Source: Candidatus Bathyarchaeia archaeon (GTDB lineage: Archaea; Thermoproteota; Bathyarchaeia; Bathyarchaeales; Bathycorpusculaceae). Taken from it: a DNA stretch of 64,000 nucleotides. A model generated the notes under the pieces. It searched no databases. It worked only from the letters and a program-made list of their open reading frames with translations, and was not told the origin of the DNA. The DNA is taken from positions 96,001 through 160,000 of the forward strand of contig JAVZNC010000002.1 of assembly GCA_038882955.1 (NCBI GenBank), given 5' to 3'. Below, piece after piece: positions 1 through 64,000 of the stretch (position 1 is the first letter of the stretch; each line of letters opens with the position of its first letter). Made by a program: the position numbers and the translations under genes.

Positions 1-212
1 TTTATCCATCTCAAATAAGCATTTAATGCCGCCCGTAAAGCCGCGGTATCCCTTGCTTCAATATTCAAAATTAAGCAATCCTCTTTAGCTTCTAAGGTAG
101 CCCTTGAGCGGGATGTGGGCGGCTTTTGCATTTCTGGCTTTAGGGCTTCAGAAATTGTTTGTAGGAGACTTCTATCCTTAAATCTAATTTTGCATTTGGC
201 ACGCGAGGTCAT
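1..212 (-). CDS. pcc1: KEOPS complex subunit Pcc1 (partial, runs off window start)
   Basis: Manually translated (not in ORF track): MTSRAKCKIRFKDRSLLQTISEALKPE...SRATLEAKEDCLILNIEARDTAALRAALNAYLRWI. The D-xx-ALRAALN-xYLRWI motif and the position in the exosome superoperon fit Pcc1. Confidence 0.9.
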   Translation of the reverse strand, partial: MTSRAKCKIRFKDRSLLQTISEALKPEMQKPPTSRSRATLEAKEDCLILNIEARDTAALRAALNAYLRWI

Positions 213-240
213 AATGCAAACCGTTGAGCAGTTAAAGTTG

Positions 241-657
241 TTAACCGAAGACTTTTCGCAGCATGCTTCTAATCATTTCAATATGCGCCTTATCTTCCAA
301 GATCTCTCTGTCCCTTTCTTCCATGTGAGCTAGGTGCGTTTGTATCTCCCTGTCATATTCGTCAACAAGCATGTTTGTTCGCTCTATAACTTGTTTAACC
401 CAGTTGAGTTTCTCTTCGAAATCATCAATAGACGTTATCAACCTAAGCCTATCACCTAAAACAAAGAGTTTTCTATCCCAAAGATGTCTACTAGATCTCC
501 ATTCCCGTTCAAATATGTCTTGCCAAACATGGTCTGGCATGGCATCAAGTGGCAGATCAATCATATAAGCGTCAACAAAGTACCCGTCTCTAGTTATAGT
601 AATCTTGTCAATTTCCAGCGGTTTTACAAGGTTAACTTTTCTGGCATAATTCACCAT
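241..657 (-). CDS. hypothetical protein (138 aa, C-terminal coiled coil)
   Basis: Clean ORF filling the gap between rpl37ae and pcc1, with an AT-rich promoter-like segment upstream. No family recognised. Confidence 0.7.
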   Translation of the reverse strand: MVNYARKVNLVKPLEIDKITITRDGYFVDAYMIDLPLDAMPDHVWQDIFEREWRSSRHLWDRKLFVLGDRLRLITSIDDFEEKLNWVKQVIERTNMLVDEYDREIQTHLAHMEERDREILEDKAHIEMIRSMLRKVFG

Positions 658-735
658 AACAAGCCCAAATATTTATTATTCTTTATAATACTTAAAAGCT
701 ATGCCTAAGAACGAATCTAGGAAGCATTTTTGTGT

Positions 736-1038
736 TTATTCGCTTTCTTCTTCCGACGCTTCTTGCACTACTTCTTCAACGGGTGCTCCCTTCGCAACAC
801 GCTTAGCAACCAATCCAAGTTTTGTCGTTGGAGTATAAGCGCCGCCAGCAAAAATAAAGCCACATTTTCGGCATTCCCAAACGCCAACGCTTACTCTTTT
901 CACGCGTTGAAATCCACATTGTGGACACGCGTGGGGCTTCTTTAGTTCTGTGGCAACTTTGATGTAACGTTTCCTAACTGTTGAGCCGTAACGTGCTCCC
1001 AGTCCGCGTGTCGGTCCAACCTTTTTTGTTCTTACCAT
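736..1038 (-). CDS. rpl37ae: 50S ribosomal protein L37ae (eL43)
   Basis: GARYGSTVRK motif and CPQC...CRKC zinc ribbon. Start moved to ATG 1038. Confidence 0.97.
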   Translation of the reverse strand: MVRTKKVGPTRGLGARYGSTVRKRYIKVATELKKPHACPQCGFQRVKRVSVGVWECRKCGFIFAGGAYTPTTKLGLVAKRVAKGAPVEEVVQEASEEESE

Positions 1039-1040
1039 AA

Positions 1041-1832
1041 TCACCGCCAACCAAGCTTCTTTCCCATTTCTTCACTTTTCTCTTTTGCTATTTGCGCTGC
1101 CTCCAAGACTTGCTGTGGCGAGAAGTAGCCGCTTCCACCCTTCTGAATTGCGCATATGTTTGCGTCATCATCAATTGCCATTGAAATCCGCGCGTCCATA
1201 ACCTGTTCTTCATCTAATCCTGGGTCAACAACAAGCTTTTCGCCTATCTTCGCGAAGGTGACGGTTATTGGGCGTTTTCTGACTGGCAGTGAAACATAAC
1301 CAGGCTTAATTTTTACTTGTCCTTCCTCAACTTCATAATTTGGCATTTTCGTATTGAGCAGTGCTGCCACTGCGGCTATTGCCGAAGCGTCTATTAGATT
1401 TCCATCGTGGTTTAGCACGTAAACGTCAACGAAAACGACAAAGACGTTTTTTCCTGGTTCTATGCATAGCTTTTCGAGGTCTATGGCTTTTGATTCGCGT
1501 ATTCCCCTGTCAACAATCCTTGCAAGTTCTATGGAGTTTTCGTCTGGTGGTCCAGGCTCGAATGTTGGAGATGCTAGTGGCACTAGCTCCGCGTTTACGG
1601 TTAATACTCCCTCGTTCGGCGTGTCCGAGAATGGTTGTCCAGTTTCAATTTTCACTCCAACCATGACTTCTGTTTTCCCAAGGAGCACTTTTGCTGAGCC
1701 TTCTGCGCGCTCAATTATTCCCTGTTCAATTTTTATTTCACGATAATCCTTTAAGCCTCTGCCGTCTAGGCGTTTTCCTTTTGCTATAAGCTGCGCAATT
1801 TCCCTCTGCTTAACGCGTGTAATCATCGCCAT
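1041..1832 (-). CDS. rrp42: exosome complex component Rrp42
   Basis: RLDGR..DYR, AEGSAKV, PGPPDENSIE and DGNLIDA motifs, plus operon position. Confidence 0.97.
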   Translation of the reverse strand: MAMITRVKQREIAQLIAKGKRLDGRGLKDYREIKIEQGIIERAEGSAKVLLGKTEVMVGVKIETGQPFSDTPNEGVLTVNAELVPLASPTFEPGPPDENSIELARIVDRGIRESKAIDLEKLCIEPGKNVFVVFVDVYVLNHDGNLIDASAIAAVAALLNTKMPNYEVEEGQVKIKPGYVSLPVRKRPITVTFAKIGEKLVVDPGLDEEQVMDARISMAIDDDANICAIQKGGSGYFSPQQVLEAAQIAKEKSEEMGKKLGWR

Positions 1833-2566
1833 TACTCTTCAGCCTCCTTAAAGCTTACATACTTGGCTTTTAAGGCTTCCTTCTGCAGTGCATAGATTTT
1901 ATTGCATCCGTCAAGTGCAAGGTTAACGGCTTTCTCAAACTCTTCAAGCGTCAACTGCCCATCCATCTGAAGCAAAGTTATAGCGTTTAGGTTAGGCATC
2001 AAAGCCACGGGCACGTCTGCCCCACCCATCTTGTCTTCAGCATCCATCAGATCCAGAACTATTGTGTCATCAACTTTTCCAGCAGAGCATGCAGCAACTA
2101 AATCCCGCATTGGAATTCCAGCATCAGCCAAAGCCAGCGAAGCTGCTGTTATGCTTGCGCACCGCGTGCTTCCGTCAGCTTGCAAAACTTCTATGAAGAT
2201 GTCTATTCCTGTTCTTGGGTAATATTCGAGGAATATGGATGGTTCGAGTGCTTCTCTAATGACCTTCGAGAGTTCGATTTCTCTTCTTGACGGTGCTGGC
2301 GACTTGCGCTCCTGAACAGAAAATGGTGCCATGTGATAGCGGCACCTTAAAACCATGCGGTCTGGAAGCGCCATGTGCTTTGGATGCAACTCTTTTGGAC
2401 CAAAAACTGCGGCTAGAATCTTATTTTTTCCCTGCTCAATGTACGCCGAACCATCAGCATTTGACAAAATTCCAACATCAATTTTTATTGGTCTTAACTC
2501 GTCTGGTTTCCTGCCATCTGCCCTTAAACCTTTCTTATCAATTAATTTTGCACTTTTCTGGCTCAT
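1832..2566 (-). CDS. rrp41: exosome complex exonuclease Rrp41
   Basis: [29 protein letters not shown] and QADGSTR RNase PH motifs. Confidence 0.98.
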
Positions 2567-2567
2567 T

Positions 2568-3269
2568 CTAATTTACACCTCTTTTTCCTTTCATTTCTTT
2601 AAGCATCTGTGTTATACGGTCTGTTAAACCGCTTGTGTGGGACTCCTCCTCAATCTTGTTTATTGCCATAATTGCCAACTGCTCATCTTCTGGAGTTTTC
2701 CCAGTTATTAGTATAACGCCGTTCAAGCCTAGGATTATTTGACATCCAGTTTCCTGCTTTATCATCGATATCATCGAACCTTTTCTTCCAATAACGCGTG
2801 GAATTTTTGTTGGAGTGATTTTTATTATTTGACCGCGGGTTATTTTTCCAAGTCCCGGCTCTGCCACTGTTAGTTGCGGGTTGTGCGCTCTGTCGTATGC
2901 AGTTATTTTTGCAACTATTAGGTCGCCAATGTCTAGGACTTGGGATAAGTCGTCTTTTGGCGGTCTGAATGGTCTACTTAGGGCGTCAGAAGCCCTTAAA
3001 AGCGCTTCATAGGGAGCGTTTATGTCAACCGTCCAACCGTTAAACCCAATTTCCGTTACTGTTCCTATGACTATGTCTCCAACTTTTGGAATGTAGAACG
3101 CCCTTAATGCGACAACGTTAACTTTCTTGTTCTCGTAATCCACCAACCCTATTCTTGAAGCGTAAATTCTTTTTCCTTCCGCGTAAGTGTTTTCGCCAGC
3201 TATGTAATCGTCTTCCGCAATCAAGTCTCCGGGAACAACAAGCTGTTTTCTTTCAAAAAATGTTGGCAT
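2568..3269 (-). CDS. rrp4: exosome RNA-binding subunit Rrp4 (S1+KH)
   Basis: [18 protein letters not shown] motif [10 protein letters not shown] and HTSGLTDRI. Confidence 0.97.
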
Positions 3270-3302
3270 GCATCACACCTAAATCATAACTTATTCGGGC
3301 TT

Positions 3303-3992
3303 TTAAGAAATTACTTTTGCCTCTCCACTTCCTTTTGTTATTTCACCAAGCCTTTCTAGGAAGGGCGCATATAAGCCTGCTGGCATCTCTATTATGCCGT
3401 ACCATGAGCCGTCCGAGCGCCACTCTTCTCTTTTTATTGTTCCGAACCCTTTTATTGTGCCATATGCCCTTGCAGAATACTGTGCAGGTATGTGTACGCC
3501 CACCGAGATTTGCTCCATCTTTAGTGGCAAAATTGCCCTAAGCTGTTTTATGATTTCTTTTGCTTGTTCTTCCACTGGTTTGAATGGGTCTATTGGATAG
3601 TGTATTTGTTCTAAGGCGTTTTCTATGCGCATGGGCGGATGTGGCAGGTTCGTTTTTGGATCAACGCACTGTCTTGAAATAAAGTCTATGATTTGTTTTC
3701 TTTTGTCCTCAATCATTTTTCTGCGTTGTTCTGTTGTGAGTTGTAGGGTTCCCTTTTTCAGTATTATGTCTGCAATTTTAAGCGGGTCTGTTGTTCCAAA
3801 GGCTTTGCGGAGGTTTTCTTCAGCCACCTTTGTGCCCTTGTTTGCATCTGAAAATATTGTTTCGGTAACAAGCACTTCGCTTAGGGCTGTTATTTTCCCC
3901 ATTCTGTAGTCCAAAGCTTTTTGAGGTTTCACAAGGACTTCAAAGTGTTCATTGTCCTTTGTTATGCGCGCAACAGTGTACTTTTCACTCAT
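3303..3992 (-). CDS. sbds: ribosome maturation factor SBDS/Sdo1
   Basis: [29 protein letters not shown] and [10 protein letters not shown] motifs. Confidence 0.97.
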
Positions 3993-3999
3993 CAGCAAT

Positions 4000-4728
4000 T
4001 CACTTGCCTACGCCCAATTCTTTCAAAATACCCTCTATTTTTTCGTCGGTGAGCATTTCCATTTTCTTTGTTTCTGATGGTATTACTGCCATCTTTATTC
4101 TTGGGGGCAATTGTCTTGCTTCTAAGGCTTTTACTAGACATTTTGCCACGAGCTTCACGGTGTCGTCGAGATTCAGGTCTTCTTTATATTCTTCTTTGAG
4201 TATGGCGAAAACAGTTTCCCTTCCAGCGCCTTCCGCCCTGCACTTGTAGCTTCTGTATGTTCCGCTTGGATGCGTTCCAAGAATGCGATTTCCAGTTTTG
4301 TCAACTCCGCCAAATATCATTGATACTCCAAAAGGTCTTACACCTGCGTGTTGCGTGTACAACTGTTTTATGTCGCATATCCTTTTTGTCACAACTTCCA
4401 CGTCTATCGGCTCGTCATATGTCAATCTGTTGCTTTGGGCGTAAATTCGCGCTTGGTCTATTAATACGCGAGCGTCAGAGCTTAAACCAACTATTGCCAC
4501 GCCAATATGCTCATCAATCTTAAAGATTTTCCACGAATTTCCAGTCTCTTCAAGAGGGTCGGCAGTCTCCTCCGCCCCCAAAACAACACCTTCAATGCAT
4601 TTTATCCCCAAAATGGTTGCTCCACGGTTAACAAGCTCCATTGCATACTCAACTTGGAAAAGCCTACCGTCTGGTGAAAAAACCGTTATCGCACGATCAT
4701 AAGCACCTGGCGCCGCAAACACAGACAT
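4000..4728 (-). CDS. psmA: proteasome subunit alpha
   Basis: [20 protein letters not shown] signature and GVRPFGVS. Confidence 0.98.
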
Positions 4729-4830
4729 ACATATCCTACCTCACACTAACACATTTGCAGACTTTCATACAGTAAATGGATTAATTAATGTTATGCTTAG
4801 CCAGTATATGAGCTTTCCATTCTTGATAAA

Positions 4831-5262
4831 TTAGGTTGCCTTAAGCTTTCGGATTTGCTTACGCTTTCTCTTTGCCTCCAGTTCTTTTTGCATTTTTTCG
4901 CAACGGTTATACCACAACTTCTCATAATCCTTATGAGGAATAACCCTATCTTTAAGGTCGGCTATTGTGTAAATTTCCTCCTTCTCGCACCATTTAAGGC
5001 AGATTTCGTAAGCCTCCCAATCTAGTTCTTCAGTTTCCCAATACGCTGGAACTTGGGAAAAACCATGTAAAAAGGCAGCAAAAGCCCTCGTGTGCCCGTC
5101 TACAAGGATAATCTTATTTTTAAGTCGCTTTATCGGTATTGGCTCCATCGAGGCTGGATTGGTTGCATCAAAAGTTTTCATCACTTCGGATAACTTTTCA
5201 GAACTGATGAACAGTTGGGTTGGTTGTATATGGTCAAGTTTTATCATGAAAGTTTTGGGCAC
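4831..5262 (-). CDS. stand-alone ParB/sulfiredoxin-fold protein
   Basis: IQPTQ...PIPI...ILVDGHTRAFAA matches the ParB/Srx N-terminal motif pattern. Confidence 0.65.
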   Translation of the reverse strand: MPKTFMIKLDHIQPTQLFISSEKLSEVMKTFDATNPASMEPIPIKRLKNKIILVDGHTRAFAAFLHGFSQVPAYWETEELDWEAYEICLKWCEKEEIYTIADLKDRVIPHKDYEKLWYNRCEKMQKELEAKRKRKQIRKLKAT

Positions 5263-5324
5263 CGTTCTGCACCAGTAACTATTAAGAGTTTAATGTTAAA
5301 TATTAAAGCCGTGGTGTGCCTATC

Positions 5325-6218
5325 ATGTCAAAAATTGGGCTAGAAGGAATTTTTGTTCCACATGTAACTCCGTTTAAACACGATGGCGAAATGGACACAA
5401 AAGCGTTGAGAAGGCTTGTGCAGTTTTGGATTAGTGGTGGGCTTTCTGGACTTGTAACTTGTGGAAGCAATGGAGAAGCGCCCTACTTGTTGAGAGAGGA
5501 GCGGAGAAAACTGTTTGAAACGGTTGTGGATGAGGCGAATGGCAAAGTGCCAGTTATCGCGGGAACTGGAGCCATAAGCACGAAAGAAACAATCCAGTTG
5601 ACTATGGACGCAAGGGATGTGGGTGTTGACGCTGCGCTTGTTGTAACGCCGTTTTACTTCAAATATTCAAGTGAAGAGTTGTATGCGCATTATAGTGCTG
5701 TGCTTGAGGCTGTTGACTTACCAATAATAGTCTATAATGTTCCAAAGTTCACTGGATTTTCGCTTGAACCAGCACTTGTTGAAAGGCTTTCATCTGAGTA
5801 CAGTCATGTTGTTGGAGTAAAGGATAGCAGCGGAAGCTACAGCCAAATAACCGAACTTGTTAGGCTCGTGGGCAGAAAAATCTCAGTTCTAGCTGGAACA
5901 GCCGATTTAACTCTTCCAACGTTGGCGCTTGGCGGAAAAGGCGCCGTAATAGCTGTTGCAAATGTTGCCCCGAAGCTTTGCAGCGAACTTTACAAAGCTT
6001 TTAAAGACGGAGACTGCACGAAAGCATGGGAACTTCAAAAAACAATTTCACGTATAAACGAAGTTCTTGTGATAAGGCATAACCAGCTTGCAGCAATAAA
6101 GGAAGCATTAAATATTATTGGCTTACCAGCGGGATACCCACGAAGACCAACGTTACCGTTAAATGATAGAGAGAAAGGAGAAATCAGAAAGTTTATGGAA
6201 GAAATTGGCTTTACCTAA
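5325..6218 (+). CDS. dapA: dihydrodipicolinate synthase (DapA/NanA) family aldolase
   Basis: VTPF, GSNGE, YNVP and the Schiff-base lysine in GVKDSSG. Confidence 0.88.
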   Translation: MSKIGLEGIFVPHVTPFKHDGEMDTKALRRLVQFWISGGLSGLVTCGSNGEAPYLLREERRKLFETVVDEANGKVPVIAGTGAISTKETIQLTMDARDVGVDAALVVTPFYFKYSSEELYAHYSAVLEAVDLPIIVYNVPKFTGFSLEPALVERLSSEYSHVVGVKDSSGSYSQITELVRLVGRKISVLAGTADLTLPTLALGGKGAVIAVANVAPKLCSELYKAFKDGDCTKAWELQKTISRINEVLVIRHNQLAAIKEALNIIGLPAGYPRRPTLPLNDREKGEIRKFMEEIGFT

Positions 6219-6637
6219 ACGGTTTTGAATTTCAGCCTTTTGATGTAATCCAAGACTTTCGACTTTATTAAATCTCTAATCTTTCGCGCCTCATCCAGCG
6301 GCATTTCCCTTGGGTCTGGGACATTCCATTCTTCGACATCCTTAACGTAAACAACTGGACACTCTGCACTTCCACAAACTATCACAGCGGCATCAACTTT
6401 CGTCTGCATCTCAAATGTTAGAGCTTTTGGCTTTTTGTCGCTTATGTCTATTCCTTCTTCGTGCATCAGCAATACTGCGTTTGGATGAACCTTTTCCGCT
6501 GGTCTGCTGCCACCGCTTATGGCTCGCCAACCATCTGGGGCAAACTTGTTGAAGTAGACTTCGGCAATTTGGCTTCTAAAACTGTTTTCAACACAGACAA
6601 ACAGAACTGTTTTTATCAGACGCTTACCTTTCTTCAT
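6215..6637 (-). CDS. arsC: arsenate reductase ArsC / LMW-PTP family protein
   Basis: P-loop CVENSFRSQ (CX5R), resolving pair VCGSAECP and WNVPDP. Confidence 0.85.
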   Translation of the reverse strand: MKKGKRLIKTVLFVCVENSFRSQIAEVYFNKFAPDGWRAISGGSRPAEKVHPNAVLLMHEEGIDISDKKPKALTFEMQTKVDAAVIVCGSAECPVVYVKDVEEWNVPDPREMPLDEARKIRDLIKSKVLDYIKRLKFKTV

Positions 6638-7863
6638 TCTTTCCAGTCTAAAAGCCTCTTCTCGCCTTCAATCTTCTTTATATCGGTTATATCTTGCGTA
6701 ACTTCCATTGTCCCCAAATATTTTCCGTTCCTGTCCCTAACCGCAAAATACCTTATTTGGATTAAACGGTTGTTTACATTGATCCAAAATTCGGCGACGT
6801 CCTTCTTTCCTTCTTTGAAGGCGTCAAGGATGCGGTTTACTATGTGTATACTTTTTTGCGGGTGGCAAAGCTGCACTTTTCTGCCAATGACGGCTTTTGT
6901 TCGAACAAAAACGCGTTTTTCAGCCTTGTTGAAATACCTTACAGTGTCATCCTTATCCACAAATGTTATGTCGACTGGCAACGCGTTTAGCAGTGCTTCG
7001 AGTTCCTCCTTGGTTAATGTTCCAGTTTCAAACTGTAACGCGAAAGGCCTCTCTTCTGGCTTCATAACTTTCTCCTCTCTTTCTGCTTCCACTATTTGTG
7101 GTGCGCCAGTTAACTCTGGCGGTGTAAAACAGCAGTATCCAATTTCATCAAATTCGCGTCTTATAGCTTTCCACTCATCTTCAGTTATGACCCGCAACGC
7201 CGTTGGAAAGAGTATGTTGTTCTCCTTAAAAAAGTGGCTTGCCAACAAGCCGTTTAAGGCTTCAGCCAACTCGCTTAACTGCACTTTAAACTCTTGAAAA
7301 CTTGATGCACCGTAATTTTCAACAAGTTTGTTTAGCGCCTTCTTTTTCTCTCTTATATGGTTGTGCTCCATCCACATTATTGCTGGCGGCTCTGTAATCC
7401 CATGCTTCTCCAAAGTTGGAAAGAGCACATTCTCCTCGCGTAAATAGTGCTTCTCAGAGTCCATGAAATCCCTTGCTAAATGTTGCAGAACATGAATTTC
7501 CTCTTCAATGTAGCTAGCTTCGCTGAGCTGTTGAATCTTGTTCACTGTTGCCACGAGTTTTCCAGCAAGCTGCAGCATAATCTTGTGTTCTTCCATAAGT
7601 ATGTTGATTGGGTGGCTTGCTGGCACGTCAAGTTTCTGTTTTTCCAGCTGTTCTCTAAAAACAGCCATGTGCACATCGCAGAGCCTTTGCAATTCCTCTC
7701 TTGGCATTCCTTCCCTTATTAACTCCTGCTCTATACGGGAAATTTCAAGCGGGCTTATGCCTTCCAGAAACTGCTTAAATCTTTCCTTAACCTCTTGCGG
7801 GGGTGCGCTAGCATGCAGCTGCCTAAGAATTTCCTTCAAAACGTTTTTTCTGTCCTCCGCCAA
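6634..7863 (-). CDS. DUF438 + hemerythrin (HHE) + PAS domain protein
   Basis: EQELIREG..LCDVH (DUF438), HPINILMEEH/HYLREENVLFP/HFFKENNILFP (hemerythrin) and LPVDITFVD..CHPQKS (PAS). Probable TTG start at 7863 after AGGAGG. Confidence 0.9.
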   Translation of the reverse strand: MAEDRKNVLKEILRQLHASAPPQEVKERFKQFLEGISPLEISRIEQELIREGMPREELQRLCDVHMAVFREQLEKQKLDVPASHPINILMEEHKIMLQLAGKLVATVNKIQQLSEASYIEEEIHVLQHLARDFMDSEKHYLREENVLFPTLEKHGITEPPAIMWMEHNHIREKKKALNKLVENYGASSFQEFKVQLSELAEALNGLLASHFFKENNILFPTALRVITEDEWKAIRREFDEIGYCCFTPPELTGAPQIVEAEREEKVMKPEERPFALQFETGTLTKEELEALLNALPVDITFVDKDDTVRYFNKAEKRVFVRTKAVIGRKVQLCHPQKSIHIVNRILDAFKEGKKDVAEFWINVNNRLIQIRYFAVRDRNGKYLGTMEVTQDITDIKKIEGEKRLLDWKE

Positions 7864-7867
7864 AACG

Positions 7868-9046
7868 TTATTCCTCCTTAATCTTTTTTGCAAGCGTCCT
7901 TCCAATTTCAATTATCTGCCTTACATTATCGTCTGTAGGTGGACCATTTATTTCCATGGCTCCGACAACCTTAATTTTTGTTTGTCCAAGCAGCTCTTGA
8001 ACGTGTTTTATTGTTCCTCCGCCCCAACCATATGAACTTAGAACAACGCCAAACTTTAATGGTGGACGCAGAGCCTTGACGAGGTATGCTGCGTAAACGC
8101 CGAGAGGGTGCATTCCACCGAGAACTGTTGGCGCGCCAAGAACTATGGCTTTAGAGTCTACAAGGTCTTTTGCTATATCGCCAATGTCAGATGAAGCCAG
8201 ATTGTAGACGGCTATTTCGATGTCTTCAGAGGAAAGGGTGTCAGCCATAACTTCAATCATCTTTTCTGTGCTGTGCCACATCGTCGCATAAACGATTACT
8301 GCTTTGCGCTTCGTTTTGCCATTAACCCACATTTTATAGGCGTTTAAAATGCGTTCAACATTCTTGTGTATTGGACCATGGCTCGGCGCAATCATCCGTA
8401 TATCTAAACCCTTTATTTTTTCAAGCGCCTTCTGCCCCATCACTCTAAAAGGCATCATTATCTCGCCAAAATACCTCTGGGCGTGAACAAGTAAATCCTC
8501 AATGTCAGCATCGTAAACGCCCCCCGCGAGATGCGCGCCGAAAAAGTCGCATGGAAACAAAATTTCATCTTCTTGCAAATATGTGAACATTGTTTCTGGC
8601 CAGTGGAGCATGGGCGCTTCTATGAAGCGTAATGTTTTACCGCCTAAATCTATTGTTTCTTGGTCTTTGACTGGCATAAGACGGCTTTCTGGAACTTTGT
8701 AGAATGTTTGAGCCATTTTTGCGCCTTTGCTTGATGTCACTATTTTGGCTTTGCTGTTAATTTGCATCATGTATGAAATTGCGCCTGCATGGTCTGGTTC
8801 AGCGTGGTTCATTATTATGTAGTCGATTTCTTTTGGATCTGTGAGGCTGATTATTTTTTCTTCTAATTCCCTTTCGAAGCCTGGGTTTACCGTGTCGATT
8901 AATGCCTTCTTGTTTTTGCCGATTATTAGGTATGCGTTGTAGCTTGTTCCTTTTGGCAGTGGAATCAAAGCGTCGAAAAGTCTTCTGTTCCAGTCTTTTG
9001 CGCCGACCCAGTAAACGTTTTCTGCGAGTTTTGTTATGTTTCTCAA
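7868..9046 (-). CDS. fprA: flavodiiron protein FprA (O2/NO reductase)
   Basis: GTSYNAYL, NHAEPDH, LHWPE, CDFFG and PSHG motifs, followed by a flavodoxin domain (YATMWHST, SYGWGGG). Confidence 0.96.
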   Translation of the reverse strand: MRNITKLAENVYWVGAKDWNRRLFDALIPLPKGTSYNAYLIIGKNKKALIDTVNPGFERELEEKIISLTDPKEIDYIIMNHAEPDHAGAISYMMQINSKAKIVTSSKGAKMAQTFYKVPESRLMPVKDQETIDLGGKTLRFIEAPMLHWPETMFTYLQEDEILFPCDFFGAHLAGGVYDADIEDLLVHAQRYFGEIMMPFRVMGQKALEKIKGLDIRMIAPSHGPIHKNVERILNAYKMWVNGKTKRKAVIVYATMWHSTEKMIEVMADTLSSEDIEIAVYNLASSDIGDIAKDLVDSKAIVLGAPTVLGGMHPLGVYAAYLVKALRPPLKFGVVLSSYGWGGGTIKHVQELLGQTKIKVVGAMEINGPPTDDNVRQIIEIGRTLAKKIKEE

Positions 9047-9062
9047 GGATGTTTCACCACTT

Positions 9063-9084
9063 CTTTATTACAATTGTAATAAAG
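9063..9084. promoter_or_regulatory. perfect 22-bp palindrome, candidate operator
   Basis: CTTTATTACAATTGTAATAAAG is its own reverse complement and lies in the 82-bp divergent fprA/HTH intergenic region. Confidence 0.7.
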
Positions 9085-9128
9085 TATATTTATGCCTTTC
9101 TACACATATACGCTGGGAAGGGTCATAA

Positions 9129-9536
9129 ATGTTGGTGCCATGTGAAGCAGCAGTAAAATGCCTCCTACCAGCAATACGTGCCATGCTCGCGCAAGAGCTT
9201 ACAACAGAGCACAAGCTGAAACAGGCAGAAGCAGCAAAACTTTTGGGAGTGAGCCAACCAGCCATAAGCCTATACTATAGACGCATACGCGGAAAAGCCA
9301 TAAACCTAGAAAAAGACCCCGAAATAACAAAACTAATCAAGGAATTTGCCAACACGTTGGCTAGCAGTGGCAACACAATGTCCCATAAGGAGTTTATCCA
9401 AAAATTCTGCGAAATATGCAAACTAATAAGAGCAAGAGGCTTAATGTGCGAATTACACAAAATCTTTGACCCACAAATAGACATCGAAAAATGCGAGCTC
9501 TGTTTAGCTGCTGGCGCTGTCAACTGTTTTAGATAA
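9129..9536 (+). CDS. XRE-type HTH transcriptional regulator with Cys-rich C-terminus
   Basis: LKQAEAAKLLGVSQPAISLY HTH. N-terminal PCE and C-terminal CEIC..CELH..CELC motifs. Confidence 0.88.
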   Translation: MLVPCEAAVKCLLPAIRAMLAQELTTEHKLKQAEAAKLLGVSQPAISLYYRRIRGKAINLEKDPEITKLIKEFANTLASSGNTMSHKEFIQKFCEICKLIRARGLMCELHKIFDPQIDIEKCELCLAAGAVNCFR

Positions 9537-9581
9537 TCCTTTATAACATGAAACACCATCAAAATTTTGGGGAACAAAAAC

Positions 9582-10091
9582 ATGGGATATTTATCCGCTT
9601 GGAAAGTTCTGGAAGAAATGAGTGCAGAGTTCCGAAAAAGAGGTATATCCGTCCCACAAGAAGTGATGAACGATTTAAAATCCGCCAAAACGCTAATCAA
9701 CATTTTGAAAGCCGACCCCACATGCGTTGAAACAAGCCAAAAAATCGAAGAATTCCTAATGAAAGTTGAGTCCTATCTGGCGTCTGAGGGACAGAAAAAA
9801 TTCGGCGCAGAATACGTAGATGATTGGCTTAAGAAAGTGGATGAGGCGATGCAAAAACCGCATGAAGAAGAGGAAGCGGAAGTTGAAACAAGGTTCATTT
9901 CTGGGCTTCCGCGAGAGCACAAGTGGGTTCGCGTAAAGCCTTCGTCGGACTTGCCGATTGAAAAACTGAAACTTTTAGCTGAAGAATCGAGTCTCTCATA
10001 CGAAATGCAAAAGGACGGTTGCTTGCTCGTTTACGGCGAAGAGACATGCATAAAGGATTTTATCAAAAAGGTAGCTGCAAAACATGCATAA
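9582..10091 (+). CDS. DUF2096 family protein
   Basis: W.VL..M..E.RKRG..VP.EV..DL.SAKTLI pattern and C-terminal SGLPR..WVRV. Confidence 0.7.
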   Translation: MGYLSAWKVLEEMSAEFRKRGISVPQEVMNDLKSAKTLINILKADPTCVETSQKIEEFLMKVESYLASEGQKKFGAEYVDDWLKKVDEAMQKPHEEEEAEVETRFISGLPREHKWVRVKPSSDLPIEKLKLLAEESSLSYEMQKDGCLLVYGEETCIKDFIKKVAAKHA

Positions 10092-10269
10092 CTCAAAGCG
10101 TAATGTCAAGTTTTGGCTAATTTTTGTTTAAAAGCTAGCTGAAAATTGAGTCTGAAGTGTGAATAACTGTTAAGGCTTGTTGCTATAACCTTTTTATAGA
10201 AAAATCTTACAGAAGAGTCTTATAACGAGATGGTTGCAATCCTTCGGTGTGGGCGAGGGCGCAAACTGA

Positions 10270-13200
10270 ATGCCCTATATCAAAAAAATTGAGCTTAAGG
10301 GATTCAAATCATTTGGTCCGCAAACCGTTAAAGTAGTCCTAGATAAGGGTTTTACGGCTATAACTGGACCGAATGGAAGCGGAAAAACAAACATTGTTGA
10401 TGCAGTTCTATTCGCCCTAGGAGAGTTAAGCACAAAAAGGCTCCGTGCAGAAAATGCTGCAAAGCTGATTTTTCACGGTTCAGAGAAGGCTGGACTTGAA
10501 AGAGCGAAAATGGCTAAGGTCATAATACAATTTGATAACACGGACGGTCGGATACCCGTAGACACCACAACAGTTACGGTTTCACGTGAAGTTTACAGAA
10601 ATGGTCAAAGCGTTTACAGGCTTAATGGAAGGCGAATATCAAGAGCCCAAATCCTAGAAATTCTCTCCATGGCTGGGCTAAGCTCAACAAGCCAAAACAT
10701 CATCTTGCAAGGCACAATAACGCGGCTAACAGACATTGCGCCGATGGAAAGAAGAAAAATAATTGAGGATTTGGTTGGAATAGCCCAATACGACGCAGAA
10801 AAAGCTGAAGCTGAAGAGAAACTTAGGACAGCGGACATTTCCATACGTACAGCCATGGGAAGAATAGACGAAGTGCAGCGAAGAGTCGATGACCTAGAAA
10901 GGGAACGCAACCAACTTTTGCGATTCAACTTCATTCAGCGCGAAATAGGAAAGTTTGAGGCAATCAAAATATCAAATGACATAATGCAAATCCAAAAGAA
11001 GATAGAAGAAACAACATCGCAGGCAAAAAAGGTAAAAGAAAGAGTTGAAAAACTGCGGCAACTGCGCGAAGATTTGCGTTCAAAGAGGAGAGGAATAGAG
11101 GGCGAATGGAGAAAATTAAGCTCAGAAATAGTTGAAGAAGGCGGTTCGCAAGTTTTAAAGGTTCAGATGCGTATAGGCGAATTAAAATCAAAATTAACAG
11201 AATTAACGACACGTATAACTTCTGGGAAGACAAGCCTTGAAGGGCTAAAGCGCGTTAGAGAAAACAACCTCGCACAGTACGAGTCTATTAGAAAGGAAAT
11301 TCGCGAAAACCGTTTAAGAATAAAGGAGCTACGAAGCGAATACGAAGCAATTTTAAACCAAATAAACGCAAAACAAGCCGAGCATGATGCGCTTACAAGC
11401 GAAACGGCTCAGCTTTGGGAAAACCTCGGCGAAAACAGTAAAAAAATCCGAGAAATGGAACAGCAAGTAGAAAATCACTACAAGAGACTTTCATATTTAC
11501 GTTCTGAATATGCAAAGAGCCAGACGGCGATAAAAATCCGCATAAGAAGGCTTAACGACCTCAAAAACCGCAAAGAAAGATTCGCGTTAACGCTTGCTGA
11601 ACTCGAGAAGTCATTCGCTGAACTTGAAAAAGTGCAAAAAGAACAGAAAACACAGCTAAAAAACATGCAAAAGATGCTCGAGCGGAAGATTACACAAAAA
11701 GAAGCCATAGAACGCGAAATAGCAGAGGCTGGAAAAATAGCTGACTCGGCAAAGACTGCAGTAATAGAATTCGCAACACAAAGAGAACTCGCAGAAACAG
11801 TAGCTTCTGAGGAAAAAGCCCTCCGAAGCATAGAAGAACTCGGCGAACTTGGAGTAATTCAAGGCGTCTACGGCAGACTTCGCAACTTGATAAAGGTTGA
11901 TGGAGCCTATAAGAGGGCTATTGAAGCTGCAGCGGCTGGCTGGCTTGACGCGGTTGTTGTTAAAGATTTTGATGCCGCTTTCACGTGTGCAGAAACCTTG
12001 AGAAGGATGAAACTTGGACGCATAAAGATAATTCCACTTCAAGGAACTTCAAATCCGAAAGCCTTGAAAGTTCCGCAAGCGGAAGGCGTAAACGGCGCAG
12101 CAACATTTTTCATAAAATGCGAGAAGCATTATGAACCAGCGGTTAACTTTGTTTTCGGGGATACACTAATTGTTTCGAATGAAAAGACTGCGTTCACCTT
12201 ATCAAACGAAGGTTATAGGGTGGTAACGGTTGACGGAGACTTGTACGAGGCTGGAGGTGCGTTTGAAAGCGGTTATTATAGGGCGCCAATAGACTTTTCC
12301 ACAATAATACCAAGCGAGAAAGCCATAAAAAGCCTAGACGAAGCCGTCAATGCCCTTCAACAGCATCTTTCCAAGCGTGGCACAGACTTATCGGCTTTCG
12401 AAGAGGAAATCGACAGGACACGTGTCGAAATTACACGCCTTTCAGAAGCCATAATAACACTTGATAGGGAAATTGCACGCGTTAAAAGGAATGTTAGAAG
12501 AACTAGGGCTAATGTCAGGCGTGTTGACAAGAATATAGCCAAGCTTGAGAAGGAAGTGGAGAACGAAAAGGCTCTAATGTGGAAACACCGCGCTGAAAGC
12601 AGCTCAATCCAAAAGGAAATACGTAAACTTCAAAACGCTTTAGTTGCACTTCGGCAAAAAGCAGACCCATCCTACATTCAAGAGTTAGAAGTTAAGAGGG
12701 AAAAACTCGCTGAAGAAATAATAACTTTAAGGCAGAAGCTCGGCGCGGTTCAAACTGAAATTTCAACGCTTCAATCAAAATTTGACAACGTCTTGAGAGT
12801 TGGGTATCAAAACGCGAAAATCCAGCTTGCAAAAGTTGAACAGCAACTTCGAAAAGTAGAGAAGGAAGTGGAAGAAGCCACAAAAGAACGTGAATCCCTC
12901 AAACTGGAAATAGCGGAGCTTGAAAAGAGTCGCGTTGAACTCTCAAAAACGGTTTTGTCAGCACGTGAAGAAGCGAAAAAATTCACTTCCCAAATAGATG
13001 ACGTTGACAAGGAACTGCGTAAACTTGATTCTGAATATGAGCAGGCTGACCGCCTCCTAAACCAGCTTCAACTCAACATCCAAACGTCAATGCTCCAGCT
13101 TGAACAGCATAGAAGCCAGCTTAGGCAAATTGGGTACGAACAGCCATTGCATGTGACACCAGCCCAAGTTGAGGAGTCTGAAACAACAATTAAAATGATG

Positions 13201-13824
13201 CGTTTCGAACTTGAAAGGATAGGTGCCGTAAACCAATTAGCACTGTCTCACTATGCTGAGCAAATTTCGCGATACAAAGAGCTCTCCCTAAGGCTTAATG
13301 AGTTGGAAAGGGAAAAACAAGCTATAGTCCAGTTTATGAACGAGATTGAAAGTAAAAAGCGCAGGGTCTTCATGGATGCCTTCGAAAAGATAAACGCGAA
13401 TTTGGCGAAGTACTTTAACAAGCTTACTGGGGGCGGAAACGCCACCCTGATGCTTGAGAACCCAGATGAACCGTTTCTTGGCGGGATAGACATGACCGTT
13501 CAGTTCCCAAACAAGCCATCCATTATTGTAAGCGGAGCCAGTGGTGGAGAGCGCTCTGTCGCTGCAGTTGCCTTTATCTTTGCAATAAAAGACTTTACTC
13601 CAGCGTCCTTCTACATTCTAGACGAAATAGACGCACATTTAGACGCTTATCACGTTTCGAAACTCGCTGAAGTGCTGCTAGAGGAATCCGAAAAGACCCA
13701 GTTCATAGTAATAACGTTAAAGCCTGAAATGGTAAACAAAGCGCAGAAAGTCTACGGCGTTTACGAGCGCAATGGAGTCTCAAACGTTATATCAGCCAAG
13801 TTTCTCGAGGTGACCAGCCAATGA
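10270..13824 (+). CDS. smc: chromosome segregation protein SMC
   Basis: GFKSF, Walker A GPNGSGKT, hinge GVYGRL..GRIKIIPL, SGGE signature, DEIDAHLD and long coiled coils. Confidence 0.98.
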   Translation: MPYIKKIELKGFKSFGPQTVKVVLDKGFTAITGPNGSGKTNIVDAVLFALGELSTKRLRAENAAKLIFHGSEKAGLERAKMAKVIIQFDNTDGRIPVDTTTVTVSREVYRNGQSVYRLNGRRISRAQILEILSMAGLSSTSQNIILQGTITRLTDIAPMERRKIIEDLVGIAQYDAEKAEAEEKLRTADISIRTAMGRIDEVQRRVDDLERERNQLLRFNFIQREIGKFEAIKISNDIMQIQKKIEETTSQAKKVKERVEKLRQLREDLRSKRRGIEGEWRKLSSEIVEEGGSQVLKVQMRIGELKSKLTELTTRITSGKTSLEGLKRVRENNLAQYESIRKEIRENRLRIKELRSEYEAILNQINAKQAEHDALTSETAQLWENLGENSKKIREMEQQVENHYKRLSYLRSEYAKSQTAIKIRIRRLNDLKNRKERFALTLAELEKSFAELEKVQKEQKTQLKNMQKMLERKITQKEAIEREIAEAGKIADSAKTAVIEFATQRELAETVASEEKALRSIEELGELGVIQGVYGRLRNLIKVDGAYKRAIEAAAAGWLDAVVVKDFDAAFTCAETLRRMKLGRIKIIPLQGTSNPKALKVPQAEGVNGAATFFIKCEKHYEPAVNFVFGDTLIVSNEKTAFTLSNEGYRVVTVDGDLYEAGGAFESGYYRAPIDFSTIIPSEKAIKSLDEAVNALQQHLSKRGTDLSAFEEEIDRTRVEITRLSEAIITLDREIARVKRNVRRTRANVRRVDKNIAKLEKEVENEKALMWKHRAESSSIQKEIRKLQNALVALRQKADPSYIQELEVKREKLAEEIITLRQKLGAVQTEISTLQSKFDNVLRVGYQNAKIQLAKVEQQLRKVEKEVEEATKERESLKLEIAELEKSRVELSKTVLSAREEAKKFTSQIDDVDKELRKLDSEYEQADRLLNQLQLNIQTSMLQLEQHRSQLRQIGYEQPLHVTPAQVEESETTIKMMRFELERIGAVNQLALSHYAEQISRYKELSLRLNELEREKQAIVQFMNEIESKKRRVFMDAFEKINANLAKYFNKLTGGGNATLMLENPDEPFLGGIDMTVQFPNKPSIIVSGASGGERSVAAVAFIFAIKDFTPASFYILDEIDAHLDAYHVSKLAEVLLEESEKTQFIVITLKPEMVNKAQKVYGVYERNGVSNVISAKFLEVTSQ

Positions 13825-14525
13825 CCGAAGCAGCCATGATTAAAAAGCCATTTTATATGCGCCCGCCGTGGAACATCCTCTTCGAGTTCCACAAACTTGA
13901 GAAACTCACGCCATGGAACATCAACATCGCATATTTGCTGACAAGCTTTCTTAAAGAGATGGAAAAGGCTGGATACATTGATTTTAGGGCTTCAGGCGTA
14001 GCCCTCGACTCATCCGCGTTCATATATCTAATGAAATCAAAACTTCTACTCAAGCTTGAGGAACCTCCACCTCCGCCGAAACCGCCACAGGATTTCTTGC
14101 CTCCGCCTTTGTTTTTGCCGCTTAGGCACGAGTTGACTTCAACGACGATAAAGCATCTGCTAGAGGTTCTGGACGACGTCTTAAAAAGCGAGAAGCTTAT
14201 CCCGCTGGAAAGAGGAGATGTCCAACCGATTCTTCCAACGCCGTCTGATATTCTCCCACAATTCGGAGTTTACTTAATGGAAATTGAATTTCAAATGGAA
14301 GAATTGTACAAGACGCTTCTTGAGATGGTTAAGGGCGGCGGAATAGTCCAATTCTCCACTTTAATTAAAGGCTTCGGGAGGCTTGAAGCAATTCGCAAGT
14401 TCATTTTACTACTTTTTCTGGCGCAAGATGGAAAAGTAAACCTTTGGCAGGAAGAGGAAACAGAGGAAATATATGTAACCGTTGGAGAGTTTAACTTTGC
14501 AAGAAACGAAACAGCAAATGCCTGA
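13821..14525 (+). CDS. scpA: segregation and condensation protein ScpA (kleisin)
   Basis: PWNINI, L.MKSKLLL and the C-terminal winged helix FILLLFLAQDGKVNLWQEE. ATGA overlap with smc. Confidence 0.9.
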   Translation: MTEAAMIKKPFYMRPPWNILFEFHKLEKLTPWNINIAYLLTSFLKEMEKAGYIDFRASGVALDSSAFIYLMKSKLLLKLEEPPPPPKPPQDFLPPPLFLPLRHELTSTTIKHLLEVLDDVLKSEKLIPLERGDVQPILPTPSDILPQFGVYLMEIEFQMEELYKTLLEMVKGGGIVQFSTLIKGFGRLEAIRKFILLLFLAQDGKVNLWQEEETEEIYVTVGEFNFARNETANA

Positions 14526-15108
14526 TTTAGGCGAAACTTTACAGAAAATGCAAGTAGAAGAAAAACTGAAGCATGACCTAGCCCTATTAGAGGCTGCCCT
14601 ATACGTTTCTGGTCGCCCATTAGACTTGAACGAGTTATGTTCTGTTCTGAAGACACGCTCCAAAAATAAAACACGCAAGCTCGCAAGGATGCTTATGCAA
14701 GAATACGCCAAAAGAAACACCGCCCTTGAAATTTTGGAGCTTAAAGACGAAAGGTTTGTTCTCCAACTAAAAGCGGAATATACGCCGCACGTGCGAAAAC
14801 TTGTAAACAGACCTTTGCTTTCCACTGGTCCCTTAAAGACGCTTTCATACATAGCCTACAAGCAACCCATATCACAAAAGAGAGTTATCGATGTTCGGGG
14901 ACGCCACGTTTACAGCCACATAAAACTACTCAAAGAAATGAACCTAATAAGCGCAGAGCGGAAGGGACGCGTAACATTGCTTAGGACAACGGATTATTTT
15001 GCGGATTATTTTGGCTTAAGCCACGACATCCAAACAATGAAGAAGGAACTGAAAAACGTTTTCGAAGACTTTTCAAAGCAAGAAAAGAGCGCCGATTCCA
15101 ACGGATAG
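14497..15108 (+). CDS. scpB: segregation and condensation protein ScpB
   Basis: LEAALYVSGRPL, LKTLSYIAYKQPI and TTDYFADYFGL. Start uncertain (14482/14497/14518). Confidence 0.95.
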   Translation: MQETKQQMPDLGETLQKMQVEEKLKHDLALLEAALYVSGRPLDLNELCSVLKTRSKNKTRKLARMLMQEYAKRNTALEILELKDERFVLQLKAEYTPHVRKLVNRPLLSTGPLKTLSYIAYKQPISQKRVIDVRGRHVYSHIKLLKEMNLISAERKGRVTLLRTTDYFADYFGLSHDIQTMKKELKNVFEDFSKQEKSADSNG

Positions 15109-15167
15109 ATTTATATTACAAGAAAACTGTGATAGTGAACACCAATCTGATTTAGAAGGAAAAAGTA

Positions 15168-15563
15168 ATGTCTGTCTGGCACGGCGACCTTCACAAGAAA
15201 AAACCCAGCGGGGGCAGAAAACGCGTTTACAGAGGAAAACGAAAATTTGAGCAAGGACGCTTTCCAGCGGAAACGCTACTAGGCGAGCCTAAAAAGAAAA
15301 TTGAAAGAGGAAGAGGAAGCACCATCAAAATTAAGGTTTTAAGCGACAAATACGCTTGCATAACAGACCCGAAAACTGGAAAAACCGAAAAAGCCGAAAT
15401 TTTGCGCGTTGTCCGAAACCCATCAAACGTTGATTATGACAGAAGAGGCGTAATAACAAAAGGCGCAATAATAGAAACCACGCTGGGACTGGCGCGCGTC
15501 AGTTCACGCCCAGGACAAAACGGCATAATGAACGCAATACTAATAACCGAAGAAAAGAGCTAA
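15168..15563 (+). CDS. rps8e: 30S ribosomal protein S8e
   Basis: KKPSGG, RKFEQGR, ITKGAII and SRPGQNG motifs. Confidence 0.97.
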   Translation: MSVWHGDLHKKKPSGGRKRVYRGKRKFEQGRFPAETLLGEPKKKIERGRGSTIKIKVLSDKYACITDPKTGKTEKAEILRVVRNPSNVDYDRRGVITKGAIIETTLGLARVSSRPGQNGIMNAILITEEKS

Positions 15564-15915
15564 AATAAATTTCTCTACGTTGACTTCTACTAGATGTTAT
15601 TAAACAGAAGATACTGAATAGTAGTACAGTTAACGGGTTTCTTTTATACGGGCATCATACTGCCTACGCTTTCCTTGGTTCATGGTGCAGCGATTTTTGA
15701 TACTGGTGGTGGCGGATCCTGAAAAAGGCTTAAAACTGCTGCTTGAAGATTTACGGCTAGGGAGGAAACTTCAAGAACAGTTTCTTTAACAAGTGGCAGT
15801 GGACGGTGAGTTTGGGGCTTAAAATCATACTTCATTTTGTTTTGGAAGCGAGTAAGCTTTAAATAAAATATGGTTCATTTCCTAGTTAGCTTTAACTTGA
15901 AATGGACGGCAGTAA

Positions 15916-16389
15916 ATGTCGAGAGAGTTTCGCCACATATTAAGAATAACGGATACCGATGTAGATGGTACCCTAAAAGTCCCTTATGCACTTAGGAAAA
16001 TTAAGGGTGTAAGCCTAAGCTTGGCAAACGCCATTCTGAAGAAGGCTGGAATAAGCCCGCATATGAGGGCTGGTTTTTTGACGGAGGCCGAAGTTGAAAA
16101 GATAGAAGAAATAATAAAAGAGCCCACAAGGTTTGGGCTGCCAAATTGGCTTTTAAACAGAAGAAAGGATTTTGAAACTGGAAAGGATATGCATCTAATC
16201 AGCGCAGACTTGACGTTGAGAACAAAAATGGACATTGAACATGAAAAAGAGTTAAAATCGTGGCGTGGATACCGCCATGCTTACAGCTTGAAGGTGCGTG
16301 GGCAGAGAACAAGAACCACGGGAAGAAGCGGAAAGGCTCTTGGAGTAAAGAAGAAAGCAATTGTTAAACCAGCTTCGGGAAGTAAGTAG
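15916..16389 (+). CDS. rps13: 30S ribosomal protein S13
   Basis: WLLNRRKD, SWRGYRH and VRGQRTRTTGR. Confidence 0.98.
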   Translation: MSREFRHILRITDTDVDGTLKVPYALRKIKGVSLSLANAILKKAGISPHMRAGFLTEAEVEKIEEIIKEPTRFGLPNWLLNRRKDFETGKDMHLISADLTLRTKMDIEHEKELKSWRGYRHAYSLKVRGQRTRTTGRSGKALGVKKKAIVKPASGSK

Positions 16390-16390
16390 C

Positions 16391-16942
16391 ATGGGAGACC
16401 CGAAAAAACAGAAGAAGAAATATGCAACTCCAAGATTTCCATGGCGCGCGGACGTTCTACAAGGAGAGCTGAAACTTTTGGGGCAATACGGCTTACGAAA
16501 CAAGCATGAACTTTGGCGCCACGAGACAATGCTATCAAAATTTAGAGGCATAGCCCGTTCACTTATAGGGAAATCGCCAGAGGAACGCCGAAGGATGGAA
16601 GAAGAACTTTTAAGCCGTTTGAAAAAGCTTGGCGTGCTTGACGAAACAGCTGTTTTAGACGATGTTTTAGACTTAACCGTCGAGGATATCCTTGAAAGGA
16701 GACTCCAAACGGTTGTTTTTCGCAAGGGCTTAGCCAAAACAATACATCAGGCTCGCCAACTAATAACCCATGGACACATAGCAATAGGTGAACGCAGAGT
16801 CACCGTGCCAAGCTACATCGTGACAAGAGAAGATGAAGAAAAAATAGCCTATTGGCCGAAAAGTCCACTCGCCGACCAAAATCACCCAATTCGCCAAGCA
16901 ACAACACTAGCCACAACAAGCCAAAAACAAGAAAGCACGTAG
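16391..16942 (+). CDS. rps4: 30S ribosomal protein S4
   Basis: MGDPKK, YGLRNK, LERRLQT and ARQLITHGHI. Confidence 0.98.
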   Translation: MGDPKKQKKKYATPRFPWRADVLQGELKLLGQYGLRNKHELWRHETMLSKFRGIARSLIGKSPEERRRMEEELLSRLKKLGVLDETAVLDDVLDLTVEDILERRLQTVVFRKGLAKTIHQARQLITHGHIAIGERRVTVPSYIVTREDEEKIAYWPKSPLADQNHPIRQATTLATTSQKQEST

Positions 16943-16951
16943 GGATAAACC

Positions 16952-17356
16952 ATGAGCAGCGCAGGCAAAAAAACCGAAAAATGGGGTGTAGTTCACATTT
17001 ACAGCTCTTACAACAATACAATAATCCACATAACAGACATTTCAGGCGCAGAAACAATCGCGAGAACATCAGGCGGAATGTTCGTGAAGGCGGACAGACT
17101 AGAATCATCGCCCTATGCAGCCATGAGGGCAGCATCAGCCGCAGCGGAAATAGCAAAAGACAAGGGAATAACAGCCATACACATAAAAGTGAGGGCGCCA
17201 GGCGGTTCAGGACCAAGAACGCCTGGTCCAGGCGCACAAGCGGCAATAAGAGCATTGGCTAGGGCTGGTTTTCAGATTGGGCGCATCGAAGAAGTTACGC
17301 CGATTCCGCATGATGGTACTAGAAGACCTGGCGGTAGAAGGGGAAGAAGGGTTTAG
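16952..17356 (+). CDS. rps11: 30S ribosomal protein S11
   Basis: [20 protein letters not shown] and TPIPHDG. Confidence 0.98.
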
Positions 17357-17459
17357 CAGATTCTGCGGTTCTTTTATTGATAGAAAAATTGAAATAATGC
17401 TCCAGTATTCTATTGAACGGCACTGCAGTTAACGCGTATCCTTATGGAGTGTAAAATAA

Positions 17460-18284
17460 GTGAAGATAGAAGTGCTTGAGAAAAACGAAAGTAGTATGCG
17501 TCTGCTTATTCGAGGAGCAGATACTCCGTACATGAACGCCTTAAGGCGAATAGTCATATCGGAAGTTCCATGCATGGCAATAGACGAGGTTGTCATAATA
17601 GAGAATTCTTCTGTGCTTCAAGACGAAATAATAGCGCACAGGCTTGGATTGATTCCGCTGAAAACGGATTTGGATGGTTATAATTTGCCAGAAGAATGTC
17701 AGTGTAAAAGCGAGTTTGGATGCAACCTCTGCAGAGTTACGCTTACGCTTGATGTAGAAGCAAAAAACGAGGCACGAACCGTTTATTCTGGTGACTTGGT
17801 GTCAGAGAACCCCGAAATAGTTCCGGTAAGCAGCAAAATTCCAATAATAAAGCTTGCTAAAGAGCAAAAGCTAAAACTTGAGGCTTACGCGAGGCTTGGA
17901 AAAGGAAAAGCTCATGCCAAATGGCAACCAGTTTCAATGTGCACGTACAAGTACTACCCAAAAATAGAGATAAACCGCAAGGAATGCGACGCATGTGGAA
18001 AATGTGTAGAAATATGCCCAAAAAACGTTTACGTAAAGAAAAACGATGGAATAGAAGTTCAAAATTTGGTGGCTTGCACTCTGTGTATGGACTGTGTTGA
18101 AGCTTGCCCAAAAGACCCAAAGGCTTTGAATGTAAGTTGGGAGGAAGGCACGTTCATATTCAACATTGAAACGACGAATGTTTTGCCGCCTGAAAGGATA
18201 ATTTTAGAGGCTGTTAAAATTTTGGACAAGCAACTAAGCGAGTTTGAAAGCCAAATTAAGGTGGAAAAAGTTGAAGAAAGTTAG
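17460..18284 (+). CDS. rpoD: RNA polymerase subunit D (Rpo3) with ferredoxin-like insert
   Basis: NALRR, DEIIAHRLGLIPL and HAKWQP, with an insert carrying two CxxCxxCxxxCP motifs. Confidence 0.97.
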   Translation: MKIEVLEKNESSMRLLIRGADTPYMNALRRIVISEVPCMAIDEVVIIENSSVLQDEIIAHRLGLIPLKTDLDGYNLPEECQCKSEFGCNLCRVTLTLDVEAKNEARTVYSGDLVSENPEIVPVSSKIPIIKLAKEQKLKLEAYARLGKGKAHAKWQPVSMCTYKYYPKIEINRKECDACGKCVEICPKNVYVKKNDGIEVQNLVACTLCMDCVEACPKDPKALNVSWEEGTFIFNIETTNVLPPERIILEAVKILDKQLSEFESQIKVEKVEES

Positions 18285-18633
18285 GACAACGAACCCCGAA
18301 TTAATTAGGCTTACTAGGTTATTGAAAAAACAAAGCAAGGAAAGCAACACTGCAGTCTGGAAGAAGATAGCTGAAATTTTGGCAAAACCCCGAAGGAAAC
18401 GCGTGGCCGTAAACCTAAGCCGCATAAACAGGTACACGCAGAAAAGCGATGTTATTGTTGTGCCCGGAAAAGTCTTGGGAAATGGGGTTATTAACCACTC
18501 AGTTACCGTTGCTGCTTTTGATTTTTCTGAAAAGGCAAAGGAAAAGATATTGGCTGCAAAGGGTAAATGCATATCAATAATTGACCTTGTAAAAAAGAAT
18601 CCGAAAGGCGCAAACGTTAAGGTTATTGGGTGA
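18271..18633 (+). CDS. rpl18e: 50S ribosomal protein L18e
   Basis: TTNP, VNLSRIN and VPGKVLG. Confidence 0.97.
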   Translation: MKKVRTTNPELIRLTRLLKKQSKESNTAVWKKIAEILAKPRRKRVAVNLSRINRYTQKSDVIVVPGKVLGNGVINHSVTVAAFDFSEKAKEKILAAKGKCISIIDLVKKNPKGANVKVIG

Positions 18634-18637
18634 AAAA

Positions 18638-19081
18638 ATGGAAGGCGCAAACAAGACAATTAGAGTGATAAACGCGGATGGACTTATTCTGGGAAGAATG
18701 GCAAGCATCATAGCCAAAAGGCTTCTACTAGGCGAAGAAATAGTAGTTGTCAATGCAGAAAGGGCTGTAATTTCCGGAAAAAGGGTGAGCAAAGTGCATG
18801 AAAAAAAGGAGTTTTTGAAGGTTGGAGGGCCTAGGGTTGGACCGTTTCATTACAAGCAGCCAGACAGAATTGTTAGAAAAACCGTTAGAGGAATGTTGCC
18901 ATACAAACAGCCTAAGGGCAAACAAGCATACAAGCGGCTTAAAGTCTTCATCGGAGTGCCAGACGAATTTAAAAGCTATAATATAGAAACCTTACCAGAA
19001 GCACAAGCAAACAAATTAACATGCCCATACCTAACTGTGGGTGACCTAGCGAAAGAAATTGGATGGAGCACAGGTGAATAG
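18638..19081 (+). CDS. rpl13: 50S ribosomal protein L13
   Basis: ILGRMAS, VNAE and VRGMLP. Confidence 0.97.
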
Positions 19082-19082
19082 A

Positions 19083-19493
19083 ATGCCAGCTAAGAAGGTT
19101 TTGGTTGTTAGCGGAAAAAGAAAAACGGCAGTGGCAAGAGCTGTTGTCAGACCTGGAATGGGAAGGGTTCGCATAAATAGGATACCATTAGAGATATATG
19201 AACCAAAAGTTGCCCGCGAAAAAATAATGGAACCACTAATACAGGCTGGAGACGAAATATGGAAACAGTTGGACATCGACATAAAAGTTTCGGGTGGAGG
19301 CTACATGGGGCAAGCAGAAGCCGCAAGAATGGCAATAGCGAACGCTTTGCTAAAGTGGACAAAAAGCGCGCATCTACGCACACTTTTCGTTGAATATGAT
19401 AGGACGATGATTGCAGGAGACGCGCGGAGAAAGGAACCCAAAAAGTTTGGTGGTCCAGGTGCAAGGGCGCGAGACCAAAAAAGCTACAGATAG
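19083..19493 (+). CDS. rps9: 30S ribosomal protein S9
   Basis: [27 protein letters not shown] and C-terminal QKSYR. Confidence 0.98.
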
Positions 19494-19506
19494 GGGTTGA
19501 AAATGA

Positions 19507-19737
19507 ATGATTATACCAGTTAGATGTTTTACCTGCGGCAAAGTTATAGGGGACATATGGGAAGAATTCGCAAGAAGGGTTAAAGCTGGAGAAAGCGCTG
19601 GCGAAGTTTTAGACAGTTTGGGAATAAAACGCTACTGTTGTAGGCGCATGCTTTTATCACATGTTGAAATAATTGATGAGGTATTACGCTTTTATGAAGA
19701 GGCTGAAAAGAGAAAAGAAATGAGACAATCCTATTAA
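19507..19737 (+). CDS. rpoN: RNA polymerase subunit N (Rpo10)
   Basis: [11 protein letters not shown]...RYCCRRM. Confidence 0.98.
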
Positions 19738-19749
19738 CTGTGATGACGC

Positions 19750-21012
19750 ATGTCAACAACAATTGAAGACGTAATAGCAAGAAAAGTTTTCAACAGCAGA
19801 GGAGAAGAAACCATAGAAGTCGACGTCATAACAACATCTGGCTTTGGAAGAGCCTCTGCTCCCGCTGGAAAAAGCCGTGGAAAAACTGAAGTTGCCTACT
19901 ACCCGCCAGGTGAGGTGGACGAAGCCGTAAGAAAAGTGGAGGAACTAATAGCCCCAGAACTTGTTGGGTTGAACGCCGACTTTCAAGAAGAAATTGACAA
20001 GACGCTCCACGAGATTGACGGCTCAAAGGATTTCCACGTAATCGGCGGAAACACAGCCTATGCAGTTTCACTCGCAAACGCCGAGGCAGCAGCCAACTCG
20101 CATGATGCACTTCTTTTTCAACATTTAGGCGGACAATTGGCGCATGTTCTTCCATACCCACTCGGCAATGTTATAAGCGGTGGAAAACACACCCACGGAA
20201 AGGCGCCAGAAATTCAAGAGTTTCTTGTTCTCCCTCACGGCGCAGAATCCTTCTTTGAGGCTGCATTGGCTAATGTTCAAGTTCACGAGAGAATTGGAGC
20301 AATTTTAAGCAGAAAAGACAAACTTTTTGGCGGAGGAAAAAGCGACGAGGGCGCATGGGTGGCAAACATCGGAAACGAGGAAGCTTTTGAAATACTTTCA
20401 AACGTGTGTGAAGAGGTTGGCAATGAGCTTGGTTTTGAATGTGGTTTCGGCGTTGACGTGGCAGCATCATCATTGTGGAGCGGAAAAGAAAAACGGTATG
20501 TTTACCAGAGGGAAGGCAAAAAGCGTGATTCCGGCGAACAATTGGAATTTATTCTTGAAATGATAAGGAAATATCACCTATTGTATGTTGAAGACCCCTT
20601 CGATGAAAAGGATTACAAAAGCTTTGCAGAACTCACGACAAAAGCCAAAAATTGTTTAATTTGTGGCGACGACCTATTCACCACAAACAATGAAAGGCTA
20701 AATCAAGGAATAACAATGAGGGCGGCAAACGCCATAATCATAAAGGTAAACCAAGTTGGCACGTTAACAGACGCTTTTGAAACAACAGAAACAGCGAAGA
20801 GGAATGGTTATACGCCAATAATTTCACATCGTTCAGGCGACACATGCGATTGGCACATCGCCCATTTGGCTGTTGCTTTCAGATGCCCAATAATAAAGAC
20901 GGGTGTAGTTGAGGGGGCGCGGATAGCGAAGATAAACGAGTTGATAAGAATAGAGGAGTTTCTTGGAGATAGAGCTAAAATGGCGGAAGTTCCAAACATT
21001 AAAGGAGGATAA
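19750..21012 (+). CDS. eno: enolase (phosphopyruvate hydratase)
   Basis: NSRG, GGKH, QEF, DEG, DVAAS, EDPF, GDDL, IKVNQVGTL and SHRSGDT. Confidence 0.92.
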   Translation: MSTTIEDVIARKVFNSRGEETIEVDVITTSGFGRASAPAGKSRGKTEVAYYPPGEVDEAVRKVEELIAPELVGLNADFQEEIDKTLHEIDGSKDFHVIGGNTAYAVSLANAEAAANSHDALLFQHLGGQLAHVLPYPLGNVISGGKHTHGKAPEIQEFLVLPHGAESFFEAALANVQVHERIGAILSRKDKLFGGGKSDEGAWVANIGNEEAFEILSNVCEEVGNELGFECGFGVDVAASSLWSGKEKRYVYQREGKKRDSGEQLEFILEMIRKYHLLYVEDPFDEKDYKSFAELTTKAKNCLICGDDLFTTNNERLNQGITMRAANAIIIKVNQVGTLTDAFETTETAKRNGYTPIISHRSGDTCDWHIAHLAVAFRCPIIKTGVVEGARIAKINELIRIEEFLGDRAKMAEVPNIKGG

Positions 21013-21015
21013 GAA

Positions 21016-21705
21016 TTGTCTAAAGATGATATTGAAAAGAAAAAGGAAACACTTGAAGGTGAAGCTGCAACTGCAGAAGCCCCAGCAGAAGAAGAGTTAC
21101 TCTTGCCGAGAGACACATTGCTTTCCGCGGGAATTCACATTGGAACAAGAATGAAAACAAAGGACATGGCACAATTCATATACCGCGTTAGACCAGATGG
21201 ACTATTCGTTTTAGACGTGAAGAAAACAGATGACCGCATAAGGACAGCGGCAAAATTTCTAGCAAGATTTGAACCACAAAAAATTGCAGCAGCTGCAGCA
21301 AGACTGTACGCGCAAGAACCAGCAAAGAAGTTCTGCGAAGTAACGGGGGCAACACCAGTAATTGGACGGTTCATTCCTGGGCTCCTATCAAATCCATTAT
21401 ACCCAAACAGAATCGAGCCAGACGTGATAATTGTTTCCGACCCAAGAGCTGATTCCCAAGCGGTTAAAGAGGCTGCCTTGACGGGAATACCAGTTATAGC
21501 CTTATGCAGCACAGACAACGATTTCTCAGGCGTAGACTTTGTTATTCCAACAAACAATAAGGGCAGAAGAGCATTGGCGGTTATCTACTGGCTTTTGGCA
21601 AGACAAATACTGCGTGAAAGGGGAGAACTGGCAGCAGATAAAGATTTAACGTTAACAATTGATGACTTTGAAGCGAAGATTTCAAAGGAAGAAGAGGAAG
21701 TTTAA
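21016..21705 (+). CDS. rps2: 30S ribosomal protein S2
   Basis: AGIHIGT, GRFIPG and IPTNNKG. Confidence 0.98.
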   Translation: MSKDDIEKKKETLEGEAATAEAPAEEELLLPRDTLLSAGIHIGTRMKTKDMAQFIYRVRPDGLFVLDVKKTDDRIRTAAKFLARFEPQKIAAAAARLYAQEPAKKFCEVTGATPVIGRFIPGLLSNPLYPNRIEPDVIIVSDPRADSQAVKEAALTGIPVIALCSTDNDFSGVDFVIPTNNKGRRALAVIYWLLARQILRERGELAADKDLTLTIDDFEAKISKEEEEV

Positions 21706-21709
21706 AGAA

Positions 21710-22561
21710 ATGATGAAGATTCGGCGTCCAACCCAAGCTGGAGCCTTCTATGAAGGAAGCGCCGAATCACTAAAAAGGCAAATAAGAGAATGTTTTCTAA
21801 GCGAACTTGGCCCCAGAAAAGTTCCAGAAGTAAGAGCAGACGGCCCTAGAAAAGTTGTTGGTTTGGTTTGTCCCCACGCGGGTTACATGTTTTCTGGTCC
21901 GGTTGCTGCTCACGCTTATTACGAGTTGGCTTTTGATGGAAAGCCAGATGTTGCGGTTATTTTTGGGCCGAACCATACGGGTTATGGAAGCCCTTTGGCT
22001 GTTATGAATGAGGGTGCCTGGCGGACACCGCTTGGCGATTTAGAGGTTGACAGCGAAACTGCGAACCAGATTTTACATGAAGCACGCATAATTGATATTG
22101 ACGAGTCAGCCCATAAATATGAACATTCAATAGAGGTTCAGCTCCCGTTTCTCCAGTTTCTTTACGGCTCAAACATTAGGATTGTGCCAATCTGCTTCTT
22201 AATGCAAGATGTAACCTCGGCAAGCGAGATAGGCGAAGCCGTAGCAAAAGTTTTAGCTGAAAAAAACGCCGTCGTAATCGCATCTTCGGACATGACGCAT
22301 TACGAGCCGCATGAAATTGCAAAAGAAAAGGATTTATTGGCTCTAAAGGCTGTTGAGGAAATGAACGCGGAAAAGTTTTACTCGATAATCGAGGCAAAGC
22401 GCATAAGCGCTTGTGGGTATGGACCAATAATCGCTTTGATTACGGCGGCAAAGCGTATGGGCGCGAAAGAGGCAAAATTATTATGCTACAAGTCTAGTGG
22501 AGATGTTATTGGCGACTACTCAAGTGTTGTCGGGTATGCCGCCGTATGTTTCAAGAAATAG
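21710..22561 (+). CDS. MEMO1 family (AmmeMemoRadiSam protein B)
   Basis: PHAGY.FSG, GPNH, EHSIEVQLPFLQ, SSDMTHY, CGYGP and VVGYA. Confidence 0.93.
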   Translation: MMKIRRPTQAGAFYEGSAESLKRQIRECFLSELGPRKVPEVRADGPRKVVGLVCPHAGYMFSGPVAAHAYYELAFDGKPDVAVIFGPNHTGYGSPLAVMNEGAWRTPLGDLEVDSETANQILHEARIIDIDESAHKYEHSIEVQLPFLQFLYGSNIRIVPICFLMQDVTSASEIGEAVAKVLAEKNAVVIASSDMTHYEPHEIAKEKDLLALKAVEEMNAEKFYSIIEAKRISACGYGPIIALITAAKRMGAKEAKLLCYKSSGDVIGDYSSVVGYAAVCFKK

Positions 22562-22570
22562 TGGTTAAGC

Positions 22571-23554
22571 ATGGGGGTAACCGCCTCAGCACCAGCCAAA
22601 ATAATACTTTTTGGAGAGCACTTCGTCGTTTATGGCGAACCAGCCATCGTCCTAGCCATAGACAAAAGAGCCTATGCAAAAGCGGAAAAACGACAAGACA
22701 AACGCTTGAACCTGCGTTCATTAAACCTAAACCTTTCTGGTTATTATGAAAACGGAAACTTCAGGGTTGAACATGGTGATGCGAAAGAAGCCCGTTTAAA
22801 GTTTGAACCAATAAAACGGGCAGTTGAAAAAGTCTTGGAAAAATGTAGCGAAAAAGTTGGACTTGACATAGAAATAAACTCGACTGTTCCAGTAGCCGCT
22901 GGTTTAGGGTCTTCAGCAGCAGTAGTAGCAGCAGTCACAGCTGCAGTAAGTGCCCTGCTAAACGTGAAAATGTCGAAGGATGAGGTTTTCCGCATAACCT
23001 ACGACGCTGAAAAGATAGTTCATGGAACACCGTCTGGAATAGACCCGGCAATATCCACATTCGGCGGAACTCTGCTCTTTCAAATGGACACTGGATTCAA
23101 GCCACTAAACGTCAAAACTGATATTCCACTTGTCATAGGCGATACCGGAGTGATAAGGTCAACACGCGTCCAAGTCGAAAAGGTTCGAGGAATCAAGGAG
23201 AAATATCCACAAGTGATAGAGCCAATCATGTTTTCAGCCCGCGAAATAGTCTTGAGAGCACTAGAAGCATTGAACGAAGGCGACTTGGAGACAATAGGTG
23301 AATTAATGAACATAAATCACGCGTTGCTCTGCAGCATAGGAGTTTCAGATGAATCGCTTGAATGGCTTATAAATGCCGCTAGGAAAGCTGGAGCCTTAGG
23401 CGCAAAGTTAACCGGTGCTGGAGGCGGCGGATGCATGATAGCCTTATCCAAAAATGAAAAGCTTGAGCAGATTATGGAGGCAATCCAAAGGGCTGGTGGC
23501 AAACCCTTCGCGGCGAGAAAAACAGATGAGGGCGTGAGAATTGAGCCAACCTAA
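22571..23554 (+). CDS. mvk: mevalonate kinase
   Basis: KIILFGEHFVVYG, PVAAGLGSSAA, HGTPSGID and KLTGAGGGG. Confidence 0.96.
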   Translation: MGVTASAPAKIILFGEHFVVYGEPAIVLAIDKRAYAKAEKRQDKRLNLRSLNLNLSGYYENGNFRVEHGDAKEARLKFEPIKRAVEKVLEKCSEKVGLDIEINSTVPVAAGLGSSAAVVAAVTAAVSALLNVKMSKDEVFRITYDAEKIVHGTPSGIDPAISTFGGTLLFQMDTGFKPLNVKTDIPLVIGDTGVIRSTRVQVEKVRGIKEKYPQVIEPIMFSAREIVLRALEALNEGDLETIGELMNINHALLCSIGVSDESLEWLINAARKAGALGAKLTGAGGGGCMIALSKNEKLEQIMEAIQRAGGKPFAARKTDEGVRIEPT

Positions 23555-24341
23555 GCCAACCATTCTAAAAATTGGCGGTTCAGTAATCACAAACAAGAAT
23601 GAAGAGCTCACGCCTAAAACCCAGGAGATGAATAGGATAGCACAAGAAATAAGGAAGGCGGAAATCCAGAACCTCGTAATAGTTCATGGAGGAGGAAGCT
23701 TCGGACACCCAATAGCCCAAAAGTACGCAATAAAAGAGGGACTAAAAGAGAACAGTCAACTTTTGGGTTTCGCGGAAACACACCACATGATGACTGTTCT
23801 CAACGGGCTGTTCATGGACACGCTTATTATGCAGTCTCTCCCAGCCGTTAGCATAACGCCATCCTCATGCATAATAACCGAGAACGGAAGAATAAAATGC
23901 TTTGAAGACACCGCTATAAAAATCATGTTGAAGATGGGTTTTTTGCCAGTGCTCTATGGGGATGCAGTGCTAGACACAAAATTGGGATTTACAATACTAT
24001 CTGGCGACCAGATTGTTTCACAAGCCGCCATAAGGTTAAACGCAGGACAAATCATTATGGGTGTTGACGTTGACGGCTTGTACAATGCAGACCCAAAAAT
24101 CGAAAAAAACGCAAAAATGTTCACGAGTCTTACGCTTGAAGAGCTTAAAAAGCTTCATGGAAAACTTGGAAAATCAAATGCTTGCGATGTTACTGGCGGG
24201 ATGTTCGGCAAAATAGCAGAATTAATACCAGCTCTAGAGCAGGGAATTCCAGTGAAAATTGTGAATGCTTCAAAGCCAAATTATATTTACAAGCTTTTGA
24301 AAGGAGAAACTGTGGAAGGCACCTTCATAAAGAAGGAATAA
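23541..24341 (+). CDS. ipk: isopentenyl phosphate kinase
   Basis: LKIGGSVIT, HGGGSFGH, SGD and DVTGGM..K, within the MVA gene cluster. Confidence 0.94.
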   Translation: MSQPKPTILKIGGSVITNKNEELTPKTQEMNRIAQEIRKAEIQNLVIVHGGGSFGHPIAQKYAIKEGLKENSQLLGFAETHHMMTVLNGLFMDTLIMQSLPAVSITPSSCIITENGRIKCFEDTAIKIMLKMGFLPVLYGDAVLDTKLGFTILSGDQIVSQAAIRLNAGQIIMGVDVDGLYNADPKIEKNAKMFTSLTLEELKKLHGKLGKSNACDVTGGMFGKIAELIPALEQGIPVKIVNASKPNYIYKLLKGETVEGTFIKKE

Positions 24342-24343
24342 AA

Positions 24344-25456
24344 TTGGCTAAAGAAACAATAAAAAGGAAGACAGAACACATCAAAATCTCCTTAAACATG
24401 GACACACAAGCAAAGGGAATTACAACCGGCTTTGAAGACATACATCTAATCCACAGAGCTTTGCCGCAAGTAAACAAAGAAAAAGTAAACCTAGAAACAA
24501 GAGTTTTCAACCATAAATTCGCGGCTCCAATAATTGTAGGCGCACTAACAGGCGGAACACAAGAAGCAACAAAGATTAACGCCACAATAGCCGCGGCGGT
24601 CGAAGAATTAGGTTTAGGAATGGGTGTTGGAAGCCAACGCGCAGCAATAGAAGACAAAAGATTCGAAGAAACGTTTAGAATAACGAGGAAGAAGGCGCCA
24701 ACAGCCTTCCTGATAGCGAACATTGGCGGAGTTCAACTTGTTCACGGATACGGAGTGAAAGAAGCCAAAAAAGCCATAGAAATGATTGACGCTGACGCCA
24801 TAGCCATACACCTAAACCCACTGCAAGAAGCGATACAGCCAGAAGGGCAAACAAATTTTGAAGGGGTACTAGAGAAAATACGCCAAATAGCCGATGAGTT
24901 AGATAAACCAGTAATAGCAAAGGAAACAGGCGCAGGAATATCCGCCGAGGACGCAAAAAAACTTGAGAACACAGGCGTTAAGGGCATAGACGTAAGCGGG
25001 GCAGGAGGCACAAGTTTCGCGGCTATTGAGTATTACCGCGCAAAAAAGCGACAAGGAGGTTTCCAACGAGAACTTGGACAAGTTTTCTGGGACTGGGGAA
25101 TACCAACAGCAACAAGCATAGTTGAAGTTTCACAAACAGTGAAAATTCCAGTAATTGCCTCTGGCGGAATACGCGACGGAACAGAAATCGCCAAGGCTTT
25201 AGCCCTGGGCGCAAGTCTAACAAGCCTATCACAACCAATACTTAAAGAGGCAGTTAAAGGCGTAAAAGAAACAAAGGACGCGCTATTAACGCTTATAGAA
25301 GAATTAAAGACCACAATGTTTCTTGTCGGCTCCATATCAGTACAAAATTTGACGGAAAAACCCGTTATTATAACTGGTAGAACAGCGGAATGGCTCAAGC
25401 TTAGGGGATTCAACATTGAAAGTTACGCGAGGAGAGGGATAAATGAGCGAGATTGA
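24344..25456 (+). CDS. fni: type 2 isopentenyl-diphosphate delta-isomerase
   Basis: RKTEH, TGG, GVGSQR, HLNPLQE, KETGAG, GAGGTS and SGGIR. TTG start after AAGGA. Confidence 0.97.
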   Translation: MAKETIKRKTEHIKISLNMDTQAKGITTGFEDIHLIHRALPQVNKEKVNLETRVFNHKFAAPIIVGALTGGTQEATKINATIAAAVEELGLGMGVGSQRAAIEDKRFEETFRITRKKAPTAFLIANIGGVQLVHGYGVKEAKKAIEMIDADAIAIHLNPLQEAIQPEGQTNFEGVLEKIRQIADELDKPVIAKETGAGISAEDAKKLENTGVKGIDVSGAGGTSFAAIEYYRAKKRQGGFQRELGQVFWDWGIPTATSIVEVSQTVKIPVIASGGIRDGTEIAKALALGASLTSLSQPILKEAVKGVKETKDALLTLIEELKTTMFLVGSISVQNLTEKPVIITGRTAEWLKLRGFNIESYARRGINERD

Positions 25457-26516
25457 AAAGTTTCTTGAAGACAAAGCCGCCATGATAAATAAAGTAATTG
25501 AAAAATACATACCAAAAAAATTTTCGCATAAAAACATACTTTTCAAAGTTAACCCGCCTAGGTACGCGTACAACCTAGACGCGTTAAATAAGGCAATCGC
25601 CGAGCCAATATGGGAGTTTCTTGACAGAGGCGGGAAAAGGTGGCGTCCAGCACTTTTTCTACTTATATGTGAGGCTTTAGGAAAAAGACCAGAAGAGTTC
25701 GCTGATTTCGCCATAATCCCAGAAGTGATTCACAATGGAACACTGATAATCGATGATATAGAGGATGCTTCTGAAATGAGAAGGGGAAAACCATGCACAT
25801 ACAGGGTTTACGGTTTAGACATAGCAATAAATGCTGGAAATGCCATGTATTACCTGCCTCTTCTTTCACTAATAACGAACACAGAGAAAATCTCAAAGGA
25901 GAAATTGAGCGCGGTTTACGAGATTTACGTGAAGGAGATGATTAACCTAAGTCTCGGGCAAGCTATGGACATAGCGTGGCACAGAGGCTTAGCAAACGCT
26001 GATCAAATAGGCGAAGAAGACTATTTGCAGATGTGCGCCTACAAGACTGGAACATTGGCAAGAATGAGCGCAAAAATTGCCGCCGTATTAGCTGACGCGA
26101 GGCAAGAGTTAACGGAAAAGCTTGGACGTTTCGCAGAAAGCATAGGCGTAGCCTTTCAAATGCAAGACGACATTTTAGACTTGACTGGCGAAGAGTTTGC
26201 AGAAAAGAAAGGCGGAATGGGCCAAGACATAACCGAGGGGAAAAGAACGCTTATGGTTATTCACACTTTAAAAGTGGCAAATGCAAAAGATAGGCGTAGG
26301 CTTATTGAAATTTTAAACATGCACACAACAAACCAAAAGTTAAGGGACGAAGCCATAAAAATCATGGAAAAATACGGCTCACTAGACTACGTTAAGAATT
26401 TCGCAAGAAAAATTGTTGAAGAAAGCTGGAGAGACGTTGAAAAGCTCCTGCCAGAATCAGAAGCAAAGAAAAAGCTGAACGTCTTTGCAAAATTCTTAAT
26501 TGAAAGGAAAATCTAA
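25443..26516 (+). CDS. geranylgeranyl diphosphate synthase (polyprenyl synthetase)
   Basis: GGKRWRP, DDIED..RRG, GQAMD, KTG and FQMQDDILD. Confidence 0.93.
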   Translation: MSEIEKFLEDKAAMINKVIEKYIPKKFSHKNILFKVNPPRYAYNLDALNKAIAEPIWEFLDRGGKRWRPALFLLICEALGKRPEEFADFAIIPEVIHNGTLIIDDIEDASEMRRGKPCTYRVYGLDIAINAGNAMYYLPLLSLITNTEKISKEKLSAVYEIYVKEMINLSLGQAMDIAWHRGLANADQIGEEDYLQMCAYKTGTLARMSAKIAAVLADARQELTEKLGRFAESIGVAFQMQDDILDLTGEEFAEKKGGMGQDITEGKRTLMVIHTLKVANAKDRRRLIEILNMHTTNQKLRDEAIKIMEKYGSLDYVKNFARKIVEESWRDVEKLLPESEAKKKLNVFAKFLIERKI

Positions 26517-26537
26517 ACGGTAAAGAGCGTAAAAACC

Positions 26538-28292
26538 TTGACCTTAAAAGAAGACGTTGCACTTAGGGAAAACATTCGAAAAACTGCGTTACTAAACGCC
26601 ATCAAACACGATGGCAAAGCACAAGCTGGCCCAGTTATTGGAAAAATTCTCGGAGAAAAACCAGAACTGAAAGCAAAAGTTAAGGAATTGTCAGTCCTAG
26701 TTAACGAGGTTGTCCAAGAAGTTAACAACTTATCACTCGCAGAACAGCAGCATGTAGTGGAAGAAAATTGGCCGGAGGCACTCGCAAAAGAAAGGATTGA
26801 AGAAGAAAAGCGTTTACCACCGCTACCAAACGCTGAAAAATATGCGCAAATTGTCACGCGTTTCTCGCCGAATCCAGACTGCGTCTTGCACTTGGGCTCG
26901 GCTAGGGCAATAATACTGTGCCACGATTATGCGCGGATGTACAAGGGCGAGTTCATACTGCGTTTTGAGGATACTGACCCAAAAATTAAGAGGCCAGTTC
27001 CAGCCTTCTACGACCGCATAAGAGAAGACCTAGTATGGCTTGGGTGCAAACCAGACGAGGAATACATTCAAAGCGACAGAATAGAAATCTACTATGAGTA
27101 TGCGGAAAAACTGCTGAAGGAAGGAAACGCGTACATTTGTACATGCCAACCGGAAAATTTCAGAAAACAAATATTGGCAGGTAAACCATGTGGCTGCCGC
27201 AACCTACCAGTGGAAGAGCAGCTTGAAAGATGGCAGAAAATGCTTAACGGCGAATACATGGAAGGCGAAGCCGTTTACCGCGTGAAAACCGACTTAAACC
27301 ATCCAAACCCAGCGGTTCGTGACTGGCCAGCCCTCCGCGTAATAGACGCTGAAAGGTATCCGCACCCAAGAGTCGGAAGCAAATATCATGTTTGGCCGCT
27401 CTACAATTTTGCATGCGGCATAGACGACCATCTTATGGGTGTAACCCACATAATCCGCGGAAAAGAGCATTTGACAAACATGGTTCGCCAAGAATACATG
27501 TATAAGTATTTTGGGTGGACGTACCCAGAAGCGATACATTATGGAAGACTCAAAATTACTGGTGCATCGCTTAGCAAGTCCAGAATAGTCCAAGGGATAA
27601 GGGAAGGCATATACAAGGATTGGGACGACCCGAGACTTGCAACTTTCGCGGCTTTAAGAAGGCGCGGGATAACGCCAGAAGCAATAAGAAAAATGATAAT
27701 TGATGTTGGACCTAAAACTTCCGATGTCATCTTGAGCTGGGAAAACCTATACGCGTATAACCGCAAAATCATAGACCCAGAGGCAAACAGATACTTTTTT
27801 GTGCATAACCCAATCGAATTAACCGTCAAGAATATTCCAAAAGTGTTTGTTGCGAGGCTTCACTTGCACCCAGAAAAGCCAGAAAAGGGCTTCAGAGAGT
27901 ACACAATAAAGCCTTGTGGAAACGAAAACTCGGCGAAACTCTGGATATCAAAGAAGGATTTGGAAAACCTTAGCACCACAAACGTAATTCGCCTCATGGA
28001 ACTCTTTAACATCAAAATTGAAAGCGTAAACGCGTATTCAGCCCAAGCATCTTTCGTAAGTGAACCCTATGAAGAAGCTAGAAAAGCAAAGGCGCAGCTA
28101 ATCCACTGGGTTCCAGTTGGCGATGACATGCCATGCCAAGTTGTTATGCCAGACGCAACAACAGCCGAAGGAATAGCGGAAGGTGTTTGCAAAACCCTAA
28201 AAACAGGCGAGATTGTGCAGTTTGAGAGGTTCGGCTTCACAAGAATAGACAAAGTTAATGCAAAATTGACAGCATATTACGCACATAAATAG
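26538..28292 (+). CDS. gltX: glutamate--tRNA ligase (archaeal type)
   Basis: RFSPNP, HLGS (HIGH), LRFEDTDP, LSKS and QFERFGF. Confidence 0.97.
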   Translation: MTLKEDVALRENIRKTALLNAIKHDGKAQAGPVIGKILGEKPELKAKVKELSVLVNEVVQEVNNLSLAEQQHVVEENWPEALAKERIEEEKRLPPLPNAEKYAQIVTRFSPNPDCVLHLGSARAIILCHDYARMYKGEFILRFEDTDPKIKRPVPAFYDRIREDLVWLGCKPDEEYIQSDRIEIYYEYAEKLLKEGNAYICTCQPENFRKQILAGKPCGCRNLPVEEQLERWQKMLNGEYMEGEAVYRVKTDLNHPNPAVRDWPALRVIDAERYPHPRVGSKYHVWPLYNFACGIDDHLMGVTHIIRGKEHLTNMVRQEYMYKYFGWTYPEAIHYGRLKITGASLSKSRIVQGIREGIYKDWDDPRLATFAALRRRGITPEAIRKMIIDVGPKTSDVILSWENLYAYNRKIIDPEANRYFFVHNPIELTVKNIPKVFVARLHLHPEKPEKGFREYTIKPCGNENSAKLWISKKDLENLSTTNVIRLMELFNIKIESVNAYSAQASFVSEPYEEARKAKAQLIHWVPVGDDMPCQVVMPDATTAEGIAEGVCKTLKTGEIVQFERFGFTRIDKVNAKLTAYYAHK

Positions 28293-28308
28293 CGTTGGGT
28301 GAAAAGAT

Positions 28309-28611
28309 ATGCGCAAACAGGAAAAATTCATAATATGGCCACTGTACTTTGACGCTTCAAAAGCGAGAAATGAGGGTAGAAGAGTCCCGAAAAGCTTGGC
28401 GGTAGCTTCTCCAAAAATTTCTGAACTAAAAGACGCGGCAGAAAAAGCTGGATTAAAATGTGAGATCGTCGTGGATGCAAGCCACCCGAAAATGCCATGG
28501 CTAAAAACGGGAATGCTCCTTATCGAAAAGAATGAAGCGCCCAAGGGAGAAGCCATAAAGAAAATTGCAAAACAACTACTCAAAATCAGAGACGCTACGA
28601 CCTCACATTAA
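28309..28611 (+). CDS. srp19: signal recognition particle protein SRP19
   Basis: IWPLYFDA..R.EGRRVP...HPKMPW. Confidence 0.95.
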   Translation: MRKQEKFIIWPLYFDASKARNEGRRVPKSLAVASPKISELKDAAEKAGLKCEIVVDASHPKMPWLKTGMLLIEKNEAPKGEAIKKIAKQLLKIRDATTSH

Positions 28612-28619
28612 AAGCTTCT

Positions 28620-28789
28620 AATACAACCATTTTCTGCATAAACTTAGAGAAGGCGCTGTTCCAAAACACAGATAATGAATTCCATGTAAAAGTTGTTCAG
28701 AGTCTAGACGAAGCTTGTAAACTTCTTGAAGCTGCTTTGGATACATAACAGACATGAACAGAGCCAAACTTTTAAGAAAACGTAAGCAG
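28620..28789 (+). pseudogene. decayed C-terminal fragment of a tyrosine recombinase/integrase
   Basis: Reads NTTIFCINLEKALFQNTDNEFHVKVVQSLDEACKLLEA, a frameshift at ~28734, then FGYITDMNRAKLLRKRK. This resembles, from recall, the KLLE.GFEY.TD....LFRKRK tail of Bathyarchaeia-type integrases. No start codon. Confidence 0.7.
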
Positions 28790-28805
28790 TCTTTTATGCT
28801 CACGG

Positions 28806-29093
28806 TTAGTCTTTTATGGCTTCTAGAAGACTCATGACGTTCCAAAGTTTCACTCTTGTGTAGGGAGGCATGTTTGGGTCTTGCAAAATTTCATCTATAA
28901 TTGATATGACATTTGAAGCTCTAACGGCAGGCGAGTATTCGGTTGTCTGCAAGGCGTTCATAGAGTCTTTCGCGGCTCTTCTAATGTTTCTTGGGGTTGT
29001 GTTGTCTTCTGAAACTTCTCCGAGAACAGCCAACGCTTGTTTAATTCTTTCTTCGTATTCTTCCAACTTTTTCTTCCGAACCAAAGCTGCCAC
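28806..29093 (-). CDS. UPF0147 family protein
   Basis: D.TTPRNIRRAA...DPNMP.YTR..W pattern. Confidence 0.9.
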   Translation of the reverse strand: MAALVRKKKLEEYEERIKQALAVLGEVSEDNTTPRNIRRAAKDSMNALQTTEYSPAVRASNVISIIDEILQDPNMPPYTRVKLWNVMSLLEAIKD

Positions 29094-29150
29094 CTTCTAA
29101 ACCCTAGAGTAATCAAGCTATTAATAAATTATACATTTCGGCTTATTAGA

Positions 29151-29237
29151 TTACCTTCTCTTGATTGTGTATGCGGCGAGCCATATTGTTAGGGCGATTA
29201 GTAGGATTAGGATTATTGGATTGCCAGTTCTTGCATG
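29151..29237 (-). pseudogene. orphan C-terminal membrane-anchor remnant
   Basis: Startless frame HARTGNPIILILLIALTIWLAAYTIKRR* forms a TM helix plus basic tail and is preceded by in-frame stops. Confidence 0.35.
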
Positions 29238-29274
29238 TTATCAACTAAGCAAAACATGGAAGCTAAAAACAAAA

Positions 29275-30501
29275 TCATTCTTTTCGTTGTTTACTTAGGA
29301 ATCGTCCTTTATCCTCATCAACGTGTTTTCTTTTGCAAAATATGACAACCACTAGTGTTGATACTATGAACAGTGGCAGAACAAATAATGCTGGGAACTC
29401 TGGAATGATGTCATAGACTGTATGAAGAAACAGTTCTCCTAACTCCATGGACGGTTCTATTGCCGTGCCTTCTAACCATTCGTTCCATGAAGTTATCATT
29501 ATGATTTTCAAGTTGTTGTCGACAAAGTTCTTTGCTATTGTTAACATTTCTCTGAACGCTGTTTCATTAGTTGGCAGCGCTGTTGGATTGGTTACACCTT
29601 CGCAGCTTGTGTTGTTAAATCCAGGATAGACATTCGGAATAAACTTGACCCCAATTGTGTTAGCGAATTCGCACCACTCTTGGTAATATCTAGTATCATT
29701 GAGCACCGAGCACCACCCTTTTGCCGGGTCTGAAAATAGATAATGCGTTATGCCGTTCATTGAATAAGTCCAATCCACATTAATTTTTTGAGGATTAGAC
29801 TCGCTGCCCATATCGCCAATAAAATAAACTTCCTCACCATAATTTTGAAGCAGTTGCAGCCTCACCTCATCTAATAATTCTTTCACTTTAATATCGGTCA
29901 GATTCTGGTAAAGGTTCGGTAGATTGTGAATGAAAAATACTGGTTTTCCATCAACGTGCAAATAACTCGGATGATTGAAGTAATGCTCGGCCGCATATTT
30001 AGTGTCGTTGATAAAAACATTTTTGAAAAAGTCAGCTGGGTTTGGGTATCCATGGTCGGAATAGTTGCGCTTTACATACATGTCATAGACGGAGTCCAGA
30101 ATTATTTTTGATTCATAGTAAAGGCAAAAATTAAATTCGCTTAGCCTCTCAGCTTTTAAGAAGCCGTTCTTTAGATTTTGTTCATCAATGTAGCAATGGT
30201 CGGACCAATTAAATGTTCCAAGCCATGAAACCGCAAAGAAGCTAATCTTATGTTGCTTCGCCAATGTGATGTGTTTATCAGCAACTTCAGGGTTGCTTGA
30301 ATTATATTCCCCCAGAAAAGGCGTGCCCTTAGTGCACTCATTCCAGTGATTATTAAATGGCAAACTCCACCAAATATAGTAGTATGCACCAACCCTAACG
30401 TCTTGCTCAAAAGCCGTACTGACAGGAAAATTAACAAGCATCACTACAATAAGAAAAACTAGAGATGCCACCATTAACGCAGACTTCGAAGAGTAAAACA
30501 T
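29275..30501 (-). CDS. secreted GH99/GH71-like glycoside hydrolase with PEF-CTERM-like sorting signal
   Basis: Signal peptide, GAYYYIWW, P.LGEY.S, DGKPV, PGFNN and ITSWNEWLEGTAIEP. C-terminal IPEFP + TM helix + KRK. Confidence 0.82.
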   Translation of the reverse strand: MFYSSKSALMVASLVFLIVVMLVNFPVSTAFEQDVRVGAYYYIWWSLPFNNHWNECTKGTPFLGEYNSSNPEVADKHITLAKQHKISFFAVSWLGTFNWSDHCYIDEQNLKNGFLKAERLSEFNFCLYYESKIILDSVYDMYVKRNYSDHGYPNPADFFKNVFINDTKYAAEHYFNHPSYLHVDGKPVFFIHNLPNLYQNLTDIKVKELLDEVRLQLLQNYGEEVYFIGDMGSESNPQKINVDWTYSMNGITHYLFSDPAKGWCSVLNDTRYYQEWCEFANTIGVKFIPNVYPGFNNTSCEGVTNPTALPTNETAFREMLTIAKNFVDNNLKIIMITSWNEWLEGTAIEPSMELGELFLHTVYDIIPEFPALFVLPLFIVSTLVVVIFCKRKHVDEDKGRFLSKQRKE

Positions 30502-30615
30502 GCTTCATCACCCTTTCACACCAGCAAGAAAAACAAAGTATATTCTAATATAACAATTTTTGGTAATCAAGTTATTAATAGCTTTTACACTATTCTATGA
30601 AGGGGGCAATAAAAA

Positions 30616-30981
30616 TTGTCACACGAAAACACAGAGGAAGCACACATAAAGCGTATGGCAGACCTCCTTCGCCAAGGCTCAACATTAACCGATTTAGCGT
30701 GTCCAGTATGCGCATCTCCACTTTTCAAACTGAGAAGCGGCGACTTATGGTGTGCAAAATGCGAGAAGAAGGTCATAGTGGTAAAGGAGGGGGAGGAACC
30801 AGCAAAAGTTGCAAGTTCAATGGTTTTGGAGACGCTTGAAGCAACACTCTTGACGAAGGTGCAAGAAATTCAGAACAAAATGCAACATGAAGAAAACGTT
30901 GATGAACTGCAAAAGTTAAGCAAAACCCTCGCAGAGTTATTGGAGAACCTTGAAAAAGTAAGAAAAACCAAAAGAATATAG
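30616..30981 (+). CDS. UPF0148 / autoantigen p27-like Zn-finger protein
   Basis: MADLLRQG.TL...CPVCASPLF....G...CAKC. Confidence 0.85.
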   Translation: MSHENTEEAHIKRMADLLRQGSTLTDLACPVCASPLFKLRSGDLWCAKCEKKVIVVKEGEEPAKVASSMVLETLEATLLTKVQEIQNKMQHEENVDELQKLSKTLAELLENLEKVRKTKRI

Positions 30982-30997
30982 CAGAGGCGAACCATCC

Positions 30998-31504
30998 ACG
31001 ACTCTTGGATTTTTTGAAAACTTTCCAGAAAACATCCATGAAACAGCGACTTTTACCACAACATTGTCAAGCAAAAGGCTTCAACAAGCATTAATTCGGA
31101 CACTGAACAAACTGAATGGGAAAAGTTTGAGGCTAGAAGACGTTGCAGACCCGTCAATTCTACAATGCACCGTAATTTTTGAGTTCGGAATCGCCGAAAC
31201 AAACAATTTCACATATTTAGATGACGCTGAAACGAACAAAGCATTTGAAGCCATCAACAAAAGCCCGTTCAAGGTAATTGATGTATATTGCGCAGTGCGC
31301 TATTACAAATTGCAGAACAAAAGGAAGACTCCGCTAAAATTTGATTACTACATGATTCGCTTCCTATTTGACAAAAAAATACTTGAAATGCTGGTTTTTC
31401 ACGAAAGAGGACCAAGATACATGGCGCCAAGCGACATCATAAATTTTATAGCAAATGAGATTAACGGAGAGTTTTCTAAAAAAGTGTTAAAGCCGCTCAC
31501 ATAG
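30998..31504 (+). CDS. conserved hypothetical protein (start ambiguous: ACG 30998 or TTG 31064)
   Basis: FEFGIAE..F, PLKFDYY.IRF and HERGPR look conserved. The frame stays open 22 codons upstream of the TTG. Confidence 0.7.
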   Translation, partial: TTLGFFENFPENIHETATFTTTLSSKRLQQALIRTLNKLNGKSLRLEDVADPSILQCTVIFEFGIAETNNFTYLDDAETNKAFEAINKSPFKVIDVYCAVRYYKLQNKRKTPLKFDYYMIRFLFDKKILEMLVFHERGPRYMAPSDIINFIANEINGEFSKKVLKPLT

Positions 31505-32102
31505 GCCTAAACTTCTCTTCCAAGAATTTTAGAACGACGTCTAAAACATTTTCGGCAACATCAGCTTTAGGCTTATTTCCGTCTATTCGAACAATTTTGC
31601 CCGCCTCCACAAATTTCATGTAAACCTCGCGCACTTTCCTCTGCGTTTCCAGATTTTCCATAACAGACTTTTTGGGTTTAACCCTTCTAATAGCCACTTC
31701 AGGTTCAACGTCAATGAAAAGTGCCAGGTCTGGCATAATCGCATGCTCATTCACCTTCTCAATCCACTTCAAATCCAAGCCAGCAGCACCCTGATAAGCC
31801 AGTGAGGAGAACACATAACGGTCAGAAACAACCACCCTTTCATCTTTTAGGGCTGGAATAACCTCGCGCTCAAGATGCTCAACACGGTCAGCGGCAAAAA
31901 GCAAAGCCTCAACAACACCAGAGGCTCTTTGCCTCCCATGCAAACAATATTTTCTAATAAATCTGCCGATTCTGCCTCGACTAGGCTCCGCAGTGTAAAT
32001 TGCCTCATACCCAGCCTTCCTTAAAGCCTTCACAAGAAATTTCGCCTGTGTGGTTTTTCCACAGCCGTCCAAACCTTCAACACAAATAAACACGCCTTTC
32101 AT
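31497..32102 (-). CDS. tmk: thymidylate kinase
   Basis: EGLDGCGKTTQ, LFAADR and DRYVFSSLAYQG. Confidence 0.96.
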   Translation of the reverse strand: MKGVFICVEGLDGCGKTTQAKFLVKALRKAGYEAIYTAEPSRGRIGRFIRKYCLHGRQRASGVVEALLFAADRVEHLEREVIPALKDERVVVSDRYVFSSLAYQGAAGLDLKWIEKVNEHAIMPDLALFIDVEPEVAIRRVKPKKSVMENLETQRKVREVYMKFVEAGKIVRIDGNKPKADVAENVLDVVLKFLEEKFRPM

Positions 32103-32193
32103 TTCACCATTCCTTTTTACATTTTAAAGAGCATTAGGCATTATAAGAATGAAGTTGCATTAAATAATTGCTCTAAGCGGGAGATTGCCGCAA

Positions 32194-33474
32194 ATGCCTA
32201 AAAACTATTGGGGCGAAATAAAAGATCCCGTCCACGGCTACGTTTACATAACAGAAACGGAAAAAGAAATCATAGATTCTTACCCTGTTCAGAGAATGCG
32301 TAGGCTACGCCAACTCGCGGGCGCCGAATACGTTTATCCAGGAGCAAACCATACACGCTTTGAACATTCAGTTGGCGTCATGTATCTGGCTAGAAAGGTT
32401 GTTGAAAACCAAAACATCGCCCAAAAAATAAGCGAAGAAGAAGCAGAAATGGTCAGAATCGCAGCCCTACTTCACGACATTGGACACGGACCTTTCTCGC
32501 ATGTTTTTGAGCATTTGCTTGATAAAAAGTTGGGTAAAACCCACGAGGATTTAACCAGATGGATAGTGACAAACAGCGAGTTAAAGGGCTTGCTCAACAA
32601 GTACGGGCATAACCCTAAAGATGTCGGTGAACTTGCAACGGGTGTTCTCCACAAGCCGAACAAAACTTTTCTTGACCAAATAATAAGCAGCGCCGTAGAC
32701 GTGGATAAACTTGACTTTGTAGTTAGAGATACACATCACACTGGCGCCGAGTATGGTTACATCGACGTTTTTCGCCTAATACATGCACTGGATGTGGTTG
32801 ATGGAAACTTGGCAGTAGACCTAGGAGCATTATCCGCACTTGAGTCCTTGATAATTGCGAGAATAGAATCCTTCAAAAGCATCTATTTCCATCGCGTCGG
32901 AAGAGCAGCACAAATAATGTTAGCAATTGCCATGGAAAAGGCTGATGACGAACTTGGACTGTCTGATTTTAAAACTCCAGAAGAATATCTGGCCATGGAC
33001 GATTACACAGTTTGGGCTAAACTGAAAAACTGCAAAAAATCAAAAGGCATAATCGAAAACCTTGAAAGACGAAAAATGCTGAAATGCGCATACGAGAAAA
33101 CCTTCTATGAAAAGGACGTTATGATTTCAAATGTCTTCCGCCAAGAATCCCACAGAAAACAATTACAAGAGGGCATCGCAAAAAAAGCAGGAGTCGAAAC
33201 AGAAGCTGTGATAATAGATGTCCCAACAGTTCCATCCGTACCATATCACCACGCTGCACTCATGGAACCAATGGAAATCCCAATTTTCTACAAAACAAGA
33301 GAAGGAGAAAAAATCCCACAGAAACTAAGCGAAATATCAAAAATTTTTGAAGTCTTAAAGGGCTTCATGAACATACTTCGCGTTTACACAGATGAGAAAA
33401 ACAGAGAGAAAGTAGGTGCCGCCGCAGCCAAGATTTTGGGCGAAATTCCCGCAACCGCAAAAATATCGTATTAG
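32194..33474 (+). CDS. HD-domain phosphohydrolase (SAMHD1/dNTPase-like)
   Basis: DPVHG, QRMRRLRQL, HTRFEHS.G, LLHDIGHGPFSH, DVDKLD and YFH. Confidence 0.9.
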   Translation: MPKNYWGEIKDPVHGYVYITETEKEIIDSYPVQRMRRLRQLAGAEYVYPGANHTRFEHSVGVMYLARKVVENQNIAQKISEEEAEMVRIAALLHDIGHGPFSHVFEHLLDKKLGKTHEDLTRWIVTNSELKGLLNKYGHNPKDVGELATGVLHKPNKTFLDQIISSAVDVDKLDFVVRDTHHTGAEYGYIDVFRLIHALDVVDGNLAVDLGALSALESLIIARIESFKSIYFHRVGRAAQIMLAIAMEKADDELGLSDFKTPEEYLAMDDYTVWAKLKNCKKSKGIIENLERRKMLKCAYEKTFYEKDVMISNVFRQESHRKQLQEGIAKKAGVETEAVIIDVPTVPSVPYHHAALMEPMEIPIFYKTREGEKIPQKLSEISKIFEVLKGFMNILRVYTDEKNREKVGAAAAKILGEIPATAKISY

Positions 33475-33491
33475 TAGTAGGCGTGCATACA

Positions 33492-33905
33492 ATGCAGCCA
33501 ATAAAATTGAAGGGCAGAAAAATTGTTGAGGGACGCTGCATAGCAAAAGCCCTAGTTTCAAAAAGGCCAATAAGCTTCCTCGGTGGGGTTGACCCTGCAG
33601 ACGGAAAAATTATAGAGAAAAATCACGATTTATGCGGTGAATGTATAAAGGATAAAGTATTATGTTTTCCGCACGGGCACGGCTCAACCGTGGGAAGCTA
33701 TGTTCTGTATGCCCTTGCAAAGCGAAACATGGCGCCAAAAGCAATAATAAACCAAACTGCAGACCCGGTTGTGGTTGTTGGAGCAATAATTGCAAACATT
33801 CCGATGGTTGATAAAATTGACATCACAAAGATAAGGAATGGTGACCTGTTGGAAGTCAACGCCACGGAAGAAATCGTAAAAATCCTAAAAAGAAAGGTGG
33901 AGTAA
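33492..33905 (+). CDS. aconitase X swivel subunit (DUF126); phosphomevalonate dehydratase small subunit
   Basis: ISFLGGVDP..G, GSTVGSY and APKAII, adjacent to the large subunit. Confidence 0.9.
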   Translation: MQPIKLKGRKIVEGRCIAKALVSKRPISFLGGVDPADGKIIEKNHDLCGECIKDKVLCFPHGHGSTVGSYVLYALAKRNMAPKAIINQTADPVVVVGAIIANIPMVDKIDITKIRNGDLLEVNATEEIVKILKRKVE

Positions 33906-33911
33906 GCCTAA

Positions 33912-35087
33912 ATGTACTTAACAAAAGAGGAAGAACGTGTATACGATGGGGAACAAGGCTGGGCAAACCAAGTATGTATGAAAATTCTTGTGCGACTAGG
34001 CGAACTCTTTGGTGCAGATAGGCTTATTCCCATAAGCTCAGCACACGTTTCAGGAGTGTCATACAAAACGTTGGGAGACGCGCCGTCTGAATTTTTGAAG
34101 GTATTAGCAGAATCTAACGCGAAAGCAAAAGTGAAGGCTACGACAAACCCTCATAGCATTGACAAAAAACACATCCTTGCAAAAATTTCTGAAGAAAAAG
34201 TTCAAAAACAGTTGGCAATCACAAAGAACTTTGAAAAAATGGGATTTAAAAACACATTAACATGCACACCATATTATCTGGAAAAACCAAAACGCAACAC
34301 GCATATGGCATGGTCTGAATCTTCAGCAGTTGTGTATACAAACTCCATTTTGAAGGCGTGGACAAACCGTGAAGGCGGTCCAAGCGCCCTTGCAGCAGCC
34401 ATAATAGGGAAAACACCGAACTATGGCATTCATAGGACCGAAGAACGCAAATCGAAAGTTCTAGTGACATTAAACATGAAACTTAAGGATGAAACTGATT
34501 TTGGTGCACTAGGAATTTTCCTAGGCGAAATTTTGGAAGACAAAATTCCAGCAATTAAGGGGTTAGAAGGCGCCTCAAAAGACAACTTGAAACAGTTAGG
34601 TGCTGCCCTCGCGTCAACGGGAATGGTTAACATGTTCAACTTTTACAACGAGAACAGGCTGAAAGAAAAGCTGGAAAAAATAAGTATTGGCAAAAGCGAG
34701 TTAACGAAAAAAAAACAAAAATTGACAACAGCATCGACGAAAAAGCCAGACTTGGTTTTCATAGGCTGCCCTCACTGCTCACTTAACGAAATTAAATGTA
34801 TTGCAAACCTTATTGGCAACAGGAAAATTAGAAGCGACTTGGAATTCTGGGTGTGCACATCACAGCACATAAAAGAAAAAGCTGGAAAACACGCAACCAT
34901 AATAGAAATGCGTGGAGGCCATATAATCACGGACACATGCGCAGTAGTCACATGGACAGAAAAACTTGGAATAAAAACAATAATGACAAACTCGGCAAAA
35001 ACAGCACATTACGCGCCAACACTAAACAAAGCAGACGTAACACTAGCACCACTAGAAAAGTGCATAAAAACCGCACTAAAAGAATAA
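33912..35087 (+). CDS. aconitase X catalytic subunit (DUF521); phosphomevalonate dehydratase large subunit
   Basis: MYLTKEEE, HVSGVSY, TCTPY, ESSA, TNREGG, GCPHCS, DTC and TNSAK. Confidence 0.92.
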   Translation: MYLTKEEERVYDGEQGWANQVCMKILVRLGELFGADRLIPISSAHVSGVSYKTLGDAPSEFLKVLAESNAKAKVKATTNPHSIDKKHILAKISEEKVQKQLAITKNFEKMGFKNTLTCTPYYLEKPKRNTHMAWSESSAVVYTNSILKAWTNREGGPSALAAAIIGKTPNYGIHRTEERKSKVLVTLNMKLKDETDFGALGIFLGEILEDKIPAIKGLEGASKDNLKQLGAALASTGMVNMFNFYNENRLKEKLEKISIGKSELTKKKQKLTTASTKKPDLVFIGCPHCSLNEIKCIANLIGNRKIRSDLEFWVCTSQHIKEKAGKHATIIEMRGGHIITDTCAVVTWTEKLGIKTIMTNSAKTAHYAPTLNKADVTLAPLEKCIKTALKE

Positions 35088-35136
35088 GATTTATCCGAAA
35101 GAGAAAATACTTGCATGATGCCCAAAGAATAGGCAT

Positions 35137-35211
35137 GCTCCGGTAGTATAGCCCGGTCAAGTATTCCGGCCTTTCGAGCCGGAGACGCGGGTCCGAATCC
35201 CGCCCGGAGCA
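35137..35211 (+). tRNA. tRNA-Glu(TTC)
   Basis: Acceptor GCTCCGG/CCGGAGC, anticodon arm CCGGC-CTTTCGA-GCCGG and T arm GCGGG-TCCGAAT-CCCGC. CCA is not encoded. Confidence 0.95.
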
Positions 35212-35244
35212 CTCGTTTTATTTTTATTTGAGCCCTTTGACTGG

Positions 35245-35267
35245 TTACGGAATTCCGTAATGCATTA
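35245..35267. repeat. overlapping perfect palindromes
   Basis: TTACGGAATTCCGTAA (35245-35260) overlaps TAATGCATTA (35258-35267), just 3' of tRNA-Glu. Confidence 0.6.
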
Positions 35268-35551
35268 TAAGATTTTGTAACGCCTAATCCATGAGTCTCT
35301 AGCAAAACTATGGTAAACTGGTTGGTGCTGTGGTGGCTGTTGGTGCCTGATGTTGGGTGAGGCGTTGAAGGATAAGGAGCAGTGAGGGGTTGTGAAGGCT
35401 ACATTTTTGAAGGCTTTTCTTTTCGATAGTGATAGACCCCCTCTAGGTTTTTGGCTGGAAAAGTTGTGCGTGCTTGCTTAGGTATTTTGGGTTTCTCTGT
35501 ATTTTCAGTCTTGCAGAAGTGCAAGTGGTTATAGATGTGTACGCGTCTGGT

Positions 35552-35737
35552 TTAATGCAAGTTTGTTATTGCGGGCACTTTCAAGGGCTTCTTTTTATCC
35601 GCCACTTTCACTATTTTGACTTTTGCGCTTTTCAGAGTTTGCTTTGCTGCTTCTTTTGCCTCTTTTCTGTTTTGGTGGTCTCCTTTCAGTTCAATCCATG
35701 GAAGCGTCTCGTCAAGCTTTATCCAAACCGCATACAA
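35552..35737 (-). CDS. small hypothetical protein (61 aa)
   Basis: ATG start with GGTGA upstream. The sequence MYAVWIKLDETLPWIELKG is protein-like. Confidence 0.6.
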   Translation of the reverse strand: MYAVWIKLDETLPWIELKGDHQNRKEAKEAAKQTLKSAKVKIVKVADKKKPLKVPAITNLH

Positions 35738-35824
35738 TAGTGTTCACCATTGTTGCTGTTGTTAGATTTTGGATTATTAAAACGGTTATGAATTTGGAAT
35801 ATTGATTTTTGTTAAGGGTTTCTT

Positions 35825-35840
35825 GAAAACTTATTTAAGG
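35825..35840 (+). promoter_or_regulatory. BRE/TATA promoter for the leader-mgtE transcript
   Basis: GAAAACTTATTTAAGG lies ~20-25 nt upstream of where the structured segment begins (35861). Confidence 0.5.
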
Positions 35841-35859
35841 AATTTCTGTACATCTTCTA

Positions 35860-36060
35860 TGGCTTAGGAGCGAGCATTAGGGTGCAGCTTGAGGGCTCCT
35901 CAAATAGGGTTCCATTGAAGGGGTGCCTATGGATGGGCAAAGATGGTGGACAAGATGAAGGCGAAAAGAGTACTATACCACAACAGCAGACGCCATGCGC
36001 AACCCCTGAGCCACACAGTTGCGCGCTCTAAAGATTCTGTTTTATGTAAGGTTTTTTCGT
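35860..36060 (+). ncRNA. candidate structured leader RNA / riboswitch-like element
   Basis: Closing helix 35860-35868/36005-36013, internal hairpins, an alternative GCGCAAC/GTTGCGC hairpin and a T-rich tract, all upstream of an MgtE-like gene. Confidence 0.45.
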
Positions 36061-36088
36061 CAATGATTCTTCTGGAGGCTCGCGACCG

Positions 36089-37306
36089 ATGACTTACACC
36101 ATGGATTTTAAGGTTTTTTCAAAAACTTTCAAAGAGTCTCTGGCGGCATACGCTTTTGACGTTGGCGGTATATTTGCAGGTTTTATATTCTACTTTTTGG
36201 TTATTTCGAAGCTTGATTCTTTTCAAGTGCCATGGATTATCGCGGCATACCCAACAATTTTAAGTGCTAAAGGCACCATCGGCGGGTTGCTTTCTGGGCG
36301 CTTAAGCACTTCGTTGCATGTCGGAACAATTTACCCAAGATTTCTTAATAACACAAAAGCTTTTTACACGCTTTTTGATGCTGTTGTTTTTATAAATTTG
36401 GAAACATGCATTGCCATGAGTTTGATTTCACTTGTTTTTGGGAGTCTCTTTTGGGGGATTTCCATCCTAAACTTTTCCGAAATTCTACCTGTTGTGGTGG
36501 CAACCATGGCTTTAGGCTTAGTCATCTCCCTACTAACAATGCTTGTTGCTTTTACCTCTTTCAAGAAAGGTTTGGACCCGGATATAACAGTGTATCCGAT
36601 AATGTCAACGGTGGCTGACATAGCCATAACGGTTTGCTATGCCATAGTTCTTCATGTTTTCTTTTTTGCAGATTTCTTTGGTAAATACGTAGTAGCCGCG
36701 GTTGCCACTGCATTCGCCATTTTAGCATGCTACATTTTAGTAAGAAACGTTCATGAAGAAGATTTTGTTAAGACAATTAGGGAATTTTCATTCACGTTGA
36801 TAGCTGTGGCTTTTATAGTCAACATTACTGGAACTTTTCTGCACATGATAAATAAAGTCATACTTACGGGTAGAAGCGAAATATACACGGTTTACCCCGC
36901 CCTAATAGATTTGGTTGGCGATGTTGGTTCGGTTGTGGGTTCCACGGCTACAACAAGACTTACTTTGGGTTTGCTTAAGCCTTCGCTCTCATCAATAAGG
37001 AGCCACTTAAACCATATTTTTGGAGCGTGGGCAGCGTCTCTGGTAATGTTTACAGTTCTATCAACTTTGTCGCTTTCAATAAACAATGTTCTTTCGCTTT
37101 TCGGGATTTTCACCGCAACCCTCTTAATTGCAAACGTGATTGCCGTCTCGCTGATAATTTTGATATCGTACGCCACTGCCATTCTAACTTTTCATAAAGG
37201 GTTAGACCCAGACAACTTTATCATTCCGATTGAAAGCTCTCTTGCAGATACTGTAACCTCTGTGGCTTTGCTTGTCGCCCTAATCATCTGCCGCTATGGC
37301 CTTTAG
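36089..37306 (+). CDS. MgtE-like divalent cation transporter (duplicated integral-membrane domain)
   Basis: Two repeats of the MgtE-type motifs, RLSTSLHVG/GLDPD..PIMSTVAD and RLTLG/GLDPDN..PIESSLAD, with multiple TM helices. Confidence 0.88.
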   Translation: MTYTMDFKVFSKTFKESLAAYAFDVGGIFAGFIFYFLVISKLDSFQVPWIIAAYPTILSAKGTIGGLLSGRLSTSLHVGTIYPRFLNNTKAFYTLFDAVVFINLETCIAMSLISLVFGSLFWGISILNFSEILPVVVATMALGLVISLLTMLVAFTSFKKGLDPDITVYPIMSTVADIAITVCYAIVLHVFFFADFFGKYVVAAVATAFAILACYILVRNVHEEDFVKTIREFSFTLIAVAFIVNITGTFLHMINKVILTGRSEIYTVYPALIDLVGDVGSVVGSTATTRLTLGLLKPSLSSIRSHLNHIFGAWAASLVMFTVLSTLSLSINNVLSLFGIFTATLLIANVIAVSLIILISYATAILTFHKGLDPDNFIIPIESSLADTVTSVALLVALIICRYGL

Positions 37307-37367
37307 TCAGAGAGATAGGCTTAAAATATTTCTTGTTTTATAATTTGCTTGGAGCGACAAAAGTAGT

Positions 37368-38561
37368 ATGCCTCACCGTTTCGAAAAGATTGAGTATAAG
37401 CCCATACCCGCTAGGGAGCTTCTCCTAGAAATTAAAAACCTTTCAGAGTTAATGATTGACTTGGCATATTCAGCTGCACTATTCAATGACAGAGACCTAG
37501 CGGAAGACGTCTTAGAACTTGAGGCGCGCGTCGACACTTTAGCGTATCTCTTGGAGATTTCAATAATGGTTGCTGCAAGGGACGCCAGGGATGCTGAAGA
37601 TTTGCTTGGCGTTTCCACCGTGGCTTCTGCCGCGGACAAAATTTCTGATGCTGCTGCTGACATCGCCGCTATAGTAACGCAGAATATTGGCGTGCACCCA
37701 ATTGTGAGCGAAATTTTCGAAAAGGTTGAAGAACATCTGCTTCGAGTAAAGGTAGGCGAAGGTTCCGCGATTGTTGGGAAGCAAATAGGTGAGCTGAAAT
37801 TAGCTGCAGAGATGGGCGTTGACATAATTGCGATAAAGCGGAACAAGGATTGGGTAATTGACCCTAAAGAGACTGAGAAAATTTTGGGCGGTGACTTTTT
37901 GATTGCAAGAGGAGCACCAATTGGAATTGACGAATTCAAAGAGTTTGCCGAGGGAAAACACGTCAAAACTGAACAAATAAGCGTTTCAAAAAAGCGACAA
38001 AAGCAATTTGAGGAAATTGCTCGGCGCTTCGTCGAGTTAAAAGACACATCTGAACTGATGATCGACTTAGCCTATTCCTCGCTTTTATATGATAACAAGG
38101 AACTCGCTGAAGAAGTGCATAAACTTGAGGAGTATGTGGATAAGCTGCACACAGATTTTGAAATATGTGTTCTTTCAAGCGGCTTTAAGAAAGATGAAGT
38201 GCGAGGTTTTCTCGGTTTGATAAGGCTTGGCGTGGTTGCTGAGAAAATAGCGGATGCCGCGGCTGAAATAGCCGAAGTTGTCTTAAGAGGTTTAGAGCCG
38301 CACCCAATACTAAAGAGCACGATTAAGGAGGCGGAGGAAACTATTACGCATGTTTGTGTGACGGCAAATTCTCCGTTGGTCAACAAGACTATACGGGAGG
38401 CACGCATTCCAGAGGAAACTGGAATGTGGGTTCTCGCCATAAGAAAAGGCGAAAAATGCATAAGACCAAAACCCGACTCAAAAATCGAGGTTGGCGATGT
38501 CTTAATTGCGTCTGGATATGCTGAGGGTGCAGAGGACTTAAAGAAGTTAGCTTCTCCATAG
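37368..38561 (+). CDS. tandem PhoU + TrkA-C (RCK-C) domain protein
   Basis: Duplicated K..SELMIDLAYS...LE..VD.L...KI.DAA..IA unit, each followed by an RCK-C segment (G..I.AI.R..GD.LIA.G). Confidence 0.88.
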   Translation: MPHRFEKIEYKPIPARELLLEIKNLSELMIDLAYSAALFNDRDLAEDVLELEARVDTLAYLLEISIMVAARDARDAEDLLGVSTVASAADKISDAAADIAAIVTQNIGVHPIVSEIFEKVEEHLLRVKVGEGSAIVGKQIGELKLAAEMGVDIIAIKRNKDWVIDPKETEKILGGDFLIARGAPIGIDEFKEFAEGKHVKTEQISVSKKRQKQFEEIARRFVELKDTSELMIDLAYSSLLYDNKELAEEVHKLEEYVDKLHTDFEICVLSSGFKKDEVRGFLGLIRLGVVAEKIADAAAEIAEVVLRGLEPHPILKSTIKEAEETITHVCVTANSPLVNKTIREARIPEETGMWVLAIRKGEKCIRPKPDSKIEVGDVLIASGYAEGAEDLKKLASP

Positions 38562-38656
38562 TTCTTGTTCTACGTGGCTTGTTAGGTAGTTTGGATAATT
38601 ATTCTGGATTCACTAACACTATAAGGATGAAATTCGATTCTAAATTAGAGGAGGGT

Positions 38657-39064
38657 ATGCCAATCCACAAAAAGAAAGAAAACAAAGATAACCAAAGTTT
38701 CACGTGCCCGAACCCGTCCTGTGGAAGAGTTTTCGCAAACCCAATTAAGGCTGAAAATTTAAGCTTAAAGAATGGAGTTTATGATGCTTGTCCCTACTGC
38801 TTAACAGAAATAACCGTGGAAAAAAGTATCTTAATAACCGAGGAAAAAGAGAAAGAGAAACTTGCGCCATCCATCGAGAGTAAAGTCGAACAAAAGGCGC
38901 AGCCAATAATTGAGAGAGCATCCGTCGAAATCCCTGCCAAACCCACCACGTGCACTCATCATTTTGGGTATTTAAGCCAGCGTTCAACAAAAGAGAAGAT
39001 ACCTGAAGAATGCATGATGTGCGAGAAAATCGTTCAGTGCATGCTTCAACGCGTGAAGGGTTAG
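38657..39064 (+). CDS. double zinc-finger hypothetical protein
   Basis: CPNPSC...CPYC and CTHHFGYL...PEECMMC..IVQC. ATG 38657 follows GAGGAGGG. Confidence 0.75.
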   Translation: MPIHKKKENKDNQSFTCPNPSCGRVFANPIKAENLSLKNGVYDACPYCLTEITVEKSILITEEKEKEKLAPSIESKVEQKAQPIIERASVEIPAKPTTCTHHFGYLSQRSTKEKIPEECMMCEKIVQCMLQRVKG

Positions 39065-39140
39065 TTGGTTACAGATGATACGCACTTGCTTTTTTAAGGT
39101 TTCAAGTTTTCCCTTAAAACTTGGTTAGGAGACAACATAG

Positions 39141-39512
39141 TTGTCAGCAGCTGTGCAGAAGCGAGTTCCAGGAGTTCTCACTCCCGCAACCCAAGCGAAA
39201 AGCCTAAACGCTGAAACAGTTACGGCAATTGCCACAGGCTTTCTTAAAAGGATTGGAAATAAGGGCGGTCTAAAGCCGAAAAGGGTTTCGTTGGAAGAGA
39301 ACATTTACACTGTTGAGGTTGAAATGAAAAAGTTTAATGCTATTGTTAAGGTTGACGCTGAAACCCATGAGATTAAGGAGTATGAAATACAACCCAAAGG
39401 CGAAGAAACTCCTTTCATCTCCATATCTCCAAAAGTTATTATTGTAATGTTTGGAGTTTCAGCAGCAGCCTATGTGGCATTAAATTTTGCATTTAAAATG
39501 CTTGGTCTTTAA
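39141..39512 (+). CDS. hypothetical protein, PepSY-like segment plus C-terminal TM helix
   Basis: YTVEV...VKVDAET.EI pattern and a hydrophobic C-terminus. TTG start after AGGAG. Confidence 0.7.
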   Translation: MSAAVQKRVPGVLTPATQAKSLNAETVTAIATGFLKRIGNKGGLKPKRVSLEENIYTVEVEMKKFNAIVKVDAETHEIKEYEIQPKGEETPFISISPKVIIVMFGVSAAAYVALNFAFKMLGL

Positions 39513-39578
39513 CACGTCTGCTGTATGAAGCAGAATATTAAAGAATATTAAAAATAGCGATTTGGGACGGATTGTTGC

Positions 39579-39923
39579 TTAGCTTTTTCTTCTCCGTTCA
39601 GTCTTCTTTTCCTCTTCAACAGTCTCCGCTGCTGGTTTTTCCTCGGGTTTTTCTTCTGCCTTTTCCTCTGCCTTCTCCATCTCCTTTGTGATTTCCTCTA
39701 TTGGTTTTGGCGGTGGAGTCGTAGCCATTGTTAACCCGATCCATGCGCCTATAGCCATTATTGCAATGAACGCCAGAAACACTGGAATTGCCACAAGCCA
39801 GAATGAGAGGCTCCATTCAAGGGGGTTTCCTCCAAAGTAAAACAATCCTAACGTGTAGAGTATGCCCAATATCACGCAAACTATTAGTATTATTCCACCT
39901 ATCGCTTGATCCTTGCTTACCAT
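39579..39923 (-). CDS. small two-TM membrane protein with Glu/Lys-rich tail
   Basis: MVSKDQAIG...AWIG.TMATTPPPKPIEEI, a pattern recognised in TACK archaea. Confidence 0.8.
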   Translation of the reverse strand: MVSKDQAIGGIILIVCVILGILYTLGLFYFGGNPLEWSLSFWLVAIPVFLAFIAIMAIGAWIGLTMATTPPPKPIEEITKEMEKAEEKAEEKPEEKPAAETVEEEKKTERRRKS

Positions 39924-39997
39924 TCACGCGTCACCTTATGAACCCATGTTTACTCTTTCAAGCTTTAAAAATTTTGCCATGCTTTTCGGGCTTAACG

Positions 39998-41254
39998 CTA
40001 GATCGTTCCCATCTCCCATGTTAACAAATACTGTTTTTGCTCTTCTGTCAACTCGTCTATATCTATGTTCATTGCCTTTAGCTTGAGCTTTGCTACGGTT
40101 TCGTCTATTTCCTTTGGCACCGTGTGGACGTTTGGCGGGAGTTTCTCCGTTTTGGCTAGGTATTCCACGCATAAGGCTTGATTTGCAAATGACATGTCCA
40201 TAACTTCGGATGGATGTCCTTCCGCGGCTGCCAAGTTTACGAGTCTTCCATCTGCTAAGAGGTAGATTTTCTTTCCATCCTTAAGCGTATATTCGTCCAG
40301 ATTTGGGCGTATGTTCCTCTTTGAGGTGGAGATTTCCTCCAATTCTTTTATGCTTATTTCAACGTTAAAGTGTCCACTGTTTGCAAGTATCGCGCCGTCC
40401 TTCATTTTCTCCATATGTTCCCCTCTAATTACATTGATGTCGCCTGTCGCTGTGACGAATATGTCGCCTATTGTTGCGGCTTCTGTTATTGGCATTACGC
40501 GGAAACCGTTTAATGCTGCTTCAAGCGCTCTAAGCGGGTTAACCTCTGTTATTATCACGTTTGCGCCCATGCCTTGTGCGCGCATGGCTATTCCTCTTGC
40601 GCACCATCCATAGCCGCAGACGACAAAGTTTTTGCCTGCTAAAAGGATGTTTGTTGCTCTCAGGATTCCGTCTATTGTGCTTTGTCCTGTTCCGTAACGG
40701 TTGTCAAAAAGGTATTTTGTGTATGCGTCGTTTACGGCAATTATTGGATATTTGAGTGTTCCAGATTTTTCCATTGCACGCAGCCTTAAAACGCCAGTTG
40801 TTGTTTCTTCTGTTCCGCCTTTGATTTTCTCTATGTTTTTGGTTCTTTTGCTGTGGATTGTTCCAACAAGGTCCGCTCCGTCATCAAGCGTTATCACCGG
40901 CTTAAAGTCTATGACGCGCTCAATACACCAATAATACTCTTCTGTTGTCTGCCCCCTCCAAGCGAAGACATGCACTCCTTTTTCTGCAAGGGTTGCTGCC
41001 ACATCATCCTGCGTAGAAAGCGGATTTGACCCGCAAAGCGCCACTTCTGCACCGCCAGCTATGAAAGTTTCGATTAGGACTGCTGTCTCTTTTGTTACGT
41101 GAAGGCACGCGCCAAGCGTTAAGCCCTTCAAGGGTTTTTCTCTGTTAAATCTCTTTTTGATTTGTTCCAGTACTGGCATGTGCCGTGATGCCCATTCTGT
41201 TTGTAAAGCGCCCTTTTTGGCTAGACTTTTATCCTTAACCTTAAATTCTTCCAT
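39998..41254 (-). CDS. ahcY: adenosylhomocysteinase (SAH/SIH hydrolase)
   Basis: [40 protein letters not shown] and GRLVNL..GHP..MD.SF. Confidence 0.98.
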
Positions 41255-41291
41255 CTTTACCACGCCATGTAGCTCATTTAAACAAGCCTAT

Positions 41292-42644
41292 TTAACGTTG
41301 GCGTTCCAGCTTATCCAAAAGGTTGTTTTTGGCTTTTTCCGCCATCTCCATTACATGTTCCACCTTTAGGGTTTTCAACTCTCTGTCTTCCATTACTATT
41401 TTGCCGTTGACCATCACTGTTTCGACATCAGAACCTTTTGCCGCGTAAACTATGTGACTTGCTTCATTATACATTGGACGAAGATGCGGCTTTTTAAGGT
41501 CAACTATTATCAAGTCTGCCTTTTTTCCAATTTCTATTGAGCCTATTTCGTTTTCCCATGAAAGCGCCAATGCCCCTTCAATTGTCGCCATCTCCAAAAC
41601 TTTTTCCGCGGGCATAAGTGTTGGATTTTTGTTTACGCCTTTATGTAGGAGTGCTGCGACTTTCATCACTTCAAACATGTCAGCCGTGTTATTTGAGCAT
41701 GGGCTATCTGTGCCAAGCGAAACAGTTAAGCCTTTTTCAAGCATTTTCGGGACGGGGCTGATGCCAGAAGCAAGCTTGAGGTTTGAAATTGGATTGTGCG
41801 CGACTTTTACGCCCCTTTTCTTCATAATAGTTATGTCGCTTTCTGTTAGTGCCACGCAATGTGCAGCGATAACATGCTCATCCAAAACGCCGAGCGAATC
41901 CAAATACTCTATTATGCTACCACTCAGCTTCAAATTAAACGCACTTTGGATTTTTTCCTTCTCATCAAACGTTTCAGCAACGTGAATATGACAAATTATT
42001 TGACTATTTTCAGAGCCGTATCGCCGATTCAACTCCCGCCTCAAAGCAAATAACTCTTTCATGTATTCGGGGTCAACAGTGTAAGGTGCATGCGGATCAA
42101 CGCTCACATGAATTAGTCCATTAGCTTTGTCATGCCAATTTTTAGCCATGTCTTCCAGCGCCCTCTTATCCTCACTTTTCCGCCACGAAAAACATACATG
42201 ACCAACAACGCCTCTCACTTCAGCATCTGCAAGAGCCTTCGCTTCATTCTCTTTTGGCATATAATGATACATCGTATTGATTGTCGTTGTACCACTCATT
42301 ATGGACTCAACTGCCGTCAACAATGCTCCAACATAAATATCGCGTTCGCTCATGTTCTTCTCTATTGGCCATATCCGTTTTTCAAGCCACTCTTGAAGCG
42401 GCAAGTCATCAGCATAACCTCTCAAAAGGCTCATGGCTGCATGCTGATGCGTATTTATCAATCCTGGCATTACAATTTTGTTTTCGGCGTTTATTTTCTC
42501 GTAGCCTCTACTGTACTTTCTTTTTAATTCCCGCTCCTTGCCAACATCAACTATCATGTCTTCTTCTATTGCGACCGCGCCGTTCCGAATTACCTTTCTG
42601 TCTTTTAATGTGAGTAGTGTTCCGCCATGGATTAAAATGTTCAT
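41292..42644 (-). CDS. mtaD: 5'-methylthioadenosine/SAH/5'-deoxyadenosine deaminase family amidohydrolase
   Basis: PGLINTHQH, PHAPYT, HVAET, AHCV, SNLKLASG and GTD..SNN, co-transcribed with ahcY. Confidence 0.88.
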   Translation of the reverse strand: MNILIHGGTLLTLKDRKVIRNGAVAIEEDMIVDVGKERELKRKYSRGYEKINAENKIVMPGLINTHQHAAMSLLRGYADDLPLQEWLEKRIWPIEKNMSERDIYVGALLTAVESIMSGTTTINTMYHYMPKENEAKALADAEVRGVVGHVCFSWRKSEDKRALEDMAKNWHDKANGLIHVSVDPHAPYTVDPEYMKELFALRRELNRRYGSENSQIICHIHVAETFDEKEKIQSAFNLKLSGSIIEYLDSLGVLDEHVIAAHCVALTESDITIMKKRGVKVAHNPISNLKLASGISPVPKMLEKGLTVSLGTDSPCSNNTADMFEVMKVAALLHKGVNKNPTLMPAEKVLEMATIEGALALSWENEIGSIEIGKKADLIIVDLKKPHLRPMYNEASHIVYAAKGSDVETVMVNGKIVMEDRELKTLKVEHVMEMAEKAKNNLLDKLERQR

Positions 42645-42713
42645 TTTGGTTCGCCTTTTTGGTAAATGTTTTCTTTATCGTTATATTTTTAACTGGTAAA
42701 CGCACCTTTCACT

Positions 42714-43811
42714 TTGGTGAGCCTATTGTTAAATTTAAAAGTTGAACGTCTTGAAGAATATCTTTCAACCGTTTACAAGGCAAAAGTCAAGGTTCTAAGC
42801 GTTACTCCAATGGGCACAGTGGAAGAAACAGAATTAAAGGGCTTTGGCTACGGGGTACCCTACTTAGTCGAGTTCGCAGTTGGCAAGGAGCATAAGCTTG
42901 TTGTTTTAGAGTCGATGCGTCCAGAAGGTTTCGGACACGAGTATTTCTCCGATAGAGCCGCAGTTTTGCTGTGGCAACATTCAGCTTTTAACAAGCTGCC
43001 TAGGCATGTGCAATCGGTCGATGTGGGCGCCTTTTTGAAGGATGGCGAAACTCTAAAATCTCTTGGAGATTGCTGTGAATTCTTTATTGTAACAGAGTTT
43101 GTTCAAGGCACGCCTTACTATCAAGATTTGGACCGCATCAAAGAATATGGAGAACTCTCAGATTTAGATGAGGAGCGCTGCGTTACCCTATCGGATTACC
43201 TTGCGCAAATACACTCCGAAAAGAACAAAGAGCAAACTGGACTTTATGTTAGGCGTATCCGCGATTTGGTTGGTCATGGCGAATGCATTTTTGGGTTGAC
43301 TGACAGCTATCCAAGCGGTTTAAAATACGTCGATGAAAAGTACTTCATTGAGTTTGAAAAGGCGTGTGTGGAATGGCGCTGGCGTCTCAAGGGAAAAGTG
43401 CATAGGCTTTCGCAAGTTCACGGTGACTTTCATCCATGGAACATCCTGTTCAAGCAAGGACTCGAATTTACAGTTTTGGACCGCAGCAGAGGCGATTGGG
43501 GAGAACCCGCTGATGATGTAACCGCCCTTACCATAAACTACATTTTCTATTCTCTGCAAACTTTTGGCAAAATGGATGGACCATTTCTGCGGTTATTTCT
43601 GCTCTTCTGGAGGAATTACATGGATAAGACTGGTGATGAAGAAATATTAAGCGTCGTACAACCATTTTACGCTTGGAGAAGCCTTGTTATCGCCTCACCG
43701 ACATGGTACCCAAACCTTTCAGTGGACGTTAGACAAAAGATTTTTAAGTTTGCCAACAAGATGCTTAAGACCAAAAAATTCGATTTCGAAGATATAGAGG
43801 CTTTCTTCTAA
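42714..43811 (+). CDS. aminoglycoside phosphotransferase/choline kinase-like protein
   Basis: Brenner motif VHGDFHPWNILF, VLD and GEPADDV. Confidence 0.82.
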   Translation: MVSLLLNLKVERLEEYLSTVYKAKVKVLSVTPMGTVEETELKGFGYGVPYLVEFAVGKEHKLVVLESMRPEGFGHEYFSDRAAVLLWQHSAFNKLPRHVQSVDVGAFLKDGETLKSLGDCCEFFIVTEFVQGTPYYQDLDRIKEYGELSDLDEERCVTLSDYLAQIHSEKNKEQTGLYVRRIRDLVGHGECIFGLTDSYPSGLKYVDEKYFIEFEKACVEWRWRLKGKVHRLSQVHGDFHPWNILFKQGLEFTVLDRSRGDWGEPADDVTALTINYIFYSLQTFGKMDGPFLRLFLLFWRNYMDKTGDEEILSVVQPFYAWRSLVIASPTWYPNLSVDVRQKIFKFANKMLKTKKFDFEDIEAFF

Positions 43812-43886
43812 AAGCAGGGGCGTTTCCTTTTTGGTGGCAAAAGTTTTAAAGATAATTTGAATAACCCTTTGAGGTGTGGTGGCGCT

Positions 43887-44009
43887 TTGAACGTGGAATC
43901 CATAAAGGACCTAAAAAAGGTTCTTAGAGATGTGGGATATTCTGGTAAGGCTATCGACGAGATTTTAAAATGGTACAAGAGTGAAAAGACAACAGATGAC
44001 CGTAAGTGA
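43887..44009 (+). CDS. 40-aa microprotein (not in ORF track)
   Basis: MNVESIKDLKKVLRDVGYSGKAIDEILKWYKSEKTTDDRK*. TTG start after GAGGTG/GGTGG, and its stop overlaps the next gene's GTG start (GTGA). Confidence 0.7.
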   Translation: MNVESIKDLKKVLRDVGYSGKAIDEILKWYKSEKTTDDRK

Positions 44010-44482
44010 ATGGCATATACATCCTGGCAATTTCTGTTAAAAAGGAAATCCGCCTAAAAATTGGAAGTTTAGGAATCAAAAATTTTGATAGTGGACTTTA
44101 CGTTTACGTGGGTTCCGCACAGAACGGTCTTAAAAAACGGATAATGCGACACATGAAGCGCAGCAAGCGCAAATTCTGGCACATAGATTATTTACTAAGC
44201 AACAAGAACGTAAAAATCATAGAGGCGTTCTACAAAGAGGCTGAAAGCGCTTGGGAATGTAAAACCGCAAGTAAGCTCTGCGAAATTGGTCTTCCAGTAA
44301 ACGGCTTCGGTTCATCTGACTGCAGATGCAGAAGCCACTTCTTCAAGATAAAAAATCATCAATCTTTAATAGAGTTTATAAAAGCAAATAACTTTAGGAG
44401 GTTTCAGTACTGCGGGAAGGCTGGTGTGTCTGGGTTACCGGCTTGCCTGGAAGCGGCAAGTCCGTTGTTGCGAGTGCATTAA
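44006..44482 (+). CDS. GIY-YIG nuclease family protein (DUF123)
   Basis: GIYIL, YVYVGSA, WHIDYLL and GFGSSDCRCRSH. The ancestral stop was probably at 44408-44410. Confidence 0.88.
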   Translation: MNGIYILAISVKKEIRLKIGSLGIKNFDSGLYVYVGSAQNGLKKRIMRHMKRSKRKFWHIDYLLSNKNVKIIEAFYKEAESAWECKTASKLCEIGLPVNGFGSSDCRCRSHFFKIKNHQSLIEFIKANNFRRFQYCGKAGVSGLPACLEAASPLLRVH

Positions 44483-44958
44483 TCACGCTTCTTAAAAAAA
44501 GAGGCGTTCATGTGCAACTGCTCTCTTCGGATGCCCTGCGGAAGGTGATGACGCCGAAGCCAAAATACACGCTGGATGAACGCGACGCTGTCTATGCAAC
44601 ACTTGTTTACATTGCAAGGCTGTTAACCGAAAACGGCGTTAACGTGGTTATAGATGCGACTGGAAACTTGCGGCGCTACCGTGAAAATGCAAGAGTGCAA
44701 ATACCAAAGTTTATAGAGGCTTACCTAGAATGCCAGTTGGAAGTTTGCATGGAACGCGAATCAAAACGTAAGGATACACGCCTTGCTCCACGAAAAATTT
44801 ATGAGAAGGCTTTAGAGGGAAAGGCGCCGACGGTACCGGGAATAGGGCAACCATATGAGGAACCATTAAATCCTGAAGTGCGGGTTGATGCTGCAAGGTT
44901 GTCTCCGCTGGAGTGCGCCAAAAAAATAATGGCTGTTATTGTTGAACGTTATCATTGA
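44410..44958 (+). CDS. adenylyl-sulfate kinase-like P-loop kinase
   Basis: An in-frame extension gives (L)REGWCVWVTGLPGSGKS. Also SDALRK, IDAT and PG..QPYEEP. CTG at 44410 follows AGGAGG. Confidence 0.85.
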   Translation: MREGWCVWVTGLPGSGKSVVASALITLLKKRGVHVQLLSSDALRKVMTPKPKYTLDERDAVYATLVYIARLLTENGVNVVIDATGNLRRYRENARVQIPKFIEAYLECQLEVCMERESKRKDTRLAPRKIYEKALEGKAPTVPGIGQPYEEPLNPEVRVDAARLSPLECAKKIMAVIVERYH

Positions 44959-44965
44959 TTTGGCA

Positions 44966-45189
44966 CTATTCGGTTTCCAGTTTGTAAAGTACTTTGCAGC
45001 CTCTCAATGTTTCGTGGACTGAGCATGCGACTTGTAATACGTCTTCGAGCGAGACTTTCTTTTTGCCCCAATCGTAAACGTGGTCGTGCACCCTTTTAGG
45101 GGCTTGAATCCTAGCGAGCGTAGGCGTTCGACGACGTCTATTGGGTTTGCGCCTTCACTGTAAAATATGATGTTTAAGTAGGTTCTCAT
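44966..45189 (-). pseudogene. frameshifted small conserved protein
   Basis: MRTYLNIIFYSEGANPIDVVERLRSLGFKPLKG continues in the -1 frame as VHDHVYDWGKKKVSLEDVLQVACSVHETLRGCKVLYKLETE*. The 224-nt span is one base short of 75 codons. Confidence 0.7.
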
Positions 45190-45276
45190 TTTCGTTTTCT
45201 CCACCAGAGTTGTTTGAATCCCTTTTGGAAAACATTAAACTTTCGCTCTTAATGGAGACTGAATTAACCGTCGTTT

Positions 45277-45885
45277 TTACGTTGGAGGTTTATAATTTCT
45301 GACGTATTCAATCACGATTTCAGCTTGTTCCTTGGATATTACGCCTGACTTGTGGAGGCTGTTAACCATGCTTGAAACTGTTGTTAAGGCGTGAACTTTG
45401 TATCCTAGTTTTTCAAGGTTTTCTTTGCCGCTTTGCTCTCTGTCCACAACAACCACGACGTGCTTGACTTCTGCCCCGAGCACTTCTAAGGGTTTTATTC
45501 CCTCAAGTTTCGATAAACCCTCGCTAATGACATCATCAAAAAAGACTATGTGCTCCCCCTTTTCCACATTTGCTCCAGCAATTCTTCCAGTTGCTCCATA
45601 TGCTTTCTCCTCTTTTCGCACAACAACGCATGGCAATTCAACGCGGCAAGCGATACTTGGCAAAACGAGCGCGCCCTTTAACTCTATAGATGCAAGCTTA
45701 TCCACCCTTTCAGAAGTCCGTATTTTCCTTATCTCATCGGCTACAACATCTGCTATTTTGCATAGGGCTTTCGGCGAAGACAACAAGCATGTCAAATCGA
45801 TGTAGTAGGGGCTTATAGCTCCAGACTTGATTTTGAAACTACCAAACTTTAAACAACCAGAACTATAAAGCGCATCTGCGACCAA
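45277..45885 (-). CDS. pyrE: orotate phosphoribosyltransferase
   Basis: FG.F.IKSG.ISPYYID, RKEEKAYG, PRPP motif FFDDVISEG and VVDRE. Confidence 0.92.
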   Translation of the reverse strand: MVADALYSSGCLKFGSFKIKSGAISPYYIDLTCLLSSPKALCKIADVVADEIRKIRTSERVDKLASIELKGALVLPSIACRVELPCVVVRKEEKAYGATGRIAGANVEKGEHIVFFDDVISEGLSKLEGIKPLEVLGAEVKHVVVVVDREQSGKENLEKLGYKVHALTTVSSMVNSLHKSGVISKEQAEIVIEYVRNYKPPT

Positions 45886-46033
45886 CGGTGCTAAATTTGA
45901 CAGTTCAGTTCCCTCTCCTAATCACTTCACACTTTTAGATTTAACACTTACCCTATAACTTAAAAACGTTATAATAACGGTAACATTTATAACCAAATGT
46001 TGGCATTCCATAAAGACGCGAAGCGGACAGACA

Positions 46034-47047
46034 ATGGGTCATAGAAAAACACACGCTCCAAGACACGGTTCACTTGCCTATTTGCCTAGGAAACGTGCTA
46101 AACGCCTCCTGGCTAGAACACGCTATTGGCCAGAAATCAAAGCGGACACGCCTAGACTCTTAGGCTTTATTGGCTATAAAGCTGGAATGACCCACGTTTT
46201 TGCAATTGAGGATAGGAAACGTTCTCCAAACTTTGGTAAAGAAGTAATGCGTTCAGCAACAGTTGTTGAAACACCGCCGCTTACAATATGCGCGGTTAGG
46301 GCATACGTAAAGACTCCTTATGGTTTGAAGACCCTTTCTGAGGCTTGGATGAAAGACCCACCCGATGACCTTGAAAGGGTTCTAACAATTCCAGAGAACT
46401 TCAACACCGAGGAGCAGTTGAAGAAGATTGAGCAAAGTTTGGATAAAGTTGCAAAAATACGCGTGATAGCAGTCACCCAGCCCAAACAAACAGGCTTGTC
46501 TAAGAAGAAACCCGACGTGGCTGAAATAGAAGTCAGTGGCGGAACAATCCAACAACAGTTTGAATACGCCAGAAGCCTGCTTGGAAAAACTGTTTCTCCG
46601 ACAGAAGTTTTCAAGGAAGGCCAATACGTAGATGTCATGGCAGTTTCAACTGGCAAAGGCTTCCAAGGACCCGTTAAACGCTGGGGCGTAACAATATTGC
46701 AGCACAAGGGCAGAAAAACAAAGAGGGGCATCGCAACATTAGGTCCATGGAACCCACACCATGTAATGTACAGTATCCCAAGGGCTGGACAGATGGGTTT
46801 TCACCAGAGAACAGAATACAACAAGCGAATCCTCAAAATGGGTAATGATGGAAAAGAGATAACGCCTAAAGGCGGCTTTATAAGATACGGTTTAGTCCAC
46901 GGGCCATACTTGTTATTGGAAGGAAGCATACCTGGAACCGAGAAGCGTCCAATAAAGTTGCGTTATCCAGCACGTCCTCCAAAGGGAATCCCAGAGGAAC
47001 CGCCACAAGTAACGTTCATATCGCTTGAGTCGCCACAAGGGAAGTAA
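46034..47047 (+). CDS. rpl3: 50S ribosomal protein L3
   Basis: PRHGSL..PRKR, GYKAGMTH, GKGFQGPVKRWG and RAGQMGFHQRTE. Confidence 0.98.
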   Translation: MGHRKTHAPRHGSLAYLPRKRAKRLLARTRYWPEIKADTPRLLGFIGYKAGMTHVFAIEDRKRSPNFGKEVMRSATVVETPPLTICAVRAYVKTPYGLKTLSEAWMKDPPDDLERVLTIPENFNTEEQLKKIEQSLDKVAKIRVIAVTQPKQTGLSKKKPDVAEIEVSGGTIQQQFEYARSLLGKTVSPTEVFKEGQYVDVMAVSTGKGFQGPVKRWGVTILQHKGRKTKRGIATLGPWNPHHVMYSIPRAGQMGFHQRTEYNKRILKMGNDGKEITPKGGFIRYGLVHGPYLLLEGSIPGTEKRPIKLRYPARPPKGIPEEPPQVTFISLESPQGK

Positions 47048-47061
47048 AACGGTGAAGGGTC

Positions 47062-47850
47062 ATGGTTAAGAAGACAGCGAAAGTTTTCAACCTTCAAGGC
47101 AAGCCTGTTGGAAAAATAGCGCTTCCACCAGTCTTCGAAACGCCGATAAGACCAGACGTCATTAAACGTGCTGTCCTCGCGATACAATCAGCGCGAATTC
47201 AGCCTCAAGGCAGAAACTCAATGGCAGGCAAGCGAACCTCTGCAGAATCAAGAGGTGTTGGACTGGGAATCGCCCGCATTCCACGTACAAAGGAACCTGG
47301 AGGCAGGGCTGCTTTTGCTCCTGGAACGGTAGGCGGTAGAGCTGCGCATCCGCCAACTTCCGAAAAGAAGATTGTTAAAAGGATTCCAAAGAAGGAAAAG
47401 CGTTTGGCTTTGTTCTCTGCGATAGCCGCCACTGGATATAAGGAAATTGTAGCTTCTAGAGGACACGCGGTTGAGGGCGTTCCATCGATTCCACTTGTGG
47501 TTACCGACGATTTAGCGAAGTTGAAAAGGACAAAGGAAGTTGAAGAAGCCCTAATAAGTCTCGGACTTTTATCCGACATTTATCGTATCCGAGAAAGTCG
47601 CAAGGTTCGAGCAGGCAAAGGTAAAAGAAGAGGTCGAAAAATAAGGCGGGCTGTTGGACCACTAATTGTTGTGGCGGAAAATGATGGCGTTGTAAAGGCG
47701 GCTGAAAACATTCCAGGCTTGGACGTTGTTGCTGTTAAGGACTTGAACGCTGAGGTTCTTGCTCCAGGTGCGCATCCGGGTAGGCTTACGGTGTGGACTG
47801 TTGGCGCTATTAAAAAATTGGGTGAACTTTACGGAGAGGAGGCAGCCTAA
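47062..47850 (+). CDS. rpl4: 50S ribosomal protein L4
   Basis: RPDVIKRA, SAES.G.G.GIARIPR, VRAGKGK and LAPG.HPGRL. Confidence 0.98.
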   Translation: MVKKTAKVFNLQGKPVGKIALPPVFETPIRPDVIKRAVLAIQSARIQPQGRNSMAGKRTSAESRGVGLGIARIPRTKEPGGRAAFAPGTVGGRAAHPPTSEKKIVKRIPKKEKRLALFSAIAATGYKEIVASRGHAVEGVPSIPLVVTDDLAKLKRTKEVEEALISLGLLSDIYRIRESRKVRAGKGKRRGRKIRRAVGPLIVVAENDGVVKAAENIPGLDVVAVKDLNAEVLAPGAHPGRLTVWTVGAIKKLGELYGEEAA

Positions 47851-48110
47851 TGGACGCGCATGAGATTATTCTTTACCCCATGATGACTGAATCGGCAAGC
47901 ATGATGGTTGAAAAGGAAAACAAACTTGTCTTTATAGTTAATAAGAAAGCGGGAAAGGCTGACGTTAAAAGGGCTGTTGAAGAACTTTACGAGGTTAAGG
48001 TTGAAAGGGTAAACCTTCTCATAACGCCTCAAGGCGAAAAGAAAGCCTTTGTAAAGCTCCATCCCGATTATAAGGCTGCGGACGTAGCAATTAAGCTTGG
48101 AATACTATAA
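47850..48110 (+). CDS. rpl23: 50S ribosomal protein L23
   Basis: ENKLVFIV, KKAFVKL and A..VA.KLGI. Confidence 0.97.
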   Translation: MDAHEIILYPMMTESASMMVEKENKLVFIVNKKAGKADVKRAVEELYEVKVERVNLLITPQGEKKAFVKLHPDYKAADVAIKLGIL

Positions 48111-48130
48111 AATAAAATGAGGCGACTGAT

Positions 48131-48880
48131 GTGGGAAAAAGAATTCGTGTTCAAAGGCGTGGGCGTGGCGGACGCCCATATAAATCTTCAACTCACAAGA
48201 GAGTTGCTCCAGCACAGTATCCCATAACAATAACAAAACAGGAGTATGCTGAAGCAGCCATAAACGGGGTTATCGAAGAATTTGTCCATGACCCAGGACG
48301 CGGTTCTCCACTAGCCTTTTTAAGGTTTGAAAATGGCACCACATGCTATACTGTGGTTCCAGAAGGAACCTATGTTGGACAGCGAATACAGATGGGCGGA
48401 AAGGCTTCTGTTGAAGTTGGCAACATCCTTCCAGTTGGAAAAGTTCCAGAAGGCACTATGATTTGTAATATTGAACTGCGACCAGGTGACGGTGGAAAAA
48501 TTGCGAAATCTTCTGGAACGTATGCAATTGTAGTTTCGCATACGCCTAGAGGAACCATAATTAGGCTTCCTTCTGGCAGAACAAAATACGTGCCAGACGA
48601 TTGTAGAGCAACCATAGGAGTTGTTGCTGGCGCTGGGAGAACAGAAAAGCCATTCCTTAAGGCTGGTGCAAAGTTTCATCTAATGAAGGCTAAGGGACAC
48701 AAGTATCCGCGGACTCGCGGACGCGCGATGGTTGCGGCGGTACACCCATATGGAAGCAGCAAGAGAAGCGCTCGTAAGGTCACTACTACTTCACATGGCG
48801 CTCCTCCTGGGCAGAAGGTTGGCTTAATTGCAGCGCGAGGTGCTGGTCGAAGAAGGAAGAGGGTGTCTAAAGAAGAATGA
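48131..48880 (+). CDS. rpl2: 50S ribosomal protein L2
   Basis: MGKRIRVQRRG, HDPGRG, RLPSG and PPGQKVGLIAAR. Confidence 0.97.
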   Translation: MGKRIRVQRRGRGGRPYKSSTHKRVAPAQYPITITKQEYAEAAINGVIEEFVHDPGRGSPLAFLRFENGTTCYTVVPEGTYVGQRIQMGGKASVEVGNILPVGKVPEGTMICNIELRPGDGGKIAKSSGTYAIVVSHTPRGTIIRLPSGRTKYVPDDCRATIGVVAGAGRTEKPFLKAGAKFHLMKAKGHKYPRTRGRAMVAAVHPYGSSKRSARKVTTTSHGAPPGQKVGLIAARGAGRRRKRVSKEE

Positions 48881-48931
48881 GCAGAAAGTTTATAGGCGTT
48901 AGGTGTTATCGCATCTGGTAGGCTGAATTGA

Positions 48932-49336
48932 ATGCCGCGTGAATTTAGATATCGTGGATATACGCTTAATCAGCTGCAAAGCATGTCAATGGACGAGTTC
49001 ATTAGCTTACTTCCTGCGAGACCGCGGAGAACTCTTCAACGTGGACTTAAACCTCAACAGCGAGTTCTTCTCGAAAACATAAGAAGAGCAAAGGAAGCCC
49101 TTAGACAAGGAAGCACCGTAACTGTAAAAACGCATGTCCGTGACATGATTATTCTGCCTGAAATGGTTGGCGTAACAATCCACGTGCATAATGGCAAAGA
49201 GTTCATTCCAGTTGAAATAAAGCCGGAAATGATTGGACATTACCTGGGTGAATTTGCCATTACCAACAAGCCAGTAAAGCACGGTACGCCGGGCATTGGC
49301 GCATCCCGCTCTTCAATGTATGTGCCATTAAAATAG
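48932..49336 (+). CDS. rps19: 30S ribosomal protein S19
   Basis: [28 protein letters not shown] and SSMYVPLK. Confidence 0.98.
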
Positions 49337-49344
49337 CGTTTTGG

Positions 49345-49773
49345 CTATGCGGTGTATTCTCTTCCAGAAGGCTTCTTTTCCACTTGCGTTTTCATTTCTG
49401 GAATTTGCGGTAATGGTATGGGCGGAGGAATGTTTATTGTTCGCGAAACTATGACGGCTTCTACTAATGCGACATTAGAGATTGATTGTATAACAACTGG
49501 TGGCGGAGGCTTCTTCTCCTCGTAATCCCTGTAAATCTTTTCAATCTCGCCTTCATCCCCGACAACGTAGGCTTTTCCTTTTAGGGTTATCTGGGCTATG
49601 GAAGGGTTAAAATTGATTGATAGGATGAATGGAACCTCCAAAGAGTCATCAGCCTTCTTTTCGAAACCCACAACGTTTATGTTTGTGTTAATTTGAACTG
49701 GCGGGATTGGCTTCTTAATGTCCAAGAAACGTTCAGCAGAAATGTTAGTTATTATGACGTTAACTCTAATCAT
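49345..49773 (-). CDS. conserved archaeal hypothetical protein
   Basis: beta-rich N-terminus and C-terminal IPPPIPLP. Last gene of the rps6e...rps27ae operon. Confidence 0.8.
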   Translation of the reverse strand: MIRVNVIITNISAERFLDIKKPIPPVQINTNINVVGFEKKADDSLEVPFILSINFNPSIAQITLKGKAYVVGDEGEIEKIYRDYEEKKPPPPVVIQSISNVALVEAVIVSRTINIPPPIPLPQIPEMKTQVEKKPSGREYTA

Positions 49774-49810
49774 CAGCCCTCATCAGACTAACTTCAATGT
49801 GTCGCACAAT

Positions 49811-50050
49811 TTAAAGGTGTTCATTTTCCCGCGGCTTATACCTAGTGAAACCACAGCGTCCACACGTGAACCTGTCGCCGTGGTCAGCCATAAAATATCC
49901 TGGACCGCACCTTTCGCATGTTGGGCGTAACCTAACAACTTTGTCTTTATCGATTTTGTATAGAGAAAATAATCCTTTCCTCTTCTTTTTCTCCGTTTTC
50001 TGGGCTTTTCCTGCTTTCTCCTCTTTTGCGGTTTCCTCGCTCTTTGACAT
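49811..50050 (-). CDS. rps27ae: 30S ribosomal protein S27ae
   Basis: CERCGPGYFMADH.DR..CGRC. Confidence 0.96.
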   Translation of the reverse strand: MSKSEETAKEEKAGKAQKTEKKKRKGLFSLYKIDKDKVVRLRPTCERCGPGYFMADHGDRFTCGRCGFTRYKPRENEHL

Positions 50051-50053
50051 ATT

Positions 50054-50362
50054 TTACTCCTTTCCTCCTTCCTTATTTTCTTGGGGAACATTCCTGTTGA
50101 CTACGTATTCTGGCTCGATGAGTTTTGCCTGCTCAAGCGAATCATAAACGTTTGCGAATCCCGTGGCTATTTGAGTGCCGGTTTTTGTTCCGATTTTCTT
50201 TATGAAAACAAGTTCAATGTTAGTCTTTAATGCATCAGCAACGGCTTTTCTAACCTCTGACCTCGGGGGTGTGCTGCCGGTTTGATTATGTTTTATTTGG
50301 AAGTAGACTTCTCTTCGCCTCAAGAGTGGATTTTTTTTCTCTGAAACTATTGTTATTTCCAT
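50054..50362 (-). CDS. rps24e: 30S ribosomal protein S24e
   Basis: NPLLRRRE, TPPR and ANVYDS..IEP.Y...RN. Confidence 0.95.
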   Translation of the reverse strand: MEITIVSEKKNPLLRRREVYFQIKHNQTGSTPPRSEVRKAVADALKTNIELVFIKKIGTKTGTQIATGFANVYDSLEQAKLIEPEYVVNRNVPQENKEGGKE

Positions 50363-50403
50363 GTTGTATCCCGTTTTAATGTTGAGTTGAATGTGCTGCC
50401 TCA

Positions 50404-50937
50404 TTATTTAGCTTTTCGAGCGGTTTCCATGACTTTTAAAATTTCTTCAATCTCTTTCCTTTTCTCTCGAGTGACCTTAATTAGAACTGCCCCTTGGTGT
50501 GGCTGTCCGTAAATTACAAACGAGTTTTCTGGTGCATAAAGAACTGCTATAAGCGTAAGCAAATCTTCTTCTCCATCAACAAGAATCTTAACGTTAACAT
50601 CATAATTCAACGCTTCTTTTATAGCCTTTATTGCCTCCTCGGTTATTGTTCCCGCGGGGTTCACAGTGCGTATTTCCCTTTCCACCGGCACATTTATTGG
50701 TTGAGTTTTCCTTCGCATCACTTTGCTGTCAACTATTGCGAGTTTTGGGAGAACGCCGTTTTCCACAAGGTTCTTTGAGACGGTGTCGCCAACCGATATT
50801 ATTGCTGGCGGCTTTTCACGTTCAATCATACTTTTTACTCTAGTCATTGTCTCGTTAAATGAACCTTGAATTAATATTCCAAGCGGCTTTTTCAGCTTTA
50901 TGCGCAACTCTGGAGTTAAAATGTATGCAAAAGCCAA
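50404..50937 (-). CDS. GTP-dependent dephospho-CoA kinase (DUF359)
   Basis: VGD.VS, NPAGTIT, VDGEEDLL and YGQP..G, in its conserved position after spt4. Confidence 0.92.
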   Translation of the reverse strand: MAFAYILTPELRIKLKKPLGILIQGSFNETMTRVKSMIEREKPPAIISVGDTVSKNLVENGVLPKLAIVDSKVMRRKTQPINVPVEREIRTVNPAGTITEEAIKAIKEALNYDVNVKILVDGEEDLLTLIAVLYAPENSFVIYGQPHQGAVLIKVTREKRKEIEEILKVMETARKAK

Positions 50938-50939
50938 GT

Positions 50940-51125
50940 TTATCTAACCTTTAAAGCGTAGCGACCCTTCTCATTTATATTCATGGCTTTTGCTATTGCC
51001 GAGCCTTGCGGGTCAAAAATTATCACCAAACCGCTGAAATCGTCGCTTAGAGATGAGCTTTTACATTTTGGACATGTGTTCTCCTTTGTTATGAAGTGGC
51101 ATGTCGTGCATGCTTTTTCACTCAT
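50940..51125 (-). CDS. spt4: transcription elongation factor Spt4 (RpoE'')
   Basis: ACTTC...CPKC, S.IAK.M.I and G.YALKV. Confidence 0.96.
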   Translation of the reverse strand: MSEKACTTCHFITKENTCPKCKSSSLSDDFSGLVIIFDPQGSAIAKAMNINEKGRYALKVR

Positions 51126-51135
51126 TCAAACACCT

Positions 51136-51732
51136 CTACTTTTTGGTTGCTTCCGCTTGCTCAGTCTTTTTTGCTGCCCCTTCCTTTATTTTCTGCACAT
51201 CTTGTTCAATCCATTCCAGCTTTCCCAAAAATGGCTGCCTAGCAGTTACTCCTATTTTGCCAGAGCTTCCAACTCTGCCGAGGGAAACAGCCGTTATCCT
51301 AACGCGTACTGGGTCGCCGCTCATGAGCTTCCTTCTCGTTTCCTTTCCTTGTAAAACTCCTTGTTTTTCATCGTATGATATGAAGTCGTCCATTAACTGT
51401 GAAACATGAAGCAAGGCGTCTACTGGTCCTATGCGCACAAATGCTCCGAAATCGGCGATTTCTACAACCTCGCCTTCCACGACTTCTTGGATTTGCGGAA
51501 AGAACGTCAATAACGAGAACGTTACTTTATGATAGGTTGCCCCATCACCTGGAATTATTTTCCCAGTTGGACTTACGTTTACTTCTGTAACGGCTATAAC
51601 ATAGCCTAATTCCTCGTCGACAACTCCCTCATACTTCGCCTTAACCTGCTGGCGTCCCACAACGTCAAGGGGGTTTCCAAACGTTTCTGGTGGAATACGA
51701 ATTGTATCTTCCAAGGTGATGAGTTTAAACAA
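51136..51732 (-). CDS. rpoE1: RNA polymerase subunit E' (Rpo7)
   Basis: IRIPP..F, GDGATY, FGAFVRIGPVDALLHVSQ and RQPFLGKLEW. Confidence 0.97.
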   Translation of the reverse strand: MFKLITLEDTIRIPPETFGNPLDVVGRQQVKAKYEGVVDEELGYVIAVTEVNVSPTGKIIPGDGATYHKVTFSLLTFFPQIQEVVEGEVVEIADFGAFVRIGPVDALLHVSQLMDDFISYDEKQGVLQGKETRRKLMSGDPVRVRITAVSLGRVGSSGKIGVTARQPFLGKLEWIEQDVQKIKEGAAKKTEQAEATKK

Positions 51733-51735
51733 GGG

Positions 51736-52161
51736 TTATATCCTCCCATCAATTTCTAAGCGTGACTTTTGTCTCACATAAATAACTGGCACACTTATAT
51801 CTCTTAACCTCCTTCTCAACATTCTATCATTCGTGAATACTGGAGTTTTCCATTTGCCGGCAAATCCGACTATGGCATCGTCTGGAGAAGCAAAATTCTC
51901 GCTTGTCTCAATTAATCTGCATTTTTCAGCTAGCTGTAATGCATAAGCCGCTTTTTTACGCATGCTCGGCGCGCCGTGTTCTGTAAGCTTTTCAAGTTCT
52001 TGTCGAACGCTTGAGAGTAAGATTGGCTCAATGTTTGCTTTTAAGAGGCTTCTCAACTCTTCGAAGATATCGATTTTAAATTGAAGAGGCACAAATAGCG
52101 CATTTGAATCTAAAATAACTTTCACCTTCGCTTTTTCCAGCCTATTTTTTTCTTCTGCCAT
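51736..52161 (-). CDS. PIN-domain protein (Fcf1/Utp24-like)
   Basis: ILDSNAL, ELEKL, DDAI and TND..LRRRL. TAATG coupling to the eIF2g stop. Confidence 0.9.
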   Translation of the reverse strand: MAEEKNRLEKAKVKVILDSNALFVPLQFKIDIFEELRSLLKANIEPILLSSVRQELEKLTEHGAPSMRKKAAYALQLAEKCRLIETSENFASPDDAIVGFAGKWKTPVFTNDRMLRRRLRDISVPVIYVRQKSRLEIDGRI

Positions 52162-53411
52162 TAACGCATCGTTCCGTACCCTATTAATCTCCATCTTCCC
52201 GCCATTTTCCTGCTTATTGCAACTCTTGACTCTGGTTGTGCACAAACTGGTCTTGCGAGTTTTAGGGTAACTAAGCCCCTTTTTACAGCGGAGACTTTTC
52301 CAACGGTTACGGCAGCGCCTACATGCAAGAGCAAGGTTTCGTTTAAGCTTATTTCTTCAACCTTCATCAGATCCTTGGTTCCAACAGCCCTTTCGAGGAT
52401 ATGTGTCTCTAATGTTAACTCCGACATCGTTGGCGGAAGCGTGTCGGACTTGCCAACCATGTTACCCGTCAATCCGTCGGCTTTAGAAAATGATGGATCC
52501 AGTAATGTTCCAACGCCGACAAGTCCACCGCAACGGGCTTCATTCACATTTCTTCCGCCGGCATGCAAACTGACAATTTCGCTTAACAGAGAATGGTAAG
52601 CGCTTTTTCCCTCTTTTTCAAGCGCTATTCCAGGTCTTATTTCTATTTCATCTCCAACCTTAAACTTGCCTTGCAAAATTGTTCCTCCAATAACGCCGCC
52701 CTCCAACTTTTCTATGGGTGTGCCAGGCTTGTTTACGTCGAAGGAGCGGACAACATACATTAAGGGGGGCTTTGTTTCGTCTCTTTTCGGTGTTGGTATG
52801 AATTCTTCCATGGCTTGCATGAGAACGTCGATGTTTACTTTTCGCTGGGCTGAAACAGGAATTATTGGAGCATCTTCGGCGATTGTTCCCTTAACAAAGT
52901 TTTTTATCTCCTGATAGCTTTCGCGTGCTCTTTTCTCGTCGACGATGTCTATCTTGTTCTGCACAATTATGATATTTTTCACACCTACAATTTCAGCCGC
53001 CGCTAAATGCTCCCTAGTCTGTGGTTGTGGACAAGGCTCATCCGCCGCTATTACGAGTAGAGCCCCATCCATTATTGCTGCTCCAGAAAGCATTGTTGCC
53101 ATAAGCGCTTCATGCCCGGGAGCATCCACAAAACTGACTGCCCGTATGAAAGTTGTTTTTGACCCGCAGTTTGGACATGTTGTCTGCGTCGTATAGTTTT
53201 TTGGCGGTTCGCATTGTGGACACTTGTATATGGGCATGTCTGCATATCCGAGCTTTATTGTTATACCCCTCTTAAGTTCTTCACTGTGCTTTGAAGCCCA
53301 AACTCCAGTTAATGCTTGTACAAGCGTTGTTTTACCATGGTCAACATGCCCCATGGTACCTATGTTGATCTCGGGCTGTTTTGGTAAACTTGCTTGTTTT
53401 TCTTTGCTCAT
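52161..53411 (-). CDS. eif2g: translation initiation factor aIF2 gamma
   Basis: GHVDHGKT, RGITIKLGY, DAPGHE, PQPQTREH, NKID and WRLIGYG. Confidence 0.98.
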   Translation of the reverse strand: MSKEKQASLPKQPEINIGTMGHVDHGKTTLVQALTGVWASKHSEELKRGITIKLGYADMPIYKCPQCEPPKNYTTQTTCPNCGSKTTFIRAVSFVDAPGHEALMATMLSGAAIMDGALLVIAADEPCPQPQTREHLAAAEIVGVKNIIIVQNKIDIVDEKRARESYQEIKNFVKGTIAEDAPIIPVSAQRKVNIDVLMQAMEEFIPTPKRDETKPPLMYVVRSFDVNKPGTPIEKLEGGVIGGTILQGKFKVGDEIEIRPGIALEKEGKSAYHSLLSEIVSLHAGGRNVNEARCGGLVGVGTLLDPSFSKADGLTGNMVGKSDTLPPTMSELTLETHILERAVGTKDLMKVEEISLNETLLLHVGAAVTVGKVSAVKRGLVTLKLARPVCAQPESRVAISRKMAGRWRLIGYGTMR

Positions 53412-53481
53412 CTGTCCATTTCCCGTAAATTTTACAAACTATTGAAAGTTAACCATGCGTATTAATAAATGTTAATTGACC

Positions 53482-53925
53482 TTAAGGATTGGCAGTTTCC
53501 GCTTTCCGCGTTTTAGTTTCTTTCTTCTCGCGCTTTTTCTTTGCTTTGACCTCTTCGCCCTTCTCTTCCTCTTCTTTTGGAGGTGTCACTATTTTCATGT
53601 TCACCTGCAAAATCTCATCTGTTATAACGTTTCCACGCACGGTTTTTCTCCTTCTCTCTCCTTCTTGTTTAGGGTTAAAACCAATTCCCCCGCTTAAAAT
53701 AACTTGTCGGCGTACTCCACCATGAACGTTTGGCCTCATCGGAAATCCATCCTTGTCTGAACCTCCAGTAATTTGCACCTTCTTTCCTGGCAAGTCCACT
53801 ATAGAACCGTCCACTATTTCCCCTATTTTCCTTCCAATTAACGGGGCTGCTCGGGCTTCTTCAAGTTCAACAACTTTTGATTTTCCAGATTCCGGGTCGG
53901 ATACGATTACTTTGAATTTTGCCAT
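53482..53925 (-). CDS. rps6e: 30S ribosomal protein S6e
   Basis: ITGGSDKDGFPM and GERRRKTVRG. Confidence 0.97.
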   Translation of the reverse strand: MAKFKVIVSDPESGKSKVVELEEARAAPLIGRKIGEIVDGSIVDLPGKKVQITGGSDKDGFPMRPNVHGGVRRQVILSGGIGFNPKQEGERRRKTVRGNVITDEILQVNMKIVTPPKEEEEKGEEVKAKKKREKKETKTRKAETANP

Positions 53926-54047
53926 GCGGTTTTTCTCTCCGCGATTGTTATGAAAGTTGAAGGTCTTGCTTTTAAGGATTTACAAAAAGTTCTATGTGTT
54001 TGCTGATTTTCAGCCTTCTGTTACACTTCGCTTTCACCCAAATTCGC

Positions 54048-55505
54048 TTATTCCACGTGCACTCTGAATAGGTCTACGTCTTCGCGCATGGCTGGCGTTA
54101 ACTCGAGGAACTCTCTAACTGCACGCTTAATGTCTTTGGATTGCGTCACGTATCTCCCAACAATCACTATGTCCGCCCCTTTTTCCAAAGCTTCTCTAGC
54201 TGTTTCAGGGACAATTCCTCCAGCAACCGCAATTAAAAAGCGTTTATCACCGAAAGTCTGCCGCAATTCTTGAATAAGTTCTAAGCCTATTGTCCTTCCG
54301 CTTTCTTGGTCGATTCCTCTGTGCAGAATGATTACGTCTGGGAACTCTTTAAGCTGTTTAAGTTTCTTTACAGGGTCTTCAACATTCAACATGTCAACGA
54401 ATGCGTATATTCCAAGTCTTTTTGCTTCATGTATGAAGGCATCCAAAGTTTCAACTGGTGCAAGTCCAGCAGCAATTACGGCATCTGCAGTTTCATCATA
54501 GGCTAAGTCAACCTCGACTTTTCCGACGTCTAAAGTCTTCAAATCTGCAATAATAAACACGTCTTTAGCAGTTTCCCGCAAATCACTTATCACTTTTGTA
54601 CCATACCTTTTGATTAACGGAGTCCCAGCCTCAAGTATTATCCTGTCGCTTCGGGGGATCTGAGCCAAAATCCTCTTTGTCCTATCCAAATCAGGTATAT
54701 CAAGTGAAACTTGCACATATGGCGGCCTCCATAGGCGCGGTACTTGGAAACCCATTATGGGATGTTTAGCCCTATCCTTATCATAGAAAAGCTTATCCAA
54801 CGATGGATACTTTGCCAATGCCCTTTTTAACGCAAGCTTTGTTGCACCATAATTATAATGGTACAGCTTACGATAGTCACTTGCTTGCGGATGCACAAAA
54901 GCGCTACAAACAATAACCCAATCATCAATCTTATCCTTAGGAATTAAGCCCTCCTCAACAGCGTCAGCAACAGCCTTCGCCACAGCAAATTGCACGGGAC
55001 CAAAAATCTTGTTTGCATCCTCAAGATTTTTAACAGTAACTTTAGGAACAAGCAGAGTATGCGGCTTAGGCGGAAGGTTAGGCCTTATCACAGCCAAAAG
55101 CGGAGTATGACCCTGCGAAAGATTTGATAAACCAGCAGCAAAAGCCTCGCCAACAGGGCCGTCTTTGTCTCCTATTAAGAGGTCAATGTGCGCCACTTCG
55201 TTGCCTTCCCCCACTAATGCCTCACCAATCAGATATGCATATTTCTTCGGAAACTCAATGGACTCCGACAACAAATTTGTCGACTCTTCCTGCACAACAG
55301 CATCAAAATCGACATTAAACTCCTTAAGCCAAGAATACAACGTGTCTCGGTGAATGTTTAAAATCTTCGCAGTTCCAGAAACTGTAGGCTTTGTCGGCCT
55401 TCCCGCTAAAAGGCTACGCATCTTGACCTCTTTTTTCACAGCGTCTTTGAGAATTTGAATAAATTCTTCCTTTGATCCAGGTTTTCTAACGTCGCGTTCC
55501 GACAT
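54048..55505 (-). CDS. fae-hps: bifunctional formaldehyde-activating enzyme / 3-hexulose-6-phosphate synthase with extra N-terminal HTH domain
   Basis: Fae domain: GEALVGEGNEVAHIDLLIG, GHTPLLAVIRPN, NYGATKLA. HPS domain: EAGTPLIK, ADLKTLDVG, HRGID, AVAGG, IVGR. N-terminal TVSGTAKILNIHRDTLYSWL HTH. ATG 55505 follows GGTGGTGG. Confidence 0.93.
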   Translation of the reverse strand: MSERDVRKPGSKEEFIQILKDAVKKEVKMRSLLAGRPTKPTVSGTAKILNIHRDTLYSWLKEFNVDFDAVVQEESTNLLSESIEFPKKYAYLIGEALVGEGNEVAHIDLLIGDKDGPVGEAFAAGLSNLSQGHTPLLAVIRPNLPPKPHTLLVPKVTVKNLEDANKIFGPVQFAVAKAVADAVEEGLIPKDKIDDWVIVCSAFVHPQASDYRKLYHYNYGATKLALKRALAKYPSLDKLFYDKDRAKHPIMGFQVPRLWRPPYVQVSLDIPDLDRTKRILAQIPRSDRIILEAGTPLIKRYGTKVISDLRETAKDVFIIADLKTLDVGKVEVDLAYDETADAVIAAGLAPVETLDAFIHEAKRLGIYAFVDMLNVEDPVKKLKQLKEFPDVIILHRGIDQESGRTIGLELIQELRQTFGDKRFLIAVAGGIVPETAREALEKGADIVIVGRYVTQSKDIKRAVREFLELTPAMREDVDLFRVHVE

Positions 55506-55636
55506 TCTGCCACCACCGAATACTACCTCATTGCGTAGAGGTATATAAGATTGTCGGAGGGGCATCTTCGCTACAAGCAGATATCGACATTAAGCGAGCA
55601 CGCGCTCCTGCATTATCTTTTTGTTTTTATTTTCTG

Positions 55637-55654
55637 CCGACAACAAACTGTCGG
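55637..55654. promoter_or_regulatory. inverted repeat CCGACA-N6-TGTCGG, candidate operator
   Basis: Upstream of fae-hps. Half-sites recur at 55499, 55552 and 55584, and a near-copy lies at 55265-55283. Confidence 0.5.
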
Positions 55655-55734
55655 GTTTTTAAATTTGCATGATGCTCTTAAATTGGTAAGCCTAAAATAC
55701 TTTGGCGCAATTAAAGGCTAAATTCATATGAGGT

Positions 55735-55938
55735 ATGGCGATGCGGTGGTACGAGGTAGCATGTGTTCTAGCATTCTTTGTTGGTGTAGTTCTGTTTTTG
55801 TATGGGGCAAATTATTATGATGCTCTGGTGGGTTGGACTGGCGTGGCTTTAGTTGTCGGCTCATTTTTTGCCGGAATTTTACTTAAAGTCTATGAAGTTT
55901 TGAGTACTTCCCCTCCAAATATTGCAGATACGGCTTAA
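55735..55938 (+). CDS. small two-TM membrane protein
   Basis: Two hydrophobic helices separated by YGANYYDA..GW.G. The 3' end overlaps the convergent peptidase gene by 56 nt. Confidence 0.65.
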   Translation: MAMRWYEVACVLAFFVGVVLFLYGANYYDALVGWTGVALVVGSFFAGILLKVYEVLSTSPPNIADTA

Positions 55939-57415
55939 CGCTTAATTCCGTGCCAGTTATTTTCTTGATGAGATCTGCGGGGTCGTAGAGGTTACCGTAA
56001 TTGTGGATGTTGTTTATCAGCCAATTTTTTACTAGGTGAAAGTTTCCTTTGCTGATTTGCTCTCGCCAGTTTGGCAAGTCCTTTTCCATTTGTGTAAGTA
56101 TTTGTCCGCTGTATATGTTGCCAAGCGCGTAGCTTGGAAAATAACCGAAGAGTCCGCTTGCCCAGTGTGTGTCTTGCATCACGCCTTCAGAATCATTCTC
56201 GATGGCTATGCCTAAATAATTCCTATAACTTTGGTTCCAAACATCTGGGAGTTCCTTTACAGTCATTTTTTCGGCGAACAAGTCCCTTTCCATGTTGAAC
56301 CGTATGATTATATGTAGGCAATATGTTACCTCGTCTGCTTCAACCCGTATTTTTGAGGGCTTCACCTCGTTTATTGCATGAACAAAATTGTCTAAGTCCA
56401 CATTGGAAAGAGCAGAGCCTGCCAATTCCTTGAGTTTCGGGAAGAAGTAAACCCAAAATTCTCTTGACCTTCCGACAATATTTTCTATGAAACGCGATTG
56501 TGACTCGTGGAACCCTGATGAGCATGCTGTACCAACGGGTTGGTAAATCCATTCTCGGTTTAGGTTTTGTTCGTAAAGGGCATGGCCTGCTTCGTGCAAC
56601 ACTGAGAATATGGATGACGCGAAGTTGTCTTCGTAGTAATGTGTTGTTATGCGAACATCATCATAATAACCAGTGGTAAACGGGTGTTCTGTCTCGTCAA
56701 TTCTGCCTCCAGCAGTATTTGACTCTATATCATATTCAACAGCTTTTGCGAGTTCTCTTGCAATTTTGCGCTGTACATCTATAGGAATTTTCCGTTGTAA
56801 AATGCTTATGTCGGGCTTTTTCGGAGACAATTGACACTTGTTCAGTATTGAAACAAGCCCATCTTTAAGCTCGCTAAAAACTTTTGTTATAATGTCTACA
56901 CTCATTTTAGGTTCAAAAACGTCGATTAAAGCGTCATAAGACGTTTTTGTCTGCTTAACCTCCATTAGGATTTCTGCGGCTTTCTTCTCAAGTTCCAAAA
57001 GCCTTTCCAGTTCAGGCCTAAACATACCAAAGTCTTTTGCGGCCTTCGCCTTCTTCCAAACATCCGTTGTTATCGCCCTTTGTTTTGCAATGGCGGCAAC
57101 AAGTTCAGCTGGAAGTCTTGTCTGCTCGTCATACTGTTTCTTTATTAGGTAAACATTCCGCTTTTGAACATCGTTTAACGTCTCGTAATGTAGACTATGC
57201 ATTATCTCCTCAAGCAGTTTTCCAATTTCCGGGTCAGTGCTCATTTTATGCTCCATTGTGCTGAGCAAGGCTAGCTGCTGGCTTCTGAGTTCAATTGCCT
57301 TTGGAGGCATCATTGTCTCCATGTCCCAGTGTATGATAGACTCGGCTGACTGAAAAATGAGCAGAGCTCTAACTTTTTCCATTAACCTCTTATAGTTTGA
57401 TTCCAACGCTTCCAT
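55883..57415 (-). CDS. carboxypeptidase Taq (peptidase M32)
   Basis: WD.ET.MP, HPF, DVRITT, HEAGHALYEQ, HESQS, IRVEADE, QDTHW and GYFPSYALG. Confidence 0.96.
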   Translation of the reverse strand: MEALESNYKRLMEKVRALLIFQSAESIIHWDMETMMPPKAIELRSQQLALLSTMEHKMSTDPEIGKLLEEIMHSLHYETLNDVQKRNVYLIKKQYDEQTRLPAELVAAIAKQRAITTDVWKKAKAAKDFGMFRPELERLLELEKKAAEILMEVKQTKTSYDALIDVFEPKMSVDIITKVFSELKDGLVSILNKCQLSPKKPDISILQRKIPIDVQRKIARELAKAVEYDIESNTAGGRIDETEHPFTTGYYDDVRITTHYYEDNFASSIFSVLHEAGHALYEQNLNREWIYQPVGTACSSGFHESQSRFIENIVGRSREFWVYFFPKLKELAGSALSNVDLDNFVHAINEVKPSKIRVEADEVTYCLHIIIRFNMERDLFAEKMTVKELPDVWNQSYRNYLGIAIENDSEGVMQDTHWASGLFGYFPSYALGNIYSGQILTQMEKDLPNWREQISKGNFHLVKNWLINNIHNYGNLYDPADLIKKITGTELSVKPYLQYLEGKYSKLHRL

Positions 57416-57580
57416 AACAGTTTCCCCCAAATTGCGAGAGTATAACATTTGCATAATTCCTATTTGAGTTTTTTAATCCAAGAAAACGCTTCAAAGTGCA
57501 TGCTTTTAGGGAGAATTGGACTGTTCGCTAAACAAGTTTTATATTTGTTTATCATACGTAGTTAGCGTCTAAAAGGGTGT

Positions 57581-58804
57581 ATGGTTATGGTGAACTTTGG
57601 CTTTACTGAGGAACAAGAACTTTTGCACAAGGCTGTTCGCGAATGGTGCAAAAAAGAACTTACACTAGAAAAAATTAGGGAGATGGACAGCAAAGGAGAA
57701 ATTCCGAAAGAAATAATCAAAGGATTAAGTGACTTGGGACTTTTGCTCATGACCGTGCCAGAGGAGCATGGTGGAGCAAGCGCAGACTGGACCACGGCAT
57801 GCATCGCGGCTGAGGAACTGGGCTATGCGGACATAAGCATAGCGGTCCCAGTGCTTTTCCTCGTTGAAAATGCTTGGGGCTTCGTAACCGATAAGTACTG
57901 CAGCGAACGCGTCCGTGAAGAGGTAATAAGAAAAGCTGCAAAGGGCGAAGCCTTCATAGGCATAGCCTCAACAGAGGCAAGCGGAGGTTCAGATGTTGCA
58001 GCGATAAAAACAACAGGCGTAAAGGAAGGCAACCAGTGGATTTTGAATGGAGAAAAAACGTACATAAGCGGAACCGAAGAAGCGAAAAAAATTGGTGGAG
58101 GACACTTTCTAATAGCAAGAACTGCACCGCCAACACCTAGCGCAACGCATAGAGGAATAACCGCCTTTTACCTGCCAATAAATACTCCTGGAGTGGAAGT
58201 CGGCAAGAGATTCGAGGAGATGGGAAGGATGGCAATATCTACTGGCAGCATAGTACTGGATAACGCGAGGCTACCAGACGATTATCGCTTAGGCGAAGAG
58301 GGAAAAGGCTTTTACATAACAATGGAGGGCTTCGACAACGCGAGACTACTCATAGGTGCAACATGCCTAGGCGCTGCCCAGAGAGCCTTAGAACTTGGAA
58401 TTGAATATATAAAAGAACGGAAGGCCTTCGGCAGTTCAATAGGCAAATATCAAGGAATACAGTTTGACTTGGCGGAAGTGTGGGCTGAACTTGAAGCGCT
58501 GCGGTCACTCGTCTACAGAACAGCGTGGATGACTGACGAAAAATACAAGAACAACCGTTTTACTCCTCTAGAAGTTACAAAATACATCTCAGCAGTGAAG
58601 TTGAGGGCTCCGTCCTTCGCCTTCAAAGTGTTCGAGCATGTAATGCTTTGGATGGGCGCATGGGGCTACACAAAAGATTGCCCCCTCGAAATGGGACTTC
58701 GCGGCATAATGTCATACTACATAGGCGCAGAAGGCACAATGAACATTCAAAGAATAGTTATAGCAAGAGAACTCCTAGGCAGAGAATACCTATCCTACAA
58801 ATGA
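57581..58804 (+). CDS. acyl-CoA dehydrogenase
   Basis: TE..GGSD, LNGEKTYIS, R.AFG..I..YQG.QF, GAWGY and catalytic Glu in EGTMNIQR. Confidence 0.93.
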   Translation: MVMVNFGFTEEQELLHKAVREWCKKELTLEKIREMDSKGEIPKEIIKGLSDLGLLLMTVPEEHGGASADWTTACIAAEELGYADISIAVPVLFLVENAWGFVTDKYCSERVREEVIRKAAKGEAFIGIASTEASGGSDVAAIKTTGVKEGNQWILNGEKTYISGTEEAKKIGGGHFLIARTAPPTPSATHRGITAFYLPINTPGVEVGKRFEEMGRMAISTGSIVLDNARLPDDYRLGEEGKGFYITMEGFDNARLLIGATCLGAAQRALELGIEYIKERKAFGSSIGKYQGIQFDLAEVWAELEALRSLVYRTAWMTDEKYKNNRFTPLEVTKYISAVKLRAPSFAFKVFEHVMLWMGAWGYTKDCPLEMGLRGIMSYYIGAEGTMNIQRIVIARELLGREYLSYK

Positions 58805-58827
58805 CTGCGCCAAATTTACCAGTAAAT

Positions 58828-58954
58828 TGGCGCCGGGGAGGGGATTTGAACCCCTGCGAGCCCGAAGGCCCACTGGCTTACTTGCCTTTTTCCAGCCCTT
58901 TCTGGTTGCTGTTTGATCTCGAGGCCAGCGCGATAACCACTCCGCCACCCCGGC
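58828..58954 (-). tRNA. tRNA-Ser(CGA) with 39-nt intron (58879-58917), CCA encoded
   Basis: Acceptor GCCGGGG/CCCCGGC, CTGGC-CT-CGA-G[intron]A-GCCAG, long variable arm GGGCCTTCGGGCTC, T loop TTCAAAT and G73. Confidence 0.93.
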
Positions 58955-58996
58955 TGTTGAAGGATAAGCGCTTTGCCTCTAAAATGGTTTTCAGTT

Positions 58997-59815
58997 TTAG
59001 ATAAGCGATGGGTAAAGCCATTTCTTTTTTCGCTTGTACTTTTTTACGTCCCAATCGTGCAGTATTTTTACTGCTTCGTTTGCTATTTTTGTCGCTGTTT
59101 CTTCGCCCGCTCCAGGCTTGAATTCGTTTGTGCATCGGTTTGCATATACTGCGCATATGGCGCTTGCTCTTAACCCAAAGAGGCTTGCTAGCGTGTATAG
59201 CGTCGCAGTTTCCATCTCAAAGTTTAAGACTTTTGCCCTCTGCAACGCGGGAATAATGTTTTCGGCAGTTGCTGGACATCGGGATACCGGACGGCTTTGC
59301 CCGGCGTAAAAGTCCGCTGTTGTCGCAGTCACACCAACATGATAGTTGTCTACTCCAAGGTTTTCCGCCGCTTCGACAAGAGCCAAAAGAACTTCGTAAT
59401 TGGCTGCCGCGGGATATTCAGGTATAACATAACAGTTGCTGGTGCAGTCAAGGCGGACAGCCGCAGAAGAAATGACCACATCGCCACATTTCACATTCTC
59501 TTGTATGGCGCCAGAACTGCCCACACGGATAAAAGTGTGAACGCCAACATGAGACGCTTCATTCACAACAATTGCCATGCAAGCTGGTCCAATGCCACTT
59601 GAAAGGGCAGAGATTGGAACGCCCTTGTATTTACCAGTAAAGCTTCTGAATTCACGGTGGCACGAGATTTCTTCTGCAGAATCCCAAACACTGGCAATTT
59701 TATCGATGCGGTCTGGGTCGCCTGGAACAAGAAGGTATTCAGCCAAGTCTCCCTTTTTGCATTGAATGTGATATTGCCTTTTGCTTGTTGAGACTCTGTG
59801 CACATTGCCCACCAA
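58997..59815 (-). CDS. udp: uridine phosphorylase family nucleoside phosphorylase
   Basis: QYHI, PGDPDR, HREF, RVGSSG, FYAGQ.R and NFEME. Confidence 0.9.
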   Translation of the reverse strand: MVGNVHRVSTSKRQYHIQCKKGDLAEYLLVPGDPDRIDKIASVWDSAEEISCHREFRSFTGKYKGVPISALSSGIGPACMAIVVNEASHVGVHTFIRVGSSGAIQENVKCGDVVISSAAVRLDCTSNCYVIPEYPAAANYEVLLALVEAAENLGVDNYHVGVTATTADFYAGQSRPVSRCPATAENIIPALQRAKVLNFEMETATLYTLASLFGLRASAICAVYANRCTNEFKPGAGEETATKIANEAVKILHDWDVKKYKRKKKWLYPSLI

Positions 59816-59867
59816 TGGAAAATGTGCGCACTTACAACTTAAAATTATAGGCGCGTATGGCGAAGCA

Positions 59868-60848
59868 TCATTTCTTTGGCATCACCAAGTCAGCTATGTC
59901 TATGCTGTGCTCGTATATTTGCCTAAAAAATGAGGCTATAGCCAATATTTGCGGAACAACATCAATTGACTGAGCACGGGCTACACGTTCAATGTCGGCA
60001 AACACCCTATCAATTTTACTGCGCATCTCGCGAATATCCTCTGCAAGTGTAATGTCATTCCCGAAAAACGCCTTGAGAGCGTTTTCATGCGACTCAAAGC
60101 AAACTGCATGAAAATCAACAAATAACTTCCGCAATTCCTCGGTTACTTTTGTTCCTTTTAACTCGATGGTCTTAAGTGCAACACGAACGCACTCATCGCC
60201 TATAGCCTCCACAAGGCTTGCCGCCAACCTATAGTCCAAACAGTCTATCGGGCTTACACCCAGCTTGTCGCTTAACCCTGGATTCTGTATTATAGTTCGA
60301 AGTATGCGAACCAGAAGGAAGTACAAGCGGTTGCTTTCATCATCACGCGCCACAACGCCTTTTGCTGCTTGCACGTCCCCATCTACAAAAGCGTTAACAA
60401 CATCCCTATGCATGCTGGCAACAATCGTATAGCCCCTTCGCAAAATTTTTTCAGGCGGAAAACTTGACGGCTCCAAGAGACACTGCAAAACAATTTTCGC
60501 ATGATCTTCCTCAATAATCTCCAATCCAACTAATCGTGCTGCAGTTTTCTTAACAACATCGCGCACCTCAAAGTTTATACGCTCTTTAGACTCAACACGG
60601 ATAACGTCATAGCCCAGCAAGTATGCACCTATAATTTCGCGCCCCAAGTAAGGCCCAAGTTTAAGAGTAATCGTGCGTGGAGGAACTTCAACTCCATACT
60701 GGGGGTCTATGAGAAGCTTGCCATCGCTTGTTTCAGAGAGGGCAACTACCCCTCCGCGCTGAAGACTGTAACGTTCAGCCCAGTACTTTGGAAGGCACAC
60801 AAAGAATGTGCCACTTGGAGTTCGCTGAACCTTGCGCAGTTCACCCAT
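59868..60848 (-). CDS. phoU: AbrB-PhoU phosphate uptake regulator
   Basis: RKVQ....F.V.LPK.W AbrB domain, Y..GYD.I and PhoU repeats (DDE.NRLYFL, EAIGD). Confidence 0.88.
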   Translation of the reverse strand: MGELRKVQRTPSGTFFVCLPKYWAERYSLQRGGVVALSETSDGKLLIDPQYGVEVPPRTITLKLGPYLGREIIGAYLLGYDVIRVESKERINFEVRDVVKKTAARLVGLEIIEEDHAKIVLQCLLEPSSFPPEKILRRGYTIVASMHRDVVNAFVDGDVQAAKGVVARDDESNRLYFLLVRILRTIIQNPGLSDKLGVSPIDCLDYRLAASLVEAIGDECVRVALKTIELKGTKVTEELRKLFVDFHAVCFESHENALKAFFGNDITLAEDIREMRSKIDRVFADIERVARAQSIDVVPQILAIASFFRQIYEHSIDIADLVMPKK

Positions 60849-60922
60849 CCAAATCACCTTTCACACATGTAATCAATATTGGTGAATTTAAACAAAAATC
60901 GGATATATAAATTTAGGCAAAG

Positions 60923-61519
60923 GTGTTGAAATTGACTAAAGAAAATCTAATTGGTATAGACTTGGCTGGAAAGACAAAAAATCCGACTGGAATTGCCCTA
61001 TGGAAGCAAAAAACCATAAAGGCGTGCCTTGCCCATACAGATGGTGAAATTCTAACGTGTGTCAAAAGCTTTAAGCCGTCGATTGTAGCAATAGACGCGC
61101 CCCTTAAGCTCCCAAAAGTTGGAACCTTGCGTAAGACTGACAGGGAAATGATAAAAATGGGATACCACGTTTTCCCCCCAATTCTTCCAGCTATGAAGGC
61201 TTTAACCTTAAGAGCAATTAAGTTAAATGAGCTAATAAAGAAGGAAGGCTTCAAAACGTTGGAAGTGCATCCAACATCAACCAGAAAAGCTTTAGGCATG
61301 CCGACAAAAGATTGGGGAAAAATTCAAGTCATCCTAAAAAAGATAGGTTTAAAGGGAGACACTCAAGTGCGTACTCTAACGCCTCACGAAATAGACGCCA
61401 TAACAGCAGCCTTAACAGCGTATCTCCACATTAGAGGTGAAACGGAAAACATCGGAGACGAAGAAGAAGGTTTCATAAGTGTTCCAAAAAGGCAAGATTG
61501 GAGAAAACTTAGGCTATGA
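60923..61519 (+). CDS. DUF429 family RNase H-like predicted nuclease
   Basis: GIDLAG, AIDAPL, R..DRE, EVHP and HEIDA. Confidence 0.85.
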   Translation: MLKLTKENLIGIDLAGKTKNPTGIALWKQKTIKACLAHTDGEILTCVKSFKPSIVAIDAPLKLPKVGTLRKTDREMIKMGYHVFPPILPAMKALTLRAIKLNELIKKEGFKTLEVHPTSTRKALGMPTKDWGKIQVILKKIGLKGDTQVRTLTPHEIDAITAALTAYLHIRGETENIGDEEEGFISVPKRQDWRKLRL

Positions 61520-63078
61520 GCGAAACAGAAAAACTACAAAAGGCCGTAGAGTTAACAATTGCCGCAGGATACCAACTAAACAAGGACGCGTTCGAATTCC
61601 TGAAATCAATAACTTCGACAGAAGATCCAACAGAAATAATCGGTAAGGCGCTGAAAAAGGTGAACGCGTTAAAGGAAAAACCCTTGTTTATCGAGAAAAG
61701 CTTTCTAGAAAACTTGTTAAAGGAAGAAGCCCTTGCAAAGGAACACCCCCCGCCAGCACCATTAATAGAAAAACATGTGGAAGACTTACAAGAGCCACGT
61801 CTAACAGAGGCAAAAAAGCCATATCGCCCCCTCGCAAAAGAATTTGAACCAGACATTAAGGTTCTTGAAGACCCAACGGAGAAGCTAAGTTCAAGCGGGA
61901 CTTTGGAAGATTATCTGGAGTATTTTAGGGATAGATTTAGGCGCATGGAGAAACTTTTGAGACAGAGAATAGACGTTAGAGGCGCATTGTCAATCATTGA
62001 CGCCTTAAAGGCTCCAGCAAACACGAAACTCAAAGTAATCTGCATGATAACTGAAAAAAGGGAATTACAACAAAAGGTACTTTTAACGGTTGAGGATCTA
62101 AGGGCTTCCGTAACAGTTCTGGTGCCCCAAAATGCCAAGAAAGAAGTCTTAGAAAAGGCGCGTTCAGTTTTACCTGACCAAGTTGTCTGTTTGGATGTGA
62201 CAAAAACGAGGAGCAGTTTGCTAATAGTAGAGGACATAATCTTGCCAGACGTAGCATCAAAAGTTCCAGGTAAGGCACCTCTACCAGTTTACGCCGTGCT
62301 TACATCTGACATGCATGTTGGAAGTGCAAAGTTTCAACGTGAAGCATTTAACAATTTCATATTGTGGCTTAATGGGAAATATGGAGATGAGAGACTACGC
62401 GATATTGCAAGCCACGTTAAATATGTGATAATTGCAGGCGATATTGTCGACGGGATAGGCGTTTATCCCAACCAGCTGAAAGAATTGACAATTAAGAACA
62501 TTTATGGACAATACGAAAAGGCTGCACAGTTCATCGAGCAAATACCGGACTACATAGAAGTGGTGATAATACCCGGAAACCACGACGCCCCAAGAAAAGC
62601 GTTACCCCAACCAGCAATCTCTAATGCCTTTCTGGAAACACTACAAACATCAAGAAAAGTGCACTCGCTTGGAAACCCATGCCGCGTCAGCCTCCACAAT
62701 GTGGAACTACTACTGTACCATGGACGAAGCTTGGATGACATAACCTCAACCGTCCCAGGAGCCAACATAAACCACCCGGAAAAGGCAATGACTTTACTTT
62801 TGCAATCACGCCATTTAGCGCCAATATATGGTGGAAAAACCCCATTAGCACCAGAAACCAGAGACTTTCTTGTCATAGAGCATGTACCAGACATTTTCCA
62901 CGCTGGGCATGTTCACATTTTAGGATATGCTAACTATCGTGGAGTGCTCGTCGTAAATTCTGGGGGTTGGCAGGAGCAGACGAATTACATGCGCAGAATG
63001 GGAGTAGTTCCAACACCTGGAAAAGTTCCCGTAGTCAACCTTCAAACTCTCGAAGTTAGCGTTCTATCATTCAGCTAA
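61516..63078 (+). CDS. polD1: DNA polymerase D small (exonuclease) subunit DP1
   Basis: OB fold, SDMHVGS, AGDIVDGIGVYP, PGNHD, YHGRSLDD, RHLAP.YG and GHVH. Confidence 0.97.
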   Translation: MSETEKLQKAVELTIAAGYQLNKDAFEFLKSITSTEDPTEIIGKALKKVNALKEKPLFIEKSFLENLLKEEALAKEHPPPAPLIEKHVEDLQEPRLTEAKKPYRPLAKEFEPDIKVLEDPTEKLSSSGTLEDYLEYFRDRFRRMEKLLRQRIDVRGALSIIDALKAPANTKLKVICMITEKRELQQKVLLTVEDLRASVTVLVPQNAKKEVLEKARSVLPDQVVCLDVTKTRSSLLIVEDIILPDVASKVPGKAPLPVYAVLTSDMHVGSAKFQREAFNNFILWLNGKYGDERLRDIASHVKYVIIAGDIVDGIGVYPNQLKELTIKNIYGQYEKAAQFIEQIPDYIEVVIIPGNHDAPRKALPQPAISNAFLETLQTSRKVHSLGNPCRVSLHNVELLLYHGRSLDDITSTVPGANINHPEKAMTLLLQSRHLAPIYGGKTPLAPETRDFLVIEHVPDIFHAGHVHILGYANYRGVLVVNSGGWQEQTNYMRRMGVVPTPGKVPVVNLQTLEVSVLSFS

Positions 63079-63638
63079 GAAATGCCCCTGGCAATAAGCC
63101 TTGCGACGCGCAATGGTTCTGGTATCCGCCCAAAAAAAGAGAAGGCTTGTATAAGTGCTTGCGCCCATTCGACTGTTTCGCCTATAGTCTCTATGTAAAC
63201 TGGCTCGGCATCCTCAATCACCTGCACCTTGTGAACTTCACCAAGTTTTTCGAATATGCTCCATCGTATTTCCCAATCCTTAAAATGCCTTTTAAGTGCG
63301 CGTTTCACGGCCACGTTATCCGGCTCTGCTCTAGAGATCACCACCACGGGTTTCCCATATCTCTCATGTATTACTGTCGGGTCTATGATGTTGAAGCCTG
63401 CGAAAGAAACTCCTGAAAGGAGAACAGCTCCAAAACTCCATCCTTTAACCATATTTAATAGAACTTCAGTTGCGTCCATCCCATCAACGGTGACGTTAGT
63501 AGTGTGCACGTCTTCAATTTTTGTTTCTAGAAACAGCACGGCTACAAGTTTGGTTTTTCTGGTAATGCCCTTTTTGAAACTTCCATCTTCAACTCCTACC
63601 ACGGGAATTCTTCGAAAGGCATTTTGGCGCATAATCAA
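63075..63638 (-). CDS. DUF99 / UPF0215 endonuclease V-like protein
   Basis: GVEDG.F, VDG.DAT, G...AGFNIID and IPEPLRVA.LIA. Confidence 0.88.
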   Translation of the reverse strand: MIMRQNAFRRIPVVGVEDGSFKKGITRKTKLVAVLFLETKIEDVHTTNVTVDGMDATEVLLNMVKGWSFGAVLLSGVSFAGFNIIDPTVIHERYGKPVVVISRAEPDNVAVKRALKRHFKDWEIRWSIFEKLGEVHKVQVIEDAEPVYIETIGETVEWAQALIQAFSFFGRIPEPLRVARLIARGIS

Positions 63639-64000
63639 TCAAACGCCCAAGCCTAACGTCATTACCAAACACGTCTCTAATAAGACTACGGGCTATTTCC
63701 AGCCTAATCTTTTTTGTGCGCCCATAACGCCCCATACTTATGACTTTCGCATTAAGCAGCCCCATGGCGTCAAGCTCGTTCACAAGTGTTCCTAAACGCC
63801 TCTGCGTCAAAGGTGCAACACCCAACTCTCCGCATAACTCTCCATAGACCTCGTAAATTTCGCCTGTAATGGTGCTACTAACACCCGCTCTGTCCAAATG
63901 ATACACACTTAAGACTACAAGCTTTGAATGCAAAGTCAAATCTTTCAGTGCTTCGACAACGCGGTTGTGTTCTATGTGCTTTTCAGCCTCCCGCACATGT
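63589..64000 (-). CDS. cdc6: Orc1/Cdc6 replication initiator, C-terminal winged-helix part (partial)
   Basis: LTLHSKLV, TGEIYEVY..LC, LTQRR....NELD..G and S.GRYGRT. Confidence 0.93.
   Translation of the reverse strand, partial: HVREAEKHIEHNRVVEALKDLTLHSKLVVLSVYHLDRAGVSSTITGEIYEVYGELCGELGVAPLTQRRLGTLVNELDAMGLLNAKVISMGRYGRTKKIRLEIARSLIRDVFGNDVRLGRLIDYAPKCLSKNSRGRS

Follow-up and report, generated by a model that had tools for sequence, protein, structure and literature searches.

The window, the whole 64,000-nucleotide stretch of DNA analysed here, carries on its forward strand a gene for a 405 aa MgtE-like membrane protein (36089–37306) and, in the same orientation, a gene for a protein with PhoU and TrkA_C (RCK_C) domains (37368–38561; Pfam PF01895 and PF02080). 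The MgtE-like protein matches Pfam PF01769 (E 9.1e-20) with two transmembrane-domain stretches, lacks N-terminal or CBS sensor domains, and has homologs whose sources label them 'magnesium transporter' or 'mgtE-like transporter'. Of 301 genomes of the class 154 have the gene, and our list of transporter homologs covers close relatives only (at least 57% identity) and is uninformative on distant N-termini. In related loci with enough flanking DNA the PhoU/TrkA_C gene again follows the transporter gene, while the gene further upstream of the leader shows no synteny.

A BRE/TATA promoter block, TTGAAAACTTATTTAAGG, can be read in the sequence at 35823–35840, and its GGAAACTTATTTAAGG portion is kept in related leaders. 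Applying the usual distance between an archaeal TATA box and the start of transcription places the probable transcription start at about 35860–35862, and the transporter mRNA would then have a leader of about 228 nt; the promoter and the leader of some 230 nt put forward in the original prediction are thus both upheld. The G+C content is 0.48–0.58 over 35850–36030, compared with 0.25–0.33 just upstream. A search for RNA sequencing runs that contain this DNA listed none.

DNA matching 35800–35940 occurs in 10 of 41 related genomes, in each case upstream of an MgtE-like ortholog and on the same strand. Of 44 pattern matches in the genome collection 23 are leaders, and in 22 of these 23 the ortholog lies within 620 nt; including a metagenome scan brought the number of non-redundant leaders to 76. 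We aligned 73 non-redundant homologous leaders from Bathyarchaeia (alignment A1) and separately six members of the window's genus (alignment A2); leader counts come from related, non-independent sequences, and the support they give is thereby overstated. A leader HMM has matches in 14 of 17 loci from the same family, in none of 10 distant orthologs and in none of 13 loci from families f7, f11 and f37, and the element is present in one copy in the window's own genome. Together these data support strong conservation of the leader and its strict linkage to the MgtE-like and PhoU/TrkA_C gene pair; wherever it was found it lies upstream of an MgtE-like gene. Such conservation and linkage would fit a cis-regulatory role.

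Predicted pairings and RNA-family searches

The leader had been read as a riboswitch or attenuator, either a divergent M-box or a new switch class, in which a metal- or metabolite-binding aptamer would set alternative pairings that expose or hide a terminator or a ribosome-binding site. The five complementary pairs behind that proposal do exist in the sequence (35860–35868 with 36005–36013, 35889–35894 with 35898–35903, 35904–35908 with 35926–35930, 35997–36003 with 36018–36024, and 35868–35876 with 36020–36028), but the pairings of the leader are not above chance expectation. The minimum free energy of 35855–36060 is −52.4 kcal/mol, compared with a shuffle mean of −59.1 kcal/mol (z +1.66), so that there is no excess stability, and 190 of 200 shuffled sequences equal or better the native fold; folding of the minus strand gave z −0.61. 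T-runs are present at 36040–36043 and 36052–36057, within the T-rich tract previously suggested to follow the pairings, but other genus members (alignment A2) do not keep the T6 run, which sits within an open reading frame. A scan for bacterial-type terminators returned no sites.

The one proposed pairing that stands, and in this genus alone, is the closing helix, whose 5' arm (35860–35868) overlaps the first Shine-Dalgarno-like site of the leader and whose 3' arm, CCTGAGCCA (36005–36013), lies within the overlap of the two short frames described below. Among the six genus members 90.7% of its cells are paired and two of nine pairs are changed on both sides, and in five of the six the duplex is found at the same place with z from −1.2 to −6.2. 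It is absent outside the genus: across the family, a long-range helix joining the 5' end with CCTAAAC after the third start (35955) was not significant, the median duplex z being 0.09 and only 4 of 68 leaders falling below −2. The two hairpins (35889–35903 and 35904–35930) survive in part, being 80.6% and 86.7% paired in the six genus members, and the 3' arm of the second is itself the invariant start-codon block. The two competing pairings on which switching would depend did not hold up: within the genus they are 52.4% (35997–36003 with 36018–36024) and 61.1% (35868–35876 with 36020–36028) paired, and the latter has no double changes.

Covariance-model searches gave a similar picture. Using cmscan with the 4227 families of Rfam 15 at gathering scores, we saw only two tRNAs in the whole window, and relaxing the threshold to E up to 10 over 35600–36300 added only two chance matches, to NEAT1_2 and SCARNA7, with no M-box or other riboswitch or leader RNA; the resemblance of short segments to M-box stretches that had been suggested is therefore unsupported. 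Conservation and covariation in ortholog leaders, proposed earlier as a check, part company here, the former being strong and the latter slight: RNAalifold assigns the 73 leaders a consensus of just −4.7 kcal/mol, to which covariation contributes −1.14, and only 9 of 1168 cells are changed on both sides. In the same 73 sequences a short hairpin covering the GTG block shows 91.6% pairing, and there are no conserved stem-loops joining uORF translation to the downstream ribosome-binding site. Among the closest known systems is the M-box (ykoK) Mg2+ riboswitch (Rfam RF00380). It likewise precedes, as a 5' leader, a gene whose product has an MgtE transmembrane domain, and the present leader does stand upstream of an ORF matching PF01769; unlike the M-box, however, it has no covariance-model match, no multi-helix aptamer backed by covariation in homologous leaders and no conserved terminator or anti-terminator, and its host is an archaeon.

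Overlapping short reading frames in the leader

The most conserved bases among the 73 leaders are start codons and Shine-Dalgarno-like blocks. At 35917–35935 the Shine-Dalgarno-like sequence GAAGGGGTG (35917–35925) is followed by a twin start, ATGGATG, with ATG codons at 35929 and 35933; the twin ATG columns are invariant in all 73 sequences, synonymous sites are frozen there, and the GGGGTG of this module is complementary to the 3' end of the genome's own 16S rRNA, GGAUCACCUCCU. The leader has three similar purine blocks of the type GAAGG(U/G)GG, about 36–42 nt apart, and each of them matches the anti-Shine-Dalgarno sequence and lies at Shine-Dalgarno distance from a conserved start codon. 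In the 5' part of the leader (35860–35928) alignment A1 shows conserved blocks, among them GGYTTAGGAGCGA with an AGGAG Shine-Dalgarno-like site (35866–35870), and GTG 35882. Across this part frame f0 stays open without protein-level constraint (pN/pS 0.82 family-wide and 1.62 within the genus), and one family member (L157) has a stop immediately before the second ATG.

From the second ATG of the twin start, frame f0 encodes an acidic uORF, ORF-A (35933–36031, MGKDGGQDEGEKSTIPQQQTPCATPEPHSCAL), which crosses the next start at 35955; the same frame is open from GTG 35882, giving an ORF of 49 aa. Frame f0 is stop-free in 71 of 73 sequences, compared with stops in 70 and 73 of 73 for the other frames, and in all 68 leaders compared ORF-A terminates beyond the next start. 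The first 15 or so residues consist of 32% D+E and 2% K+R (69 leaders). The pN/pS ratio is 0.58 in f0 against 0.78 and 0.93 in the other two frames, and 0.62–0.76 where ORF-A overlaps the following frame. We note that 0.58 is high for a real protein. Codon-position periodicity in f0, considered as a proof of coding, was set aside because the signal is weak: changes at the three positions number 81/75/90 for the N-terminal part, compared with 46/45/66 for the surroundings of the third start. Relatives of ORF-A are annotated as 'hypothetical protein' in 36 clusters (51–69 aa); their C-terminal halves cannot be aligned between genera and lengths vary from 48 to 75 aa. A protein-word search with the window's own ORF-A yielded no homolog candidates, and none of the small ORFs has a match among Pfam, NCBIfam or PDB sequences.

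The first ATG of the twin start opens a nine-codon mini-ORF in frame f2 (35929–35958, MDGQRWWTR), and its TGA (35956–35958) overlaps the ATG at 35955 as ATGA. In 56 of 69 leaders this ORF terminates precisely at the ATGA of the next conserved start, and in the remaining 13 it terminates 3–33 nt sooner. Between +10 and +55 from the second ATG there are 100 ATG triplets in the +1 frame, compared with 5 and 2 in the others, and the +1 frame holds one or more of them in 70 of 71 sequences. The start motif RATGAR is located at 13, 22, 25, 28, 31, 37 or 40 nt, all 1 mod 3, such that the spacing between starts varies and the frame relation is always the same. As a general observation, the region is purine-rich and T-poor, and open frames with D/E/G-rich translations arise partly from this composition and from the Shine-Dalgarno and ATG constraints.

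A third frame, f1, contains ORF-B, a spacer uORF of 45 codons from ATG 35955 (35955–36092), with a further in-frame ATG at 35943 and a Shine-Dalgarno-like GGTGGA (35945–35950) before its start. An ATG is present at the equivalent of 35955 in 67 of 68 leaders, and at 18 of 68 loci ORF-B is absent and it is the transporter ORF that starts at this position, which indicates that this start is a real initiation site. Among the 50 'split' loci, 47 keep ORF-B free of stops as far as the transporter start (mean 53.8 codons), whereas the other two frames of the region contain stops in all 50 and only 5.7% of shuffles stay open. At 35 of these 50 the ORF-B stop and the transporter start overlap, as they do in the window, where TGA 36090–36092 lies over ATG 36089–36091 (ATGA); in the other 15 the stop is 8–19 nt before or 7–32 nt after that start. 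The transporter start has its own Shine-Dalgarno site, GGAGG (36074–36078), positioned 10 nt before ATG 36089 and complementary to the 16S 3' end, and GGAGG also precedes the transporter start in related loci. Within the genus the peptide of ORF-B shows neutral evolution (pN/pS 1.01), yet its frame stays open, which suggests that the act of its translation matters rather than the product. An in-frame fusion of a small ORF with the transporter was discarded, as the frame analysis places the overlap in a different frame.

Proposed translational relay and its alternatives

The leader has a conserved layout and conserved frame relations without conserved RNA structure, and more distant orthologs repeat the pattern of an acidic short ORF one frame behind the transporter, as set out below. 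The conserved starts, Shine-Dalgarno-like blocks, frame relations and stop/start overlaps point to control through uORF translation, and we think it somewhat probable that this is a translated leader, acting by uORF-based translational control and coupling, rather than a folded sensor. We propose that on an mRNA starting near 35861 the Shine-Dalgarno-like blocks would recruit ribosomes to the twin start at 35929/35933. Ribosomes starting at 35933 would translate the acidic ORF-A across the start at 35955, occluding it, and end out of frame at 36031, while those starting at 35929 would translate the nine-codon mini-ORF and stop on the ATGA at 35955. From 35955, ORF-B would be translated until its stop overlaps the transporter start, and termination-reinitiation at 36089 would deliver its ribosomes to the MgtE-like gene. 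Because ORF-B ribosomes would reach that gene in this manner, output of the transporter, and probably of its PhoU/TrkA_C partner, would be set by which upstream frame is translated and how far; uORF translation, coupling and a regulated balance between frames are what we infer from this layout. Strict coupling is described for 13 of 14 tested gene pairs with ATGA or TGATG overlaps, archaeal ones included (PMC6728339). Such termination-reinitiation pairs share with the leader the stop/start overlap (ATGA 36089–36092, and the mini-ORF stop on ATG 35955) and a Shine-Dalgarno motif before the downstream start; the known partners are normal protein genes, whereas the upstream partners here are short and ORF-B is neutral at the protein level.

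Four other explanations were weighed. A riboswitch draws on the long conserved leader before a cation-transporter-like gene, the raised G+C, the closing helix kept in six genus members with two double changes, and the well-paired GTG-block hairpin. With no Rfam match, a fold less stable than shuffles, a minimal family consensus, switch pairings that fail even in the genus, a closing helix missing outside it, no terminator-like sites, and starts and Shine-Dalgarno-like blocks as the best-conserved bases, both a divergent M-box and a new switch class lack covariance-model, thermodynamic and switch-pairing signals, and we regard a riboswitch as highly improbable. It is distinctly unlikely that ORF-A, ORF-B or both simply encode stand-alone small proteins, such as accessory subunits of the transporter, with coding conservation and no regulation. 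Frames kept open, the hypothetical-protein relatives of ORF-A and the ATGA overlaps, which are typical for genes of subunits in one complex, agree with small proteins, but pN/pS is about 1 for ORF-B and 0.62–0.76 in the overlap, the C-terminal halves diverge beyond alignment, Pfam has no match and the window's own ORF-A no homolog by protein words, ORF-B is dispensed with altogether in 18 of 68 loci, and nucleotide conservation at the twin ATG goes beyond coding needs.

Block-wise nucleotide conservation without helices, and the three similar purine blocks, might also reflect a site for a trans-acting factor that sets expression by binding the GAAGG(U/G)GG blocks and the 70 conserved nt at the 5' end; candidates are a protein, such as the PhoU/TrkA_C partner or a transcription factor acting on the DNA, or a small RNA. 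Conservation continues for about 70 nt upstream of the TATA box, and that of the approximately 70 nt 5' of the twin ATG is left unexplained by the uORF model. We nonetheless consider such a factor very unlikely: every block is spaced from a conserved start as a Shine-Dalgarno site would be and fits the anti-Shine-Dalgarno sequence, and a strict 1-mod-3 spacing is unexpected for a protein-binding site. Programmed +1 frameshifting, in which ribosomes that start at the twin ATG in the acidic frame would shift into that of the transporter and add an acidic tail to its N-terminus, is extremely improbable here and in the window's family. In several divergent lineages the frame of the transporter is +1 relative to that of the acidic ORF; the five distant loci L015, L016, L018, L019 and L022, where such a shift might still operate, have no plausible ATG, GTG or TTG start between the promoter and the conserved N-terminus, L015 and L016 having transporter-frame GTGs only within or just after the promoter block; and orthologs of family f11 carry an acidic and Q-rich extension in frame. 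The Shine-Dalgarno-like blocks inside ORF-A are also reminiscent of prfB, a frameshifted gene with such a block within it. In the window and its family, however, the +1 frame has a conserved ATG with its own Shine-Dalgarno site (67 of 68 leaders), the frame would have to change twice in the window because the ORF-B stop overlaps a separate ATG with a GGAGG site, and a search of both gave no conserved slippery or shift site.

If the uORF relay operates, its signal would most likely be Mg2+, through ribosome destabilisation on the acidic ORF-A, by analogy with the enterobacterial leader ORFs mgtL and mgtQ. In E. coli, a D/E(P)-rich stretch near the N-terminus of mgtL is described as causing Mg2+-dependent intrinsic ribosome destabilisation that raises mgtA expression (10.1101/2021.02.02.429294), and Salmonella mgtQ is described as an acidic, translation-aborting ORF of eight codons directly before mgtB that promotes mgtB translation by opening an inhibitory stem-loop over its ribosome-binding site (PMC8092293). 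ORF-A shares with mgtL a short reading frame, acidic near its N-terminus, in the leader of a Mg2+ transporter gene, without sequence relationship. The D/E density of mgtL is higher than the 32% over about 15 residues of ORF-A, where a Mg2+ effect would be by analogy only, and mgtL steers alternative stem-loops and Rho or attenuation alongside a Mg2+-sensing RNA fold, whereas the archaeal leader has no such fold and ORF-A instead overlaps the next start out of frame. With mgtQ the leader has in common an acidic small ORF before a Mg2+ transporter gene, but length and layout differ and the inhibitory stem-loop has no conserved counterpart in the 73 leaders. Taking mgtL and mgtQ as a functional class and not a homology family, the conserved short ORF with Shine-Dalgarno site, start and frame is present, as is the D/E(P)-rich N-terminus, a bias partly explicable by the purine-rich Shine-Dalgarno and ATG constraints; alternative stem-loop linkage is not, there being only the genus-specific 5' helix, and linkage would be by start-codon overlap.

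A full archaeal counterpart of mgtL/mgtQ in Bathyarchaeia, in which the acidic uORF overlaps the entry start of the transporter and the ribosome itself is the Mg2+ sensor, is a tentative and rather unlikely extension of this analogy. Low Mg2+ would favour abortion on ORF-A or the mini-ORF, so that the start at 35955 is freed or fed and ribosomes pass along the stop/start overlap relay to the MgtE-like gene. With Mg2+ high, ribosomes would read through ORF-A and block the start at 35955. To our knowledge very little is known of post-transcriptional control in archaea, and we know of nothing on the regulation of cation uptake in uncultured Bathyarchaeia; our literature search found no description of such an archaeal leader. 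If the relay model is right, uORF relays and acidic 'ribosome-sensor' peptides before Mg2+ transporter genes would not be confined to enterobacteria, the compact leader of about 230 nt could be tested in archaeal reporter systems, and long, G+C-rich, conserved archaeal leaders would need a check for translated frames before being labelled riboswitches. Should the relay model fail, a useful negative remains, namely that this leader is neither an M-box nor another described riboswitch. Orthologs from other families, at 34–57% identity, also have an acidic short ORF one frame behind the transporter and overlapping its start (for example MEKSDLLKEELQVESEPDESSQH, MGESECDDGSQH, MTGHNEGQGIPGEGEHTEDT, VACCDEDGDGDK and VGGDDPDHKP), which, if the ribosome does act as the sensor, would make this an old device that is free of RNA structure.

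The leader and its occurrence upstream of MgtE-like genes

The leader, about 228 nt long (~35860–36088), lies between a predicted BRE/TATA block, which reading of the sequence places at 35823–35840, and an MgtE-like ORF of 405 aa (36089–37306) with two MgtE transmembrane-domain stretches (Pfam PF01769, E 9.1e-20). A gene for a PhoU + TrkA_C protein follows (37368–38561), a tRNA-Glu gene (35137–35212) is located in the upstream flank, and G+C is elevated across 35850–36030. The source stretch is present in DNA runs labelled as hot-spring metagenomes, and 154 of 301 genomes in the class carry the MgtE-like gene. The stored protein of the window's own gene is 401 aa long, suggesting that the gene caller used a later, in-frame ATG, probably at 36101; we favour 36089 because its ATG forms an ATGA overlap with the upstream frame ORF-B (see below) and is preceded, at a distance of 10 nt, by a GGAGG site.

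When 41 related genomes were searched at the DNA level, the region from 35800 to ~35940 was matched in 10; by lineage, matches were seen in 9/24 same-family genomes and in 0/16 genomes of eleven other families of the order. All 10 are upstream of an MgtE-like ortholog on the same strand, and synteny extends to the AcnX gene farther upstream only in the window's own genome, where the leader element is single copy. The pattern of the most conserved block identified 44 stretches in the genome collection, 23 of them leaders (22 with an ortholog within 620 nt) and the remaining 21 bacterial chance matches or a Bacteroidales repeat, and a further 87 stretches in metagenomes. Motif filtering and duplicate removal gave 76 leaders, one later discarded as false, and the 73 with enough sequence were aligned; here and in all leader counts the related leaders are not independent of one another. 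The alignment profile matches 14 of 17 loci of the same family, none of 13 loci in families f7, f11 and f37, and none of 10 more distant orthologs. Conservation and the constant position before an MgtE-like ortholog support the cis-acting role originally predicted.

Evidence bearing on a structured RNA

The original prediction proposed a divergent M-box or a new metal-sensing riboswitch with mutually exclusive pairings, and every complementary segment that it named is present where it was placed. Identity as an M-box or riboswitch did not hold up, as there is no Rfam match, the fold is weaker than those of shuffled sequences, and the family has no conserved fold. Rfam at gathering scores reports only two tRNAs in the whole window, and at E values up to 10 only two chance matches within 35600–36300, with no M-box, ydaO or other leader family. 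The predicted folding energy of 35855–36060 is −52.4 kcal/mol against a shuffle mean of −59.1 (z +1.66), with 190 of 200 shuffles equal or better; the minus-strand fold has a z of −0.61, and a scan for terminator-like sites found none. The RNAalifold consensus of the 73 leaders is similarly weak (−4.7 kcal/mol, of which −3.56 is folding and −1.14 covariation; 16 pairs), and 94% of cells are paired with changes on both sides in only 9 of 1168, counts that are biased in favour of structure since the structure was derived from that same alignment. Across the family there is just one helix candidate, a weak hairpin of 7 pairs covering a GTG block.

The proposed closing helix (35860–68/36005–13) fares differently in the genus and in the family. 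In an alignment of six genus members it is 90.7% paired, with two pairs changed on both sides, and a duplex search places it at the same position in 5/6 members (z −1.2 to −6.2); across the family the search gives it no support, with a median z of 0.09 and values below −2 in 4/68. The two predicted hairpins are 80.6% and 86.7% paired in the same six members, and the pairings proposed to compete with one another are only 52.4% and 61.1% paired. The closing helix, which overlaps the first Shine-Dalgarno-like site, may be real; as judged from these alignments it is genus-specific and cannot account for the family-wide conservation. On the comparative evidence the riboswitch reading is unsupported and a conserved cis-acting leader is supported.

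Start sites and overlapping reading frames

Conserved purine blocks are located at 35866–70 (AGGAG), 35917–25 (GAAGGGGTG), 35945–50 (GGTGGA, with ATG 35955) and 36074–78 (GGAGG, before ATG 36089), all complementary to the 3' end of the 16S rRNA encoded in the same genome, GGAUCACCUCCU. The twin start ATGGATG, with ATGs at 35929 and 35933, is invariant in the 73-leader alignment. From +10 to +55 relative to the second ATG there are 100 ATG triplets in the +1 frame versus 5 and 2 in the others, and the next start motif occurs at seven distances, 13 to 40 nt, every one of them 1 mod 3; because of this excess and spacing we infer that the frame relation between the starts is under selection.

Three upstream frames begin at these starts. 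A 9-codon mini-ORF (frame f2, from 35929) has a TGA overlapping ATG 35955; its stop overlaps the next start in 56/69 leaders and is 3–33 nt earlier in the other 13. ORF-A (f0, 35933–36031, reading MGKDGGQDEGEK...), whose frame is open from GTG 35882, has its stop beyond the next start in 68/68 leaders. In its first ~15 residues, D+E make up 32% and K+R 2% (69 leaders), an acidic bias that must be due in part to the constraints imposed by purine-rich Shine-Dalgarno sites and ATGs. In a 35-codon stretch running from the GTG block beyond the third start, stops occur in 2/73 leaders in f0, 70/73 in f1 and 73/73 in f2, in a region whose composition favours open frames; pN/pS is 0.58, 0.78 and 0.93 respectively, and codon-position periodicity is weak. 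No protein-level constraint was detected upstream of the twin ATG (pN/pS 0.82 family-wide, 1.62 in the genus) and one family member has a stop immediately before the second ATG, so that 35933 is the likely start of ORF-A and we treat 35860–35928 as a putative 5' UTR.

ORF-B (f1, 45 codons from 35955) ends in a TGA overlapping the transporter ATG at 36089. Among 68 leaders whose available sequence includes the transporter, the transporter ORF begins directly at the conserved third start in 18, and ORF-B intervenes in 50, including the window. In these 50 the interval averages 53.8 codons and f1 is stop-free in 47, whereas f2 and f0 are interrupted by stops in every locus (means 4.5 and 2.6); shuffles of the interval are open in 5.7%. 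The ORF-B stop lies over the transporter start in 35/50 (32 ATGA-type, 3 TGATG) and from −19 to +32 nt of it in the other 15. Within the genus, pN/pS is 1.01 for the ORF-B peptide, which is neutral, and 0.62–0.76 for the ORF-A/ORF-B overlap. An open frame with a neutral peptide makes ORF-B look like a translated spacer.

A possible translation-control arrangement

We lean towards the conserved object being a translation-control layout, not an aptamer. Ribosomes would enter at the twin start; translation of the acidic ORF-A across 35955 would block the third start, which the mini-ORF or free initiation would feed, and ORF-B would pass ribosomes on to the transporter by termination-reinitiation. 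One study reports strict coupling at ATGA/TGATG-type overlaps in 13 of 14 gene pairs tested, nine of the 14 from one archaeon (PMC6728339). Studies of the bacterial Mg2+ transporter genes mgtA (10.1101/2021.02.02.429294) and mgtB (PMC8092293) describe control by acidic, ribosome-destabilising small ORFs. The leader likewise has an acidic small ORF before a Mg2+-transporter-type gene, and because of this precedent Mg2+ sensed by the translating ribosome would be the most attractive signal; we regard this specific Mg2+/acidic-uORF mechanism as rather unlikely. Literature searches on archaeal MgtE riboswitches and archaeal uORF leaders listed nothing comparable. The leader is best described as a putative new form, in archaea, of the control of a Mg2+-transporter-like gene by uORFs.

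Orthologs in other families with no detectable leader match (e.g. f7, f37; lineages L014, L015/16, L018/19/22, L021, L023) still have an acidic short ORF after a Shine-Dalgarno-like site, overlapping the transporter start and one frame behind the transporter. At L015, L016, L018, L019 and L022 this ORF reads V[A/T]C[C/S/N]DEDxD... with synonymous-type variation, and no ATG, GTG or TTG that could plausibly serve as a start lies in the transporter frame from the promoter to the conserved N-terminus; the only GTGs at L015 and L016 fall inside the promoter block or immediately past it, and the position homologous to the 35955 start is ACG at all five, ~50 nt before that N-terminus. Translation of these transporters would require either initiation at ACG or a +1 frameshift. 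Family f11 loci (L169, L171, L176 and others) lack a separate acidic ORF, and their transporters are extended at the N-terminus by a long in-frame segment with acidic, Q-rich stretches such as CIQEDPAQNEDNPSQ.

The 70-nt 5' part of the leader and the block upstream of the TATA box are also conserved, which the translation layout does not explain. Divergent to the leader promoter is a 61-aa minus-strand ORF (35552–35737; TTG start, LYAVWIKLDETLPWIELKG...), for which Pfam, NCBIfam and PDB searches gave no match. Its 5' coding end and the intergenic block at 35760–35822 (consensus GGTAATTAAAACGGTTATGAATTT..GTTAAG) are kept in 70 related leaders despite the lack of synteny for the gene beyond them; the ORF could be a partner gene that is conserved, and the block could serve as a divergent promoter or operator region. 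Between this ORF and tRNA-Glu, 35310–35400 is G-rich and strongly G-skewed (G+C 0.53–0.55, GC skew 0.6–0.7), with no Rfam match at gathering scores. Elsewhere in the window, Rfam identifies a minus-strand tRNA gene (58831–58954; 49.2 bits) whose anticodon region is interrupted by 43 inserted nt; the gene is absent from the ARAGORN output.

What the first reader, a model, noticed from the sequence alone, without database searches (positions are those of the whole stretch)
54048..55505. HTH-Fae-Hps triple fusion: possible formaldehyde-sensing trigger enzyme
Seen: an ~85-aa N-terminal extension with a Fis-like HTH (TVSGTAKILNIHRDTLYSWLKEF) is fused in frame to apparently intact Fae and HPS domains. 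Known: Fae-Hps fusions link the reverse RuMP pathway to H4MPT in methanogens, and I do not recall them carrying DNA-binding domains. Inference: an enzyme that also regulates transcription in response to formaldehyde, H4MPT or hexulose-6-phosphate, analogous to PutA/BirA/NadR. It also implies H4MPT-based C1 metabolism in this organism.
Basis: partly seen in the sequence, partly recalled or inferred. Interest (0 to 1): 0.7.

Follow-up and report, generated by a model that had tools for sequence, protein, structure and literature searches.

The report
Self-regulating DNA-binding Fae-Hps enzyme
A formaldehyde-handling enzyme of an uncultured archaeon carries a small DNA-binding domain whose likely binding sites are conserved on the enzyme's own promoter, so the enzyme probably controls its own production.

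Summary
Window 54048-55505 (- strand) encodes a 485-aa protein with a conserved 70-aa N-terminal helix-turn-helix (HTH) domain, a roughly 20-aa linker, and intact Fae and HPS domains. The organism is a Bathyarchaeia MAG. The fusion is widespread: 675 protein clusters, and 127 of 401 sampled Bathyarchaeia genomes, where the domain is always fused.

New evidence supports a regulatory role. The hexamer CCGACA is fixed at set positions around the gene in 35 diverged orthologous loci. It abuts the TATA box in 34/35 and overlaps the start codon as ATGTCGG in 34/35. Further copies lie upstream and inside the coding region, mostly about 53 bp apart. In this genome the box-plus-TATA composite occurs only here.

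Sister Bathyarchaeia lineages carry a different N-terminal DNA-binding domain and a different promoter motif:
- **Ribbon-helix-helix:** GTGACAC palindromes, 31/32.
- **A second HTH type:** TTGCGGCA, 2/2.
- **No extra domain:** neither motif (CCGACA 1/21, GTGACAC 0/21).

One lineage that deleted the HTH has mutated boxes.

Best reading: an autoregulating enzyme-regulator fusion, probably a repressor. Ligand control, DNA binding and the sign of regulation are untested. "Fis-like" and a complete H4MPT pathway are not supported. My literature searches found no description of it.

The parts
54048..55505 (-). HTH-Fae-Hps gene (485 aa plus stop). The true start is the ATG at 55505.
   Evidence: ORF. 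The start is conserved in 30/30 orthologues. NF009833 scores 583 bits.
55296..55505 (-). N-terminal DNA-binding domain 'HTH-A' (residues 1-70): a long helix followed by a helix-turn-helix. The recognition helix HRDTLY.W..E is invariant.
   Evidence: Alignments A1 and A2. The AF2 model has helices at 12-34, 42-49 and 53-62. All 50 listed VIA neighbours are HTH DNA-binding domains, Z 4.4-6.1. Profile hits fall on GP3_package and HTH_23 proteins.
55230..55295 (-). Variable linker (residues 71-92) between the HTH and Fae.
   Evidence: These columns are poorly conserved in A1, and pLDDT is below 50 at residues 79-88.
54753..55229 (-). Fae (formaldehyde-activating enzyme) domain.
   Evidence: PF08714 E 6e-71 and TIGR03126 at 257 bits. 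PDB 1y5y matches at E 4e-43.
54108..54722 (-). 3-hexulose-6-phosphate synthase (OMP-decarboxylase-family) domain.
   Evidence: PF00215 E 1.5e-31. PDB HPS entries 9lj9, 3f4w and 3ajx match.
55552..55557 (-). P box: CCGACA 3 nt upstream of the TATA box, at the position where a BRE would sit.
   Evidence: Present at -55..-47 in 34/35 orthologous loci. The composite CCGACA-N2-4-TTAWATA occurs once in the 1.54-Mb genome. It accounts for 28 of 34 matches in 41 related genomes, all at fae-hps.
55542..55548 (-). TATA box TTATATA, 37-43 nt upstream of the ATG.
   Evidence: Conserved in the alignments. Its identification as an archaeal TATA box is an inference.
55499..55504 (-). S box: TGTCGG (an inverted CCGACA) overlapping the start codon as ATGTCGG.
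   Evidence: Present in 34/35 loci. The Ser2 codon is TCG in 35/35, against 41 of 354 Ser codons elsewhere in the same genes.
55637..55654 (.). U boxes: an inverted pair CCGACA-N6-TGTCGG in the divergent intergenic region.
   Evidence: A box lies between -160 and -80 in 31/35 loci, and a forward box at about -105 in 19/35.
55392..55397 (-). C1 box: CCGACA encoding Pro37-Thr38 inside the HTH-coding region.
   Evidence: A forward box lies at +95..+118 in 29/35 loci. Of the Pro-Thr pairs here, 34 of 57 are encoded as CCGACA, against about 8.5% expected from codon usage.
55265..55270 (-). C2 box: TGTCGG in the linker-coding region.
   Evidence: A box lies at +205..+225 (forward) or +230..+240 (reverse) in 27/35 loci, although the linker protein sequence is variable.
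55735..55938 (+). Divergently transcribed 67-aa gene with two predicted membrane helices, sharing the intergenic region. It may be co-regulated.
   Evidence: ORF, with no Pfam hit. tblastn finds it next to HTH-A fae-hps in 34 of 50 loci and in 0 of 33 RHH/HTH-B loci.

Best explanation
The gene encodes a bifunctional Fae-Hps enzyme that carries its own sequence-specific DNA-binding domain and regulates its own transcription.

Proposed mechanism, as inference: the N-terminal HTH of each subunit recognises one CCGACA hexamer, and the oligomeric enzyme core brings several HTHs together. Fae crystallises with five chains per entry, and OMPDC-type HPS enzymes are dimers by recall (the HPS entries hold 2 to 4 chains). 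The oligomer would then occupy an array of boxes on one face of the DNA, mostly about 53 bp (five helical turns) apart. The array includes the box abutting the TATA box, the box over the start codon, and boxes upstream and inside the 5' coding region.

One box overlaps the expected TFB-binding position and another lies just downstream of the expected transcription start. The most likely effect is therefore negative autoregulation.

The enzyme domains sit in the reverse ribulose-monophosphate route, which makes ribulose-5-phosphate and releases formaldehyde. A plausible but untested extension is that substrate or product occupancy changes DNA affinity, as in PutA, BirA or RbkR.
For: 1. The domain is real, conserved and always fused.
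- 675 clusters were found.
- 128 matches occur in 127 of 401 Bathyarchaeia genomes, and 125 of them lie in open frames of 477-612 aa.
- No free-standing copy appeared among 1.84 billion representatives; the short hits are fragments of the fusion.

2. The fold is an HTH. Remote sequence relatives are DNA-binding HTHs of small terminases and HTH_23 repeat proteins.

3. CCGACA is the top-ranked hexamer in the 200 nt upstream of 35 non-redundant orthologues: 35/35 loci, 74 copies, ahead of TATATA at 32/35.
- There are 184 boxes, or 5.26 per 680 nt, against 0.19 expected from the genome rate.
- Positions are fixed: P 34/35, S 34/35, upstream 31/35, C1 29/35, C2 27/35.

4. Selection acts at the nucleotide level. 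Ser2 is TCG in 35/35 loci, against a background of 11.6%. Pro-Thr pairs are encoded as CCGACA in 34 of 57 cases.

5. The sites are specific to this promoter.
- CCGACA is not enriched genome-wide (422 observed, 543 expected).
- The box-plus-TATA composite is unique in the genome.
- The only intergenic cluster of boxes is here.
- In 41 related genomes, 28 of 34 composite matches sit at fae-hps, while a reversed-pattern control gives 12 matches.

6. The motif co-varies with the domain type.
- CCGACA: 35/35 HTH-A, 0/32 RHH, 1/21 plain loci.
- GTGACAC: 0/35, 31/32, 0/21.
- The two HTH-B loci carry TTGCGGCA next to the TATA box.
- The RHH identity is supported by ParD and CopG matches: PDB 3kxe E 4e-5, Pfam ParD_antitoxin in 14/14 members.

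7. A natural deletion shows box decay. G159, nested within the HTH-A clade, lacks residues ~13-85. Its boxes read CCGGCA and ATGTCAGG.

8. Spacing peaks at 51-54 bp (49 adjacent pairs) in HTH-A loci. In RHH loci it is 51-52 bp (16 loci) or 62-63 bp (9 loci).
Against: - No DNA-binding, expression or enzyme data exist, and no RNA run was listed for this sequence.
- The HTH assignment rests on sub-threshold Pfam hits (E 1e-3 to 7e-3, below gathering) and weak structural scores: best Foldseek E 0.5 and best VIA Z 6.1, which that tool's own notes say can be a common arrangement.
- Co-variation shows an association between domain type and motif. It does not show physical contact, and a separate lineage-specific factor could in principle track the same clades. 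The loci are related, so the counts overstate independence.
- The domain-deletion case is a single genome.
- The HTH-B class has only 2 members.
- One RHH locus (L084) has a different palindrome although its N-terminal strand sequence is the same.
- In RHH loci the main operator lies 13-15 nt upstream of the TATA box. That position is also compatible with activation, so the sign of regulation is uncertain.
- The partner gene phi has no CCGACA box, so there is no pathway-wide regulon.
- Nothing bears on ligand sensing, and the N-terminal domain has no conserved cysteine.
Confidence: 0.75

Rival explanations
1. The CCGACA boxes are real regulatory sites but are bound by a separate transcription factor. 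The fused N-terminal domain would then do something else, such as oligomer assembly, RNA or general nucleic-acid binding, or protein docking.
For: Direct contact is not shown. The HTH-family assignment is statistically weak. HTH-like three-helix bundles can serve as protein-interaction modules (general knowledge).
Against: - A separate factor would have to switch three times in step with the fused domain type: CCGACA, GTGACAC and TTGCGGCA.
- It would also have to decay when the fused domain is deleted.
- The recognition helix is invariant across a clade in which the box is invariant.
- The composite site occurs essentially only at this gene, which fits a dedicated, physically linked regulator.
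Confidence: 0.12
2. The conserved inverted pair, CCGACA at -52 and TGTCGG at +1, acts at the RNA level as a stem that sequesters the start codon.
For: RNAalifold on 14 orthologous promoters finds exactly this 6-bp pairing. The window's own -65..+26 segment folds better than shuffles, z -3.2.
Against: - The pairing shows no covariation, since all columns are invariant, and it is worth only -6.15 kcal/mol with a roughly 50-nt loop.
- The -52 box lies upstream of the TATA box, so it would not be in a transcript started from that promoter (inference).
- The upstream and intragenic boxes are mostly in direct orientation and cannot pair.
- The window's stable fold uses different, non-conserved partners.
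- Rfam finds nothing in the region.
Confidence: 0.04
3. The protein binds its own promoter but acts as an activator, or as a constitutive autoregulator with no metabolite input. In that case it is not a ligand-sensing trigger enzyme.
For: In RHH-type loci the main palindrome lies 13-15 nt upstream of the TATA box, a position used by archaeal activators (general knowledge). No evidence of ligand control was obtained.
Against: In HTH-A loci one box abuts the TATA box and another covers the start codon. In HTH-B loci the box lies directly downstream of the TATA box. Both arrangements are typical of archaeal repressors (general knowledge). Known enzyme-regulator fusions such as RbkR are ligand-modulated (abstract of PMC5397151).
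Confidence: 0.3

Closest known systems
Canonical archaeal bifunctional Fae/Hps (NCBIfam NF009833, ~392 aa)
   Same: The enzyme core is the same. NF009833 matches residues 111-504 of the 505-aa frame at 583 bits, and the Fae and OMPdecase Pfam domains are in the same order.
   Different: The canonical model has no N-terminal domain. This protein adds a 70-aa HTH plus a linker. Public records label these proteins only 'bifunctional Fae/Hps'.
RbkR, the archaeal riboflavin kinase/regulator (PMC5397151; abstract and section list read)
   Same: It is an archaeal enzyme fused to a DNA-binding HTH-like domain. Its operators were predicted by comparative genomics, vary between lineages and include its own gene (abstract).
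   Different: The enzyme family, DNA-binding domain type (winged HTH) and operators all differ. RbkR controls a multi-gene regulon and its ligand control (CTP, FMN) is shown experimentally. Here the target seems to be the gene itself and nothing has been tested at the bench.
PutA, BirA and NadR (bacterial trigger enzymes; properties recalled, not taken from a call)
   Same: Each is one polypeptide with catalytic and operator-binding functions. PutA uses an N-terminal ribbon-helix-helix domain and represses its own operon, which parallels the RHH-Fae-Hps sister form found here.
   Different: The enzymes and domains are unrelated, and those proteins are bacterial. Their ligand or redox switching is shown, whereas none is shown here.
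HxlR, the formaldehyde-responsive activator of the hps-phi operon in Bacillus subtilis (recalled)
   Same: It provides dedicated transcriptional control of a hexulose-phosphate synthase gene.
   Different: HxlR is a separate winged-HTH protein that senses formaldehyde chemically. Here the DNA-binding domain is part of the enzyme, and phi has no box.
Fis / NtrC-type HTH (Pfam HTH_8)
   Same: The layout is a short three-helix domain with a C-terminal helix-turn-helix. NtrC1/NtrC4 and Fis DNA-binding domains appear among the weak sequence and structure neighbours.
   Different: There is no HTH_8 Pfam hit, and the PDB profile E-values are about 1. Closer profile relatives are GP3_package small-terminase HTHs.

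Membership tests
Bifunctional Fae/Hps (NF009833; Pfam Fae PF08714 + OMPdecase PF00215) | Full-length match above the curated cut-offs, with domains in the order Fae then HPS | tested here: met
   NF009833 scores 583 bits (cut-off 274). Fae scores 238 bits (cut-off 27) and OMPdecase 110 bits (cut-off 27).
Bifunctional Fae/Hps (NF009833; Pfam Fae PF08714 + OMPdecase PF00215) | Catalytic activity: formaldehyde plus H4MPT condensation, and hexulose-6-phosphate synthase/lyase | not testable with these tools
   The core is 86% mean column identity across 39 orthologues with many invariant positions. No residue-level or bench test was done.
Helix-turn-helix DNA-binding domains (generic tri-helical HTH) | Three helices, the last two forming a helix-turn-helix | tested here: met
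   The AF2 model has helices at 12-34, 42-49 and 53-62 with pLDDT 75.8 alone, and block means of 80-87 over most of the domain within the full-length model.
Helix-turn-helix DNA-binding domains (generic tri-helical HTH) | Significant sequence or structure match to a curated HTH family | tested here: inconclusive
   Pfam HTH_28/29/23 hits have E 1e-3 to 7e-3, below gathering. The A2 profile hits GP3_package and HTH_23 proteins at E 1e-11 to 1e-3 in 1.84 billion proteins. All 50 listed VIA neighbours are HTH domains, but Z is at most 6.1. The best Foldseek E is 0.5.
Helix-turn-helix DNA-binding domains (generic tri-helical HTH) | Binds DNA | not testable with these tools
   This is inferred only from conserved, co-varying promoter boxes.
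Fis/NtrC HTH_8 (PF02954) | Match to the HTH_8 model | tested here: not met
   HTH_8 is not among the 17 families reported at E <= 1. Only E of about 1 was obtained against NtrC-family chains in the PDB.
Trigger enzymes / enzyme-regulator fusions (PutA, BirA, NadR, RbkR) | Catalytic domain and DNA-binding domain in one polypeptide | tested here: met
Trigger enzymes / enzyme-regulator fusions (PutA, BirA, NadR, RbkR) | Specific operator sites at its own gene or its pathway genes | tested here: met
   The evidence is comparative only: position-fixed boxes, genome-unique composite, and co-variation with the domain type.
Trigger enzymes / enzyme-regulator fusions (PutA, BirA, NadR, RbkR) | DNA binding switched by substrate, product or cofactor | not testable with these tools
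   No data were obtained.
Ribbon-helix-helix (CopG/Arc/MetJ, ParD) - sister form of Fae-Hps, not the window's protein | Profile match to RHH families and structures | tested here: met
   The A4 profile hits ParD 3kxe at E 4e-5, and also 7b22, 8c24 and CopG-family 5ceg. Pfam ParD_antitoxin matches 14/14 members and RHH_1 9/14.

The most novel reading that the evidence does not exclude
The oligomeric Fae-Hps core acts as a scaffold that presents several exchangeable N-terminal DNA-binding modules: HTH-A, HTH-B or ribbon-helix-helix, each with its own co-evolved operator. It would wrap 250-350 bp of its own promoter and 5' coding DNA through sites phased at about 52-53 bp (or 62-63 bp). This would form an enzyme-built repressor complex whose assembly on DNA reports flux through the reverse ribulose-monophosphate / formaldehyde node. 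Two unrelated DNA-binding folds show the same roughly 52-bp site spacing, so the enzyme's quaternary structure, rather than the DNA-binding domain, would set the operator geometry.
Probability: 0.3. Interest if true: 0.85.

Novelty: new variant of a known kind. Interest (0 to 1): 0.76.

Why it matters
**A testable archaeal regulator.** Transcriptional regulation in uncultured archaea is almost unknown, and few archaeal enzyme-regulator fusions have been described. This finding supplies a predicted regulator, its operator sequence, the operator layout, and three natural "domain-swap" variants with matching operators. All of these can be tested in vitro with synthetic DNA and recombinant protein, without cultivating Bathyarchaeia.

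**Central metabolism.** The finding places autoregulation on the enzyme that makes pentose phosphate and detoxifies the formaldehyde released. That is a central node in an abundant sediment lineage.

**Annotation.** It shows that proteins labelled plainly "Fae/Hps" in public databases hide at least three regulator-fusion architectures.

**Structural hypothesis.** The shared ~52-bp phasing suggests how an enzyme oligomer could organise DNA.

Tried and rejected
**Leads that were followed and dropped**
- A free-standing copy of the N-domain seemed present in G025. It turned out to be the same gene cut by a contig end.
- The upstream ATG at 55565 (505-aa form) was rejected. Its extra residues are not conserved and lie upstream of the TATA box.
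- The idea that CCGACA is a general promoter element (BRE) of this lineage was rejected. The hexamer is not enriched genome-wide, and the box-plus-TATA composite is unique in the genome.
- The other three clusters of three or more boxes in the genome lie inside coding regions and were taken as chance.
- The phi promoter has no box.

**Searches that found nothing or added little**
- Foldseek against the PDB gave no significant match for the N-domain (best E 0.5).
- The PDB profile search with A1 gave only E of about 1.
- More HTH-B loci were sought in genome contigs (none), in metagenome contigs (none) and in 401 class genomes (only the 2 known plus one weak unrelated hit).
- More natural domain-loss cases were sought in five family genomes lacking the N-domain. 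At E <= 1e-40 none of the five shows a Fae-Hps gene; two match only over the Fae domain, so the deletion case stays at n = 1.
- RNA evidence: no RNA holder was listed for window 54048-55800, and read laying was therefore not used.
- Rfam found nothing in 55150-55800.

**Literature searches**
- 'formaldehyde-activating enzyme' + 'ribbon-helix-helix': 0 papers.
- 'fae-hps' + 'helix-turn-helix': 1 paper, judged unrelated from its title and abstract start only (search listing).
- 'fae hps' + 'dna-binding domain': 0 papers.
- 'bathyarchaeota' + 'fae' + 'hexulose': 13 papers (12 listed), none read beyond the listing except PMC11237513. Passages of that paper were read; it mentions Fae/Hps only as a known fusion.
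- Subscription journals and supplements were not searchable, so prior description cannot be excluded.

**Tree caveat**
The tree is a quick search with midpoint rooting and some long branches. It supports clustering of the domain types but not an order of gains and losses.
Full report
**What is there**

On the - strand an ORF runs from 55565 to 54048. Pfam and NCBIfam place a complete bifunctional Fae/Hps enzyme in residues 111-504 of the 505-aa frame. NF009833 scores 583 bits against a cut-off of 274. Fae has E 6e-71 and the OMPdecase family E 1.5e-31.

Related loci carry titles naming Candidatus Bathyarchaeia/Bathyarchaeota MAGs. The window is G000:C2:96001-160000 of a 1.54-Mb assembly that is 95.6% complete.

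**Start codon and conservation**

Thirty species-level orthologues all begin with MS, followed by a conserved (K/R)(K/R)P, at the position of the ATG at 55505. Twenty-two columns are invariant, including P40 T41. S43 G44. A46.. L49 N50. H52 R53 D54 T55 L56 Y57. W59.. E62.

The 20 codons upstream of 55505 are not conserved, and they lie upstream of the conserved TATA box.

A search with residues 1-112 alone found 675 proteins at E <= 0.01. All 120 listed carry Fae plus OMPdecase domains, and with the query itself the 121 sequences are 479-527 aa long, 88 of them 485 aa. Where a source names them, they are called only "bifunctional Fae/Hps".

In a sample of 401 Bathyarchaeia genomes the domain matched 128 times in 127 genomes. 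Of these, 125 matches lie in open frames of 477-612 aa, that is, in the fusion.

A profile search of 1.84 billion representative proteins found no free-standing homologue. The short hits are fragments or frameshifted pieces of the same fusion. One apparent stand-alone copy is a gene cut by a contig end.

**Fold of the extension**

AlphaFold2 on 28 sequences predicts a long helix (12-34) followed by a helix-turn-helix (42-49, 53-62), with pLDDT 75.8. The same elements have pLDDT 80-87 within the full-length model, followed by a low-confidence linker.

- Pfam gives only sub-threshold HTH_28/29/23 hits and no HTH_8.
- The alignment profile reaches phage small-terminase proteins (GP3_package) and multi-repeat HTH_23 proteins. 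Their HTHs read very similarly to this one.
- Foldseek finds nothing significant.
- An exhaustive VIA search lists 50 neighbours, all HTH DNA-binding domains (sigma-70 region 4, TetR, AraC-type, NtrC1). All have Z of at most 6.1, which is weak.

The domain is therefore a tri-helical HTH. The label "Fis-like" is not established.

**A conserved DNA box at the gene's own promoter**

I aligned the 5' regions of 35 non-redundant orthologous loci on the start codon. The regions are otherwise unalignable, yet one hexamer, CCGACA, appears at fixed places:
- Directly upstream of the TATA box at -55..-47, in 34/35 loci.
- Inverted over the start codon as ATGTCGG, in 34/35.
- At least one copy between -160 and -80, in 31/35, with a forward copy near -105 in 19/35.
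- In the codons of the conserved Pro-Thr pairs at +95..+118, in 29/35.
- In the variable linker-coding region at about +210 to +235, in 27/35.

It is the top-ranked hexamer upstream (35/35 loci, 74 copies), ahead of TATATA. There are 184 boxes in all, or 5.26 per 680 nt, against 0.19 expected from the genome rate.

Codon usage shows selection on the DNA itself. Ser2 is TCG in 35/35 loci, whereas TCG makes up 41 of 354 Ser codons elsewhere in the same genes. Of 57 Pro-Thr pairs in the KPTKPT stretch, 34 are encoded CCGACA, against about 8.5% expected.

Adjacent boxes are most often 51-54 bp apart (49 pairs) or 105-107 bp apart (28 pairs). That corresponds to five or ten helical turns.

**Specificity of the box**

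- In the window's genome CCGACA is not enriched (422 observed, 543 expected).
- The composite CCGACA-N2-4-TTAWATA occurs once in that genome, at this promoter.
- The only intergenic cluster of boxes is here. The window holds six copies within 55265-55654.
- Across 41 related genomes the composite matches 34 times. Of these, 28 are immediately upstream of that genome's fae-hps. A reversed-pattern control gives 12 matches, so the six other hits are at chance level.
- The partner gene phi, present at C2:91024-91596, has no box upstream.

**Co-variation across Bathyarchaeia**

A class-level search found Fae-Hps in 76 of 151 genomes. I fetched 40 loci. Two were further HTH-A forms, and I classified the other 38:
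- 14 carry a different N-terminal extension. It matches ribbon-helix-helix proteins: ParD 3kxe at E 4e-5, Pfam ParD_antitoxin in 14/14 members and RHH_1 in 9/14.
- 2 carry a second HTH type, HTH-B.
- 21 have no extension.
- 1 has an HTH-A with its core deleted.

RHH-Fae-Hps forms 77 clusters of about 448 aa in the protein database. It is found in 31 genome loci with Bathyarchaeia-type titles, two of which are binned under bacterial names.

Motif counts in the 200 nt upstream, by class:

| Motif | HTH-A | RHH | No extension |
|---|---|---|---|
| CCGACA | 35/35 | 0/32 | 1/21 |
| GTGACAC | 0/35 | 31/32 | 0/21 |

RHH promoters carry a GTGACAC-N5-6-GTCACA palindrome 13-15 nt upstream of the TATA box. 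They also carry a second GTGACACA 51-52 bp (16 loci) or 62-63 bp (9 loci) further upstream.

The two HTH-B promoters carry TTGCGGCA directly after the TATA box, with further copies upstream. HTH-B was seen in only 2 of 401 genomes.

The deletion variant (G159) is nested inside the HTH-A clade on a tree of the enzyme core, with SH-aLRT support of 98-100. Its boxes are each one substitution away from the consensus: CCGGCA next to the TATA box, and ATGTCAGG at the start.

On the same tree, HTH-A forms one clade and HTH-B forms a pair among plain forms. RHH forms mostly one clade of 19 plus three rows of uncertain place. Six changes are needed, against 36.8 in shuffles. The tree was a quick search with midpoint rooting, so it does not order gains and losses.

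**Interpretation**

Three unrelated or diverged DNA-binding modules sit at the same end of the same enzyme. Each is paired with its own promoter motif, and the motif decays where the module is lost. The simplest reading is that the fused module binds the promoter of its own gene.

In HTH-A loci one box overlaps the place where TFB would contact DNA. Another lies just downstream of the expected start of transcription. This favours repression, which is an inference from general knowledge of archaeal promoters.

The boxes are single hexamers in mixed orientation, phased at about 53 bp. Two different DNA-binding folds show about 52-bp spacing. The oligomeric enzyme core may therefore set the geometry. 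Fae crystallises with five chains per entry, and the HPS entries listed hold two to four chains. The oligomeric states themselves are recalled, not tested.

Whether substrates change DNA binding is unknown.

**Rival readings**

- A separate factor binding the boxes would have to track the domain type three times.
- An RNA stem between the -52 and +1 boxes is the only consensus pairing found. It has no covariation and is worth -6.15 kcal/mol. One arm lies upstream of the TATA box.
- Rfam finds nothing in the region.

The genome has Ftr (2 copies) and three Fae domains. Mch, Mtd and Mer were not found with the models used. A full H4MPT methyl branch is therefore not shown for this 95.6%-complete genome.

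**Novelty**

Full-text searches for Fae or Fae-Hps together with ribbon-helix-helix, helix-turn-helix or DNA-binding domain found nothing relevant.

The closest described archaeal case is RbkR, a riboflavin kinase fused to a winged HTH with experimentally shown ligand control (abstract). The kind, an enzyme-regulator fusion, is known. This enzyme, its operators, the exchange of DNA-binding modules and the phased site array appear not to be described in the library I could search.

**Limits**

- All evidence is computational and comparative.
- The loci are related, so the counts are not independent.
- The deletion case is n = 1 and HTH-B is n = 2.
- No RNA data were available.

Noticed in passing
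window 55735-55938 (+): A 67-aa ORF with two predicted membrane helices is transcribed divergently from fae-hps. It has its own conserved TATA-containing upstream element. It is found next to HTH-A fae-hps in 34 of 50 loci and in none of 33 RHH/HTH-B loci, and it has no Pfam family. It may be co-regulated through the upstream CCGACA boxes.
   Followed up: partly
G000:C4:153084-154577 (L051 2084-3577, -) and G000:C9:2718-4259 (L052, -): The same genome holds two paralogous fusions of a DHDPS/DapA-family domain with a C-terminal Fae domain (497 and 513 aa; Pfam DHDPS E 3e-83, Fae E 1e-63). Each lies next to a similar 259-265-aa gene that I did not identify. The two near-duplicate loci may reflect two strains in the bin, which has 6% contamination.
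   Followed up: partly
own genome G000 (whole): Ftr is present in two copies and PHI is present. Mch, F420-dependent Mtd and Mer were not found with Pfam/TIGRFAM models, although the genome has three Fae domains. The fate of methylene-H4MPT in this organism is unclear.
   Followed up: partly
protein P0133 (153 aa, from the representative library): In one protein the HTH-A domain is followed by a non-Fae sequence with no Pfam match. This could be another architecture or a chimeric or truncated contig.
   Followed up: no
L084 (G107:C6, 5' end of its RHH-type fae-hps): This RHH-type locus lacks GTGACAC. It has a different perfect palindrome (GTGGTAC-N4-GTACCAC) next to its TATA box, although its N-terminal strand sequence is like that of the other RHH forms.
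   Followed up: no
PDB entry 8ub7 chain B: A solved 290-aa protein named 'Avd' matches the Fae domain at E 1.5e-42 over its residues 127-286. This is a Fae-like domain in a protein with a quite different name.
   Followed up: no
HTH-A and RHH promoters: The HTH-A box (CCGACA) and the RHH half-site (GTGACA) share the four bases GACA. This could be chance, or a trace of an ancestral operator kept through a swap of the DNA-binding domain.
   Followed up: no
window 51736-53925 (-): Downstream of fae-hps on the same strand lie three ORFs that look, from their translations alone, like ribosomal protein S6e, aIF2-gamma and a PIN-like domain gene (not checked against any family library). The first starts 122 nt after the fae-hps stop. 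Co-transcription was not examined.
   Followed up: no
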